A stretch of DNA of 64,000 bases. It comes from an uncultured Planctomycetaceae bacterium (GTDB lineage Bacteria > Planctomycetota > Planctomycetia > Planctomycetales > Planctomycetaceae). The position numbers and the translations under genes were made by a program. The notes beneath the pieces are model-generated. The model saw only the letters and a program-made list of their open reading frames with translations. It did no database searches and was not told the origin of the DNA. Numbering within the stretch: the stretch's first letter is position 1; every line of letters begins with the position of its first letter. Positions 1 to 64,000 of this stretch are shown here, piece by piece. The stretch spans positions 160,001-224,000 of the forward strand of contig CAWFAK010000016.1 of NCBI GenBank assembly GCA_963813715.1. Reading direction: 5' to 3'.

Positions 1-139
1 CACGCCCGAACAGTCGGGGCAAATCGAACACACGCTTCGCTGGCTGTTGCGACGGTTCGCCGACCCGGAATGGATCGACGAGCGAATCACCGGCCGGATT
101 GTCGCGCACGGCGCCGGCCCTGCCGAGCGGGGGGTGTAA
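1..139 (+). CDS. 3' end of an unidentified CDS running in from the left edge
   Basis: Open frame from position 2 (TPEQSGQIEHTLRWLLRRFADPEWIDERITGRIVAHGAGPAERGV) ending TAA 137-139. Confidence 0.55.
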   Translation, partial: TPEQSGQIEHTLRWLLRRFADPEWIDERITGRIVAHGAGPAERGV

Positions 140-149
140 ACCCCCCGAG
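125..149 (+). repeat. Short palindromic REP-like unit (GAGCGG-GGGTG-CCCCCCG family), copy 1
   Basis: gagcggggggtgtaaaccccccgag; related copies at 27214 and 36123. Confidence 0.6.
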
Positions 150-189
150 CGATCCCCGAGCAATCCCCGAGCGACCGACAGCGGCGCCG

Positions 190-198
190 TGTTACAAT
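190..198 (+). promoter_or_regulatory. Extended -10 promoter element for the GAF-PP2C gene
   Basis: TGtTACAAT about 45 nt upstream of ATG 244. Confidence 0.45.
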
Positions 199-243
199 CG
201 CCGGCGCCCATCGTCCGCCTCTTTCTGCTCGAGAACAAATTTC

Positions 244-1569
244 ATGACCGGCGAGCGATCCGATTTGTCCCCGCCGCTTTCCGAGCTGTCGCCGCCGCTG
301 GCCGCACCGGAACAGCAAGAAGCTCTGATGCGGCTGCTCGACGTGACGTGCGAGTTGGCCCGCCATCACACGCTCGATCAGATCCTGCAAACAGTGACCA
401 CCGGAGCCTGCCAGGCGCTCGGTTGCGAGCGGGCCAGCCTGTACCTTTACGATGCCGAAACCAACGAGGTCTTCACCCGCGCGGTCACCGAGTTGGAGTT
501 GCAGGAAATCCGCTCGTCGGCCGATCGCGGCATCACCGGCTGGGTGGTCCGCAACCGCGAGCTGGCCAACATCCCCGACCCGGCCGCCGACCCCCGTTGG
601 AACGCGAGCTTCGATCGGCAAACCGGTTTCCAGACGCGGAGCATCCTGGCCGCACCGATCATCGCGTCGACCGACAATCGCCTGGTCGGCGTGCTGCAAC
701 TCTTGAACAAGCACGGCGGGACATTCGGCCCCTTCGACGAGCAAGTGATTCGCGCCTTCGCAGCCCACGCGGCCACGGCACTGGAGCGGGCCGACCTCGT
801 CGCCGATGCCCGGCTCTCGCACGAGCTGCAACTGGCCGTGAACATGGGCCGCCGCATTCAGCAAAGCTTCTTGCCGCGACATCTCCCGGAAATTCCCGGT
901 TACGAAGTGGGCGCGTGGTGGCGGCCGGCCGAGCTGGTGAGCGGCGACTATTACGACATCGTCCCGCTGAAAGACGGCCGGCTGGGCCTGTTGGTGGCGG
1001 ACGTCAGCGGCCACGGCATGGGCCCGAGCCTGCTGATGGCCTCGGTGCGGGCGATGGTGCACGTCCTCACGCGGCGGCGGACCGACCCCGGCGAGATCGT
1101 GCCCCTGTTGGCCGAAACGATCTCACCCGATCTCGACGGCGGCTCGTTTCTCACGCTCTTGATGGCGGCTCTCGATCCGCGGACGCACGAGGCGACCTAT
1201 GTCAACGCGGGACACGGCCCCGCGCTGCTCTTTCATCGCCAGACGCAGACGTTTCAAACGCTGCAGAGCACAAGCCTGCCGCTCGGCTTTTTCACCGACT
1301 TTGCCCCGATCTCCTGCTTGAGACTGTCGATGGGCCCCGGCGACTTGCTGATTTTGGCGACCGATGGCGTCATCGAGCTCATCAATGACGCACGGGAAAT
1401 GTTCGGACGTCCGCGCCTCGAGCAACTCATCCGCCAGAATTGCACACTGGCCGCGCCGGACCTGGTGATGGCCATTCAAAACGCGATCGCCGAATTCTTG
1501 GGCGACAGCCAGCCGCTCGACGACGTCACGCTAATGGTGGTCGAGCGGAAGCTGGGCGATGGAGCGTAG
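244..1569 (+). CDS. GAF domain + SpoIIE/PP2C (RsbU-like) protein phosphatase
   Basis: GAF motifs (GITGWV, FDRQTGFQTRSIL, LQLLNK) followed by PP2C motifs VSGDYYD, DVSGHG, NAGH, TDG, DDVT. Confidence 0.92.
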   Translation: MTGERSDLSPPLSELSPPLAAPEQQEALMRLLDVTCELARHHTLDQILQTVTTGACQALGCERASLYLYDAETNEVFTRAVTELELQEIRSSADRGITGWVVRNRELANIPDPAADPRWNASFDRQTGFQTRSILAAPIIASTDNRLVGVLQLLNKHGGTFGPFDEQVIRAFAAHAATALERADLVADARLSHELQLAVNMGRRIQQSFLPRHLPEIPGYEVGAWWRPAELVSGDYYDIVPLKDGRLGLLVADVSGHGMGPSLLMASVRAMVHVLTRRRTDPGEIVPLLAETISPDLDGGSFLTLLMAALDPRTHEATYVNAGHGPALLFHRQTQTFQTLQSTSLPLGFFTDFAPISCLRLSMGPGDLLILATDGVIELINDAREMFGRPRLEQLIRQNCTLAAPDLVMAIQNAIAEFLGDSQPLDDVTLMVVERKLGDGA

Positions 1570-1647
1570 TCCAAGGTCCAATGTCGCGGATGCCAGTAGC
1601 CGCGATGAATTCTCTTGTCTTCAACCTTGGACTTTGGACCTTGGACC
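1569..1647. repeat. Heptamer (GTCCAAR / YTTGGAC) inverted-repeat element between convergent genes
   Basis: gtccaag gtccaat gtc ... accttgg actttgg accttgg ac; same family at 51949 and 57621. Confidence 0.75.
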
Positions 1648-1652
1648 CGGCC

Positions 1653-2144
1653 CTATTCGAGCTTTTCGCGCAAGATGCGTTCGGCGTCGCTGCGGCGGCG
1701 TGTCAGAAGTTCTTCTCGCAGCTCGGGCCGTGAGAGCGACAGGATGCTGACGGCCAGCAGGGCTGCGTTGACCGCGCCCGCCTTGCCGATGGCGAGTGTG
1801 CCGACGGGGATGCCCTGCGGCATTTGCACGGTCGAGAGCAGAGAGTCCAGGCCGTCGAGGGCCCAGCCCTTCATCGGCACGCCCAGGACGGGCCGCACGG
1901 TGTGGGCCGCCACCACGCCCGCCAGATGAGCCGCGCCGCCGGCTGCCGCGATGAAGACCTCGGTCCCGCCGCTTTCGCACTTGTGGACATATTCCACGGT
2001 TTCGGCAGGCGTGCGATGGGCAGAGAGGACGCGGCATTCGTGCCGCACGCCGCATTCGTCGAGCGTTTGATGGGCGGACTTCATTGTCTCCCAATCGGAC
2101 TTGCTGCCCATCAGGATGGCAACGAGAGGGGCGTCGGCAGGCAT
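1653..2144 (-). CDS. purE: N5-carboxyaminoimidazole ribonucleotide mutase
   Basis: [35 protein letters not shown] motifs. Confidence 0.97.
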
Positions 2145-2262
2145 GCGATCGATCTCCGTGTTGGCGTGTGAAACCCGTTCTACGAATTCTCGATCCCCTG
2201 GGCAAGCGCCGCAGGCGCTCGTTGCGGGCGTGCGTCGATCGGCCTAGAATTCGAGCGTCAGC

Positions 2263-2757
2263 GTGGAAAGAGAGTCTGCGGTGTTCGTCAAATCGCCTTC
2301 GTTCGCCTCCCCCGACCGTCCGACGGTCGTTGTCTTCGAAAAGCAGCCTCGGTGGGCCCCCGAGCTCGAGCGGCAGTTCCTTGCCGAGGAGGTGCGCGTT
2401 ATCGCCTGCCGCTCGGTGAAAGACGCGGCCGAACGCACGGCAGGCGTTGCCCGCGGCGCGGTGCTCTTGGACGCGGCGGTGGCCTCTTCCGACTGCCTGC
2501 AGTATCTGCGGCACGCGCTCAGCGATCCGCGGACGCTGCCGGTCCTCATCGTCGGCGCACCGGCCATTGCCCCCTTGGAATGGTCATTTCGCGAGTTGGG
2601 GGCGCGGGCCTTTTTCGTCAAAAAGATACCGGGGCACGAAATGGCGTCCCTTTGCCGCCGGCAGTGGGGCGGCCGTATCCCGGCGACATCCGAGAGAAAA
2701 CCGTCGGGCAAAGAACCAGTTTCGAGCAAACACCATCAGGGGCCGAGCGAGCGATGA
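2263..2757 (+). CDS. Hypothetical protein, receiver (REC)-like alpha/beta pattern
   Basis: VVVFE...AVLLD...PVLIVG...LGARAFFVK pattern; ATGA overlap with mrp. Confidence 0.65.
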   Translation: MERESAVFVKSPSFASPDRPTVVVFEKQPRWAPELERQFLAEEVRVIACRSVKDAAERTAGVARGAVLLDAAVASSDCLQYLRHALSDPRTLPVLIVGAPAIAPLEWSFRELGARAFFVKKIPGHEMASLCRRQWGGRIPATSERKPSGKEPVSSKHHQGPSER

Positions 2758-3839
2758 CCAACGCACAGCGGGAACAGGGCATTTCGCAGGCCCTGCGAGA
2801 CCTTCCGGACCCCGAGATCGGCCGGACGTTGGGACAGCTCGAGATGCTGAAGCAGGTTCGCGTCGGCGACGACGGCACCGTGCACGTCCAGATTGAGCTA
2901 CCGACGCCTGCCTATCCGGACCGCGAGCGGATCACCGCGGCCGTGCAGCAGAAACTGCAGCAAGCCCACCTGCTCAACGGCAGCCGCCTGGACGTCGCTT
3001 TTTCCGCCACGGTGCGGGGGAAAAATGCGGGGGGTACCCTCGGCTTGCGGATTGCCAACATCATCGCCGTCGGCAGCGGCAAAGGTGGCGTCGGCAAGAG
3101 CACGATTGCCGCGTGTCTCGCGTACGGGCTGCACCATTTCGGCGCGCGGACCGGGCTGATGGACGCCGACGTCTACGGCCCGAGCATCCCGCATTTGCTG
3201 GGCGTCGCCAACGCGAAGCCAGCGGCCCTCGAACAGCGGACGGCAACGGGCGAGCCCTACACGCGGATCGAGCCGGTGGACGCGGGCGGAATCAAGACGA
3301 TCTCGATGGGATTTTTCATCAATCCCGATCAGGCCGTCGTTTGGCGCGGGCCGCTGTTGCATCGAGCCATCACGCAGTTCCTCAAGGACACCGATTGGGG
3401 CGAGCTGGATTACCTGGTGATCGACCTGCCGCCGGGAACGGGCGACGTCGCTCTCACGCTCTCGCAATCGGTGGGCTTGGCGGGAGCGGTCGTCGTCTGC
3501 ACGCCGCAACAGGTGGCCCTGTTGGACGCCGTCAAAGCCATCAGCATGTATCGACAGGTAAAGATTCCGATCCTTGGCATGGTGGAGAACATGAGCGGCG
3601 AGATTTTTGGCCGCGGCGGAGCGCGTCGCAAAGCGCAGGAGCTGGGCGTGCCGTTTCTCGGGGAAATACCCATCGAAGCCGACATCCGCATTAAGGGCGA
3701 CGAGGGGAAAACGGCCGCCCTCTTCGACGAAGGTAGCCCCGCCCGCCCGCACCTGTTGGCCATGTGTCAGCAAACGTCGCTGGAGATCGCCCGCCAACTC
3801 CTCGAAACGCCGAGCATGCCGACGCTCGAGATCCTGTGA
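2754..3839 (+). CDS. mrp: Mrp/NBP35 (ApbC) family P-loop ATPase with N-terminal FeS-assembly (DUF59-like) domain
   Basis: DPEIGR N-domain, GSGKGGVGKST, DADVYGPSIP, WRGP, DLPPGTGD, ENMS; ATG at 2754. Confidence 0.93.
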   Translation: MTNAQREQGISQALRDLPDPEIGRTLGQLEMLKQVRVGDDGTVHVQIELPTPAYPDRERITAAVQQKLQQAHLLNGSRLDVAFSATVRGKNAGGTLGLRIANIIAVGSGKGGVGKSTIAACLAYGLHHFGARTGLMDADVYGPSIPHLLGVANAKPAALEQRTATGEPYTRIEPVDAGGIKTISMGFFINPDQAVVWRGPLLHRAITQFLKDTDWGELDYLVIDLPPGTGDVALTLSQSVGLAGAVVVCTPQQVALLDAVKAISMYRQVKIPILGMVENMSGEIFGRGGARRKAQELGVPFLGEIPIEADIRIKGDEGKTAALFDEGSPARPHLLAMCQQTSLEIARQLLETPSMPTLEIL

Positions 3840-3854
3840 CGCCGTAAGCTCGCC

Positions 3855-3882
3855 TTGGAACCCCTCTCGGGGCGGCTAAAAT
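3855..3882 (+). promoter_or_regulatory. Sigma70-like promoter for sufE-sufS
   Basis: TTGGAA-16 nt-TAAAAT. Confidence 0.45.
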
Positions 3883-3939
3883 AGAGATAGGTCAGCCGCC
3901 GAGTGTCGAACCTGTTACTGGGGGCGGTGTCTTAAGACT

Positions 3940-4434
3940 ATGGCAGGAAATTCGTTAGTTGGTTCCGGGAATTTGCCGTTGAGCTCATCGCGCCCTACGA
4001 CCATTCCCGAACTGATTGAAACTTTCGACGCGCTGGGCGACTGGGAAGCGCAGTGCGACTATTTGATCGATCTGGGATACGACGTCCCGGACTTCCCTGA
4101 GTCGGCGCGGACAGAGGCCAACAAGGTTCATGGGTGCCAGAGCAACGTCTGGCTAATCGCCGCAACCAAGCCGGGGAACCCTCCGAAGATTGAGATTCAG
4201 GCAGAGAGCGACTCGATGATCGTTCAGGGTCTGATCGCCGTCCTGTTGATCGCCTATTCGGGGAAGTCGGCCCAAGAAATCCTGCAGACCGATATTCAGC
4301 AGATCTTCTCGCGACTCGGTTTGAATCGGCAGCTCAGTTCGGCCCGCCGCAACGGGCTGGCCGGCATGGTGCAACGCATCCGCTCGATTGCCGAGCAGTC
4401 AGCCGCCACCGGGTCGGCCGCGGAACCGTCGTGA
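3940..4434 (+). CDS. sufE: SufE family sulfur acceptor
   Basis: NKVHGCQSNVW, SDSMIVQGL, LSSARRNGL. Confidence 0.93.
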   Translation: MAGNSLVGSGNLPLSSSRPTTIPELIETFDALGDWEAQCDYLIDLGYDVPDFPESARTEANKVHGCQSNVWLIAATKPGNPPKIEIQAESDSMIVQGLIAVLLIAYSGKSAQEILQTDIQQIFSRLGLNRQLSSARRNGLAGMVQRIRSIAEQSAATGSAAEPS

Positions 4435-5708
4435 TGGTTGCCACTTCCGAGACTGCACCGCCCGCCAATCCCCACGACGCGCTCGATGCGGCGGCTGTCC
4501 GCGCACAGTTTCCGATCTTCGATCGCCCGCTGCCGAACGGTCAGCCACTCGTTTACCTCGACAGTGCGGCCAGCGCCCAAAAGCCGCACTCGGTGATCGA
4601 CAAAGAGCGGGAGTGCTACGAGCGGTATTACGCCAACGCCTACCGCGGCGACTACCAGTTCGGCATCCACATCGACGAAGAGCTGGAAGCCACGCGGGCC
4701 AAGGTCCGCGACTTCATCGGAGCGACGCAGAGCGAAGAGATCATCTTCACGTCCGGCACCACGATGTCGATCAACCTGGTGGCCAACGCCTGGGGCCGCA
4801 AGTTTTTGCGGGCCGGCGACGAAATTCTGCTCACGCAGATGGAGCACCATGCCAACCTGGTGCCGTGGCAGCAGGTGGCGCACGCGACGGGAGCGTCGGT
4901 CCGCTACATTCCGCTGACGAGCGATTGGCGACTCGATCTCAACCGGCTCGACGAAGTGCTGACCGACCGCACGCGGATCGTGGCCGTCAGCGGCATGTCG
5001 AATGTGCTGGGCACGGTGCCGCCGATTCGCGAGATCGCGGCCGCGGCCCGCAAGCGCGGAGCTCTGGTGCTCGTCGACGGGGCTCAGAGCGTGCCGCATC
5101 TGGCGACCAATGTCCGCGACCTCGACATCGATTTTCTGACCTTCTCGGCCCATAAGCTGTACGGTCCCAGCGGCGTGGGCGTGCTGTGGGGGCGACGCCG
5201 GCTGCTCGAGGCGATGGATCCGTTCCTGTGCGGCGGTCATATGATCTCCGAGGTCTTTTGGGACCACTCGACGTGGGCGGCCATTCCGGCGAAGTTCGAG
5301 GCGGGCACATTGCCGATCGCACAGGCGATCGCGCTGGGGACTGCCGTCGACTTCGTCACGGGTCTGGGTGTGTCTGCGATTCAGGCGCACGATGCCGACC
5401 TGACGGCTTACGCTCACAAACAGTTGGCGAGCGTTGCCGGTCTGCGGACCTTCGGGCCCGAGCCGGCGCACAAAGGGCCGATCGTCAGCTTCGCCATCGA
5501 GGGGATCCACCCACAGGACCTGGCGAACTTGATCGACCGCAAGGGAGTGGCTGTGCGGCATGGGCACCACTGCACGATGCCGCTGCACTCGCTCCTGGGC
5601 GTCTCCGCGACGACCCGCGCCAGCTTTGGCGTTTACACGACGCGCGGCGATATTGACGTGCTGATCGAGGCGATCGAGTTCGCCCGGCAAAAACTCCGTC
5701 GTGCCTGA
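4431..5708 (+). CDS. sufS: SufS-type cysteine desulfurase
   Basis: YLDSAASAQKP, MEHHAN, DGAQS, SAHKLYGP, RHGHHC; GTGA overlap with sufE. Confidence 0.95.
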   Translation: MMVATSETAPPANPHDALDAAAVRAQFPIFDRPLPNGQPLVYLDSAASAQKPHSVIDKERECYERYYANAYRGDYQFGIHIDEELEATRAKVRDFIGATQSEEIIFTSGTTMSINLVANAWGRKFLRAGDEILLTQMEHHANLVPWQQVAHATGASVRYIPLTSDWRLDLNRLDEVLTDRTRIVAVSGMSNVLGTVPPIREIAAAARKRGALVLVDGAQSVPHLATNVRDLDIDFLTFSAHKLYGPSGVGVLWGRRRLLEAMDPFLCGGHMISEVFWDHSTWAAIPAKFEAGTLPIAQAIALGTAVDFVTGLGVSAIQAHDADLTAYAHKQLASVAGLRTFGPEPAHKGPIVSFAIEGIHPQDLANLIDRKGVAVRHGHHCTMPLHSLLGVSATTRASFGVYTTRGDIDVLIEAIEFARQKLRRA

Positions 5709-5719
5709 GGAATAGCGAC

Positions 5720-7051
5720 ATGCCCAACACCACCGGTCCGAGCGCTCCGAGCACCGACGTTAAGCTCAGCCGCCGTTGGCAGTGGGCGACCCGCGGCCGG
5801 GCGATCAGCTATTTGATGGAGCAGGCGGTCGAGAACCCGAACGCCATTTCGCTCGCCGCCGGCCTGGTCGATCCGTCGACGCTGCCCGTCGAAGAGACTC
5901 GGCGCGTGCTGGCGGACCTCCTGGGCGATTCCGAGCGCGGCTGCCGGGCCTTGCAGTACGGCACCACGTCGGGGTCGGAACGTCTGCGGCGGCAAGTGGC
6001 CCAACTGATCCAGCGGCTCGAAGAGCGGAGCACGGGCGGGGCCAACGGCTCGAGTCACGCGGCCCCCGTCGAGATCGATCCGTCGCGGCTGATCCTGACC
6101 ACCGGCTCGCAGCAGTTGTTGTCGCTGGTGGGCGAGGTGCTGCTTGATCCGGACGATATCTGCCTCGTGGCCGCCCCGACGTACTTTGTCTTTCTGGGTG
6201 TGATTCACGGGTTGGGCGCGCGGGCCGTGCCAATTCCCGCCGACGAAAACGGCATGCAGCTCGACCAACTCGAAGAGGAACTGGAGCGGATTGAGGCGGC
6301 AGGCGAGCTCGGCAAGGTCAAACTGATTTACGCGGTCAGCTATTACGAGAACCCCAGCGGCATCAGCCTGTCGGTCGAGCGGCGTCGCGATTTGGTGAGC
6401 CTGGCCGAACGCTGGTCGCGCGATCACAAGATCTTCGTGTTGGAAGATGCCGCCTACCGCGAGCTGCGTTACGACGGGCCCGATCGGCCGAGCGTTTGGA
6501 GCTTCGATCCGTCGCACGAGACGGTGATCCTCGCGCAAACGTTCTCCAAGAGCTTTTCGCCGGGGCTCCGTTGCGGTTACGGCCTGTTGCCCAAGCCGCT
6601 GGTGCGGCCGATCGCCGATCGCAAAGGGAACGAAGACTTTGGCTCGTCCAATTTCGTGCAACATCTGATCGCGACAGTGCTCGAAAGCGGCCTGTACGAG
6701 CCGCACGTCGAGCAGGTGCGGGCATCCTACCGGGTGAAGCGGGACCGCATGCTGGCCGCGGCGGAGAAGTATTTTTCCGATCTGCCGGGCGTCTCGTGGG
6801 TGCGGCCCGAAGGCGGGCTCTACGTCTGGATGACGCTGCCGGAGCAAATTCAAACGGGGCTCGACAGCCAGTTCTTCGACCGGGCCGTCAAAGTCGACGG
6901 CGTGATGTACGTCCCCGGCGAGCTCTGTTACGGAGGCACGCCGACGCAACGCCGCCGCAACCAGATGCGCCTCAGCTTCGGCGTCGAATCACCCGACCAG
7001 ATCGAAGAAGGCATGCGGCGGTTGTCGAACGCCGTGCGAGCCGTTCTCTAA
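5720..7051 (+). CDS. PLP-dependent class I/II aminotransferase (LysN/MocR-type catalytic domain)
   Basis: LQYG, TTGSQQ, NPSG, EDAAY, TFSKSFSPGLRCGY, RLSF. Confidence 0.92.
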   Translation: MPNTTGPSAPSTDVKLSRRWQWATRGRAISYLMEQAVENPNAISLAAGLVDPSTLPVEETRRVLADLLGDSERGCRALQYGTTSGSERLRRQVAQLIQRLEERSTGGANGSSHAAPVEIDPSRLILTTGSQQLLSLVGEVLLDPDDICLVAAPTYFVFLGVIHGLGARAVPIPADENGMQLDQLEEELERIEAAGELGKVKLIYAVSYYENPSGISLSVERRRDLVSLAERWSRDHKIFVLEDAAYRELRYDGPDRPSVWSFDPSHETVILAQTFSKSFSPGLRCGYGLLPKPLVRPIADRKGNEDFGSSNFVQHLIATVLESGLYEPHVEQVRASYRVKRDRMLAAAEKYFSDLPGVSWVRPEGGLYVWMTLPEQIQTGLDSQFFDRAVKVDGVMYVPGELCYGGTPTQRRRNQMRLSFGVESPDQIEEGMRRLSNAVRAVL

Positions 7052-7063
7052 CGGGAGGCGGCT

Positions 7064-7186
7064 GGCTGCCGGGGGCGCTCCGCCTTGCGGAAGCCCCCGT
7101 CCGGACGAGCGATCTCCATTGGGGCCATTCGCAGCGGGTTAGTCGACCGTCCGGGGCTTCCGCTGCGCAGAGCGCCCCGGACACCC
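7064..7186. repeat. REPIN/MITE-like inverted-repeat element, copy A
   Basis: gggggcgctccgccttgcggaagcccccg ... ccggggcttccgc...gagcgccccggacaccc; homologous to the reverse complement of 52267-52386. Confidence 0.75.
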
Positions 7187-7219
7187 GTGTTGCTCGCGGT
7201 CGTTGCTGAGCCGCGCGAT

Positions 7220-9133
7220 CTATCGCAGCAATGGATCGATGCCGATGCTGCAATGGGGACACCGGACATAGCCCGTTCCGAGGCAGGTCGGGCAGCGGTG
7301 CCGGAGCGAGGGCTTGGGCGCGTTGGGATCGTGCGGCACATGCTCGTCGTGCAGAGGGGCGAACTTGCAACCGGGCGCACGACAGAGGACACGCGCGCGA
7401 CCATTACACACGGTGCAACAGTGATCATCATAGAGGCCTTCCGCCAGTCGCAAGCTCTGCTTGAGGTCCAATTCGTCCGGCTTCGACATCATCATCACGA
7501 CTTTGCGATAGCCGGCGACAACGGAAACGAGCGAGGGGCCGACCTTCCCGCGAACCTCCGACCAACTGAGGGCCGGGCCGCCGAGCGACGCGTGGGCAAA
7601 GGCGGGTAAGGAACTGCGAACAAAGGCTCGCGCCAAGGATGCCGGAACGCCGCCGGCATATTTTGCGTGGGAGGCGTCGTGGCCGCGGGCATCCGCCTCG
7701 GACCCGACGGACGTCGATTGAATCGCGATAATGTTGGCGTGGTCGTCGCAGAGCGCGCCGCCGTTGGCGTGATGTCCGGCGACGGCGTCGGACCAGAGCA
7801 GGCGGGAGAAGTCGATTCCTCGCGGGACGGCGACGCGGGCCACGTCTCCAGGCACCGCCGTCACGAGGCCTTGAGTCACTTTCCAGCCCGCCCCCGAGGC
7901 GCTGGCTTCCGAAAGATCCAAGAGGAGCGTTTCGGTCCCTCGCGGCGATAGACTCTCAGCCAACGCCAGCGGCGGCACGTTCAGCACGTCACATTTCAAA
8001 AGACACAAATCGTCGGCCTCGTCGACGGCAACGCAGACGGCCGAGAGACGGCGTTCCTGGCGCAGATCTTTCGGGTCGACGATCTCGATTCTGTCGGCGC
8101 GTCCGAGCAAAAAATCGTCGACCACATGGCGGCAGGTCAGGACGTAGTGGGGGGCGACGACGAGCCCCGTTCCCTGCACGATGGCGGTCGGCTCGACCTC
8201 GGGCAATTCCAGACGCGCCAGCTCCTCGCGCTCTGCCTGCGGCAGGACGAATGGTAGATAACGCCAACCGTGTTTTGGCCGGTCGGCGGACGCGACGCCG
8301 GCTTTGGTCGCGGCGACCCGAGAATAGAGCTCGGTTGCTTCGGCAACGACGGGCGGGCCCGGGTGAATCCGGCCAATCTGCGTTTCGCTGAGGAAGCGTG
8401 CGACGTTCTGCACCACCTCTTCGGGCACGGGAGTGTGCTCGGCGGCTTCCCGGAGATGGCCGACCGCCTCGGCGTACTTCTCCTCGCGAATCTCGGCGAG
8501 CGCGAGATTATTCAAGGCCGGCAGGTAGCCCGGACTGCGCTCCAGCACGGCTTCAAAATGCCTCTTGGCCGTCAGCGGACTGCGGAATTTCGCGGGCGAG
8601 ATGGAAGTCAGAATGCCAACGGAGAAGTCGGCGGCGATCGAGTTCGGATCGACACGGCTCGCCGCTTCCAGCGTTCTCCGCGCCTCGTCGAAGTTCAGAG
8701 CCTTGGTCAGGTCGTAGGCTTGCTGAACGAGTTGAGCGGCCTCCTGGCGGGCTTTTGCAGCGACGGCCGCCGCGACCCATTGATCGCCCAATCGCACGAG
8801 ACCCTGGTCGGCTCGAACTTCCCAGACCTGCAGGTTGGCGTTGAACAGATCAGCCGCCGGCGCGATTGCACGCGTCGCTCGGAACTGCTGATAGAGGGCC
8901 AGCGCGTCCTTGGCCGTCGAAGAACGCACCGCCGTCGATTCGAGCGCGGTCAGATCGGCTTGGGTTGCCGGTGCATGAGGGACAACGTCGGGCGCGATCT
9001 TGACGATCGGAGCTTTGGGCTTTGAAGCAAGGTCTGCCGGCTTAACGTTTTTCTGCGGAGAGGATTTGCTCGCAGCCTCCGCGTGCGGTGGGGCGAGCGA
9101 GGGCTGCTCGGGCGACGGATGCGCGGCAATCAA
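7220..9133 (-). CDS. TPR + trypsin-like domain + Cys-rich Zn-finger protein (probably the C-terminal part of a gene starting at 9627)
   Basis: TPR-like helices (ALNNLALAE), GTGLVV/LTCRHVV/DLCLLK trypsin motifs, CTVCNG...CPTCLGTG...CPHC. Confidence 0.75.
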   Translation of the reverse strand: MIAAHPSPEQPSLAPPHAEAASKSSPQKNVKPADLASKPKAPIVKIAPDVVPHAPATQADLTALESTAVRSSTAKDALALYQQFRATRAIAPAADLFNANLQVWEVRADQGLVRLGDQWVAAAVAAKARQEAAQLVQQAYDLTKALNFDEARRTLEAASRVDPNSIAADFSVGILTSISPAKFRSPLTAKRHFEAVLERSPGYLPALNNLALAEIREEKYAEAVGHLREAAEHTPVPEEVVQNVARFLSETQIGRIHPGPPVVAEATELYSRVAATKAGVASADRPKHGWRYLPFVLPQAEREELARLELPEVEPTAIVQGTGLVVAPHYVLTCRHVVDDFLLGRADRIEIVDPKDLRQERRLSAVCVAVDEADDLCLLKCDVLNVPPLALAESLSPRGTETLLLDLSEASASGAGWKVTQGLVTAVPGDVARVAVPRGIDFSRLLWSDAVAGHHANGGALCDDHANIIAIQSTSVGSEADARGHDASHAKYAGGVPASLARAFVRSSLPAFAHASLGGPALSWSEVRGKVGPSLVSVVAGYRKVVMMMSKPDELDLKQSLRLAEGLYDDHCCTVCNGRARVLCRAPGCKFAPLHDEHVPHDPNAPKPSLRHRCPTCLGTGYVRCPHCSIGIDPLLR

Positions 9134-9627
9134 AGATTGACGGCGCTGACCGGGGGCACAGCTGCGCTGCCGATGGGCGCAATCTCGATCGCCGGAGGCG
9201 TTGTGATGACTGTAGGCTTCGTGCTTGCGACGGCACTCGACTTGGTCGCGTCTGCGGGAGCCGCCGCAGCGGCGACTGCAGGCGCCTCGTCGGGTTCATC
9301 GCCAAGCGGCACGTCGGCGTGAGCCACGGCAAGCGGCACCTCACGGTGACGCCCCCGAAACGCCACCCAAAGTCCTGCCGCCAGCACGACTGCCAGGCCG
9401 GCGGCGGCAATTGCGATTCGTTGTTTTTTCTTGCTCGGGACCGGCGGGATTGGCCTCTTCTTGCCGGTTAATGCCTGACCGGCCGGCGTCCACGGCCCAT
9501 TGACCCCCTGGCGGACGAGCGTTTCCGGATCGATGCGGCCGCTCTCAAGAACATGCCGTACCTCGACTTCCGTCAACGGTCCGAGGGTCTTGTGCCCTTT
9601 ACGGACGTACCAGTCGTCGCTCATCAT
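9130..9627 (-). CDS. GYF_2 (DUF4339)-like domain + transmembrane helix + Ala/Pro linker
   Basis: WYVRK...GPLT...SGRIDPETLVRQG...W; TM IAIAAAGLAVVLAAGLWV; abuts next ORF with TTGA overlap (possible frameshift). Confidence 0.75.
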   Translation of the reverse strand: MMSDDWYVRKGHKTLGPLTEVEVRHVLESGRIDPETLVRQGVNGPWTPAGQALTGKKRPIPPVPSKKKQRIAIAAAGLAVVLAAGLWVAFRGRHREVPLAVAHADVPLGDEPDEAPAVAAAAAPADATKSSAVASTKPTVITTPPAIEIAPIGSAAVPPVSAVNL

Positions 9628-9651
9628 CGGACCTTTTGAGACGCGACTAGT

Positions 9652-13197
<3,546 letters not shown>

Positions 13198-13228
13198 GGA
13201 AATCCTTTCCAATTCGCAGGGGCGGGCG

Positions 13229-13657
13229 TTAAACCGACGGTCGGGCCGGCTTGCCCGATTTCATCTCAGTCAATTCGGGAATCACGTCCGAAATCCTGCG
13301 GACGCGCCCTTCCCGGTCAACGCAGGCCAGCACGCTCGTGGCGTCGGCGATCACCGTGCCGTTGCGTGTTAGCTGATATTCGTGTTCGAGCTTGGCGGGC
13401 GTCACGCGGACGACGCGGGTCCGCAGCGAGAGCAGATCGTCGAAACGGGCCGGCGTGCGGTATTTGACGTTCAGCTCCACCACGACGAAGAAGTGCCCCC
13501 CCTCCTCCATCTTGCGGTAGTCGCCCCCTTGGGCACGAAAGAGCTCCGTCCGCCCCATCTCGAAATAGCACACGAAGTTCGCATGGTGTAGAAAACCCAT
13601 CGCGTCGGTTTCGCAGTAGCGGACGCGAATGGGGATTTCGTGTTCGTGCGGACCCAT
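13229..13657 (-). CDS. Acyl-CoA thioesterase (YbgC/FadM hotdog family)
   Basis: [24 protein letters not shown]. Confidence 0.9.
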
Positions 13658-13689
13658 GGAGGAATAACTGGTTCCGAAGTCCGGCGGAG

Positions 13690-15315
13690 CTAGACGTTCG
13701 TCATTGCCGCCGGCGGGGCGGCTCCCTTGCCCACCGGGACGGGCTGCGGAGCGTCGTAGGTTCGGCCGGCGGGCGGACCTTGGTCGCTGTGGGCGTTGTG
13801 CAAGGCAATCTGGTAAAGCCGTTCGCCGGCCGGCGTCGGGTAATTGCCATCGATGCAGGCCTGGCACAAGCGGCCGGCCGGCTGGTCCAGACAGCGGGCG
13901 ATCGACGCCATCGGCAAGTAACGCAAACTGTCGGCACCGATGGCGGCAGCCATCTCACTCTCGATCTCGGGCGTGATCGCGTTCCCCTTCATGAACCGCG
14001 GCGCGAACAACTCCGAGACCGTCGACATGTCGATGCCGTAAAAGCACGGGGCAATGATCGGCGGGCAGGCGATCCGCACGTGGACTTCGCTCGCCCGGCC
14101 CCGCTCTCGCACCTGAGAGATCAGCGCCCGCATGGTCGTCGAACGGACGATCGTGTCCTCGACCAGCAGCACCTTCTTGCCTTCAAGCACTTCGGGCAGT
14201 GCCGTGTACTTCATCCGCACCTTGTCGGCCCGGTTCTGGCCTTCGATGAAGGTCCGGCCGACATACCGGTTGCGGATCAAGCCTTCCTGCGAGGGGACGT
14301 TGAGGCGATAGGCCATCGCGTCGGCCGCGGCCTTGGCCGTGTCGGGGACGGGAACGACGATCGTGTCGGCATCAATCGGCACCGTCTCGAGCTGTGCCAG
14401 TTCCTCGCCCAGCCGCTTGCGCGTCAGATATACGCTTCGGTCGTCGAACGTGCTGGCGACGTTGGCGAAGTAGATCCATTCGAAGAAACAGTGAGCCGTC
14501 CGCGGCGACTCGGCGAATTTCTGAATCGAGAATTCGCCGTTTTCGATAATCACGGCGTGGCCCGGAGGAACGTTCTTGATTTGCGAGTCGGAGAAGCCCA
14601 GGTGGATCAGGGCCACGCTCTCGCTGGCCGCCGCGAAGAGAGCACCGTCACGTGCGTAGCACAGGGGCCGCATCCCCAGCGGATCGCGGGCGACGAACAT
14701 GTCGCCGCACGCGTTGAGGTAGGTGATGTTATAGGCCCCGTCGAGCTTGCGAGTGAGGCGCGTCAACAGCTGGTGGAGCGAGGGCTTTTTCGTGTCCGAA
14801 AGCTCCTGCGCGATCAGGTGCAGCAGGATTTCGGTGTCGGTCTCCAGCGAGAGGTGCAACTTCGGGTTGGCGACGATCTCGCTGCGGAGCTGCGGATAGT
14901 TCGCCAGCTGGCCATTGAAGGCGAAGCTGAACCACTTGAGTTTTTCGATGTGTCGCCGCTCGAACGGTTGGGCGTAGTTGCGCCCTTCTTTGCCGCAGGT
15001 GGCGTAGCGCACGTGGCCGATGGCGGCCGGCCCGGCGCACTGGTGCATGATCGCCTCGAACTTGGCGCGGTGGTTCAGCCGAAAGACCTCGCTGACCGCT
15101 CCGACGTTTTTCCATTTGACGAGCAGCTTGTCGCGATGCGGATGGAAGGCGGCCAATCCCGCGGCCAGCTGTCCCCGGTTCTGCATGTCGACGAGCATGC
15201 CCGGAATCAACCGCGAGGCGGCGCTTCCGGGATGCCCCGCCATGAGCCGGCTGGACCCCTGGTTTGGGAGGTGATAGACCGCGGCCAGGCCGCACTCGTG
15301 ATGGAGATCGGACAT
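13690..15315 (-). CDS. purF: Amidophosphoribosyltransferase (Fe-S type, short propeptide)
   Basis: [48 protein letters not shown]. Confidence 0.95.
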
Positions 15316-15530
15316 CAATTGTCCTTCTAGAAACGGTTCAAATGACCGCTCTCTGGGGGCCTGCGTGCCACCCAACTGCCTCGGGCCGAATCGCCGGGAA
15401 ACGGCCGCGTCACCCTGTCACCCGGCTCCCCACAAGAGCCCGGCGGCGTAATGCAATCATAGCGTCGCCCGACCGCGGATCCAAACGCTGCGGCGGGCCG
15501 TTTTTTGGCCAAGATTTACCGCGAAATGCG

Positions 15531-16316
15531 TCAGTCCGCGTAGGTGCCGTCCTGCGTGAGCACAACACCGTCGGGAAACATCTCCTGCACGCAATTGCCG
15601 AAGATCAGCGTCTCGACGTGGCCGTCGAGAAACAGATAGTTGGCCAGTTGCGTGTGCCGGGTGGTCGCGATCCAGGGCTCGAAGATCAGCGTTCCCAGCC
15701 AAATGTCGTAATCGTCCTGCCGCGGGTCGTTCTGGCTGGGCGGCACGAACTGGGACGCGTCGCGTTCGACCCAGCAAATGAAATTCGTCAGCCCAGAGGA
15801 GTATTGCAGGCCGGCCAGCGACCACAAGCCGTATCGCCGCGTCTTGTGGCTGAGCTGCGAGTTCATGAGATAGCTGGTCCGCTGAGCGATGCCGTCGACG
15901 AGCCCCGTCGACGGATTGATGTACGGGGTCGGGTACGACGTGTCGTCGGGACAGCGATAGATTGACGCGCTGTTGACCACGATCCCCTGCTGCGCGACCG
16001 AGTTCTGCGACTCGGCCAGGCTGCCGATGAAGGGCATCAACTTGTCTTCCCAGTAAATCTCCGCGAAAGAGTCGGCCTCCGAGAATTGCGAAGCAACGTC
16101 GGCGTCGAACGGATGATGCAGGAAAAAGCGGCCGTGATTGACCTCGTAATAACTCTGCACGGCCAACCCGATCTGATGCAGGTTGGAGCGACATTGCGTG
16201 CAGCGGGCCGCTTCACGAGCCCCCTGAATTGCCGGTAACAAGAGCGCGATCAACAAGCCCATGATGGCAATCACGATCAGCAATTCGATGATGGTGAACC
16301 CACGGCGCTGATTCAT
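15531..16316 (-). CDS. DUF1559 prepilin-type N-terminal cleavage/methylation protein with H-X9-DG motif
   Basis: [56 protein letters not shown]. Confidence 0.93.
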
Positions 16317-16378
16317 CGTTGTGCTCCTCGAGCCGTCACGATTTGTGGCCAAATGCGAGCAAACGGCGACCCAAACGC

Positions 16379-16461
16379 AAAAAAAGCCGCCACGGCTCGC
16401 TACGGTGTGACTGCCGGCAATCCCGAACAGTCGACCCGCCATCGCGAACCGAGGTGGCTTT
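16379..16461 (-). promoter_or_regulatory. Long stem-loop followed by U7 in the leader of the DUF1559 gene (attenuator/terminator-like)
   Basis: AAAGCCACCUCGGUUCGCGAUGG pairs with CCGUAGCGAGCCGUGGCGGCUUU; inner stem GACUGU-CGG/CCGGCAGUC; then a U run. Confidence 0.55.
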
Positions 16462-16576
16462 CAAGCGTCATCGTACCCGTCGCCGTGCCAGAATCAAGAG
16501 GCAAACTCAGGCGTCTGATTCTCCGCCAAACGAACGGCGGTGGAACTTCGTACCGAAAGGGACCACCGCGAACGAA

Positions 16577-16822
16577 ATGCGACCAAAAGTGATGGTTGTC
16601 CGACAGTCACCGACAAGCCGTTGTTCCGCTCGTCACCAATGTGGAGGACGAATTCGGGGGTTCACCCTGCTAGAGTTGCTCGTCGTATTGACCGTGTCGA
16701 TCGTCATCATCGCTCTGGCAATCGACATTCGCTGGGTGAACGGACCATTCCGGTATTATCAACAGCGGTCGAGTCTCAAGAATTTTGCTCTCGCGATGCA
16801 TTCGTACCGGCTCGTCGTTCCG
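16577..16822 (+). pseudogene. Truncated DUF1559/prepilin-like gene remnant
   Basis: GFTLLELLVVLTVSIVIIALAI...SSLKNFALAMHSY, after which the frame runs into the antisense of pepF. Confidence 0.65.
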
Positions 16823-18643
16823 CTAGTTCGGCCGATTCGCCAATTCAAGGAACTGTTCGACCCGCCGTTCGACGACGTCGAGGCTGCGGTTCCAAAACGC
16901 CGGCTCGCTGAGAGCGTAGCCCAACGTGCTTTGCACGGCTTGTTCGGTCGGCATCGAACCAGTCGCCAGCAGCAGCTTTTCGTACCGCTCGGCGAACTGT
17001 CCGCCGAATTCGCCCGCGAGCGCATAGACGCCGGTCGAAAGCAAAAACCCGAACGTGTACGGGAAGTTGTAGAAGGGGAGCGAGCTGATATAGAAGTGCA
17101 GCTTCGAGATCCAGAAGTTCGGGTTCCAGCCGTCGTCGGCCAGGCCGTCGCAAAAGGCCTCTTGCTGGGCGGCCCGCATCAATTCGCCCAGTCGCGCAGC
17201 GGGCACTTCGCCGTTCGCCCGCTCGGCATGAAAGCGGTCCTCGAACACAAAGCGGGCGTGAATATTCATCAGGTACGCGACCGAGTCGGCGAGCATGCCG
17301 TCCAGGAGCACCAGCTGCTCGTCGCGCGACGCGGCCGCTTTCAGCCGTTCTTCGTTGAGCACGGCTTCGGCGAACGTGGAGGCTGTCTCCGCCAGGTTCA
17401 TCGGATAGTCCTGCAGGAAGAAGGGCCGATCCTTGAGCACGTGCGAGTGGTAGGCGTGCCCAAGCTCGTGCGCCAGCGTCGACATGCTGTCGGGCGAGTT
17501 GGTGTACGTCATGAAGATCCGCGACTCTCGCGCCGTGGGAAACCAGGTGCAAAAGCCCCCCTGTCGCTTGCCCGGGCGGTTTTCCGTCTCGATCCACCTT
17601 CCGTCGAGGGCTGCCTCGGCGAACTTGCCGAGTTTGGGTGAGAAGCCCTGAAACGTGTCGAGCACATGGCCGCAGGCGTGGTCGTACGCGAGGCTCCGTT
17701 CGCCGAGACATGCCGCCTGAGGCAGCGGCGCGTGGACGTCATACCAGGCCAGCCGATCGAGGCCGAGCAGCTGGGCCTTTTTGGCGAGATACTTGAGCAA
17801 CACTCTCTTGCGGGTGGTCACCGTCGACCACATGGCATCGAGCGTGGCCCGCGTCATCCGGTTGTAGCGCAGCGGCGCGTCGAGATGGCTGGCCAGTCCG
17901 AGTCGCTTGTAGACCGTCAGCCGCGTGCCGGCAATGTGGTTGAGCGCGTCGGCACAGGTGTCGCCGATGGCGGTCCACGACTTGTCGGCGGCGAAGAAAT
18001 TGTTTTCCCGCACGGCACGCTCCGGCGAATCGAGCGAGACCTGGCCGGGCGACTTTTCGACGACCTCGCCCCGTTCCATCACCCGCACGCGAAGCGCCCC
18101 CGAGAGGCGATCGTAGAGGCGGCCCCACGCATGAATGCCGTCCACCGCCAAGTCGGCTGCCAGACTCTCCAGCTCTTTCGGCAAACGCAGGCCGGCTCGT
18201 TGCCGCCGGTCCTGCAGGAAGAAGGCGTTTTCGGCCAGCTGGGGATGCGCGGCGCTCACGGCGGCCAAATCGTCCGGCGACAAGTCGCGTAGCGCCAACT
18301 CGACGTTGGTGGCGATTCGCTCCTTATCGGGTTCGAACGAAGCCAGCGTCGCCTCGAGCTGCTGGAATTGCTTGTTGCCCGCTTCGGCCGCGGCGTGACA
18401 GCCGATGAACGAGCTGAGATCCGACGCGGTAGCAGCGACGGCCGCATAGCGACCCAAGAATTCGCCCCACGCTCCCGCCGCCGCCGTCGAGCGTTCGAGC
18501 GCGGGTAATCGATCGGACTCGTCGGCCACCCGCGACAGCTCGCTGCGGAAACTTGCCAGCTTGCTGCTGAAGCCGTCCGTCTGCGGATGCGGCAGCAGGC
18601 TGTCGAGGTCCCAAACTTGCGAGAACTTCTGGTCGTTGGACAC
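16823..18643 (-). CDS. pepF: M3 family oligoendopeptidase F
   Basis: WDLDSL, GKRQGGFC, LAHELGHAYH, AETASTFAE, FYNFPYTFG. Confidence 0.92.
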   Translation of the reverse strand: MSNDQKFSQVWDLDSLLPHPQTDGFSSKLASFRSELSRVADESDRLPALERSTAAAGAWGEFLGRYAAVAATASDLSSFIGCHAAAEAGNKQFQQLEATLASFEPDKERIATNVELALRDLSPDDLAAVSAAHPQLAENAFFLQDRRQRAGLRLPKELESLAADLAVDGIHAWGRLYDRLSGALRVRVMERGEVVEKSPGQVSLDSPERAVRENNFFAADKSWTAIGDTCADALNHIAGTRLTVYKRLGLASHLDAPLRYNRMTRATLDAMWSTVTTRKRVLLKYLAKKAQLLGLDRLAWYDVHAPLPQAACLGERSLAYDHACGHVLDTFQGFSPKLGKFAEAALDGRWIETENRPGKRQGGFCTWFPTARESRIFMTYTNSPDSMSTLAHELGHAYHSHVLKDRPFFLQDYPMNLAETASTFAEAVLNEERLKAAASRDEQLVLLDGMLADSVAYLMNIHARFVFEDRFHAERANGEVPAARLGELMRAAQQEAFCDGLADDGWNPNFWISKLHFYISSLPFYNFPYTFGFLLSTGVYALAGEFGGQFAERYEKLLLATGSMPTEQAVQSTLGYALSEPAFWNRSLDVVERRVEQFLELANRPN

Positions 18644-18739
18644 GGTTTCCCCTGCGTTCTTCCGCAATTCGGCGGGCTCAGTCGATTACGCACGGCGGTT
18701 CGCTCGACGCCAACCGATCGATTCGCAAATTGCCCACGA

Positions 18740-18790
18740 ATAATACTGAATTCTGCCCCGTTCGCGAATGCGTGCCTGAATCGACGATTG
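18740..18790 (-). promoter_or_regulatory. Sigma70-like promoter of pepF; one copy of a 50-bp duplication
   Basis: TTCGCG-17 nt-TATTAT on the minus strand; 40/50 identical to 21679-21728. Confidence 0.6.
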
Positions 18791-18838
18791 GCAACAGTCA
18801 TCGAACTCGTACGCGAGCAATCTGGACGCGGCGACGTC

Positions 18839-21512
18839 TTAAGGCCCGATCCGGGTCAGGGCATTACGAGCCGCATCACGTACCGATGAATAGGAATCGT
18901 TTTGCAGATGCGAGAGAGCGGGAATTGCTCGACTCCCCGTGCGCCCGACCTTTCCCAAAGCCTTTGCTGCAGCCACTCGTACAATGCGTTCCTGATCCGA
19001 CAGGCAGCGTGTCAGGGCCGCGACGCTCGGTTCGTCGGTTACTCCGATTAGTCCCAGGGACTCGGCTGCGGCAGCACGGATGGCGCGATGTGAGTCTCCG
19101 AGCAACTCGATTAGCCCGCCCGCCGCTGGGCGAGCAGTTTGCCCGATGAGCCCAAGTGCCATGGCGGCCCGCTGCCGGGTAAGAGGCTCCTCGTCCTTAA
19201 GTGCATTTTGCAGCGGAGTGAGCGCGGGCTCGCCGATTTTCGAGAGCGCGAGCATCGCGCGTTCGCCCGGAAAGTAGTGCGTCCCGCCATTCCCATGAAA
19301 ATCCCCACCGAGAATGTAAACTTCGTCGTCTGGGAAGCATCGCCATGAGCGCCGAGCAGGCGTGGGCGGCGGCGGGGCCGAGGCGGCCCAAGGCATCTGC
19401 GGCCATTCCTCGGTCGTCACATTGGCTTTGCCGAGTCACGTCGATCAGAGTGTCGACAGCTCTCGGGATTTTCGCTCCGACTTCGATCAGGAGTTCCGCG
19501 GTGTGCCGTCTCTTGCTCGTCTCGGACTCCGCCGCATCGAAGAACGTTCCGTCGTGACCGGGCGGCTGATAGCGGCAGCCTTCGACGAGCAGATTGATCG
19601 CGGGACGTGCGTTCCGACCCAGTCGTTTCCAAGTTTCTTCTGCCTCGTCGTGACCGCTGGCGCGAAAGATACCCGGTTCCTCTTGCAGAGCGGTTGCCAG
19701 CTCGATCACGCTGGCTGCGTCGGCTGGATCAAGCTTGACGATGGCGGCGACAATGACTGCTCGCTCTGATCGCGAAAACTCGCCCCGATTCAAGCGGATT
19801 TTCAGCAACGGAACTGCCGAGCGTGCGCGCGGCCCCAAATCGCCGACGCCCCGCGCCGGCGACGGTTGGGCCATATTCCACGGCTTCGAGGAGGATTCTG
19901 TAGAAGTCCGGGATGGTCGGGCGAGATTCGGGCCAATGTGATCGCCGCGTCCAGTCGCTGACGGGGATCCTTGAGCAATGGTGCGATCAACGGCGCAGCC
20001 ATAATCGCGTCGGGACCAAGCCGTCGAAGCACCGTGATCATTGCGGGTGGGAGCTTGTGACTGCTCGCCAATGCCGCGACTATTGCGGGCACCAGGGTCT
20101 TGAGATCCGGGTCGTTGGTGGCGAGCATTTTGAGAATCTCGTCCCCGATCGAATGACCGGTGCCGATTCCCCCGGCTGCACTGGGAAACGAGGTCCAGCC
20201 TCCCTGATCGTTCAACCGCGACGCCAGCGCTCGGAAGGCCCGATCGCCGCCCAGTTTTCCGAGGGCGTCGACCGCGGCGCCTCGGATCCAGGGCTCGGGA
20301 TCGTCGAGCAGCTTCGTCATCGCGACGACAATCCGGCCTTGCAGGTCGGGCAAATTGCCCAGCGCCTTGGCGGCATTGATCCGGACGCGTGCCTGTTTGC
20401 CGGCGAGAGCGCGCAGCAATGTGTCTGTCGACTGGGGGCCGATTTGCTGCAGGGCCGCTGCCGCGTCGTCCGAGACGCAATAATCGTGATGAGCCATCGG
20501 CATCGAAAAGGGTTCGGCCTCTTCCAGGCATTTGCCGAGCCCTTCGATCGCCGGCCGCGCCTCGGCGCCCATTCCGCCGAGGGCATGGATCGCCGCCAGC
20601 CGCACGATGGGTCGTTTCTGCTGGAGGGCGGTGATCAACATGGGGATCGCCGATTTGGCCTCCGGTCCGATCTCCCCAAGGAGGCGTCCGGCCTGGGCGA
20701 CGGGAGCATCCCATCCCCAAAACAACTCCTTGGTCTCGTCGCCATGCTGCGGCGGCCGGTAGCCGCGGATAACGTCGACGAGCGCCGACACGAGCGACTC
20801 GCCGGGCTCGTCGAGGCGCCAAAGTGCCCAGGCGGCCTCAACTCGTAGCAGAGGTGGGCCTTGTCTTAGCATGGCCCGCAGCGCCTCGAGAAGAGCCGGC
20901 CGCGGTTCGGGGCCGATCCAACCGATGGCGCGCGGCTTCGCTGCGAAAAAGTTCGGCCTCATGCGTGTCTCGCGCGATCTCGAGCAAAATGGGCACGGTG
21001 GCTCGGGCTCGCACCGAGAGTCCACAAAGCTTTCGCAGGGCTTCCAAGCGCTCGTTGAACGTGAACCCCTTGCCGCGCAATGCGGCAGATAGCGCGCGGC
21101 AGGCTGCTTCACGATCGCCAGCATTGATCCGCAACAGACAATAACCCGCTTTGGATCGGACGTGAGGATCGCCGTCGCGCAGCGCTCGCGAGATCGCCGG
21201 GATGGCGGGCGTGGCTTCACATTCGAGATCCGCAAGCCGGTTGAGAGCCCACAACTTGTTTTGTGCGGTTGAGCCGTCGACAACGTGGCCGAGAGCCGAG
21301 GCGGCTGGCCACGCCGTCCGACCGCAAAGTTCGAGGTTGCCCAGCGATTGCTCTTGGGCCTTCGGATCGTCGCCGTTGAGCCGACTAATTATCAGCTTGA
21401 GATCGCTTTCTTCCTTGACCTCGACTTCGAGCATGTCAAGGTCTTGCGCGCGGCCAGAGCCAGCGAGCGTCGCCGCCAGAATCAAGACTGCGGCGCGAAT
21501 CGTTAGCTGCAT
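18839..21512 (-). CDS. Secreted HEAT/PBS-lyase-like repeat protein, split by at least 3 frameshifts
   Basis: Signal peptide MQLTIRAAVLILAATLAGSGRA; repeated VRxxAAxALGxIG units spread over ORFs 20838-21554, 19802-21283, 19197-20822 and 18839-19420. Confidence 0.8.
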
Positions 21513-21677
21513 GAGTCGACCTTTCGCCTGGCGCCCGCGAAAAATCAGACGCAATTCGCCCTCGCAGAGTTCCTTGATTTTGAGCGGACGGTCCGCGCAC
21601 GATTTGCGAAAGTGTGAGTGGCCGTCCGGGGCGTCGACTCACGCTTCGTCATTCGGTCGACGGAAAGGGGCCCCGGT

Positions 21678-21728
21678 ATGATAGTGAATTCGGCTCCGTT
21701 CGCGAATTCTTGGATGAGTCAACGATTG
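21678..21728 (-). promoter_or_regulatory. Sigma70-like promoter of the HEAT-repeat gene; second copy of the 50-bp duplication
   Basis: TTCGCG-17 nt-TATCAT on the minus strand. Confidence 0.6.
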
Positions 21729-21899
21729 AGCGCAGGTATTCGTAAGAACTTTGGCTGCCGAAGAAGACTTCCCGCTTGCCAGCCTGTCGACGTCGAGTGC
21801 GGGACATGCGACGTGGTGACACCCGGGCGACGCCGGGCGACTTGACCGCCACCCTCCCCCCACTATGCTTGGGAGAGGAAAGCTGCAGGACAAAACCCA

Positions 21900-22916
21900 A
21901 TGAGCCGAGACGTCTTGGACGATATCCCGCGCGACGGCGATCAACCCGTCCTGCCGCCGATCGAGCCGCCGTCGGCCGGCTTCATCATGCAGCTGTTTGT
22001 GGTGCCGGCGCTGATCGTGCTGGCCGTCATCGTGGTGTGGGCCTTTTTCGGCAAGATCGCCGCCAGCGAGGAAGATTGGCGCGAGCTGGTCGAAGATATC
22101 CGCAACACGAACGAACACCGCCGCTGGCGGGGGGCCGACGGCCTCGCGCGACTTTTGCAAAGCGATCAACAGCTGGGCGAAAGCGGCCAACATCTCTCGT
22201 CCAATCCCGAGATCGCCAACACGTTGGTCGGTTTGTTCGACGAACAGCTCAAGCGGCACTCGCAGCGCGAAGACGATCTGAAACAGGAAGCCTTCGTGGC
22301 TCGCACGCTGGGGCTCTTGGACTCGGCGAAGGTCGTGCTACCCGCTCTCGAGCGGGGAATGCAGCCGGAGCAGGACCGTGAGGTTCGTAAGAATAGCATC
22401 GCCTCGATTGCCGTGATTGCCGGGCGGGCTTCCGAAGCCCACCATCCGATCGACAACACCGAAGTCGTCAAGGACCTGGTGACGGCGACGAGCGACTCCG
22501 ACAACCTAATCCGCGACGTAAGCACGTTCGCGCTTGGATTGATCCCGACAGACCAGTCCCGCGAGCGGCTCACCGTGCTTCTGGCCGACGCCGACCTCAA
22601 CACGCGGGTGAACGCGGCCGTGGGGCTAGCCCGGCAAAAATCGACGGCCGGTTTCCGCGTCTTCAAGGATGTCCTGCAACCGGCTGCCGGCCAGGCGACT
22701 GGTGGGGCCGCTCCGCTCGAAAATCTGCTCGCCGTCAAGAATGCTCTGCATGCCGTGAAGATCCTGGCCGGCGAATGGACGGCTCAGCAGCAGAGCGAAC
22801 TAGTCGCGCTCATCGACCCGATCAGCAAGAATCACGCAGAGCCCCGCATCCGCACCGACGCGATCGATGCGCTCGTGAGCCTGCGCGCGGGCGATCCCCA
22901 ACGCGCCTCGCGCTAG
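21900..22916 (+). CDS. Membrane-anchored HEAT-repeat protein
   Basis: TM FIMQLFVVPALIVLAVIVVWAFF; HEAT-like units (IRDVSTFALG, TRVNAAVGLA). Confidence 0.8.
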   Translation: MSRDVLDDIPRDGDQPVLPPIEPPSAGFIMQLFVVPALIVLAVIVVWAFFGKIAASEEDWRELVEDIRNTNEHRRWRGADGLARLLQSDQQLGESGQHLSSNPEIANTLVGLFDEQLKRHSQREDDLKQEAFVARTLGLLDSAKVVLPALERGMQPEQDREVRKNSIASIAVIAGRASEAHHPIDNTEVVKDLVTATSDSDNLIRDVSTFALGLIPTDQSRERLTVLLADADLNTRVNAAVGLARQKSTAGFRVFKDVLQPAAGQATGGAAPLENLLAVKNALHAVKILAGEWTAQQQSELVALIDPISKNHAEPRIRTDAIDALVSLRAGDPQRASR

Positions 22917-22952
22917 GGCCGCCCGCAATACGCCGAGCGGGTTGTGCCGCCG

Positions 22953-23825
22953 TCATTTCCGACGACGTTTTGCGGCCGGCTTTGTCGAAGTCGGCACGGC
23001 TGGCGCCACGCTGCCGCCCATCGAGTCGAAGTCGGCCACCAGCTGGCTCCAGTCGAAACCGGCTGGCGCCTTGTTCGTGGCCTTATTGATCCCATCCTGG
23101 CTCACAACTGTGTAAAGTTCGCCGTGCGCGGCCCGCACTGCGTACTTGGCGATGGCTGCGTCGGTGATCAGCCCTAGCATACCCCAGCTGCCGATGGTCA
23201 CGCCTTTGGCAGTGTATCCCACACCAGCGACGCAATGACCATTATCCGGATTCGGCGGCCCGGCCGCGTCCCAGACGAAGCCGGAAGATGACGGCATGGG
23301 CTTCACCCACGCGTCCGGCAATTCGAGGCCGAAATAGAGATTCTCGAACAACCATAGGGCCGTGCGATATTCGTTCGGGTCGGCCGCGTTTACCGCAAGC
23401 CAGCCGGCGATTCTGTGCGTGCTGCCCGCGGGGGCGCCGTTGTTTTCCCAGTAGTTGAGAGCGGTCTGCTCATCGCATCCCTGGTCTGTGGAGGGATCCC
23501 CGGGGACATATCCTCCGATCGCGCTGTAGAGGGTGATGATTTCGCTGTTGCTATAGAGGAACGGTTTCGTTCCCGCGTTTCCCGTTAGCACGCCGACGAC
23601 GTGCGCCATCCCGGCGATGACGCAATCGCCAAGAGTGTCGTTCTCGTAGACCTTGGAGAGTGATGAAGAGGCCGATTTGGAGTAGTCGCACGTCGGGGGC
23701 GGAGCCGGCAGGCTGCGCATCAGGTAATTGCGCAGACTGAGGCGGGGGCACCGCGCTACGGGCCGCTTTCGCCCCATCTTGAAGGCCGGTTTCGATTCGT
23801 GCACGGGTGTGCGTCGGGAAGGCAT
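22953..23825 (-). CDS. Putative papain-like (C1-related) cysteine peptidase
   Basis: NDTLGDCVIAG (Cys), NGHCVAGVGY (His), GSWG; GGAG RBS before MPSRR. Confidence 0.7.
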   Translation of the reverse strand: MPSRRTPVHESKPAFKMGRKRPVARCPRLSLRNYLMRSLPAPPPTCDYSKSASSSLSKVYENDTLGDCVIAGMAHVVGVLTGNAGTKPFLYSNSEIITLYSAIGGYVPGDPSTDQGCDEQTALNYWENNGAPAGSTHRIAGWLAVNAADPNEYRTALWLFENLYFGLELPDAWVKPMPSSSGFVWDAAGPPNPDNGHCVAGVGYTAKGVTIGSWGMLGLITDAAIAKYAVRAAHGELYTVVSQDGINKATNKAPAGFDWSQLVADFDSMGGSVAPAVPTSTKPAAKRRRK

Positions 23826-24203
23826 GGCATTCTCCATGAAGGTTAAGGCGGCCTTCGCCTTTTGAGCGAAAGCAGACAACGGGAGCCGATGGCGGCTCTT
23901 TACGCTCTTGAAGGCTTCGACGAGATTGCGCAGAGTGGCCGGGTTCGCCAGCCGAGGTCCCATCGAGACCTGAGCCGGGATTTTGAGATGGGGTTTCCGA
24001 CGCCGTGTGGTGCCGCCGGTTAAACGCCCACAGTAACGCGAGCCGAGTGCTGAATCAAAGAGTTTCTTCGCGACGTCGCGCCGAACGACCGACTGGCGGC
24101 CGGTCGGACCGAAACTCGCGTATCCCTCTTGACACTCGTGAGCCGCGGATCAGCCTCCGGACTTCTGCGCCTGCAGCAGGCCTCGCACCGCTATTCGGCC
24201 GCG

Positions 24204-24280
24204 AAAAAAACTGGTGGGCTGCGGTCTCGGCGGCTTCTTCCGCCTTTGTCGCGCGGTCAGAGTGCGCGACCCCCAGCCTG
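24204..24280 (-). terminator. Possible branched terminator downstream of clpX
   Basis: Hairpins GUCGCGC/GCGCGAC and GGCGG/CCGCC followed by CCAG-U7. Confidence 0.35.
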
Positions 24281-24361
24281 GGTGCGCACCAAGCGGCGTC
24301 CGTGCGATCCCATCCGCCGCACAGCCGCTTCAATCGCGCTGCGCCGAGGCTTCGCTGCAGT

Positions 24362-25645
24362 TCAGGCGGCGGCCGAATCGTCCCGCGGGAAGAGCTTGGC
24401 CACGCCGCGGACAATCTCGGGCGTCACGACGTACTTGCGGCCCTGTTCTTCATCCGGCAGTGCGTACATCACGTCGAACAGCAGTTCGTCGACCACGCTC
24501 CGCAGGCCGCGGGCGCCCGTGTTCTTGGTCTTGGCGATCCGAGCGATCTCGGTGAGCGCCTCGGGCATGAACTCCAGCTCGGCGCTCTCCATCTCGAAGA
24601 ACTTCTTGTACTGCTTGACGAGCGAGTTCTTCGGATCGGTGAGGATGTGCACCAAGTCGTCGAGCTCCAGCGGCTGCAGCGGGCTGATGACCGGCAGACG
24701 GCCCACCAACTCGGGGATCATGCCGAATTCCAGGATGTCGTCGACCGCCACCTGGTTCAGCAGGCTGTGCTGGCGTTTCTCTGCCGAATTGACTCCCGCC
24801 TCCTGGCCGAAGCCGATCATCTTGCGGCCCATCCGCTTGCCGATGATCTCTTCCAGGCCCACGAACGTGCCGCCGCAGATGAACAGGATGTTCGTGGTGT
24901 CGACCTGAATGTACTGCTGCTCGGGGTGCTTGCGGCCGCCTTGGGGAGGCACGTTGGCGACCGTTCCCTCGAGCATCTTCAAGAGGGCCTGCTGCACGCC
25001 CTCGCCCGACACGTCCCGCGTGATGGAGACGTTCTGGCTCGTCTTTCCGATTTTGTCGATTTCGTCGATGAAGACGATGCCCCGCTGGGCCGCTTCGATA
25101 TCGAAGTCGGCCGCGTGCAACAGCTTAAGGAGCAGGTTCTCGACATCCTCGCCCACGTACCCGGCCTCGGTGAGGGTGGTGGCGTCGCCGATGGCGAAAG
25201 GCACCTGCAGGTACTTGGCCAGGGTCTTGGCGAGCAGGGTCTTGCCGCAGCCGGTGGGGCCGATCAGCAAGATGTTCGACTTTTCGATTTCGACGTCGTT
25301 CTCGACGTCCTCGTGCAGCATCAACCGCTTGTAGTGGTTGTGCACGGCGACGGCCAGAATCTTCTTGGAGATCGACTGGCCAATCACGTATTGATCGAGA
25401 TGGTTGACGATCTGGCGGGGAGTCGGAACGTTGGTGAAGAGTTTTTTGGGCGTGCCGCGTCGGCGCCGCTCCTGATCGAGGATCGACTGGCAGAGGTCGA
25501 TGCACTCGCCGCAAATGTAGACGTCTTCGGGACCCTCAACGAGCGGTCCGACGTCGCGGTAACTCTTGCGGCAGAAGGAGCAGTTGGCGTTCTTCTTGCC
25601 GGGTACGTTGCGCTTCCCAGAAGTGAAATCTTTACCGGAGGGCAT
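24362..25645 (-). CDS. clpX: ATP-dependent Clp protease ATP-binding subunit
   Basis: CSFC...ICGEC Zn domain, [22 protein letters not shown] loop, GARGLR. Confidence 0.98.
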
Positions 25646-25842
25646 TCGTCTTCCTTCAGCGTTGCCGATCGAGCCAGGAAAGTGAAGCGGACTACGAAAG
25701 CACCCAAACCCCCTCCGATCGGCAGGTCCCGTAGTGGAGCTTGCGATCGGATCCCGATTTAGCGAGCGTACCGGCGCGGCCGCTCACCCGACCATCCGCC
25801 TCCGTGCAAAAACTTCCCGTTTCTATCGGCATCCGCGACGCA

Positions 25843-26127
25843 TTAAACCTTGCCCTGGTTATCGCGCGCGGATTGATCGAGGGGTTCGATCAACTTGCTT
25901 TTGATGGATCGGAATTCTTCCTCGGACAGCCCACCCTCGCGATGCATTTCTCCCACCTGCATCAGCAATCGATGGTTGTCTTCGGCAGGATCCTCACTAT
26001 CGCGAAACCGTGCTCGAATACGGAATAAGAGCCAAGCGGCGACCGCGACGATGCCAAATAACGCCAGCCACCAGTACCAGCTGGCGCCGAAAATCCGAGA
26101 AAGCTCTTCGCGGTGGTCTCGCCCCAA
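25843..26127 (-). CDS. Small membrane protein with SHOCT-like C-terminus
   Basis: TM WYWWLALFGIVAVAAWLLF; MHREGGLSEEEFRSIKSKL; start codon uncertain. Confidence 0.7.
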   Translation of the reverse strand: MGRDHREELSRIFGASWYWWLALFGIVAVAAWLLFRIRARFRDSEDPAEDNHRLLMQVGEMHREGGLSEEEFRSIKSKLIEPLDQSARDNQGKV

Positions 26128-26704
26128 CGGCCCCCTCCCGGCCGCCAGCTAGCCCGTTCTGCGCCAGCCGTCGCGTTATTATCCGACAGCGGCGTGACTT
26201 AGGCAAGGCGCCTTCTTCGGCGCACGGCCGTCAATCCCGCGCGGCTTGCGCGGATTTCCACCTCCCCTTAGCAGCGGAGGCTCGGGACGGGCCGTGGCAG
26301 CACTTTCGTGCACTCACCGACCGCATCGAATGCAAAACGCGAGCCGAGGGCGCGGATTGTCGACGGTTCCTGGTCAGGACTGCGTCGACCGGCAAGGGCC
26401 GCCGAAAGATACTCGCGGATGAACGGCGTTTCTTCTCCCGGAGCCAGGGCAGCTGGACACGAAGCCGTCACAGGCGGCGTTCTCGAACGGGTTTCCCACA
26501 AACCAAAGCCTCCGCGCGCGATCCCTTTTGGGAAAGGCATTTGCAATCCTTGCAATTTTCGCCCTGGCGCCGGTGCTGGGCCTTCCTGGGAGTCCGGCCC
26601 CAATTTCAGTCCCAGCGGGGCCGAGCCGATAGACGAATTTCGCGAGTCGAAAAAAAGTGCCCTGTGCTCTAAAATTAGGGTTCACACCTTCTGCGGGTAG
26701 CGTG

Positions 26705-27190
26705 ATGGACTTTGAAAAACGGTTGGAGCGGGCCCTGAGTCGGGGGGCCAACACGCGCTCCAGCCAAGAGCAAATGCAAACCGATCGCAAGCTGTCCGAC
26801 GAACAGCTGCACACCGAGCATTCGCGCTGCCGGCTGGAACTCTCCGAGCAGATCGAATCGTGCCTGCGGAAGCTGGCCGACTTTATCCCGGGGTTTCGCT
26901 TCGAGACGATTGTCAGCGACGCCGGCTGGGGAGCCCGCGTCAGCCGTGACGACATCTCCCTGGTCCGCGGCCGCTCGGCCGGCACCGAATACAGCCGGCT
27001 GGAGGTTCTGGTCCGCCCGTTCAGCTCGGCCCATATTATTGAGCTGGTCGGCAAGGGGACGATCCGCAACAAAGAGCTCTTCCAGCGGACGCACTACCAG
27101 TTTCTCAACCAGGTCGACCTGCAATCGCTGCTGAACCTGGTCGACCTGTGGGTGCTGGAATACGCGGAAATGTACGCGGCCCGCTCGTAG
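26705..27190 (+). CDS. Hypothetical protein
   Basis: MDFEKRLERAL...WVLEYAEMYAARS; host-like codon usage; upstream TAAAAT. Confidence 0.8.
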   Translation: MDFEKRLERALSRGANTRSSQEQMQTDRKLSDEQLHTEHSRCRLELSEQIESCLRKLADFIPGFRFETIVSDAGWGARVSRDDISLVRGRSAGTEYSRLEVLVRPFSSAHIIELVGKGTIRNKELFQRTHYQFLNQVDLQSLLNLVDLWVLEYAEMYAARS

Positions 27191-27213
27191 CCCCAGCTGC
27201 GCATGTTCCGGGC

Positions 27214-27243
27214 GAGCGGCGGGTGTCAGCCCGCCGGTTTTTC
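27214..27243 (+). terminator. REP-like hairpin (copy 2) with T tail, likely terminator
   Basis: ggcggg tgtcag cccgcc gg ttttt, just after stop 27190. Confidence 0.6.
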
Positions 27244-27294
27244 TCTGTCTCTTTTTCTCTATCTTTCTTCGGCTTGCGCGCTTCCGCGTCACGT

Positions 27295-28741
27295 TCAGCG
27301 TACCGCCGCCGTCGCTTCCTCAATCGCGTCGATCGCCACATCGCACAGGCGGTCGATGAGTTCGGCGGGCATCGCCGGCGCGGGCATCAGAGACGACAAC
27401 GTCGCCGAGCGGTCGAAGGATCACGCCCCGCTTGCGCGCGGCCAGCGTCACCTGATGTCCCATGCGTTGCGCGGCCGGGAATGCCTCGTTGGTCGTCCGA
27501 TCGCGGACCAACTCGATGCCGACCATCGTCCCCTTCTGGCGAATGTCGCCGACGACGGGCGAGTTCTTGATCGCGCTGAGTCGAGCTTCGATCCGCTGGG
27601 CGTTGGCGCGCACGTTGTCGACGACCTGGTTCTCATCGATGAGTCGTAGAGAGGCAAGCGCTGCCGCACAGGCGAGCGCATTGCCCGTGTAAGTATGACC
27701 ATGGAAGAACGTCTTCCCCTCTTCTGGCCGTGCGAGGAAGGCGTTGTAGATTTCGTCGGTGGCCAGCGTCGCCGCAAGCGGTAAATAGCCGCCGGTCAGC
27801 CCTTTGGCCATGCACAAGAGGTCGGGAGAGACGTTTTCCTGTTCGCACGCGAAGAGCGTTCCCGTCCGCCCAAAGCCGACGGCCACTTCGTCGGCGATCA
27901 GCGGAATGCCGTGCTCGCGAGTGAGCGCCCGCACCCGCGCGAGATACCCGGGCGGATGCACGAGCATCCCTGCCGCGCCCTGGACGAGCGGCTCGATGAT
28001 GAAGCCAGCGGCCCGGTTGCGATTCTCGACAATCAGCCGCTCCAGCTCGGCAAAGCAGTGCTCCAGGTAGGCGGCCGGCGTGTACCCGGGGGGCGTGCGG
28101 AAAGCCACCGGCGAGGGAATCGTCACGGTTTGAAACAACAGATCACGATAAGCGGAATGGAACTGGGCAATGTTGCCGACGCTCACCGTGCCCAGCGTGT
28201 CCCCGTGGTAGGCACTGCCCAGGCACAAAAAGCGATCGCGCCGCGTGCCCTCAGCGCCGCCGGTCTTTTGGGCGTGATACTGATACGCGATCTTCAGGGC
28301 GACTTCGACCGCTGTTGCCCCGCTGTCGGAGTAAAAGACCTTCGTGAGCCCACGCGGTGCTCGGGCAACCAGCGCCCGGGCCAGCTCGATCGACGGGACA
28401 CTGGAAAGCCCCAGGAGCGTCGTGTGGGAAACGCGGTCGAGCTGCTCCCGAATCGCGCGATCGATTTCGGTCACTCGGTGTCCGTGGACGTTGCACCAGA
28501 GCGACGAGATGCCGTCGAGATACCGGCGTCCTTCGACGTCGATCAGGAAGAAGCCGTCGGCCGACTCGATGATCGGCGCCCCCTCGTCGCGGTAGGCGAG
28601 CATGGGAGTGAAGGGATGCCAGATGAACTGGTTGTCCCACTCGCGCAGCACGGACGCTTCGCGTGCACTCGCGGTCGCGTCGGTTTCGCCAGCGCGGCCG
28701 GTCTCAGCCGGGGAGCAAGTCTCGGATGGCGTCCCGCTCAC
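27295..28741 (-). CDS. bioA: Adenosylmethionine-8-amino-7-oxononanoate aminotransferase; one frameshift near 27390
   Basis: [62 protein letters not shown]-terminus LMPAPAM...AVR* in the shifted frame; start uncertain (28741 or 28651). Confidence 0.93.
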
Positions 28742-29696
28742 TGCGCAGCTCCGACAGGGTGACGTTGATCTTTTCGCGGGCGAAGTTGTTGTGTTCGATG
28801 CCCTGCGAAATCTTCCAGGTCTTGCCGTCGGTGGTGAGCGGGTAGCCGAAGATCAAGCCGGCATCGACGCCGTAAGCCCCGTCGCTGGCGACGGCCGCGC
28901 TGAAGATATCGCCGGCGGCCGTGGGCGTGATGATGCTCTTCACCGTGTCGAGGACGGCATTGGCGGCCGAGGCGGCACTCGAGGCTCCGCGGGCCTTGAT
29001 CACAGCCGCGCCTCGCTTCTGCACGCCTTCGACGAACGGCCCTTTGAGCCACGCCTCGTCTTTGATTGCATCGGTCGCCGGACGGCCGTTGATGGTTGCG
29101 TGATAAAAGTCGGGGAACTGCGTGGCGGAGTGATTGCCCCAAATCCCCACGTTTTTGACGGCCGCGACTTCGACTCCCGCCTTCCGCGCGAGCTGCGTCG
29201 CCGCCCGATTCTGGTCGAGCCGCGTCATCGCGAACCAGCGGTCCTTGGGAATTTTGGGCGCGTTGTGCATAGCGATCAGGCAATTCGTGTTGCACGGATT
29301 GCCGATCACCACCACCCGGACGTCCTGGGCGGCGGCCGCTTGAATAGCCTTGCCCGTGTTGGTGAAGATCGGGCCGTTGACGCGGATCAGGTCCTTCCGC
29401 TCCATGCCGTCTTTGCGGGGCACGCTGCCGACGCAGAGCACGAAATTGCAACCGCGGAAGCCGTCTTCGAGATGATCGCTGTCCGCTTTGACGACGCCTT
29501 CCAATGTTGGGAATGCACAGTCATCCAACTCCATCATCACGCCGTCAAGCGCCCCCATCACCGGCGGCACTTCGACCAGGTGCAAAATCACCGGCTGTTT
29601 CGATCCGAACACCTCGCCCGAGGCGATCCGAAAAATGAGCGCATAACCAATCTGCCCGGCCGCGCCGGTGACAGCCACACGAATGGGGGAAGTCAT
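28704..29696 (-). CDS. mdh: Malate dehydrogenase (type 2)
   Basis: [50 protein letters not shown]. Confidence 0.97.
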
Positions 29697-29858
29697 GGAA
29701 TCTTTCCGCTCGTCGCCAGAAAAGAATCGGTCGCCGCTGGCGGCAACCTCTCAGCATCTTTTAGCGTGTCAAATTATGCAGAGCAACCGAGGCGTTTTGG
29801 CGCCGCGCATCGATCCCTGGGCCCAGAGACAATCACTCGGGCGAGGCCCGGCCCGCTT

Positions 29859-30437
29859 TCATGGGGGCAGCGCCACTAGCAGAATGTTGGCGCGGTCATA
29901 AACGTCATCCGGATCAAGTGAGTCTACCTCGTTTGGTTTCTCCCAGAAGCGACCGTGACCCAACCAATGCCTTGCCTTCAGGCACTCGCGGTACTGCCCG
30001 ACGACGTGGTTGTTAATGACGTGCGCTTCTTTAAGGACTTCGAGGATCCCGCCTTCGTCAAAGTCGGGTCGCAGCTGCTTTTTCGCTGATAGCTTTGCAT
30101 GCCATTTCTGGTAGGCGCGCGACAGCGGGTCCTTAAGTTTTTCGCGAACGCGACGAAAAAAGTCGGATCTCACTGACGCCTCCGCGCTCGCGACAAGATT
30201 CAAAACTGTCAATCGATCGAGTTCTCGCCTGGCTCGGTCGTAGTGCGCATCGACATCGTCGTCTGTCATGCCGGCGAATCTGGGTAGCACATTTGCGCCG
30301 ACCTGAATGGCGTGCAACACCGATGCACGTTGATCGACAAGTGCCTCATTGAGCCCTCGATTCCAATCGCGGATCTCATCGAGGGTCTGCGGTTCCGCTG
30401 TTGCATGATTTGCGGGCGGAATTGGCATCGCGCTCAA
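29859..30437 (-). CDS. Hypothetical protein with HEPN-like motifs (candidate RNase toxin)
   Basis: Predicted all-helical, EASVR (Ex3R) and RHWLGH (Rx4H); TTGA overlap with the upstream gene. Confidence 0.65.
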   Translation of the reverse strand: MSAMPIPPANHATAEPQTLDEIRDWNRGLNEALVDQRASVLHAIQVGANVLPRFAGMTDDDVDAHYDRARRELDRLTVLNLVASAEASVRSDFFRRVREKLKDPLSRAYQKWHAKLSAKKQLRPDFDEGGILEVLKEAHVINNHVVGQYRECLKARHWLGHGRFWEKPNEVDSLDPDDVYDRANILLVALPP

Positions 30438-30892
30438 TCCCGCATGATGCCCTGCAGAACATCGGCGAGTGAGGACTCGTCAAGAGGTATGACGGATAGC
30501 TTTGGCTGGCGAGACTGAACGAACCCCCATCCCCCCGCCTGGGGCTGAAAGATCAGCATCGCCTCATTCTTTTCGCCGATCACATCGACCCGACCTTCTG
30601 CCCCGGCAATGTTCCTCCCACGGGGGGAGAATCGAACTTGCTCACTCCCAATGACCAAGACAAGGTCTTCGACCGAATAAGTTCCAATGTAGTTCTCGGT
30701 CAGAACCTTCGAGCGACGCGTCTCGCTGATTTCCTTCTTGCCAAGTGGCTCTGCCAGAATCGCACTGATTCGTTTGTAGAGGTCGTCGACAGCCTTCAAA
30801 TACTCGTCACGGCGTTTATCCCAATCAACTTGGGCAACCGCGCCCGATTGTTGGCGTTTCTTGGCGAGTAGGTTTGCGAGATTTTGATCCAT
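30434..30892 (-). CDS. Hypothetical protein, partner of the HEPN-like gene
   Basis: GGAG RBS, ATG 30892; VDWDKRRDEY...GTYSVEDL...GAEGRVDV; more AT-rich than flanks. Confidence 0.8.
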   Translation of the reverse strand: MDQNLANLLAKKRQQSGAVAQVDWDKRRDEYLKAVDDLYKRISAILAEPLGKKEISETRRSKVLTENYIGTYSVEDLVLVIGSEQVRFSPRGRNIAGAEGRVDVIGEKNEAMLIFQPQAGGWGFVQSRQPKLSVIPLDESSLADVLQGIMRD

Positions 30893-31027
30893 TGCCAAAA
30901 CTCCGAAGAGGACGACGTTCCTCCATTCCTATCGTAACTCTCTCGACGAGATCGAAAGGAAGGACATCGAGTTCGCCTGAATGCAGAATGGTGGCGGGCG
31001 CGGATGAAACAGCGTACGATTTATTCG

Positions 31028-34000
31028 TCAAACCGAAGGCTCCGCGTCGAACGGATTGTCATCGCCTGTCATCGGCGGCGGCTCAGGCTCGCGAACTGAC
31101 GCCGGCGCGGGGCGTGCGGCGGCTGGTGGTGACGGCGGCGAGGCGTGGCGAAATGTGGTCGCGACTTTGGAGACCCACTCGGCCGACGGCACGGCATACG
31201 GCCGCAGCTTTTCGGTCGTGCCGAGTTCGCGGAGGTACAAGAGCGCACGGTGGCCGCCCAGGCGGGAGGCCGCCGGCGAGTCGATCAGGCTGCTCGAGTC
31301 GGCGGAGTTCATTTGAAAGCCGATTCGCACCTCGAACTCGCGCAAGGTCGATTGCGTGATCCAGCGGGTGAGGTTGCTGTAGGTGTCGCACCAGACGATC
31401 GAGTGCACGTTGAGGCCCGGGCCGTCCTTGAAGATGTCTGCCAACTGGGCTCCGGCTTGCGGGCCGCGGGAGTCGTCGGTGCGGCCGAAGCCGAATTCGT
31501 CCTGCTCGTTGCGCAGGTCGCGGAAGCGGCTGTAATTCGAAAGGAACACGAAGATCGGCGGCTGGTCTTTGCCCGTCTCCTCTTTGCGGCGGGCGACTTC
31601 AGCGGCGATCATGGCGACGGTGGCGGCCGCTTCCTTCTGGCCAGCCCGGACGATGCGATGCGGCAGCTGTTCGACGATTTGCTTCCAGCGGGTTCCGTCG
31701 TCGGCATCGTTCGCGTCGCCGTCGAGCACGAAAAACTGGGCGGGTGAGGGATCGTCGGGACCGGCGGGCTTGATCTGGGCGGCTAGGGTGATCAGGGCGA
31801 CCATCATCATGCCCTGCGAAGCCGGCGCGTCCTGCCCAATGATCATCATGTTGTCGCCGGGACGCTGCGTGATGCCGATCCGCGTCGGCGGCTTGATCGA
31901 GACGGCTTCACCCAGCCAAAGCGATAAAGATTCTCGTCGGCGGGCCTCGCCGTTGAAGAGCGTGGAGAACCGATCGATCGCCTCGCCGATCGACTGGTTA
32001 TCCCGCGGGTCCGAGGCCAGGTTACCCTCGAACACGATGGCCGGATCGATGCGGAACTGCTTTTCCTCGGTCCGCTCTTGGATGATCCCCAAGAAGTGGT
32101 CGCGGCGCTCGTCGGGGAGCCAGGCGATCTGGAACGGGTGATTGCCTTCGGTGAGGCCGTTGGAGTCGTTGTAAATGGCTTCGCCGGGGCGGGTGAGCAG
32201 GCGGGCAGCGCCGTTCTCTTCGCTCAAGATCAGGTGCGCGTCGCTCTCGCTGCACTGCAGCGCGATCCGCACGCCGATCTGTCCCAGCGTGCTGCGGGCC
32301 AGCGAATACGCGCCGCCCAGAGTTTGCGAGCCCAGTAATACGTGCATGCCGAACGCACGGCCCTGGCGGACGAGCCGGTCGAGCAAGAGGTTGGCCGCCT
32401 GCGAAAGCTGATCATCCTCGACGAAGAATTCCTGGAACTCGTCGATGATCAGCAGGATTCGAGGCAGTTTCTTGTCTGGCTCGGCGTTGCGAAAACCCTT
32501 GATATCCTGCACGCCGACTTTACGGAACAGTTCGCCGCGCTCCTTGAGGATGCCGTCGAGCCGCTCGAGCACGCTGATGCCGAACTCGCGATCGCTCTCG
32601 ATGCCGATGATCCGCGCGTGGGGCATCGCGTGGCTGGCGTACGTTTTGAACTCGACGCCTTTCTTGAAGTCGACGAGATAGAACTGCATCTCGTCCGGCG
32701 CGTAGTGCAGACCGATGTTCACGATCAGCGTGTGTAAGAGCGACGATTTGCCCGAGCCCGTCTTGCCGGCGATCATCACGTGCTGCGACGTGCCGCTCCC
32801 CAGGTTGAGATGCTGCAGCTTGGTGGCGCCGGCGCGGCCGAGGGGGATGTCGACCCCGGCGCGGCTGTCCTGATGCCACAACTGGCCGTTCTTCGGGACG
32901 ATCCGCTCGAAGGCCACTTCGACGCGCCGCGCGTCCTTCGACAGCATACCGGACTTTCTCACGATCTCGGCAAAGTCGTTCGCTCGTGGGGGCGTCTCCA
33001 TTCGCACCGGGAAGTGGGCCAACACGGGGTCGCGGAGCACGAAGCGGCCGCCCGCCCAGTCGAACGTGGTCGCGGTCGCCTCGAGGTCGGACTTCTCGAA
33101 GCCGTGCGGCATCGCCTGTCGGCTATCCATGCTGAGCAACGTGTAAACGCCGCACTTGGGCCCGCTGCGGGCGATGCTCAACAGCCGCTGGGCCGCGCCG
33201 TCGCTGAAGCCGGAAGGAAAATTGGCGACGACCAGAAAGCGGTAGGGCTCGGCGACTTCGCCGGCTTGCTCGTTGTATTCCTCGATCGTTTCGTACTCGT
33301 TGCGGAGATACGCTTGAAAGACGTTCTCCATGTGCTCGGAGAGCTCCGTCAGCTTTTCTTCGATGTCGTGCTTTTCGGTCCAGATCCGCTTGGTGATGAT
33401 GAGTTCGTCGTAGTCCGCCAGATGGCTGAAGACGGAAAGCGCCTGCCCGCGGTCGGCCCCGTCGATCATCGTGAAACGGATCTTGCCGCCGGGCAGCGAC
33501 GTCAACAGCCGCAGCATCACTGACTTGATTCCCTCGACGGCGACGTCCCGCCCTTCCCCCTGACATTCCCAGAGCATCGACGCGTGCCCGGGGAACGGCA
33601 GCACGAACGGGACCGCGATCCGCGCCGGATCCGGCTTGAGCGCGGGATCCTCCGACAGGCCGTCGGGAATCTTGGCGAAGTCGACCTCGTAGCTACCGAC
33701 GCGGATCGGCACGCGGACTTCCGTCGGCAGTTTCCAGTCGGCCTCGAGGAACTTGTTCCAGTGCGGCGAGGTCTGGTCGCATTCCTCGCGCCGCTCGGCG
33801 GCCATTTGGAAGAACTTGCTGGTCGCGCCCCGCCACTTTTCGGCCAGCGCTCCGCGGGCCTCCGCCTCGCGCGCCCGCCGCTGCGATGTCTGCTCGGACG
33901 TTTTGCGTCGGGCCGACTCCTGAGTCATTCGGCGTCCGCCGGTCACCTCGCCTTTTTTCTTGCCGAAATCGTCGTCGAGCGCGCCGAGTGCTGCTTCGCG

Positions 34001-35125
34001 GCGGCGCTCCACGTCGGCGAGCAGGGCCGGAAACTTCTGTTCGGCTTCGGCCAGGCGAAAGGCTTTTCTGGACTCGGCATCTTCCAGACGTTGCGCCGAT
34101 TTGCTTTCGAGATTGGTCAGCGCACGCTCGCGTTGGGCGGCGACCTCGGCCTGCCGCCGCTCGTATTGCTTCTTGCGCTCCTGCAACTCGGCCTTGGCGA
34201 ACTCGCCCCAGCGACGGTGGGCCGCTTTCAGGTCGGCGGAGGCCTGCTCCAACTGCTCGAAGACAGGGCCGCTCTTCGAGCGGGACATACCGAAGAGGAT
34301 CGAAAGCACGATCAGCACGACCACGGCGGACACCCCGGCGGCCGCAATCTGCCACGTGGTCTGGTTGTTGAGCGCGTCGATCTTGAACATGGTGCGATCG
34401 ACGAAGAGCAGCATCGGCGCAAAGATCGCCAGCCAGACGAAGAGAAAGAGCAGCATCGGCCACCAGCCGCTGAAGAGGCGGGGCAGCGTTTGGCGGCGGA
34501 GGGTCGCCTGGGCGGTCTGGATGGCCGTGGACGCCGCTTGAAACTGGTCCTCGGCCTCCTGGAGATCCTCGGGCTTGCCGACCGCTTCGATTTCTCCCTC
34601 GCCCTGCCACTGGCGACGGTCCTGCATCAGCTCGGTCGTTGCCTTGACGGCCTCGTCCATCTCCCGGCGTTGCTGCGTCAGGCGGTCTTTGGTGCCAGTC
34701 AAGCGTTTCTTGAACGTCTCGTACTGGTATCGCGGGCTATCGTGAGCGTTGTCGTCGAGGACCGAAGTCACCATCCAGCTGGCGTCGGCCTTTTCCTTGT
34801 CGGCGGCCTCTTGCTCGTTGCCGCATTCCAACTCGATCTCGCGCAGCTCGGCCTGCTGCTGCGTGCGGATGGCGTTTTCTTCCTGCTCGAACTGCAGCAC
34901 GAGGGCGGCGCGCGACTGCTCCCACTTTTGTTGCGCTTCCTCCAGCTGCTGGTCGAACTGTGAGCCGATCTTTTTGAGGTGCTTTTGCAGCTCGTATTCG
35001 GGATCGTCGAAGCTGCTGGTGAACTCGGCCGTGACTTCTTGTTCGGCCGCGGCGCGCTCCTTTGCTGACGCCAGCAGAGCTTCCAACTCGCTTTTCATCG
35101 GAGCGGCAGCGGCCAGTTCCGCCAT
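31028..35125 (-). CDS. Membrane-anchored FtsK/SpoIIIE-family ATPase, EccC/EssC-like
   Basis: Coiled coil, two TM helices, coiled coil, degenerate ATPase-like domain, intact domain (GKTGSGKS, DFKKG, LIIDEFQ, QGRAFGMH), second degenerate domain. Confidence 0.9.
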   Translation of the reverse strand: MAELAAAAPMKSELEALLASAKERAAAEQEVTAEFTSSFDDPEYELQKHLKKIGSQFDQQLEEAQQKWEQSRAALVLQFEQEENAIRTQQQAELREIELECGNEQEAADKEKADASWMVTSVLDDNAHDSPRYQYETFKKRLTGTKDRLTQQRREMDEAVKATTELMQDRRQWQGEGEIEAVGKPEDLQEAEDQFQAASTAIQTAQATLRRQTLPRLFSGWWPMLLFLFVWLAIFAPMLLFVDRTMFKIDALNNQTTWQIAAAGVSAVVVLIVLSILFGMSRSKSGPVFEQLEQASADLKAAHRRWGEFAKAELQERKKQYERRQAEVAAQRERALTNLESKSAQRLEDAESRKAFRLAEAEQKFPALLADVERRREAALGALDDDFGKKKGEVTGGRRMTQESARRKTSEQTSQRRAREAEARGALAEKWRGATSKFFQMAAERREECDQTSPHWNKFLEADWKLPTEVRVPIRVGSYEVDFAKIPDGLSEDPALKPDPARIAVPFVLPFPGHASMLWECQGEGRDVAVEGIKSVMLRLLTSLPGGKIRFTMIDGADRGQALSVFSHLADYDELIITKRIWTEKHDIEEKLTELSEHMENVFQAYLRNEYETIEEYNEQAGEVAEPYRFLVVANFPSGFSDGAAQRLLSIARSGPKCGVYTLLSMDSRQAMPHGFEKSDLEATATTFDWAGGRFVLRDPVLAHFPVRMETPPRANDFAEIVRKSGMLSKDARRVEVAFERIVPKNGQLWHQDSRAGVDIPLGRAGATKLQHLNLGSGTSQHVMIAGKTGSGKSSLLHTLIVNIGLHYAPDEMQFYLVDFKKGVEFKTYASHAMPHARIIGIESDREFGISVLERLDGILKERGELFRKVGVQDIKGFRNAEPDKKLPRILLIIDEFQEFFVEDDQLSQAANLLLDRLVRQGRAFGMHVLLGSQTLGGAYSLARSTLGQIGVRIALQCSESDAHLILSEENGAARLLTRPGEAIYNDSNGLTEGNHPFQIAWLPDERRDHFLGIIQERTEEKQFRIDPAIVFEGNLASDPRDNQSIGEAIDRFSTLFNGEARRRESLSLWLGEAVSIKPPTRIGITQRPGDNMMIIGQDAPASQGMMMVALITLAAQIKPAGPDDPSPAQFFVLDGDANDADDGTRWKQIVEQLPHRIVRAGQKEAAATVAMIAAEVARRKEETGKDQPPIFVFLSNYSRFRDLRNEQDEFGFGRTDDSRGPQAGAQLADIFKDGPGLNVHSIVWCDTYSNLTRWITQSTLREFEVRIGFQMNSADSSSLIDSPAASRLGGHRALLYLRELGTTEKLRPYAVPSAEWVSKVATTFRHASPPSPPAAARPAPASVREPEPPPMTGDDNPFDAEPSV

Positions 35126-35167
35126 CGAATTGTCACTTTCGGATCGAATGCGGGAGGAGGAGAGGAA

Positions 35168-35407
35168 TTATCGAGCGCCTTCGGGGGGGCCGCAGCCGCG
35201 GCGGGCCTGTCCCATCGTTTCGCTCAAGGGGACGGTGGCCTCGATGACCTCATTGAGCTGCTGAATGATCGGCGCGATATGCGCTTCTTCGAGGTTGCGG
35301 CTGGTTTCATCGTCCCAGTTCTGCTTCGCCTCGCGCCAAGAGCGCTCGAGGTAGTCGATTGCCCCGTGCAGCTTTGCCAACGCACCGGAGAATTGTCCGA
35401 CCGTCAT
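35168..35407 (-). CDS. Small WXG100-like helical hairpin protein (WDD)
   Basis: 79 aa, two amphipathic helices around NWDDE; ATGA overlap with the upstream gene. Confidence 0.75.
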   Translation of the reverse strand: MTVGQFSGALAKLHGAIDYLERSWREAKQNWDDETSRNLEEAHIAPIIQQLNEVIEATVPLSETMGQARRGCGPPEGAR

Positions 35408-36099
35408 GAGTCCGCCCTCGCGGCGGGTTCGGGAGTGGCCGTCTCGAGCGGCTGGCCCTCAGACGCTTCGCCGCCGGCGTTTTCGGCCGCTGCGGCCTCC
35501 GCGCTGGGCGCTTCGGCCGCCGTGGCCTCGTCGGTTTTGGCAGTCGGAGGAGCAGCGTCCAGCTCGCGCGGGGCGTCGAGATTGATTTCGACGTTGGCGT
35601 TGAGATCAGACGCGGCGCCCCGCTGGAGCTGCGCGTAGTCCTCCAGGGCGGCGATCATGCGGTCGAGCATCATCTTGATTCGCGGCAGCCCCTTGCCGAC
35701 CATCTGTTCGACGCGGCCGACGCGTGCCGTGTATTCATCGGCCGCATGATGTGCCTTGATGCTCCATTGCCGGCAGGCCTGGACCTTCTGTTGGGCCAGC
35801 TCGAGGTTCTGCTTGGCCTTGGCGAGGGCTTTCTTCTCGTCGATGCACTCGGAGCGGTGGCCGGCGACCGTGATCATCGACTTCCGCGTCAGCTGCGTGC
35901 GCGCCTCGGCCACACGATCGAAGCCCGTCCGCACCTGGTTCTGCCAGTACTGCGGACAGTCGTGATCGATCCACTGCAGAGTGCGGTTGATCTCGACGCG
36001 GAGGGTGGTGAGCGCGGCCGCGAGGTCCTCCTCGAACTGCGACACCTTCGGCCGAAACCGCTGCACGGAATCGAGCGAACGGACGTTAGCGCGGGGCAT
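35404..36099 (-). CDS. Extended WXG100-like coiled-coil protein with Ala/Glu/Pro tail
   Basis: N-terminus and LDRMIAALEDY resemble the neighbouring 90-aa WXG100-like protein. Confidence 0.75.
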   Translation of the reverse strand: MPRANVRSLDSVQRFRPKVSQFEEDLAAALTTLRVEINRTLQWIDHDCPQYWQNQVRTGFDRVAEARTQLTRKSMITVAGHRSECIDEKKALAKAKQNLELAQQKVQACRQWSIKAHHAADEYTARVGRVEQMVGKGLPRIKMMLDRMIAALEDYAQLQRGAASDLNANVEINLDAPRELDAAPPTAKTDEATAAEAPSAEAAAAENAGGEASEGQPLETATPEPAARADS

Positions 36100-36122
36100 A
36101 ACGGTTCCTCAAGGCCCATCTC

Positions 36123-36146
36123 GAGCGGAGGGTGCAACCCCCCGAG
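36123..36146 (+). repeat. Short palindromic REP-like unit, copy 3
   Basis: gagcggagggtgcaaccccccgag. Confidence 0.55.
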
Positions 36147-36229
36147 ATTTTCTTGCTCTGCTTTTTGACTTCGACAGATCTGCTTTTCCGCCGGATCAGT
36201 GAATTAAGGCGCCCAGGCTCGGTTGTGGC

Positions 36230-36502
36230 TTAGCGCTGCTGCATGTATTCCTCGATCCGCTCGGCCTTGCGGAGCAGATACGGAATATGCTGATTGTTGG
36301 CCTCGATGAAGCGGGCGATCATCTTCATGTGACCTTCGAACTCGGTGCGGAACTTGATTTGTTCCTGGTCGCGCCACGAGTTCGTCAGGTCGTTCAGCTG
36401 GTTGGCCATCGCGCTCATCCGTTCCCCCAGCTCGTTGTTGAACTTCTTCAACATCTGGGCAAACCGGCGGAGTTCGGCGGGATCGACAATGGCTTGTGGC
36501 AT
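36230..36502 (-). CDS. WXG100 (ESAT-6/EsxA-like) family protein
   Basis: 90 aa, IVDPAELRRFA start, central SWRD in place of WxG, helix-turn-helix; strong TAAGGA RBS. Confidence 0.88.
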   Translation of the reverse strand: MPQAIVDPAELRRFAQMLKKFNNELGERMSAMANQLNDLTNSWRDQEQIKFRTEFEGHMKMIARFIEANNQHIPYLLRKAERIEEYMQQR

Positions 36503-36634
36503 GTTCGTTCCTTATCAACAGAAGACGGCCCGGCTCCCTCGGCGCGAATGAGATGCGTTGGATGTGTCTGGCGAGAGACGGTCTCCGGTCGGGCAGGCGG
36601 AACCTGCTTCGTTCGTGTGAGCCCGCTCAACTCA

Positions 36635-36663
36635 ACTTTACCGCTCACCAAGGGTTGCTTCAA
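36635..36663 (-). promoter_or_regulatory. Sigma70-like promoter of the WXG100-FtsK operon
   Basis: TTGAAG-17 nt-TAAAGT on the minus strand. Confidence 0.55.
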
Positions 36664-36877
36664 GACGCCTCTCACGATCCGATTGGGGCCAAATCGCATC
36701 GCGAATGGCACCTGCCCGGGCAAAATTTGCCCAAAACGAAGCTCCAAAAAGGGGCTGTTGCCCCCTCCGACCGCAAGTTACGATGGGCCTGGGGCAGTCT
36801 TTGGGCGATGCCTCGGTCGAGCCGTCTCCGCGGGCCCGCGGTTCACGCTTACCGCCGTCTACGAAAGACCTGCGCAG

Positions 36878-37633
36878 ATGCCTCGAACGGCCGCCACGGC
36901 CTATAGTGCCGACCTGGCGTACATCCACGATGCCGGCTTTGGACACGTGGCCGCCAACGCGGCGGTCGAACTGCTCAAACGCTTGCGAAAGAGCCGGAAA
37001 CGCGACTCCCCCGGGCTGGTGATCGATGCCGGCTGTGGCAGCGGGATTCTCTCCCAGGCAGTTTCGGCGGCCGGATACCACGTGCTTGGCTTCGATTACT
37101 CCGAGTCGATGCTGGCACTCGCCCGCAAACGTGCGCCGCGGGCCGTGTTTCGCCGCGAATCGTTTGTGACGGCCGAGCTGCCGCCCTGCATCGCGATTAC
37201 GGCAATCGGCGAAGTCTTCAACTATTTGTTCGATCGGCGAAACCGGGGCAACCTGCTCCCTCGCGTGCTGCGAAAAATGTATCAGGCCCTTGAGCCCGGC
37301 GGCCTGTTGCTGTTCGATGTGGCCACTCCCGGTCGCGTTCCCGGCTCGACGCCGACGCGAGGCTTCTCCGAGGGGCCCGGTTGGACGGTGCTGTATACGG
37401 CGGAGGAGGACCGCCGCCGACTGACGCTCACCCGCACGATCACCAGCTTTTGGAAAGTGGGCGACTTCTATCGCCGTAACCGCGAAGTTCATCGGTTGCG
37501 CCTGTATCCGCGCAGCAGCGTTCTGCAGGAGCTGCGGAGCGCCGGCTTTCAGGTCCGCCCTCTCAACGGCTACAGCCGTTTCCGCTTTCCGCCCGGATGG
37601 GTGGCTTTCGCGGCGACCAAACCGCGCCGCTGA
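36878..37633 (+). CDS. Class I SAM-dependent methyltransferase
   Basis: VIDAGCGSG, LGFDYS, ALEPGGLLLFD. Confidence 0.9.
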   Translation: MPRTAATAYSADLAYIHDAGFGHVAANAAVELLKRLRKSRKRDSPGLVIDAGCGSGILSQAVSAAGYHVLGFDYSESMLALARKRAPRAVFRRESFVTAELPPCIAITAIGEVFNYLFDRRNRGNLLPRVLRKMYQALEPGGLLLFDVATPGRVPGSTPTRGFSEGPGWTVLYTAEEDRRRLTLTRTITSFWKVGDFYRRNREVHRLRLYPRSSVLQELRSAGFQVRPLNGYSRFRFPPGWVAFAATKPRR

Positions 37634-37706
37634 ACGGGACGATTCGCGTCAAAAAACGCAAGAATCGAGGCCTTGGAAACGGCCTCCGCGGTCCCTTTCC
37701 GGTGCG

Positions 37707-37735
37707 TTGAGGATGGGCCCCCGACTCCCTATAAT
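37707..37735 (+). promoter_or_regulatory. Sigma70 promoter of gyrA
   Basis: TTGAGG-17 nt-TATAAT. Confidence 0.7.
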
Positions 37736-37900
37736 TCGTCCTGGCACGGACGTCGAGATTTAGGCCTCTTTGAGCCTTTGGAAACGGGGATTCCACGCGG
37801 CCGCCGGCCGTCCGATCGCAGGGTAGCTGAAGCGGAACAAGGGTCGGCAAAATCGCTTATTCCGGGCTGGCCCGGTGCTGAGCCAACGTAACTTCTGGGA

Positions 37901-40684
37901 GTGACAGTCTTGGCCGATGACGGCGACGGCGATATCGACGAGGGGCTGACGCCCGAGGAAATCCCCACCGGCGCGGGCGATGTCTCTTCCGAGCGGATCA
38001 AGCCGCTCGACATCGAAGACGAGCTGCGCTCGAGCTATCTCAGCTACGCGATGAGCGTGATTATCAGCCGCGCTCTGCCCGACGCCCGTGACGGGCTCAA
38101 GCCCTCGCAGCGCCGCATTCTCGTCGCAATGAACGACCTGAATCTGGGCCCCGCCAGCCAGCGCGTGAAGTGCGCGAAAATCTCGGGAGACACCAGCGGT
38201 AACTACCATCCGCACGGCGAATCGGTGATCTACCCGACGCTCGTCCGCCTGGCCCAGTCGTGGATCATGCGGAACGTGCTGATCGACAAGCAGGGCAACT
38301 TCGGGTCGCTGGCCGGCCTGCCTCCCGCGGCCATGCGGTACACGGAAGCCCGCCTGTCCGCCGTGGCGTCCGAAATGCTCGACGACATCGACAGCGACAC
38401 GGTCGACTATGTCGATTCGTACGACCAGCGCAATCGCGAGCCGGTCGTGCTGCCGTCGCGGTTTCCCAACCTGCTGGTCAACGGCTCGAGCGGGATCGCG
38501 GTCGGCATGGCGACCAGCATCCCGCCGCACAATTTGAACGAAGTCGCCGACGCCGTGATTAAGGTAATCGACGACCCCGAGTGCACGATTGACGACCTGC
38601 TGGAAGTCATGCCCGGTCCCGACTTCCCCACCGGCGGCATCATTTGCGGCCGCGAAGGGATCCGGCAGGGCTATCTGACCGGCCGTTCGACGATCACGCT
38701 CCGCGCGGCCACGCATTTCGAGACCGAGAAAAATTCCGACGTGATCGTGGTCACCGAGATTCCGTATCTGGAAACGCGTGACCGACTGAAGGAAAAGCTC
38801 GAAGACCTGGTGCGGGACGACCGCATCAAGGGCATTTCCCGGATCGTCGACTTCACCGACCGCAAGACGCCCGAGTGGCAGGTGCGGTTGCACATTGTGC
38901 TCAAGCGCGATGCCGACCGCGACGTGATCCTCAACCAGCTCTTCCAGTACTCGACGCTGCAAGTCACGTTCAGCGTGATCCTGCTGGCGCTGGTGGCGAA
39001 CCGCCCGCAAACGATGTCAGTGAAGGCAATCCTGGAGGAATTCCTGCGGCACCGCGTGACGGTGATCCGCCGCCGAACGGAATTCCTGCTGGCGGAAGCT
39101 CGCAAGCGCAAGCACACGGTGGAAGGCCTGCTCATCGCCCAGAGCGAGATCGATAAGGTCATCGCCACCATTCGCTCGGCCGCGAGCCGCGCCGCTGCAA
39201 AAGACGCGCTGCAGGCGATCGACGTGCCGGCGGAGCTGGTCGCCCGCGCCCTGGGCGACATCGGCTTTAAAGACTTTCAGAGCGAAAAAGGGGTCGCGGA
39301 GATTTATCACCTCTCCGCGAATCAGTCGGAAGCCATCGTTTCGATGCAGCTGGGTTCGTTGGCCAACCTCGAGCGAGAAACGCTGCGCGGCGAGCACGCC
39401 AAGCTGCTCGAAAGCATCATCGAGTATTTGCGGCTCCTCTCCGACGAAGCCCATATCCGGGCTCTCGTGCGGCAAGAGATGCTCGAAATCAAGGAGAAGT
39501 ACGGCAACAAACGCCGCACGCAAATCTCCGAAGAAGAAACGACCGAGCTCAATCGCGACGACCTTGTGGCCGAGGAACCGATGGTCGTCACGCTGTCGCA
39601 ACGGGGTTACGTCAAGCGGACGCCGCTGAGCACGTACCAGGCCCAGCATCGGGGCGGCAAGGGCATCACGGGCGTCAAGAGCGATGAAGAGGACGACGTC
39701 AAGCACCTGTTCGTCGCCAGCACGCACGCGTATCTGCTCTTCTTTACCGATCGCGGCCGCGTGCACTGGCAGAAGGTCTACGACCTGCCTTTGCAAAGCC
39801 GGACGAGTCGCGGCCGGGCTATCGTCAACCTGCTGGCGCTGAAGGACGGCGAGGAACGGGTGACGAGTTGCCTGGCGGTCCGCGAATTCACCGACGACCG
39901 CTTCCTGATCATGGCCACCCGCAACGGCACGGTGAAAAAGACGGCCCTCTCCGCCTTCAGCCGCCCGATGAAGGGGGGCATCATCGCGATCAAGCTCGAC
40001 GAGGGGGACGAACTGATCGACGTGCTCAGCGTCTCGGGCGACGACGACGTCGTGCTCGCCACGCGCAACGGCATGTCGATCCGCTTCTCGCACCACGACG
40101 CTCGCCCGATGGGCCGGGCGACGCACGGTGTACGCGGCATCAGCCTGGGCGATCAAGACGCGGTCGCCGGCATGGTCGTTGCTGACTCCATGATGACGCT
40201 GCTTACCGTTTGCGAATTGGGCTACGGCAAACGAACGCCGTTCGGCCAGGCCGCGACTGAAGGGGAGGCAGGTGAACCGGGCGCAGCTGAAGGCGACGAG
40301 GTTGCACTCGACGCCGAAGCCGCGGCTGAGCCCGAAGACGAAACATCCGAAGCGCCGACGGGCGAGACCGAGCCGGCCGAGGGCGAGGAAGGTGAAGAAG
40401 CGGCCGCTTACTCAGGCAACCAGCGTTATCGCCGGCAGCGGCGCGGCGGCAAAGGCCTGCGCGACATTCGCACGACCGACCGCAACGGGAAAGTCGTCGA
40501 CATCGTGGCGGTGGCCGATGATGATGAAGTCATCATGATCACGGCCCGCGGCAAAATTCAGCGGGTCCGCGCCGCCGACATCAGCCAGATCGGCCGCAAC
40601 ACGCAGGGCGTGCGGATCATCCGCCTCGACGACGCGGACACGCTCGTTTCGCTGGCACGGATTCCAGCCAAGATCTCCGAATAA
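37901..40684 (+). CDS. gyrA: DNA gyrase subunit A
   Basis: [30 protein letters not shown], GyrA-box QHRGGKG, beta-pinwheel repeats. Confidence 0.98.
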
Positions 40685-40842
40685 TCTCTCTATCCCGGAT
40701 AGACGCCGGGCTCCCTGTCCCGATAGATTCGAGAGATTGTTCGTGGGCAACTTTTGGGCCCGCGTCGCGGCAATTCCGGGCTATCCGCGCCTGTTCCACT
40801 CAGCCTCCATGCGGCTGGCCCGCAGAAAGAGATCCCGCCTTC

Positions 40843-41861
40843 ATGGCTTCCCGTTTGATTATCACCGGCGGCTGCGGGTTCATCGGCTCGAACTTCATCC
40901 GCGACCAGTTGGCCCGGTATCCCGAGCAGTCGGTGGTCAACATCGACAAGCTGACGTACGCCGGGAATCCCGAGAACCTGTCCGACGTCGAGCGCGACCC
41001 GCGGTACAAGTTCGAGCGGGGCGACATCTGCGATGCGAAATTCGTCAACTCGGTGATTGGCTCGGGGCCCGTCGACGCGGTGGTGAATTTCGCCGCCGAG
41101 AGCCACGTCGATCGCAGCATTCTCGACTCGGGCCCGTTCATTCAGACGAACGTCATCGGCACCCAGATTTTGCTCGACGCGTGCCGCAAGGCGAACGTCA
41201 AACGCTACGTGCAGGTTTCCACCGACGAAGTTTACGGCAGCCTGGGGCCGACGGGCCTCTTCACCGAAGAGACGCCGATCGCGCCCAACAGTCCGTACTC
41301 GGCCTCCAAAGCTTCCGCCGACCTGCTGGTCCGCGCCTACTGGCACACGTTTCATTTTCCGGCGGTCACCACCCGCTGCTCGAACAATTACGGGCCGTAC
41401 CAATTTCCGGAAAAGATCATTCCGCTGTTCATCGCCAACCTGTGCGAGAACAAGTCGGTTCCCGTCTATGGCAAGGGCGAGAACGTCCGCGATTGGATTC
41501 ACGTGCTCGATCATTGTCGGGGGATCGACGCGGCCCTGCGGAAGGGCGCGACGGCGAGATCTATAACTTTGGCGGCCATCAGGAAATCAAGAACATCGAT
41601 CTCACGCTCACGCTGCTGGAGCTTTTGGGGAAGCCCCAGTCGCTGATCGAATACGTGAAGGATCGGCCTGGGCACGATCTGCGTTACGCCATCGATTGCA
41701 GCAAGGCGGAGCGCGAGCTCGGCTGGAAGCCGCAGGTCGATTTTCGCAACGGCATTCGCGAGACGATCGACTGGTATCTCAGTCATGCGGAATGGGTTCG
41801 CCGTGTGCGCTCCGGCGACTATCTCAAGTATTATGAAGAGCAGTACGGCAATCGGCGGTAA
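40843..41861 (+). CDS. rfbB: dTDP-glucose 4,6-dehydratase; one frameshift near 41547
   Basis: [31 protein letters not shown]-terminus ([14 protein letters not shown]) in the shifted frame. Confidence 0.94.
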
Positions 41862-41914
41862 CACACGCTGTATCGCCTGACTGTCTTCGCGGGCCAAAAT
41901 TTGGAGCGTCGACC

Positions 41915-43220
41915 TTGAAGATCGCCATGATCGGGACCGGCTACGTCGGGCTGGTCACCGGAACCTGTTTCGCCGAGACCGGCAACGACGTCATTTGCGT
42001 CGATATCGATGCCAAGAAGATCGAAACGCTCCGCCAGGGGCAGATTCCCATCTATGAACCCGGCCTGACGGAACTGGTGCTGCGCAACGCCCGCTCGGGC
42101 CGCCTCAAGTTCACCACCGATTACAAGGAAGCCGTTCCCGCGGCGCACTGCGTGTTTATCGCTGTCGGCACGCCTCAGGGAGACGACGGGTCGGCCAACC
42201 TGACCGGTCTGTGGAAGGTCGTCGAAACGCTGGCTCCCCTCTTGGAAAAGTCGGCGATCGTGGTCATCAAGAGCACGGTGCCCGTCGGGACCAACCGGGC
42301 CGTGGCCGAGCGATTGAAGCAACTTTGCGGTCGCGACGTCGACGTGGCGTCGAACCCCGAGTTTTTGAAAGAGGGAGCGGCGATCGACGACTTCACGAAG
42401 CCCGATCGCGTGGTCGTCGGCATCGACCGCCCGCAAGCCGCCGAAGTTCTGCATGAGCTGCACAAGCCGTTTCTGCGCACCGAGCATCCGTTCCTGGTGA
42501 TGGGATTGGAAAGCGCCGAGATGACGAAGTACGTCGCCAATTGCATGCTGGCGACGAAGATCAGCTTCATCAACGAAATGGCCAACCTCTGCGACCGCGT
42601 CGGGGCCGACATCAACGAAGTCCGCCGCGGCATCGGCCACGATCAGCGGATCGGCTTTTCGTTCTTGTTCCCGGGCGTCGGATACGGCGGCTCGTGTTTC
42701 CCCAAAGACGTGCGAGCCCTGATTTCCGTCGCCCAGGCGAAATCGGTCGGCGCCGAGCATTCTGCAGGCTGTCGACCACGTGAATACGGCGCAGAAAGAC
42801 GTCCTGTTCCAAAAGATCAATCGCCACTTCGAGGGGCAACTCGCGGGTAAGCGGATCGCCATCTGGGGCCTCTCCTTCAAGCCGCGGACCGACGACATCC
42901 GCGAGGCCCCGTCACTCGTGCTGATCGATCGACTGCTCACGGCCAAAGCCACTGTCCTGGCCCACGATCCGGTCGCCCAGGAGAACGTGCAGGCGATTTA
43001 CGGCGACAAGATCACCTATTGCGCGCATCACTACGACACGCTCGACGGAGCCGACGCGCTGGCCATCGTCACCGAATGGAACGAATTCCGGAACCCGGAC
43101 TTCGCCTACCTCAAGCACAAGATGAAGCAGCCGGTGATTTTCGACGGCCGCAATCTGTACGAGCCCAAACGCATGCGTGAGCTGGGCTTCACGTACTCGG
43201 GCATCGGGCTTCATTCTTAG
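41915..43220 (+). CDS. ugd: UDP-glucose 6-dehydrogenase; one frameshift near 42751
   Basis: [44 protein letters not shown] and FDGRN in the shifted frame. Confidence 0.94.
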
Positions 43221-43231
43221 CCGCACATCGC

Positions 43232-45481
43232 CTACGACGTCTTCGCCGTGTTGGTGATCACCGTCTGCTCGTAGACGCGGCTGGCGGCTGCGGTTTCCGC
43301 CGCCTTCGGTGTGGCCGGCGTGCCTGCGCCGCGTTCGTGCTTGCTCCACCACTCTTCGGCTTCTTCCACAGACCAGAGCCCGGCCGTCGGGCAGCGGGCG
43401 AGGAGTTGCGCAAGGTCGCGAGCGGTATGCGGCCGCTTGGTCGCGACTTCTCCAGGCACGACAAGATCGCGTGCTCTAACTCGCTCGAGACGGGTTTGCC
43501 GAGCCGCTGCGAAGGCAGATCGGGAACTGCGCTCACGTGCTGCTGGTACAGCTCGACGATGCTTGTCGCGTCGAAGACCGGCGTGCCCGTAAGCAGGAAA
43601 TAGCCGACCGCGCCGACGGCGTAGAGATCGCTCCGCGCGTCGACCGAGTTCGGGGTCTGAATGGCCTCGGGCGGCATGTAGAGGGGCGTGCCTGTGAGCG
43701 AGTTGGCCGCCGTCATGCCCGATTGCTTTTGCTCGTCGATCGCCTTGACCAGTCCGAAATCGAGCACCTTGACCACGTCCGCGTCGCAGCCCGCGGCGGT
43801 TGAGCATGATATTGGCCGGCTTGATGTCGCGATGCACGAGCCCCAACGTGTGAGCTTCGTAAAGCGATCCACAAATTTGCGTGAGGATGCGAATCACGCG
43901 CGGCTCAGGCTGCGGGCCGTACTTTTCGACGAGGGCCTGCAGGTCGATGCCGTCGAGGAACTCCATCGCGTAGTAGAAGACGCCTTCCGGAGTCCGCCCG
44001 TAATCGTAGATGGCCACCGTGTTGGGATTGTTGAGCTGGCAGGTGAGCTGCACTTCGCGCTCGAATCGCTGAATCGAGGCATCGTTCACCTTGTCGACGT
44101 CGAGCATCTTGATGGCGGTTGGGCGGCGGAGCATGGCATGGTGCCCCTTGTAGACGACGCCCATTGCCCCCGCGCCCATCTTCGCGTCGAGCGTGTATTG
44201 TCCCAGCTGTTTGGCCTCGATTTCGGCTTTCTGGGCCTCGCGACGCAGTCGAGCGACGATCACCGTGAACACGAAGATTGCCAGCGCGCTCACGCCCAAC
44301 AGGATGTACAGAGCCCAAAAAGTCCGCTGCAGGATGATCAGCGGCTGAAACGCCTCGGTCGCGTCGATCTCGGTCGCCACGCCGATGTCGTACTTGGGCA
44401 GCCACGTCCAGGCCCCGACGACCGTCGAGCCTCGATAGTCCCGGTAGCCGTCGACATCGACGCCCGATTTTCCGGCCACCGCGTCCGCCGCCATCCGCGT
44501 CAGCGGCAGTTCCGACCGCCGGACGTTCGGGCGGAATCCAGCCGTCATGTCGCCCTGCGGATCGCGGACCTGCAACGTGACGATCGAATGCGCGTTGGCC
44601 TGATCAGGCAGCAGCCCCAGCAGGATCAAGCCCTCGTCGAAACGGCTGTTGGAGACTAGCAGGCCCGACTTGTCGAAGGCGTAAGTCTCGCCCGTATCGC
44701 CAATGCGTCCCAATTGCATGATCTGCGTGAATTCGTTTTCAGGACGCAACCTCAGGCCGAGCGCGGCGACCACCTGGAAATTCGCGTCGCGGACCGGCGC
44801 GCAAACGAACATGGTCGGCACGCCGGTGCGAATGCGACCCGATTCGTCCTTCATCACGGCGACGCTGGCAAATGGGGGCGAGACGACCGTCTCTCCCTCG
44901 AGGGCCCGGCTGAGGAAGCTCTCGTATTCGGGGATGTCGCTGCGGCCGACGAGATCCTCGTACGACGAAGCGATGATCCGCCGAGTCTTGTCGGCAACCA
45001 GATAGCCAACGGAGCCCTGCGACGAGAGTGCCGGTGCCAGCCGCTTCCGCAGCTGCTGTTGCGCACCTGCGACTGTTTTCGCGTCGACAGCGGCCTGCCC
45101 GGCCTCCGATTGGGCCAGCAGTTGATAAACGCCTTCGCGCACCTGCGGATCGTTGGCGAGCGTGGTCGCATTCGACGTCTGTACCCGCGCCCAACTCTCC
45201 AACATTGCCGACTCGACATTCAACAACGTCTGCAACTGCGACCGCAGGTTGCTCTTCATCGTCGATTCGATGGCGCGGCGGACGCCGAAGGCCAGCACGG
45301 CCAGCAGGACCGTGGCGACGATCGGCCAAATCCAGATCTGCCGTTTGAGAAACACGCCGGTGCGGGTGACCGTGCGGCCGATGCTCTTGGATGCCCAGGT
45401 GATGTTGGGCGAGCGCGGATTGCCCCTCTGCCTCGAGGAGAAAAAGGGGTTCGAGGAGAGAAACGACCTCAGCCAACTCAT
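43232..45481 (-). CDS. Membrane Ser/Thr kinase with extracytoplasmic Cache-like sensor; frameshifts near 43792 and 43441
   Basis: Two TM helices flanking a domain with [46 protein letters not shown] in the shifted frame. Confidence 0.9.
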
Positions 45482-45830
45482 TCTCGACGTCCCCACCCTC
45501 TGCCGCGGATTGCTCGTGTTGCCAACGTACGCCCCAAGCCGTCGCCATCCGGTGCGTACGCTTCGTGGAGGCCCGATTCCAATTGCTGGTTCATCCAAAG
45601 GTCTATTATGACGAATGAGCGCGACCCCGAGCAAAATCAATCGGTCCAAAGAGTCGCGCGGGGGGTGAGCCCTCGTGCTTCACCCCGATTGCGGCCGTCC
45701 GGCGGTCAAAACAGCTGTAGTGGCGGCCCGTTTGACCCCCTCCTATAATTCGCTGCCCGCCCGTCAGGTCCGTCGATATCTGCAGGCCCGTCGCTATCTG
45801 CCGGGCCCGGCGGTATCAGGAGTTTCCCGT

Positions 45831-46941
45831 ATGAACAGCGAACTTAAGCAGGCTTTTCAGGAGATCAGTCGACGTATCGTCCATCTCCGGGACTCTCTTT
45901 GACTACGATCAGAAGCTCAAACGCGCTGACGAAATCAACCAAACGATGGCGGGGTCCGGCTTTTGGGACGACGCCGACAAGGCCCAAAAGCTCGTCGGCG
46001 AGCTGCGGACTCTCACCAACTCGATCAAGCCCGTCAAAGAACTCTTCTCGCAGTTCGACGATCTCGGCGTGTTGATGGAATTTGCCGAGGAGGATTCTTC
46101 CGGCGACAGCGAGACCGAATTCAAGTCGGCCCTGACGGCCATCGGTCCCAAGCTCGACGCCGTCGAGCTGCAGGCCACGATGTCTGATCCCGCCGACGTG
46201 ATGGGCGCGTTCGTCGCCATTCAAGCGGGCGAAGGGGGAACCGACTCGGCCGACTGGGCCGAGATGCTCCTCCGCATGTACGACCGCTGGGCCGAGGATC
46301 ACGGCTTCGAGCGCGAACTCCTGGAAACGTCGCCGGCCGAAGAAGCGGGCATCCGCAACGCGACATTGGCCATCCGCGGCGATTACGTGTTCGGCCATCT
46401 CAAGGGAGAAACGGGCAACCATCGACTGATTCGCATCAGCCCGTTCGACTCGGCCGGCCGCCGGCACACGTCCTTCGCGGCCGTCGACGTGACGCCCGCT
46501 ATCGATGACGAGACGGTGATCGAAGTCGACTTCGCCAACGATGTCCGCGAGGACACGTATCGCGCGGGCGGCGCGGGCGGCCAGCACGTCAACAAGACCA
46601 GCTCGGCCATCCGGCTCACGCACCTGCCAACAAATGTGGTAGTGCAGTGTCAGAACGAACGCAGCCAGCACAAGAACCGGGCGCTAGCCCGCAAGATGCT
46701 CGTGGCCAAGCTCTATCAACTCGACCGCGAGAAGAAGGCCAAGGAAGCGGCCGACCGTCGCGGACTGAAATCCAAGATCGGCTTCGGCGGCGAAACGATC
46801 CGCAATTACGTGCTGCACCCGGATCAGTTCGTCAAAGACACCCGCACCGGCCAGAAGTCCGGCAATCCCACGAACGTGCTCAACGGCGAACTCGATCCGT
46901 TCATTGAAGAGTATTTGCGTTGGTCGCTGTCGAAGGATTAA
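45831..46941 (+). CDS. prfB: Peptide chain release factor 2, programmed +1 frameshift at CTT TGA C (45897-45903)
   Basis: MNSELK...RDSL then DYDQKLK in the +1 frame; SPF and GGQ motifs; TATAAT at 45744 and AGGAG RBS. Confidence 0.97.
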
Positions 46942-46962
46942 CCGGCGCGGCTCGAACAGTGA

Positions 46963-48273
46963 TCATCCCACGCTTTCCGACGAGCGGAAGAATCGCTTGG
47001 ACTTCATTTCCGAGCGGGGGAGCGTGCCCGGGGCGGCCGTCACGATTTCGGCCTGGAAGTGCAGGCGATCGCGGATCGCGTGGCTGACGTCTTCCAGGAG
47101 CGGGCCGGATGCCGCGGCCGTGTGCGGCTCTATGGTGATCTTGATGTGCTGCATCGCGCGGCGCGTCTCCACGTCGATGCGGTACTCCGCAATCTCGGAG
47201 AATTCGCGGAGAATCCCCTCGATGCTTGCGGGGAAGACGTTGTTGCCGCGAATGGTCACCATGTCGTCCAGACGCCCGAGGATGCCACCCGCCAGCCGGA
47301 GCAAATGGCGACCGCAGGGGCAGGGATTCGTGTCGGCGACGACGAGGTCGCCGGTCCGGTAGCGGAAGAGAGGCGAGCCAGTGCGGCCCAAGTTCGTGAC
47401 CACCAATTCGCCTTGGCTGCCGGCGGGCACGGGCTGTTGCGTCGCCGGGTCCAGAATCTCGGCAATGCACTCGGATTCGAGCAAGTGCAGGCCGCCCGGA
47501 TTCTCCGGACATTCGACCGCGAGCGGCCCGACCTCGGTCATGCCCCAGTGATCGAAGACCCGCGCGCCCCAACTCTTCTCGACGACGGCCCGAATGGCCC
47601 GCACGCTGCCTCCCGGCTCGCCGGCGACGATGATCGAACGGACCGAGGTGTCGGCCAAATCGATGCCCTCCTCGGCGGCGACTTCCGCCAACCGCAGCGC
47701 ATAGGTGGGCGTACAGCAGACGACCGTGGCCCGGTTGTCGCGGATCATTTGCAGACGCGCCTGGCTGCTGAGTCCGCCCGCCGGCAGGCAGAGCGCACCC
47801 AGGCGGCTGGCGGCGTCGAAGGCCGCCCAAAACCCGAGAAACGGTCCGAACGAGAACGGAAAGGCGACGACATCTGCGGCCGTTGTCTCCGTGATTTCAA
47901 AGATCTGCCGCCAACACGACGTCACCCAATCCCAGCTCGTCGGTGTGTCGAGCCAGCGGAGCGGAGCGCTGCTCGTCCCCGACGTTTGATGCAGCCGGCT
48001 GTAGCGGTGGACGGATTCGGTGAAATTGGTGCCGTAGGGCGGCGTTGCCTGTTGGTCCTCGAGCAACTCCTTCTTCTGTGTCGTGGGCAACCGTGTCAGA
48101 TCGGCCGGCGCTTGCAAATCCTCCGGCCGGCAGCCGGCGTCGGCGAATTTCCCGGTCCAGAACCGATTGCCGGGGATCACAGCCGCCACCAACTGCCGCA
48201 GCCGTTCGGCCTGATGGCGTTGTAATTGTTCGCGATCGGGCTGAGGCGGTTGGCCGGTCGAACGTTGCGTCAT
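46963..48273 (-). CDS. Phenylacetate-CoA ligase family adenylate-forming enzyme
   Basis: QTSGTS, TPTY, GEPGG, HWGMTE, RYRTGD, GRLDDM, SEMKSKR. Confidence 0.88.
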   Translation of the reverse strand: MTQRSTGQPPQPDREQLQRHQAERLRQLVAAVIPGNRFWTGKFADAGCRPEDLQAPADLTRLPTTQKKELLEDQQATPPYGTNFTESVHRYSRLHQTSGTSSAPLRWLDTPTSWDWVTSCWRQIFEITETTAADVVAFPFSFGPFLGFWAAFDAASRLGALCLPAGGLSSQARLQMIRDNRATVVCCTPTYALRLAEVAAEEGIDLADTSVRSIIVAGEPGGSVRAIRAVVEKSWGARVFDHWGMTEVGPLAVECPENPGGLHLLESECIAEILDPATQQPVPAGSQGELVVTNLGRTGSPLFRYRTGDLVVADTNPCPCGRHLLRLAGGILGRLDDMVTIRGNNVFPASIEGILREFSEIAEYRIDVETRRAMQHIKITIEPHTAAASGPLLEDVSHAIRDRLHFQAEIVTAAPGTLPRSEMKSKRFFRSSESVG

Positions 48274-48669
48274 GGTGGATAACTGCAGGCGATCGCGCCG
48301 CCATTCCTGATCGTTGACGGCCGTGATGACTCGAGCGCGGGCGCTTCGGGGCTCCGCGGGGCGCCAAAAATCCGTTCACCCGGCACCTTCGTTGAAGATA
48401 CCGCAAACGTGCAAATCCGCACCAGTCGCAGCGTTTTCCAAACGGCGCAACTCTCACGCACAGCAGCCATTTCTCTCCGAGCGGCGGCGTCTGCAGGGCG
48501 AACGCATCGTCAAGCGCTATCACGATTTGGAGTTGTCGTCATCGGCATGCAATTTGGCGCGACTTCGCCAACCCGAATTCTCAAGTCGCTCCACGGGCGG
48601 CGTCGATCAAACCACAACACGGCCGACCGGGGGCCAAGGTCCGTCTGCGAAGACTGGGGAACTTTTTGC

Positions 48670-49507
48670 ATGTCCGCCGACTCCGGCAGAGAACTGTTCC
48701 GTCTCGGTTTTTTGACGGCCATCGAAGTCCCTGACCGCGGCTACGTCGGCGGCCTCTTGGTCACGAACCAGTTTGGCCGCCCGCTCGAATTCCAGTGCAC
48801 GGCGCCGCTCAAGCCGAACCGCACGCAGGAAATCCTCTACGGCCCGACGCTCGTTCCGTATGTGCTCGGCGACCTGATCGGCCGCACGCTGATCGAGAAG
48901 GTCGGCGTCAAGCCGCACATCGTGCTCACCGAACGGCACGAACTGCTCGGCTTGCGCGATCTGGTGGAGATTCCCGTCGCCAGCGTGCACGACATGCCCG
49001 CGAACGGATCGCCGATCGCCGTGGCCGAAGCGTCGACCGCAAGCGAATCGGCCGAGTCCGAGGCGAGCGAGGGGCGCGATGAATTGCGGGCGATGGAGCC
49101 GGTGGTCGTCGACCAACCGTTGGCTGCGGACGCGGACGAGTCGGGCGGCGCTGCCGGGCCTGATTCGCTCGACCTCGATTCTCGAGGCGTCGATTTCCGA
49201 GCCGGCACTCGCGCTCGACAGCGGGACCTCGAACGGTGGATCGCCGGGCAGCGTGCTGGAACCGACTCGCTTGGACGAAGCGGCCGAACGGACGCGCCGT
49301 TCTAAGCGAACGAAAACACCGTCCGAGGATTGCTCGCCAATTCAGCTTGGTCGACAGATGCTGCGGTTTCACAGAGCTCACGCGGGCGACCGTTCGATTG
49401 CCAGCCGTGGAGCCGAGGTCGTGCCCAATAACGCCGATCTACGCGAGCCCTTCGAGCGAGTCCGCGAAGCGCTCGGCGAGACGGCTCGGCTGGGAGGCTC
49501 GCGGTGA
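48670..49507 (+). CDS. Hypothetical protein; frameshift near 49170-49200
   Basis: LGFLTAIE...[27 protein letters not shown]-terminus [13 protein letters not shown] in another frame; GTGA overlap with the helicase. Confidence 0.75.
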
Positions 49508-51396
49508 CCGGCGATCCGGTGAGCGACGCAATCATCCAGGTCCAGCATCCGGAGGGCGAACATCCGGAGATTCAACGTCCGGAGGTGGTCGACTCCTCCG
49601 TCGAATGCAGCGAACTGCCGCTGGAGATGGCGACCGACGTCTTTGCCGCCGGCATGAACGGCGCCCTGCGTCGCAGCCCGGCGGTTGAAGCCTCTCCGTC
49701 GAACCTCATCGACCGCGTCGGACTTAACCCGACTTGGCGTCCACAGCGGCCGCACCTCGTGACGTTCCGCCTGCTGTTTCCCGAAGGCGCGGGCTTCCTC
49801 CCGCCCAAGGCGCCGCGTCCGCCCGAAGAAAAACTGCGAACGATCGAGCCGCCCGCCGCCGACACTCCCGAAGCAGAGCCGCGTCGTCCCGGTCGCACGC
49901 GGCTGCGGCCGCCGCAAGACGCCCTGTCGCTGCAGGACCGACTCTTCTACTTGTTGCAGCCGCCGCTCGAGAGCTGGCTGGCCGGGCAAGAGGTGGTGAT
50001 GCCCTTCGAGCCGTTCGCCTTTCAGTACGAGGGGATCGCCTGGCTCTTCTCGCAGAACGCGGCCTTGCTCGCCGACGAAATGGGGCTGGGCAAGACCATG
50101 CAGGCGATTACCGCCATCCGCCTCTTGATGCGCAGCGGCCAGGCCCGACGCGTGCTGTTGATCTGTCCCAAGCCGCTGATTCCCAACTGGCAGCGTGAAT
50201 TCAAGCTGTGGGCGGAAGAGCTGCCGGTGATTCTGTTGGAAGGTGACGCGAGCCGCCGCAAAATGCTCTGGACGATGCCTGGCATCAATGTGCTGATCGC
50301 CAATTACGAGCTGATGTCCCGCGACCTCGAGGAACTGGTCGACGCCGACTTCCCGCGGCTCGACCTGCTGGTTCTGGACGAGGCGCAGCGAATCAAGAAT
50401 CGGGAATCGCGGACGGCCCAAGTCGCACGGTCGATTCCGCGGAGGCGGAGCTGGGCGCTCACGGGAACACCGATCGAGAATCGACCCGAGGAGCTGTCGT
50501 CGCTCTACGAGTTTTTGGAGGTCGTGCCGCCGCGGGCCGACCCGGATCTCAAGCAACTGCAGAAACTCTCGAAGACCTACATCCTGCGGCGCACCAAGGA
50601 TCGGGTGATGACGGATCTGCCGCCGCGCCTCGATCGCGACGAGCACCTCGAGCTGTCGCCCGCCCAGCAGCTCGCCTACAAGACTGCTGAGAAGGAAGGC
50701 GTCATCCACCTCAACGAACTGGGCGACTCGATCTCAGTGCAGCACGTGTTCGAGCTGGTGTTGCGGCTGAAGCAGATCACGAATTTCGACCCGCTCACCG
50801 GCGAGAGCGCGAAGCTCGACCGGCTGCTGGCCGAAATGGAAGAAATTGCCGAGAGCAACGGCAAAGCCATTCTGTTCAGCCAGTGGACCAAGGCGCTCGA
50901 CTGGCTCGACGAGCGGCTCAAACCGTTCGGCCCGCTTATTTACCACGGCGGCGTGCCGACCGCGAAACGCGAACCGGTGCTCAAGCGATTCAAAGAGGAT
51001 CCCGACAGCCACCTGCTCCTGATGAGTTACGGCACCGGGGCCGTCGGGCTCAATCTGCAGTTTGCCGGCTATGTCTTCTTGTTCGATCGCTGGTGGAACC
51101 CGGCCGTCGAGGACCAGGCGATCAACCGGGCCCATCGCATCGGTCAGAAGAACCCGGTGATCGTCACGCGGTTCATCTCGAAAGACACAATCGAAGAGCG
51201 GATCGACACCGTGCTGCGGCAAAAGCGCGAGCTGTTCGCCTCGGTGCTGGGCGACGGAGCAACGACCAACGCCTCGCTCAGCATGTCGGCGGCGGAAATC
51301 TTTGGCCTGTTCGATCTGAAATCGCGCGACGCCCGCGGGATGAAGTCCGTCTCGCCGCCTGAACCGACGAATGGCGAAACCACGGCCGCGGCCTGA
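49504..51396 (+). CDS. SNF2-family (SF2) helicase/ATPase
   Basis: [54 protein letters not shown]. Confidence 0.95.
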
Positions 51397-51507
51397 CCGA
51401 CGAGCCGACTGTCCCGCGCGCGGGACTTCCTCGCCCCAGTTCTGCGTTCCTCAAAAAGTGTCCGGACCGGATTCCGACCGACTGCAGTCGGCCCATCATC
51501 GGCTGCC

Positions 51508-51591
51508 GGGGATCCTGTCTCCCTCTAGTGAAAAAGGATCCCCATCACCGCCGGGGATCCTTTGTCATCCCCGCCGGGAACAAAGATCCCC
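51508..51591. repeat. Two tandem GGGGATC...GATCCCC hairpins
   Basis: 51508-51543 and 51553-51591. Confidence 0.7.
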
Positions 51592-51618
51592 ACCAGACAA
51601 TTCTTGACCAGTCAGCTC

Positions 51619-51705
51619 GGGTGGCACTGGCGGCTTGTCCGCCAGTGGGCTTTCCGGTTCATTAGGTCCGAAGGACCGCTGGCGGACGAGCCACCAGCAA
51701 CACCC
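51619..51705. repeat. REP doublet (REPIN-like) with 30-bp arms
   Basis: GGGTGGCACTGGCGGCTTGTCCGCCAGTGG and an inverted copy at 51676-51705, 24/30 match; left arm self-palindromic. Confidence 0.75.
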
Positions 51706-51762
51706 CCGCCTCATTGCGAACAGGCGGCGGTCGCAGCGACGTCCCAAATTCACCGGGATACG

Positions 51763-52123
51763 CTCGATGAAACAACGTGTCCCGTCCCGATCCCGTCCCC
51801 ACCGCCACTTGCGACGGCATTGGGTCAACTACTTTGGTGGGTCAACTACCTAGTGAAACAAAATGCCCCGACCCACCGACCAACCTCTTTTCGCCTCCCA
51901 CATTCTCTCGATGTTTCTCGATGAAACAACGTGTCCCGTCCCGTCGTTGGTCCAAAGTCCCGCGGTCCAAGGTCCAAAGTCAGGATTGCGAGCCTCTGGT
52001 TTTCGACCTTAGACCTTGGACTTCCTCGTGTCCCGTCCCAATCTGTCCCGTCCCGACCTGCGACCGGGCGTTGGGTCACGAATTTCGTGGGTCATCCTCA
52101 TGAGAAAAAATTCGTGACCCAAC
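51763..52123. repeat. Two tandem homologous units starting with an identical 27-mer and ending in TGGGTC...GACCCA hairpins
   Basis: ctcgatgaaacaacgtgtcccgtcccg at 51763 and 51917; perfect 16-bp inverted repeat 52070-52085/52108-52123. Confidence 0.8.
51949..52022. repeat. Heptamer inverted-repeat element nested in the second unit
   Basis: ggtccaa agtcc.. ggtccaa ggtccaa agtc ... gacctta gaccttg gact. Confidence 0.7.
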
Positions 52124-52266
52124 CCCCAGTGTTTCTCCCTATGCCATTCCGCTCTACGCCATTCCGCTCAACCCCGATGCGCAAAGAGTCCGCTCTCTCC
52201 ATTCAGCCACAAAAACGGGATCCGTCCAAGATCAGTTTTCGCGGAATCCAGGATGACGACGCGGAT

Positions 52267-52386
52267 GGGTGGCCGGGCCGGACGCTCCGCAAGGCGGAAG
52301 CCCCGGACCATCGGCTAACCTGCGGGCGTCGCAAAAGACGCATCTCTCGCCGGGGGCTTCCGCAAGGCGGAGCGCCCCCGCCACCC
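52267..52386. repeat. REPIN/MITE-like inverted-repeat element, copy B
   Basis: Reverse complement shares an identical 29-mer and the ggttagYcga..gtccggggcttccgc segment with 7064-7186. Confidence 0.75.
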
Positions 52387-52411
52387 GGCCGGATTACAGT
52401 CGCAAGCATCA

Positions 52412-52978
52412 TCAGCCGGGACCCAGCTCGCAGCGGAGCCACGCTCGGGCATACGCCCAGTGGCGATTAGCGGTGGCCCGCGAGATCCCCAACATCTCGG
52501 CTGCCTCGTCGATCGAACAGCCGGCAAAGTACCGTAGCTCGACAGCCCGAGCCGCCTCCGGCTCCTCGGCAGCAAACCGCGTGAGCGCCTCATCGAGGGC
52601 CAGAATCTTCTCCGAGGTCGGCGCAACGGCCGGCTCGGCATCGTTGAGCGAAACTCGCTCCAATCCGCCGCCGTGCTTGATCCGCGATTTTCGCCGGGCG
52701 TTCTCGACCAGGATTCGCCGCATGGCCTCGGCGGCCGCCGCAAAAAAATGGGCCCGGCCGTCCCAGTGTTGTGCCTCTTTGTCCCCCGAGCCGACGAGCC
52801 GCAGATACGCCTCATGCACGAGTGCCGTCGCATCGAGCGTCTGCCCCGGTTTTTCGGCGGCCATTTTCCCCGCTGCGAGTCGCCGCAGCTCGTCGTACAC
52901 GCGCGGCAGCAGTTGCTCCGCCGCTTCGGAATTACCGTCGATCATCGCGTGCAGAAGGTGTGTAACGTCGTTCGGCAT
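52412..52978 (-). CDS. ECF sigma factor, TIGR02999 (planctomycete kinase-associated) type
   Basis: LLPRVYDELRRLAA, TLDATALVHEAYLRL, AHFFAAAAEAMRRILV, VELRYFAG, WAYARAWL. Confidence 0.93.
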   Translation of the reverse strand: MPNDVTHLLHAMIDGNSEAAEQLLPRVYDELRRLAAGKMAAEKPGQTLDATALVHEAYLRLVGSGDKEAQHWDGRAHFFAAAAEAMRRILVENARRKSRIKHGGGLERVSLNDAEPAVAPTSEKILALDEALTRFAAEEPEAARAVELRYFAGCSIDEAAEMLGISRATANRHWAYARAWLRCELGPG

Positions 52979-53063
52979 TGCAGTCGTCAGGTATCGTAGG
53001 GCGAGCTGCCATGCCAGCTTGCCGTGTCCGCGAAATCGGCGCTGTGCCTCGGATTAAACTACA

Positions 53064-56000
53064 TCAGTGGGAACCGCGCCAGGTCACGGGGCAATTCGTT
53101 TCGAGATCAAAGTCCGGCCAGTTCTGCCGAATCCAGTCGGCTGCGTCGTGCACGGTGTGGAGCCGCCTCGACGTCGCGTTCGCATTTGGACTTTTTTTAG
53201 CCGCAGTATCCGGCGCCAAAAAGACTTGGGCGCCATTATGGAAGACCAACTCCTCAAATCGTTGCAGGAGGCATTCACACTGATCATCTACGCAAGCGGG
53301 ATGGGATAACAGTTGCGCCAACGGGCGGGGCGACACAACGGACCTCGCGACATCGATGCAATGCGGCAACTTATCATCCCAGCCGGACGGATACGAATGA
53401 AACGAAATATAGTTGAGCAAATCTTGCACTGCTGCTATCGAGAGACGGTCTCGCGACCGAGTATCCAAGTGCGGTGCAAGCAGCCCCAAGGCGTCCCAAG
53501 CCCGATTCGCACTGTCGCCAACCTCGATATCTCGGATCGAAAGCAAACGACTCCAGAAGTGTCTGACTTGCGAATCCTGGAGTCGCGGCGCCAGGCAAGT
53601 AACCCGCTAATCGCGAAGCGGTAGGTAGCGTCGCGGGCTGCTGCATTGTCCTCGATTGGCTTCTCCAGAATTCGGATGAGAGTGTCTCCGGCCTGTCTTG
53701 CTTCGGCCAGCGCCAATCGTGGTGCCAACGCGGCGAGCCCATCACCCACAGCAGGACTTCCCCAAGCCTCTACGAGTAGCGCGCGAGTCTGCATGACGGC
53801 AAGCAAAGCGTGCCACGCTTCGGACGCCTGCGTGGGAGTAAGCCGCGGAGCTAATGTGGTTATCCCGCCGGCTCCAATGTTCGGTGACCGCTCGATCATC
53901 GCGATAACTCGCTTGCAACCAATTGGATTGCACCTGCATCCAGTCGTGCCGATAGAGCTTTTAGTCCCTCGCAGATTTCGGGGTCCCTGGACGCGTCTGA
54001 GTTCTTCGCACGTGATATTAAGAGGGTGAACGCCCTCTCCACGTCTTCTTTCTCAACGCGTGACGCGACTCCGGCGAACTCCGCGGTTGCGCCTACGGAC
54101 GAACTCTTGAGCCGCGACATCACCTCCTGAATTACGCGTCGGAGCTCTTGCTGATCCAGTTTCGAGACCAACGCGGCCAAAGAGTTGGAGTCGACGTAGG
54201 TTATTGCACGCCCTTCTCTAAGCTCGGCAGTGCACGCGATGAATGCACGTTTTGCCTGTTGTGGATTAAGCCGGGGAGCAAGCCACTTTATGGCGCGATC
54301 GTTGCGCGCCCATGTACGGCGACTCTGGGAGAACCCGGATGAGCGCGTCCAAAACGAGGTCCACCTGCGCGGGTTGCAGATGCAAGGAGAGGGTCGACAG
54401 GGCTTTGCCTGAAAACAGAAATACGTATTGCCCCGACTCGTTGGTCTCTCGATTGCGTCGTTCTCCCAGAATAGGAATTAAGGCGTCCCAGCCGCGCTTG
54501 ATCTGTCGAGAATCGACCCGAGGTATTAGTGCCGCAAGTATTGATACCGCCCCAACAACGCAACCTGTCGCATGCGTTTTCCGAAGCACTGCAATCGAGG
54601 CATCGCCGGCACGTGCCGCTTGTTCTGGGCTGAGTCGTTCCGAGTACAGCTGCACCGCTTCTCCGAGACTGTGCCATGTCCCATCATCTGTTGACCGTTC
54701 GAGGATCAGCAGCAATGGTTCGACGCTTAACTGCACAATCTGTCGCGAATCTTTGCGAGTCGCGGCAAATGAAGTAAATTCGCCAAATCGATCACCGAGT
54801 TTATTGATCGGATTACTAAGGTACGCGCAGCTCTCTTCCCAAGCGGGTAAATCGGCCGAGCCTAGTGCCATGGCAAGCCAACACGCGGCTATGCGGATTC
54901 TCGGGTCGGCGGCCCTATCGCGCTGCTTGGATGAAAGGATTTTGCTCGCTTCTGCATACCCGGTCGGGCTTAGTCCAACGCACGACTGAATCACTCGTTC
55001 CGCACGACGTGCGACCCTGAAAGCAGTTTCTGGATTGTCCAACGCAATTTCGAGCACGCGCATTTTCAACGGAGATTCTGGGATGGCCGACCAATCGACG
55101 AAGCTGCGCAACTCGCCCGGGCTTTCGCCGCTCCCGGAGAACCCGATTGGACGCAACAGGCCGTACGCCAGTTGACGCTCGGCTTGATCTCGCTGCGCCG
55201 CCTCGTCCTTCAAAGCTTTGTCTTTTGCGTCACGATCTTTGGTAGCTTGCTCGAGCGCCTCGACAGCTCGCTCCTTCGATACGTCTGCAGCCTGCTCGGC
55301 TCGCCTCGCCCGGAACAGACCCCACGTTGTTCCGCCGATCCCGACGAGAAGCACGGCTCCGATCGCGGCCAGCGCGATCACTGGCCCTCGGTGTTTCCGC
55401 GCGAACTTCCGTATCCGATACGCCGCCGAAGGCGGCGAGGCCTCTACCGGCTCGTCATTGAGATATCGCAGCACATCCGCCGCGAAGGCGTTGGCCGTTT
55501 CGTAGCGGCGGTTGCGGTCTTTTTCGAGGGCCTTCATGGCGATCCAGTCGAGGTCGCCGTGGAACATTTTTGAGAGCTTGGCTGGCTCGGTTTTGCGTTG
55601 GGCGGCGATCGAGGGGAGCGCGTCGCCCGACTGGCTCAGGCGGAGGCTTGGTTTCGGCGGCTCTTCTTCGCGGATGATTTTGAGCAGCTCGTCGTAGGCG
55701 GCCTTGGCCAGGCGCTCTTTGTTGAAGGGGGTCGAGCCGGTGAGGAGTTCGTACAAGAGCACGCCGAGCGAATAGATGTCGCTGCGGGTGTCGATGTCGA
55801 GGCCGCTCATTTGGGCCTGCTCGGGGCTCATGTAGAGCGGCGTGCCGATCATTTGGGCGTAGCGGGTGTAGATCGTGCGTTCGGTGAGCGGCTGGTAGAG
55901 GGCCTTCGCGACGCCGAAGTCGATCACCTTCACCACCGGGCGGTCGTCGTGCAGCGTGATCAGCACATTCGACGGCTTGACGTCGCGGTGGATGATGCCT

Positions 56001-56599
56001 TTGAGATGGGCGTGCTGAATGGCGTTGCAGACCGGCACGAAGAGTTCCAGGCGCTCGCGGGGCGTGAGCTGGGCCTGGTCGCAGTACTCGGTGATCGGGA
56101 TGCCGCGGACGAGTTCCATCACGAAGTAAGGACGGCCGCTATCGGTCGTGCCGGCGTCGAGCACGCGGGCGATGTTCGGGTGGTCCATCAGGGCCAGGGC
56201 CTGCCGCTCGGCCTCGAAGCGGGCGATCACGTCGCGGGTGTCCATCCCCGGCTTGATGATCTTGAGGGCCACCTTGCGGCGGATCGGCTGTTGCTGCTCG
56301 GCGACGAAGACGAGACCGAATCCTCCCTCGCCGATCTGCTCCATCAGCTTGTAGGGGCCGATGGTCGAGCCGACCTGCTCGCGAATCGGCTCGCCAAGCC
56401 GCGTGGTGGCGATGGCCGCGGCCATTTTGTCGAGGGGCCCGCCCGATTCGCCGTAGGCGCAAAGCAGATCTTCGACGCGTTTTTGCAGAGGGTCGTCACC
56501 CTGGCAGGACCGCACGACGAACGCCGCCCGCTCGTCCGGATTCTGAATGTCGAGCGCGGCAAGAAAGATGCCTTTGGCGTCTTTCGGTGTGTCCGACAT
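53064..56599 (-). CDS. Ser/Thr protein kinase with TM helix and long helical-repeat C-terminus; C-terminal part split by about 4 frameshifts
   Basis: IGEGGFG, VALK, HRDVKPSN, DFG, GTPLYMSPEQ; LAPRL-type repeats continue through ORFs 53896-54180, 53435-53899 and 53064-53546. Confidence 0.88.
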
Positions 56600-56692
56600 C
56601 ACTGGCCCCGCTGTCGAAGCGTCTTCAATTCAGCCTGCTCGAGCTGCACCGCAGCACGATCTGAGGAGGACAAAAAGGGCTTCCTATCATGA

Positions 56693-56730
56693 CATGCGAC
56701 GAACGGGGCCGAAACGTCTCAGGAAATTTT
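56693..56730 (-). promoter_or_regulatory. Candidate alternative (ECF-type) promoter upstream of the kinase
   Basis: AAAATTTCC-TGAGAC-17 nt-CGCATG about 95 nt before the ATG; assignment to the ECF is inference. Confidence 0.4.
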
Positions 56731-56827
56731 GAAGATTTCGACTGGGGACGAATCCGCCACGCCATTCGGCGATCGGGAGCAAAAATTCACGTTTTGCTGA
56801 GATGGGCGCGCCGGCCGGGTTTTGGGA

Positions 56828-56870
56828 TAACACGGCGCTGAGTTAACACAGCGCTGAGTTAACACGGCGC
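56828..56870. repeat. 16-bp tandem repeat (2.7 copies)
   Basis: taacacggcgctgagt taacacagcgctgagt taacacggcgc. Confidence 0.85.
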
Positions 56871-56902
56871 GAGGGCACGAAGGAGTTTGCGGAGCAACGG
56901 AC

Positions 56903-57617
56903 GTGTGGGGCCGGATCAACAAATATCTGCGCGGCTCGTCGGGCGACGAGCGCTCCCAGTTGGTCCGTTTGCTGATCATTTTTTTGGGGACCTGGGCGTT
57001 CCTGGCCTTGGCCCACGAGATGCGCGCCGGCGCCACGCAAAGCTTGGATGAACGCGTGATGCGGGCCGTCCGCCGGTCCGACGATCCGGGCCTCCTCATT
57101 GGTCCGGCGTGGGTGCAGGACACGGCCCGCGACATCACGGCGCTCGGCGGCTACTCGGTCCTGATTCTGCTCGTTGCGATAACGGCCGGCTTTCTGCAAT
57201 TGCACGGTAAGCGGGGCGAAACGCGGTTTCTCGTGGGCGCGGCGGTCAGCGGCTACTTCGTCGGCATGCTGCTCAAGGCTTATTTCGTCCGCCCGCGGCC
57301 CGACGTGGTCCCGCAGCTCGAAATCGCCTACCAGACGAGCTTTCCCAGCGGCCATTCGATGATGTCAGCCATCATCTATCTCACCTTGGGCACGCTTTTA
57401 ACGCAGTTCGCCGGCAACTTGCCGCGGCTTCGGATTTATTTCTTGCTGTGCGCGCTGTTCCTGACCGGCATCGTCGGCGTCAGCCGCGTCTACCTGGGTG
57501 TGCACTATCCCACGCGACGTACTGGCCGGCTGGACGGCCGGACTGGTGTGGGCCAACCTCTGCGCGCTGGTCGCGGCGCGGCTGCAACGACGGGGCATGA
57601 TCGAGGAAGAAATCTGA
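56903..57617 (+). CDS. PAP2-family membrane phosphatase; one frameshift near 57515
   Basis: KAYFVRPRP, SFPSGHS, SRVYLGVHYPT then DVLAGW...EEEI* in the shifted frame. Confidence 0.9.
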
Positions 57618-57620
57618 GCG

Positions 57621-57691
57621 AGTCCAAGGTCGCCGACGCTGAGGTCTCTTCCGACCTTGGACTTTGGACTTTGGACATTGGACCTTGGACT
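57621..57691. repeat. Heptamer inverted-repeat element between convergent genes
   Basis: agtccaaggtc ... gaccttg gactttg gactttg gacattg gaccttg gact. Confidence 0.8.
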
Positions 57692-57698
57692 CTCTTCA

Positions 57699-58358
57699 TC
57701 AGAGCTCCGTCCGGTGTCGGATGATTTCGCCTTCGATCAGGTAGACCACGTCTTCCGCGATGTTGGTGGCGTGGTCGGCGACGCGTTCGACGTGGCGCGA
57801 GGCTGAGAAGAGGTGTAGCAGCGGCTCGATGTAGGCGGGGGTTTCTTTCATCCGCCGCAGGATTTCCTCGATGATCTCGCGATTGAGGCGATCGACGGTT
57901 TCATCGCGGCTGCAGACGCGGCGGGCCAGGCCGCTATCCATTTCAACGTAGGCATCGATACTGTTGCGGAGCATTTCGCCGGCGATTCCGGCCATTTCCT
58001 TGAGGTTGGCCGGCGCGTAAACCTCGGGCCACGTCACTAGCCCGCAGGCCCGCTCGGCAATGTGGACGGCCAGGTCGGCCACCCGCTCCAGCTCATTGGC
58101 GATCTTGAGCACGCTGCTGATGCGGCGGAGGTCGGTCGCTACCGGCTGGTGCATCGCGAGGATCTTGAGGCATTCTTCCTCGATCCGCACGTCCCACTCG
58201 TCGATCTCGTCGTCCTTGACCGACATCGCGCGGGCCCGATCGTAGTTGGGCTCGGCCAATTCGTCGACCGCTTGATGGACCATCTCCTCGACCATGGCGC
58301 ACATCGACAAAATGTCGTGGTGCAGGTCGTCCAGTTCGCGCGCCAGGTGTTTGGTCAT
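57699..58358 (-). CDS. phoU: Phosphate signalling/uptake regulator
   Basis: HQPVATDLR, ELERVADLA, VERVADHATNIAE. Confidence 0.96.
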   Translation of the reverse strand: MTKHLARELDDLHHDILSMCAMVEEMVHQAVDELAEPNYDRARAMSVKDDEIDEWDVRIEEECLKILAMHQPVATDLRRISSVLKIANELERVADLAVHIAERACGLVTWPEVYAPANLKEMAGIAGEMLRNSIDAYVEMDSGLARRVCSRDETVDRLNREIIEEILRRMKETPAYIEPLLHLFSASRHVERVADHATNIAEDVVYLIEGEIIRHRTEL

Positions 58359-58374
58359 GGACTTTCTGAAATTC

Positions 58375-59208
58375 CTAGCCGAAGCGGCCGGTGACGTAGT
58401 CTTCGGTTTGTTTCTGGCCGGGGCGGGTGAACATTTTGGGCGTGGCGTCGATTTCGATCAGGTGGCCGTGATTGAAGAAGGCCGTGCGATCGCTGACGCG
58501 GGCCGCCTGTTGCATGTTGTGCGTGACGATCACGATCGTGTAATTCTGCTTCAGCTCGAAGATCAAGTCTTCGACGCGGGCGGTCGAGGCCGGGTCGAGC
58601 GCCGAGGCCGGCTCGTCCATCAGCAGCACGTCGGGGTCGGTGGCTAGCGCCCGGGCGATGCAGAGTCGCTGCTGTTGACCGCCCGAGAGTTCCAGCGCGG
58701 AATCGGCGAGCCGATCTTTGACTTCGTCCCACAACCCGGCCCGGCGGAGACAGGCTTCGACGAGTTCGGTGAGCGATTTGGAGCTGCGTCGACCGGCCAC
58801 GCGCGGTCCATAGGCCACGTTCTCGAAGACCGACTTGGGAAAGGGAGTCGATTTCTGGAAGACCATGCCCACCCGTTTGCGGAGGGCGACGACGTCGATG
58901 GTCGGATCGTAAATGTCGGTGCCTTCGAGCATCACCTGGCCGGTCAGCCGGGTCCCCTCGATGATGTCGTTCATGCGGTTGAGAGTCCGCAGAAACGTGC
59001 TCTTGCCGCAGCCGGAGGGGCCGATGAGCGCGGTCACCGAACGCTCGGGGATCGACAGGGTGACGTCGAAGAGGGCCTGTGCGTCGCCGTAGTAGAAGGA
59101 GAGATTTCGCGCTTCGAGCTTCGTCTTCAGCCCGATCTTGGGATCGGGGGGCAGTCCGGCTTGGGCCGCCGCCCGGTCGTTGATGATTGTCGAAAGCCCG
59201 TTGAGCAT
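58375..59208 (-). CDS. pstB: Phosphate ABC transporter ATPase
   Basis: [53 protein letters not shown]. Confidence 0.97.
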
Positions 59209-59225
59209 GGGTTGGTCGCCTTGTG

Positions 59226-60245
59226 CTACCAGCGAGTTTTTCGCTGCATCCGCGCGCGGATCACGCTGGCCGCGATATTGAAGACCTGCAGCAGGCCGAG
59301 CAAGACCAGAATGGCGGCCGCCGCCACATGACGGTATTCCTGCTCCGGCCGCGAAATCCAGTTGAAGATCAAAACGGGCAGCGCCGTGAACGAATCGAAG
59401 GGCGCCTCGGCCAGTCCGCCCGGGTGTTTCACCACGTCGACCGGGGACTCGATGCCCCCCGGCGTGTTGGCCAGGTAAACGGCGGCCCCCACCACCAAAA
59501 GGGGCGCCGTTTCGCCGATCGCGCGGGAGACCGAAAGGATCACGCCCGTGATAATTCCGGGCGTCGCGGCGGGCAACAGCTGGTGGCGAATGGTCTGCCA
59601 GTGCGTCGCGCCGAGCGCGTAGGAGGCCTGCCGCAGCGATGAAGGGACGGCTCGCAGCGCCTCGCGGGTGACCACAATCACCATCGGCAAAATCAACAGG
59701 CCCAGCGTCAGTCCGCCGGACAAAACCGTGCGGCCAAACGGCAGTGGGATATCGATGTGCACACTGGCCAAGCCGATCTCGAGCACCTTGGGTCGGCCCT
59801 GGAAGGCCCCGAACATTTTCACGAAGACGGCCATTCCCAAAATGCCGTAGACGATCGAGGGGACGCCCGCCAGGTTCGACAGGTTGATTTCGATCAGCGT
59901 GCGGAGCCAGCCTTTCTTTTCGTACTCTTCCAGAAAGATGCCCGCACCGACGCCGACCGGCACCGCAAACAGCGTGGCCAGCGTGACGAGCCAAGCGCTC
60001 CCCAACAGGCCGGCGAGAACGCCCGCCTCCGCTGGGTGACGCGAGTCGTAGTGAGTGAGAAACGACCACGACAGCCAGCCCGCTCCCTGCCACAGCACGC
60101 CGCCCAACAAGACGATCAACACGCCCAGCCCAAACCAGGCGGAGACCGCGCACGCTCCGGCAAACCCCCGGTTGACGAGGTCCGCCCGCGCGGACGCATC
60201 GGTCCGCGGGCGGCTCACTCCCAGTCCCGGTGCGGCGGCGCTCAT
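59226..60245 (-). CDS. pstA: Phosphate ABC transporter permease
   Basis: [27 protein letters not shown]. Confidence 0.95.
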
Positions 60246-61264
60246 TGATACGTCTCTCGGTAGCGGCGCATCACCAGGTGCGACAGCAAGTTCATCGCCA
60301 GCGTCACCGCGAACAACGTCATCGCGACGGCGAACAGGGCCTTGAAGTCGAGGCTCTGATGCGGCTTGTCACTGAAGCTGACATTCACGATGTAGGCGGT
60401 CATCGTTTCGACGCTGCGGAGCGGATTGAGCGTGAGGGCTGGCGTCTGTCCGGCCGCGATCGCCACGGCCATCGTTTCGCCAACGGCCCGCGAAATTGCC
60501 AACAGGAAAGAGGCCAGGATGCCCGAGAGCGCGGCCGGCACGACCACCCGCGTCGAGACGTGATACTTGGTGGAACCGAGGGCGTAGGCGGCCTCGCGGA
60601 GAGCTTGCGGCACCGACCGCAGTGCGTCTTCGCTCAGCGAGGCGACAATCGGAATGATCATGATCCCCACGACGATCCCGGCGCTGGCCGCGTTAAAGAT
60701 CTGCACGTCCCAGCCAAAGAGTCCGGTCAGCACGGGCCGCAAGAGGTAGGGCGTGATAAAAACCAGGGCGAAGTAGCCAAAGACCACGGTCGGAATCCCT
60801 GCCAGGATCTCGAGAATCGGCTTCACTTTGTTCCGCGTGCGGGGCGATGCGTATTCGCTCAGGTAGATCGAACCGGCCAGACCAATCGGCAGTCCGATCA
60901 GCGCGGCGATCCCCGCGACCAGAAACGTGCCGCACAACAGGGGCAAGATGCCGAAATGCCGGTCGGAAAACTGCGGCGTCCAGCGAGTCTCCGTGAAGAA
61001 CTGCCACGGCGACACGAGTTGAAAGAAGGCCTCGTGCGGCGGAACGGCAATCAGCGTTTCGGTCACCAGGACGTAAATGATGCCGACTGTCGTGAGGATC
61101 GAGGCCATCGCGCACGCCAACAGGATCAGGCGAATGGCCTGTTCGCGGGCGCGAACCAGCGACGAGCGCCGAATCAGTCCGTGTGGATTCGCCGGCGCGA
61201 GTTTGGCGGCCAGTCGCTCGGCCATCGGTGATTCGGCCCCGCGGTCCGTTAGAGGGCTTGGCAA
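60242..61264 (-). CDS. pstC: Phosphate ABC transporter permease
   Basis: [29 protein letters not shown]; start may be 61225. Confidence 0.95.
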
Positions 61265-61277
61265 AAGTTGGGCAATC

Positions 61278-62328
61278 CTAGAACGCGCCGGCCGCGGTGC
61301 GCGTCAGCTGGGCGCGGGCTTTGGCATACTCGGCCGGTGGAAGCGGCAGGGAGTGCACCTCCGCGGCCAATCCCGGACCGCGGTCGAGATAGAAGTTTAA
61401 ATACTCCACGACCTCCCGGCGACACAAAGCCCGCCGGTTGACGTAGAGAAACAGCGGACGCGACAGCGGCGCATATTCTCCGCTGGCGATCGTGGCTTCG
61501 TTCGGCACGATCGCGGCGGATGGGTTTGAGCCAGCCGCAATCGGGACGGCCCGCACGGCCCCGCGGTTGAGCACGGAGTAAGCGTAGCCGAAATAGCCCA
61601 AGGCGCCGGTGTCTCCTTCCACGCCTTGCACCAGGAAATTGTCGTCGGAGCTTTGCTGGAAATCGGTCCGACAGTCTCCCCGTTTGCCGCAAATCACTTC
61701 GGTGAAGTACTCGAACGTGCCCGAGTCGGTGTCCGGGCCATAGAGCAGGATTTTGGTCGCCGGCCACGCCGGATCGATCTCGTTCCAAAAGCTGACGCGG
61801 CTGCCCGACTCCCAAATTCGCTTGAGCTGGGCGACGGTGAGTGCGCGGCACCAGGTGTTTTGTGGATTCACAACCACAGTCAGGCCGTCGAGTGCGACTT
61901 TCAGCTCGAGGTAATCCACGCCGTTCTGTTTGCAGGCAGTGATTTCTTCGGGCTCGATCGGCCGCGAGGCGTCGCAGATGTCGAGCTCGTCCACGTCGAA
62001 TCGCTTGAAGCCCCCGCCGGTACCGGCTCGGCCCAACGTCACCCGCACCTGACGATGCAGCTTGAGGAACTCCTCGGTCACCGCTTGCGTAATCACATAA
62101 ACGGTGCTCGATCCGTCGATGGTGATCGGGCCGCGTAGCGTTTGACCAGTCGCCGCCCGCTTTTCCGCGTCGGCTCGCGATCGACTGTCAGCCTCGGACC
62201 GATCCGCCTGCGAGACTGCTCCGGACGTCGGATCCGCATCTCGGATTCTGACATCCGCTGACGAACCCCGCGAAGGCGGCGAGGACGGCGAGTTGCAATC
62301 GGAAATTGACGACGGGCGAAGGCGACAT
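61278..62328 (-). CDS. pstS: Phosphate-binding lipoprotein; frameshift near 62243, after the lipobox
   Basis: GAGG RBS, MSPSP...FAGFVSGC lipobox; then [39 protein letters not shown] in the shifted frame. Confidence 0.92.
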
Positions 62329-62599
62329 GCGAGCCTCGATCATCGTCCGCCGTGGTTAAGAAAGAATGAAGAGACCGCCCGCCGACTGTCCGCTCGCACA
62401 CGAAAATTTAACTTTTGTCATCCGTTTTTGAGGGTTTTTACTTTGACTTACAAGTGTTCATGCGGTCTGATCGCAGGCTTGAGGGCGGAAGGTTCGGTTG
62501 AAGAGGAGGAGTCCTAAGCGGTTTCTGTGGAAGTTTTTGCGCTGGTTTTTTGCCAGCCGGGGTCGGTGTGGTCTTCTTACCAAGTAGGGGGGACGCAGT

Positions 62600-63898
62600 A
62601 TGCTGCGACACAAAAAGTCGGGGTTTACACTGATCGAGCTTCTTGTCGTCATCGCCATCATTGCCGTCTTAATTGCGCTTTTATTGCCAGCCGTGCAGTC
62701 GGCCCGGGAGGCGGCACGTCGCACCCAGTGCCGAAACAACCTCAAGCAAATCGCGCTGGCGGAACACAATTATCACGATATCAGTCAGAGGTTCACCCCC
62801 GCTCTCGACTTTCGCTGGGGTGACTACACGCCGAACGGACCCTGCTTCTGCACGGGCGTCATCTGCATCGGCTGTCTCAACGAGCACTTCGCCGGAGAGC
62901 GTTTGCTGCCGTTCCTGGAGGCCACCACTGTTTACAGCAGGATCTGCTTTAACAGCCCGATGTTTCCTCCCTGCTGCGAGCACCCAAGCAAAATCTATTG
63001 CTGCTTCAGCTGCCTCTGGAACTGTTCGGCGAACGGCCGAAACACGAAGGTCGGCCCTTATCCGGGCAAGAACATCAGCAATCCGTGCCTCGATCCGTGC
63101 AGCTCCACGCGTCCCGGCGCGGCAGTGATCCCGGCGTTTGTTTGCCCGTCGGCCCCGCGCGTCAACAACCCCTTCGTCGAGACGATCTCGCTTTCCTGCA
63201 AGTGCTACTATGGCGGCTGCGCGATCAGCGGCCAAAAGTGCGCCTTCCCTCCGGTATTGGCCGGTGCCAGCGACTACGAGCCCAACGGCGGCTACGCGTC
63301 GACTACCGTTAACTGCCTTAACTGCAAATGCCTCACGAACAAACAGTACCTGCCGCTCGGCGGCGCGTACTTGTTCCAGAACTGCAGCCAGCCGGAAATC
63401 AACCGGCTGGGTCCCATTAGCGTGTGGGAGGCAGGTGTGCCGATCGACAACATCGTAGACGGGACGTCCACCACTGTGCTGTTTGCCGAAGTGGCCGGCC
63501 GGCCGGACTTCTGGGTCCGCGGAGTTAAAATGACTCGCGCTCAAATCGCCGCCCCCGTTCCCGCCGGCCTTGGGGACGCCGCGACCGGTCCGGGCAACGT
63601 TCCCCCGTCCAACTGGGGCGGTTGCTGGGCCTGCACGGATAACGTCTTCATTACCAACCAGGGGACGAACCTCCAAGGGCTGCCGTATACGTACGTCTAC
63701 AACTCCGGCACGCCCGTCTGCTTCCTCAACTGCATCAATGTCGGTGGGCTTAACTGGTACGCGTTCCACCCCGGCGCAGTCGGCATTGCGCTGTGCGATG
63801 GTTCGGCCCGCATGATCAGCGAAAACACGGGCTTGACCGTGCTCTGCCGCATCATGAGCTATCGCGGCCACAAGCCGGTGACCGACAGCAGCTTCTAG
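62600..63898 (+). CDS. DUF1559 prepilin-type protein, exceptionally Cys-rich
   Basis: [56 protein letters not shown]. Confidence 0.95.
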
Positions 63899-64000
63899 TC
63901 CTCGTCGAGGGCCCATTCGGGCGATTCGTTGATTCGTTTCACCGGTTTCTCTCCCAGGCTGGGATGGATCTTCCATCCCGGCCTGGGGCCGTTTTGACTT

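Follow-up and report, generated by a model that had tools for sequence, protein, structure and literature searches.

A four-gene WXG100 and FtsK-like ATPase module of a planctomycete, a putative stripped-down relative of type VII secretion systems

The module described here is compared with T7SSa/ESX (Actinomycetota), T7SSb/Ess (Bacillota), LXG-Lap complexes and solo-WXG systems. EccC carries nucleotide-binding motifs in all three of its ATPase domains (D1-D3). LXG-Lap complexes include a protein with a long helical N-terminal domain and a C-terminal toxin, which is paired with two small hairpin proteins. Planctomycetes are listed by Zhang et al. 2012 (Biol Direct, PMC3482391, Table 1, footnote 6) among the solo-WXG lineages with a distinct three-domain ATPase of which the middle domain alone is active; such systems are termed 'mobile versions of T7SS' in the same footnote. 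HP0062 (PDB 3fx7/2gts), a solved WXG100-like hairpin with WRD at its turn, is clustered with an FtsK/SpoIIIE-domain protein (PMC3397514). An initial reading made from the DNA alone (hereafter, the sequence-only reading) had taken such planctomycete systems to be without prior description; the listing of 2012 overturns this. The kind of module is already known from comparative genomics, and its export function is putative.

The window (the whole stretch of DNA analysed, 64,000 nucleotides from an uncultured Planctomycetaceae bacterium) contains four co-oriented ORFs with intact frames (Table 1). Their positions and lengths agree with the sequence-only reading, and the ATGA overlap that it described between the gene 2 stop and the gene 3 start is present. 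The promoter that it proposed is also present as a pair of hexamers, yet is no better than chance: a scan of positions 29700-37000 for sites with at least 9/12 consensus positions found 0 sites (0.8 expected in shuffles). One metatranscriptome contig ends with adapter at position 36617, which hints weakly at a 5' end. Metatranscriptome contigs (4 runs from 4 studies, DNA carry-over being possible) cover parts of the cassette and span the gene 1/gene 2 and gene 2/gene 3 junctions. The neighbours of the module are housekeeping genes (gyrA, mdh).

Table 1. Features of the four-gene module. Positions are those of the window; residue numbers refer to the encoded protein.
Feature	Position	Strand	Basis
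Gene 1, 90-aa WXG100 protein	36230..36502	-	PF06013 match, WRD at 43-45
Gene 2, 231-aa long helical hairpin	35404..36099	-	AlphaFold model; family without Pfam model
Gene 3, 79-aa helical protein with WDD	35168..35407	-	Weakly WXG100-like
Gene 4, 1365-aa EccC/EssC-like ATPase	31028..35125	-	FtsK_SpoIIIE match, two TM, three FtsK-like domains
TM hairpin of gene 4 product, residues 224-242 and 260-278	34292..34456	-	Hydropathy scan
First FtsK-like domain, ~470-735, degenerate	32921..33718	-	Model and alignment
Middle FtsK-like domain, ~755-1030, sole intact one	32036..32863	-	Walker A/B present
Third FtsK-like domain, ~1065-1330, degenerate P-loop	31136..31933	-	Model and alignment
Promoter-like hexamers TTGAAG-17-TAAAGT	36635..36663	-	Weak match, 8/12 consensus positions

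The gene 1 product matches PF06013 (33.5 bits; Pfam cut-off 27.3) and is the sole WXG100 match over cut-off in the genome. The central WRD noted earlier is found at its turn, in place of W-x-G, and W43 and D45 are kept by all of 19 orthologues. These orthologues are each 90 aa long, with a mean column identity of 72% and an invariant C-terminal tail (IP-x-LLRKA-x-R..EYLQQR). Among solved structures, HP0062 of H. pylori is the closest to the family profile (3fx7, E 8.2e-10), ahead of EsxB (4j42) and S. aureus EsxA (2vs0); residues 1-87 align end to end with the 3fx7 hairpin. Judged from these profile matches, the gene 1 product is an HP0062-like WXG100 protein. Across 6 distant loci, identity reaches 56% in the WXG100 protein and 51% in the ATPase core. 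None of the other three proteins is as conserved as the WXG100 protein, which is unusual for a secreted effector and speaks against export.

In the gene 3 product, the predicted WDD is found at residues 31-33, and W24, W31 and D33 are invariant. The product itself has no WXG100 match in Pfam; 5/16 members of its family match PF06013 (best E 9.6e-5), and comparison of the gene 3 and gene 1 families (hhalign) gives E 8.5e-4 and a probability of 24%, with WxD in register. The gene 3 product appears to be only weakly WXG100-like.

The gene 2 product has no Pfam match. Its AlphaFold model (pLDDT 78.4) is a single long two-helix hairpin (helices 9-75 and 86-167), about twice the length of a WXG100 hairpin, with a disordered Ala/Pro/Glu-rich C-terminal tail (168-231). 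Foldseek with this model returned generic hairpins only (best E 0.014), and a profile search returned 3041 cluster representatives at E<=1e-3. In other planctomycetes, gene 2 homologues end in an Imm33-like domain. The gene 2 product had been read as an extended paralogue of the WXG100 protein, an assignment that is not borne out: 0/20 family members match WXG100 in Pfam, profile comparison with the WXG100 family (hhalign) gives a probability of 10% (E 0.0033) over the N-terminus only, and WxD is absent from the hairpin turn. The gene 2 product is a member of a separate long-hairpin family. The 'three WxD proteins' of the sequence-only reading are thus one clear WXG100 protein (gene 1), one weak one (gene 3) and a protein of a different family. 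Sequence inspection found no hydrophobic N-terminal signal in the products of genes 1-3.

The gene 4 product is, as proposed earlier, a two-TM FtsK-type ATPase, with one FtsK_SpoIIIE match (95.7 bits). Its parts are, in order, an N-terminal coiled coil, the TM hairpin, a second coiled coil and the three FtsK-like domains; in most of 23 orthologues, the two hydrophobic segments are positioned alike. The first domain has neither GK[ST] at the P-loop position nor an acidic residue at the Walker B position. The middle domain carries Walker A (GKTGSGKS, residues 787-794, 32744..32767) and Walker B (LLIIDEF), both invariant in 23/23 orthologues. The third domain carries a conserved RFRDLR motif and is the predicted docking site for the substrate tail. 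Exactly one G-x4-GK[ST] is found per ATPase in 23/23 orthologues, the first and third domains being devoid of it.

The nearest solved relatives of the ATPase in sequence are EccC5 (7np7, E 1.9e-32), T. curvata EccC (4nh0, 3.8e-30) and YukB (9qks, 1.6e-20); FtsK follows at 2.7e-8. Together with the WXG100 match of gene 1, this upholds the proposed homology with T7SS parts. The best sequence match of the middle domain is EccC5 domain D1 (489-675). The top Foldseek match of the ATPase model (pLDDT 85.1) is 4nh0 (E 7.4e-31); a structure alignment (VIA) with it spans 726 residues at Z 27.9 (model residues 1-845 against EccC 444-1315). In this model, all three domains run collinear with EccC D1-D3, and the middle and third ones can be aligned with EssC D2-D3 (4lya, Z 29.1, 491 residues). 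NCBIfam equivalog scores are all below their cut-offs (EccCa, 108.9 vs 509.15; EccCb, 86.2 vs 346.55; EssC, 97.9 vs 778.4), and no FHA domain is matched by Pfam in the ATPase. Taken alone, the middle domain resembles the FtsK DNA motor in structure (6t8b, Z 31.1) no less than it resembles EccC, which speaks against a secretion reading.

The sequence-only reading had found none of EccB/D/E, EssB or EsaA in the window; none is over cut-off in the genome either, whose completeness (82.6%) limits every genome-wide absence of T7SS parts. EccB (no match at E<=1), EccD, EsaA and the LXG domain were not found in the whole genome. EccE reaches 17.1 bits (cut-off 23.7; the same model is over cut-off in 0/14 control genomes), EssB/YukC 11.9 bits (27.4) and YukD (EsaB) 17 bits (27). 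Neither the canonical T7SSa set (searched as EccB, EccD and EccE) nor the canonical T7SSb set (searched as EssB, EsaA and EsaB) was found. The genome encodes an Omp85/BamA homologue, as expected for the outer-membrane (diderm) host that had been presumed.

In one sample of 401 Planctomycetota genomes, the ATPase and the WXG100 protein are each found in 61 genomes and the gene 2 and gene 3 families each in 60, these being the same genomes; 340/401 have none of the four families. The four families therefore share one phyletic pattern in Planctomycetota, and linkage and co-occurrence with the ATPase are kept across genomes. Of the 61 carriers, only G301 has more than a single copy of the module. 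Within the family of the window's own genome, the four genes are scattered over 2-4 loci in 18/23 genomes, all being retained. The ATPase tree requires 6 label changes between taxonomic families (minimum 5; shuffled mean 10.5; 0/200 shuffles as low), and one family (12 rows) forms a single clade at 100. Since the tree follows taxonomy, inheritance within Planctomycetota is vertical, not mobile.

Mobile relatives made of the same gene families are found on 5 plasmids of other phyla. On a Helicobacter sp. plasmid, the protein encoded at the gene 2 position ends in WHH/colicin-DNase nuclease domains (44.6 and 36.4 bits) and its gene is followed by a SUKH immunity gene, which suggests a link of the class to exported toxins. 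No N-terminal TM hairpin is found in the Caballeronia or Helicobacter plasmid ATPases, and a TerD domain replaces it in the Rhodococcus one; membrane anchoring is therefore not constant in the class. The Caballeronia cassette is surrounded by VWA, CARF, PP2C, Ser/Thr kinase and AAA genes. Genes 2 and 3 show weak homology to their plasmid counterparts (hhalign E 0.0035 and 0.0039; two more comparisons non-significant). The inconstant anchor and this weak homology both speak against a secretion reading.

The four genes have about an even chance of being a stripped-down type VII relative in which the ATPase pushes a three-protein complex across the cytoplasmic membrane; helical proteins would likely be exported to the periplasm. 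Transport would be powered by the single intact ATP-binding domain of the membrane-anchored ATPase. By analogy with EccC in ESX-5 structures, the ATPase may form a hexamer with the TM hairpins as a pore; since the genome yielded no further T7SS membrane component, the ATPase would itself have to serve as that pore. The WXG100 protein might dock through its invariant C-terminal tail on the third, degenerate ATPase domain, much as EsxB docks through its tail on EccC D3 (4n1a). The long hairpin of gene 2 could form a rod together with both short hairpins and bear a C-terminal cargo that varies: here a disordered tail, elsewhere in planctomycetes an Imm33-like domain, on plasmids of other phyla a nuclease toxin.

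It is somewhat unlikely, on present evidence, that the module is instead a non-secretory membrane-associated machine whose ATPase assembles, remodels or dismantles a cytoplasmic hairpin bundle with a structural or regulatory role, nothing crossing the membrane. The plasmid ATPases without TM anchor, or with TerD instead, fit such a machine, as do the lack of further translocon parts in the genome and the long cytoplasmic coiled-coil regions on either side of the TM hairpin. The WXG100 protein, always 90 aa long and more conserved than the ATPase, looks more like a core subunit than like an effector. Immunity proteins normally have their site of action in the cytoplasm, so the Imm33-like fusions seen among gene 2 homologues are explained by a cytoplasmic role at least equally well. 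However, the nearest characterised relatives of the WXG100 protein and of the multi-domain ATPase alike are secretion components, the TM hairpin is retained in most of the 23 orthologues, and the plasmid nuclease toxin with its immunity gene is sensible mainly if the toxin exits the cell.

A conflict or defence module, in which the FtsK-like ATPase would detect foreign DNA or invading toxins or act on them and the hairpins would be intracellular regulators or effectors, is improbable. The middle domain matches FtsK/HerA-type defence proteins (padloc: SspH, 93.5 bits; mad8, 87.1 bits) and HerA defence complexes (structural Z 17-20), although the padloc matches are limited to the generic P-loop domain. 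Toxin, immunity and Imm33-like domains are found in cassette proteins, and the surroundings of the Caballeronia cassette point the same way. Defence islands are typically patchy, mobile and clustered, whereas this module is single copy in nearly all carriers, lies amid housekeeping genes, has an ATPase tree that tracks taxonomic families and is retained as a set though scattered. A functionless, decaying remnant of a formerly complete T7SS, to which the missing components and the two degenerate ATPase domains out of three might point, is already contradicted by the conservation data and very improbable: the frames are intact, Walker A/B is invariant, the WXG100 protein keeps its identity across families, the four families co-occur in the 401-genome sample, and the degenerate-domain pattern, being itself conserved, is design, not decay.

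The export reading has a fuller form, which is held to be unlikely: the four proteins would be a self-sufficient minimal translocon (an ATPase hexamer pore threading a three-protein rod with exchangeable cargo), and a toxin exporter would have been domesticated in Planctomycetota into a vertically inherited envelope function, strong enough to keep scattered genes as a set. Should the ATPase need only the three helical proteins for export, no smaller type VII-like system would be known; it would operate in an outer-membrane bacterium and would reveal which components of the large ESX/Ess machines are the true core. That the four families are present or absent together, even where their genes are unlinked, marks a defined four-component unit. 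The variable C-terminus of gene 2 (a toxin, an immunity-like domain or a tail) suggests that carrying cargo in this way is a general principle, one that LXG-type toxins share.

Compared with T7SSb/Ess, the module shares WXG100 and a multi-domain FtsK-like membrane ATPase, with EssC D2-D3 as a structural match. It differs by the lack of EssB/YukC, EsaA and YukD over cut-off, of LXG and of FHA in the ATPase, by three P-loop-like domains (one active) rather than four, and by its diderm host. LXG-Lap complexes may be likened to it in the idea of a long cargo-bearing hairpin with two small hairpins. With T7SSa/ESX, it shares collinear ATPase domains, an N-terminal two-TM anchor and its best matches (EccC5, T. 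curvata EccC); it differs by the lack of EccB and EccD, by EccE below cut-off, by one intact Walker A, by long coiled coils flanking the TM hairpin and by EccCa/EccCb scores far below cut-offs. The solo-WXG class of Zhang et al. 2012 is alike in its single WXG gene and three FtsK-like domains with the middle alone intact, and HP0062, the best solved match to the gene 1 profile, in its WRD at the turn. The footnote in PMC3482391 names neither genes 2 and 3 nor a TM hairpin with coiled-coil N-terminus. That class is called mobile, whereas the planctomycete module is chromosomal, has an ATPase tree that follows taxonomy and is retained though scattered.

The families of the four module genes (gene 1, WXG100 protein with WRD; gene 2, long helical hairpin; gene 3, WxD protein; gene 4, EccC/EssC-like ATPase) have matching distributions in Planctomycetota. 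In a single evenly drawn sample of 401 genomes, the window's own included, the ATPase family is found in at least 61 (E<=1e-40; a floor given by a stricter first look, the whole-ATPase phylum search being more strictly pre-filtered and the gene 1 profile search free of that limit). The gene 1 family is found in the same 61 (E<=1e-8), the gene 2 family in 60 of those (E<=1e-5) and the gene 3 family in the same 60 (E<=1e-4). The sole exception to the four-way match is a 91%-complete genome in 330 contigs (G175). None of the four families is found in the remaining 340 of the 401 genomes. Whole genera of the window's family lack the set, one-contig genomes included (g31, 0/7; g34, 0/5; g44, 0/2); the module is thus dispensable and lost as a unit. 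Among 40 relatives, 32 have an orthologue-level ATPase match and 8 have none or a true FtsK only. A scan of one genome per species gave 597 pattern matches, including 499 confirmed relatives of the ATPase core; the best 80 of these 499 carry planctomycete record titles (79) or the title 'uncultured bacterium' (1).

Linkage to the ATPase, whose lack in other genomes would have counted against the sequence-only reading, is conserved in a synteny survey. By tblastn in 30 loci fetched around ATPase matches (the window's own included), gene 1 is detected in 22, gene 2 in 20 and gene 3 in 16, most loci without matches to genes 1-3 ending at a contig boundary; the order 1-2-3-ATPase is nearly always kept. 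In the window's family, the set is carried by 23 of the 40 sampled genomes. The four genes lie together in 5 of these carriers and at 2-4 separate places, all four being retained, in 18 (for example at 2.50, 4.30 and 5.92 Mb of one contig in genome G016, and at 0.23, 0.71, 1.94 and 2.66 Mb in G159). Although related genomes are not independent of one another, the keeping of all four genes when they are unlinked strongly indicates that their products act jointly. Outside the window's family the genes are nearly always clustered. On contig C16 of genome G340 (locus L123), some 183 kb separate the ATPase gene from the three small genes, which are ordered 2-3-1; rearrangement and detachment of the small genes thus occur outside the window's family too.

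Built quickly by maximum likelihood, a tree of 23 full-length ATPases (careful search unfinished, root arbitrary; seven loci of the 29 relatives, L013-L018 and L036, omitted because incomplete, split or at the end of a contig) arranges its rows by taxonomic family, the 12 rows of the window's family forming one clade (support 100). The six family labels require 6 changes, against a minimum of 5 and a shuffled mean of 10.5; 0/200 shuffles are as low. The set is single copy in its carriers except in G301. On contig C3 of that genome (about 233360-237803), a second, divergent set is the one sign of duplication or transfer observed (ATPase, E 2.4e-173; adjacent weak WXG100-like pair, E 5.8e-11 and 4.7e-9; gene 3-like, E 5.0e-7). 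The cassette's neighbours in the window are housekeeping genes: gyrA and a methyltransferase gene upstream, malate/lactate dehydrogenase and class-III aminotransferase genes downstream. The taxonomic grouping of the tree, the housekeeping neighbours and the single copy argue for vertical inheritance of the module in Planctomycetota.

Features of the cassette and its surroundings (positions in the window)
Feature	Position	Strand	Remark
gene 1	36502..36230	minus	ORF, 90 aa
gene 2	36099..35404	minus	ORF, 231 aa
gene 3	35407..35168	minus	ORF, 79 aa
gene 4 (ATPase)	35125..31028	minus	ORF, 1365 aa
promoter-like hexamers TTGAAG-17-TAAAGT	36663..36635	minus	8/12 consensus positions matched
terminator-like hairpin with T-run	36744-36770	minus	just upstream of cassette
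methyltransferase, longest ORF	36287-37633	plus	overlaps gene 1 on opposite strand
gyrA	37901-40684	plus	upstream of cassette
ORF directly 3' of gene 4	30898..30434	minus	154 aa
second ORF 3' of gene 4	30437..29859	minus	192 aa

The four co-oriented genes and the ATGA coupling of genes 2 and 3 (stop of gene 2 overlapping the start of gene 3) are as first read; 42 bases separate the end of gene 3 from the start of gene 4. The promoter then proposed is present as sequence; its support is no better than chance, since the hexamers match only 8/12 positions and a scan of 29700-37000 (>=9/12 required) gives 0 sites, against 0.8 in shuffles. The Pfam domain of the upstream methyltransferase begins only at residue 222, so that its true start is probably later than that of the longest ORF. 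Metatranscriptome contigs from four runs, one per study and labelled as soil and rhizosphere, cover parts of the cassette at >=95% identity. They span the junctions of genes 1 and 2 (35487-36509; 35750-36277) and of genes 2 and 3 (35173-35451), and one stops at 36617 with adapter sequence; in runs X1-X3, 29903-31100 and other stretches are uncovered. These contigs show no strand or level and may include DNA carry-over; they give weak support to transcription of the cassette.

The 154-aa and 192-aa ORFs overlap by 4 bases, lie in a lower-G+C stretch (0.599 in the 30001-32000 bin) and are found, among the 30 compared loci, in this genome alone; the pair is outside the module. Pfam gives 0 matches for the pair and padloc nothing solid. 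An R-x4-H motif (RHWLGH) of the kind known from HEPN domains occurs in the 192-aa protein. The two genes may have been inserted as a toxin-antitoxin or defence pair.

Searched against solved structures, the ATPase sequence matches EccC5 (7np7, E 1.9e-32), EccC of T. curvata (4nh0, E 3.8e-30), B. subtilis YukB (9qks, E 1.6e-20) and FtsK (E 2.7e-8); by sequence comparison, T7SS ATPases are thus far ahead of FtsK as its solved relatives. Residues 470-1335 are modelled as three alpha/beta P-loop-like domains (pLDDT 85.1, pTM 0.74). The top Foldseek match of this predicted structure is the three-domain cytoplasmic part of EccC (4nh0, E 7.4e-31), with which VIA-align finds 726 collinear residues (model 1-845 to EccC 444-1315, Z 27.9). 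The last two domains align with EssC D2-D3 (4lya, Z 29.1) and the middle domain alone with the FtsK motor (6t8b, Z 31.1). Each of 23/23 orthologues has exactly one Walker A (G[KR]TGSGKS) and a Walker B (DEF), both invariably located in the middle domain; neither motif is present in the first or the third. The two-TM topology also holds: two hydrophobic segments (224-242 and 260-278) form a predicted hairpin, flanked by largely coiled-coil-like sequence (about 215 residues before, about 190 after). As a named padloc system the ATPase was rejected, its matches being to the generic FtsK/HerA domain only.

Three WxD proteins had been proposed to accompany the ATPase; they fare differently. Gene 1 is a WXG100 protein above the curated Pfam cut-off (33.5 bits vs 27.3), and the sole such match in the 7.49-Mb, 82.6%-complete genome. 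Its 19 orthologues are all 90 aa long (mean column identity 72%), with W43, D45, Q46 and E47 invariant and a near-invariant C-terminal tail. Against solved structures, the profile of these orthologues matches H. pylori HP0062 (3fx7, E 8.2e-10; also 2gts), EsxB (4j42, E 3.2e-9) and S. aureus EsxA (2vs0, E 4.9e-4). HP0062 is described as a hairpin that forms dimers and has WRD at its turn, and its gene as clustering with an FtsK/SpoIIIE gene (PMC3397514).

In the gene 3 family, W24, W31 and D33 are invariant, so that the WxD motif (W31/D33) stands; the likeness to WXG100 proteins is slight. PF06013 is matched by 5/16 members (best E 9.6e-5) and WXG100_2 by 3/16, and hhalign places the WxD of the gene 3 and gene 1 families in register (E 8.5e-4, probability 24%); the sequences thus appear weakly WXG100-like. 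In the protein atlas, used for leads only, the named cluster nearest to gene 3 is WXG100 at 0.84.

For gene 2, read as an extended paralogue, paralogy finds no support in these searches: 0/20 members of its family match WXG100, and hhalign against the WXG100 family gives a probability of 10%. Its AlphaFold model (pLDDT 78.4) predicts a single long hairpin, with helices at 9-75 and 86-167, and after it a disordered tail. In the family as a whole this tail has 9-83 residues, among which Ala, Pro, Glu, Ser and Thr are frequent. Family assignment by Foldseek was discarded, as generic long hairpins alone were returned (3g6b, chemoreceptor; 9hmx, SteB; 4ilo, CT398; best E 0.014). Padloc gives nothing solid for genes 2 and 3, and atlas look-alikes, again leads only, are Planctomycetota and Verrucomicrobiota clusters that lack a Pfam family. 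Pfam also has no model for the gene 2 family, which is a large one (3041 cluster representatives at E<=1e-3, 971 at E<=1e-30). Among the best 150 gene 2 relatives, six are 340-371 aa long; in a C-terminal domain scan of 10 relatives, an Imm33-like domain (PF24719, 36-57 bits) ends all six of these and none of the 4 of 255-260 aa. It is also found in the gene 2 homologues of cassettes from three other planctomycete genomes (32.6 and 32.7 bits, cut-off 27; 23.9, below it) and not in a fourth (240 aa). Because some homologues have this domain and others do not, the long hairpin would seem to be a carrier whose C-terminal parts can be exchanged.

Searching 72,556 plasmids with the ATPase by tblastn gave five records: Rhodococcus (2), Deinococcus, Caballeronia and Helicobacter. 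In the four plasmids examined, the module profiles recognise the same families (WXG100 proteins, 77.8, 46.5, 34.0 and 21.4 bits; ATPases, 413.8, 260.3, 525.3 and 339.5 bits, all three domains being covered). For the counterparts of genes 2 and 3 the matches are weak or rest on position: hhalign gives E 0.0035 and 0.0039 with Caballeronia and nothing significant with Helicobacter, and the scores in Deinococcus and Rhodococcus are 11-21 bits. Gene position 2 of the Helicobacter plasmid encodes a 340-aa protein with a C-terminal WHH/colicin-DNase nuclease (44.6 and 36.4 bits), followed by a SUKH (SMI1_KNR4) immunity gene. An N-terminal TM hairpin is missing from the ATPases of Caballeronia and Helicobacter; that of Rhodococcus starts with a TerD domain (69.1 bits) instead.

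Further features of these plasmids are as follows. The Rhodococcus sp. cassette (L141, 3327-8757) has the order ATPase, 314-aa, 73-aa, 87-aa WXG100, and is adjoined by TerD and DUF475 genes. That of Caballeronia sp. plasmid pSBC2-5 (L139, 1501-11629) lies amid VWA, CARF (DUF1887), PP2C phosphatase, Ser/Thr kinase and AAA genes; its position-2 protein (436 aa, long helical N-terminus, 0 Pfam matches) has a C-terminal D...E-V-K pattern that looks, by eye, like a PD-(D/E)xK nuclease. In the Deinococcus actinosclerus plasmid (L140), a 142-aa protein (4288-4716) with a C-terminal hydrophobic segment (122-140) directly precedes the anchorless ATPase and may represent a membrane anchor that has split off.

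The reading that best fits the data is a minimal type VII-like exporter, given an even chance: it agrees with the homology, with the one motor domain left intact, with the membrane hairpin, with the co-occurrence of all four families and with the relatives that carry toxins. A non-secretory role, though rather unlikely, draws on four observations. Three are related plasmid ATPases without a membrane anchor, the Imm33-like domain fused to some gene 2 homologues, and the very strong conservation of the WXG100 protein (identity across 6 distant loci: gene 1, 56%; ATPase core, 51%; gene 2, 29%; gene 3, 25.5%). The fourth is that the other membrane components, already missed in the window, were not found elsewhere in the genome. 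Whole-genome searches for T7SS families found nothing above cut-off for YukC/EssB, YukD and EccE, zero matches at E<=1 for EccB and zero for EccD, EsaA and LXG. As the genome is 82.6% complete, these count as 'not found' rather than 'absent'. A defence or conflict role in Planctomycetota is less likely still and seems improbable. The genome also encodes an Omp85/BamA homologue (184.7 bits), as expected for a diderm.

Outside subscription journals, no functional study of WXG100/T7SS modules in Planctomycetes or Verrucomicrobia was found, only comparative-genomics papers. Among FtsK/SpoIIIE, WXG and ESAT proteins, the main text and 5 supplements of the P. limnophila TraDIS study (PMC10632474) name the true FtsK (Plim_2063) only, with nothing on the module. 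This kind of module is already in print as a table footnote (Zhang et al. 2012, PMC3482391). New here are a further member, the four-component definition, the retention when scattered, the vertical inheritance, the modular gene 2 C-terminus and, as the main result, the phyletic pattern. Compared with the known type VII systems, gene 4 matches the NCBIfam EccCa, EccCb and EssC models on its single intact domain only, far under their cut-offs.
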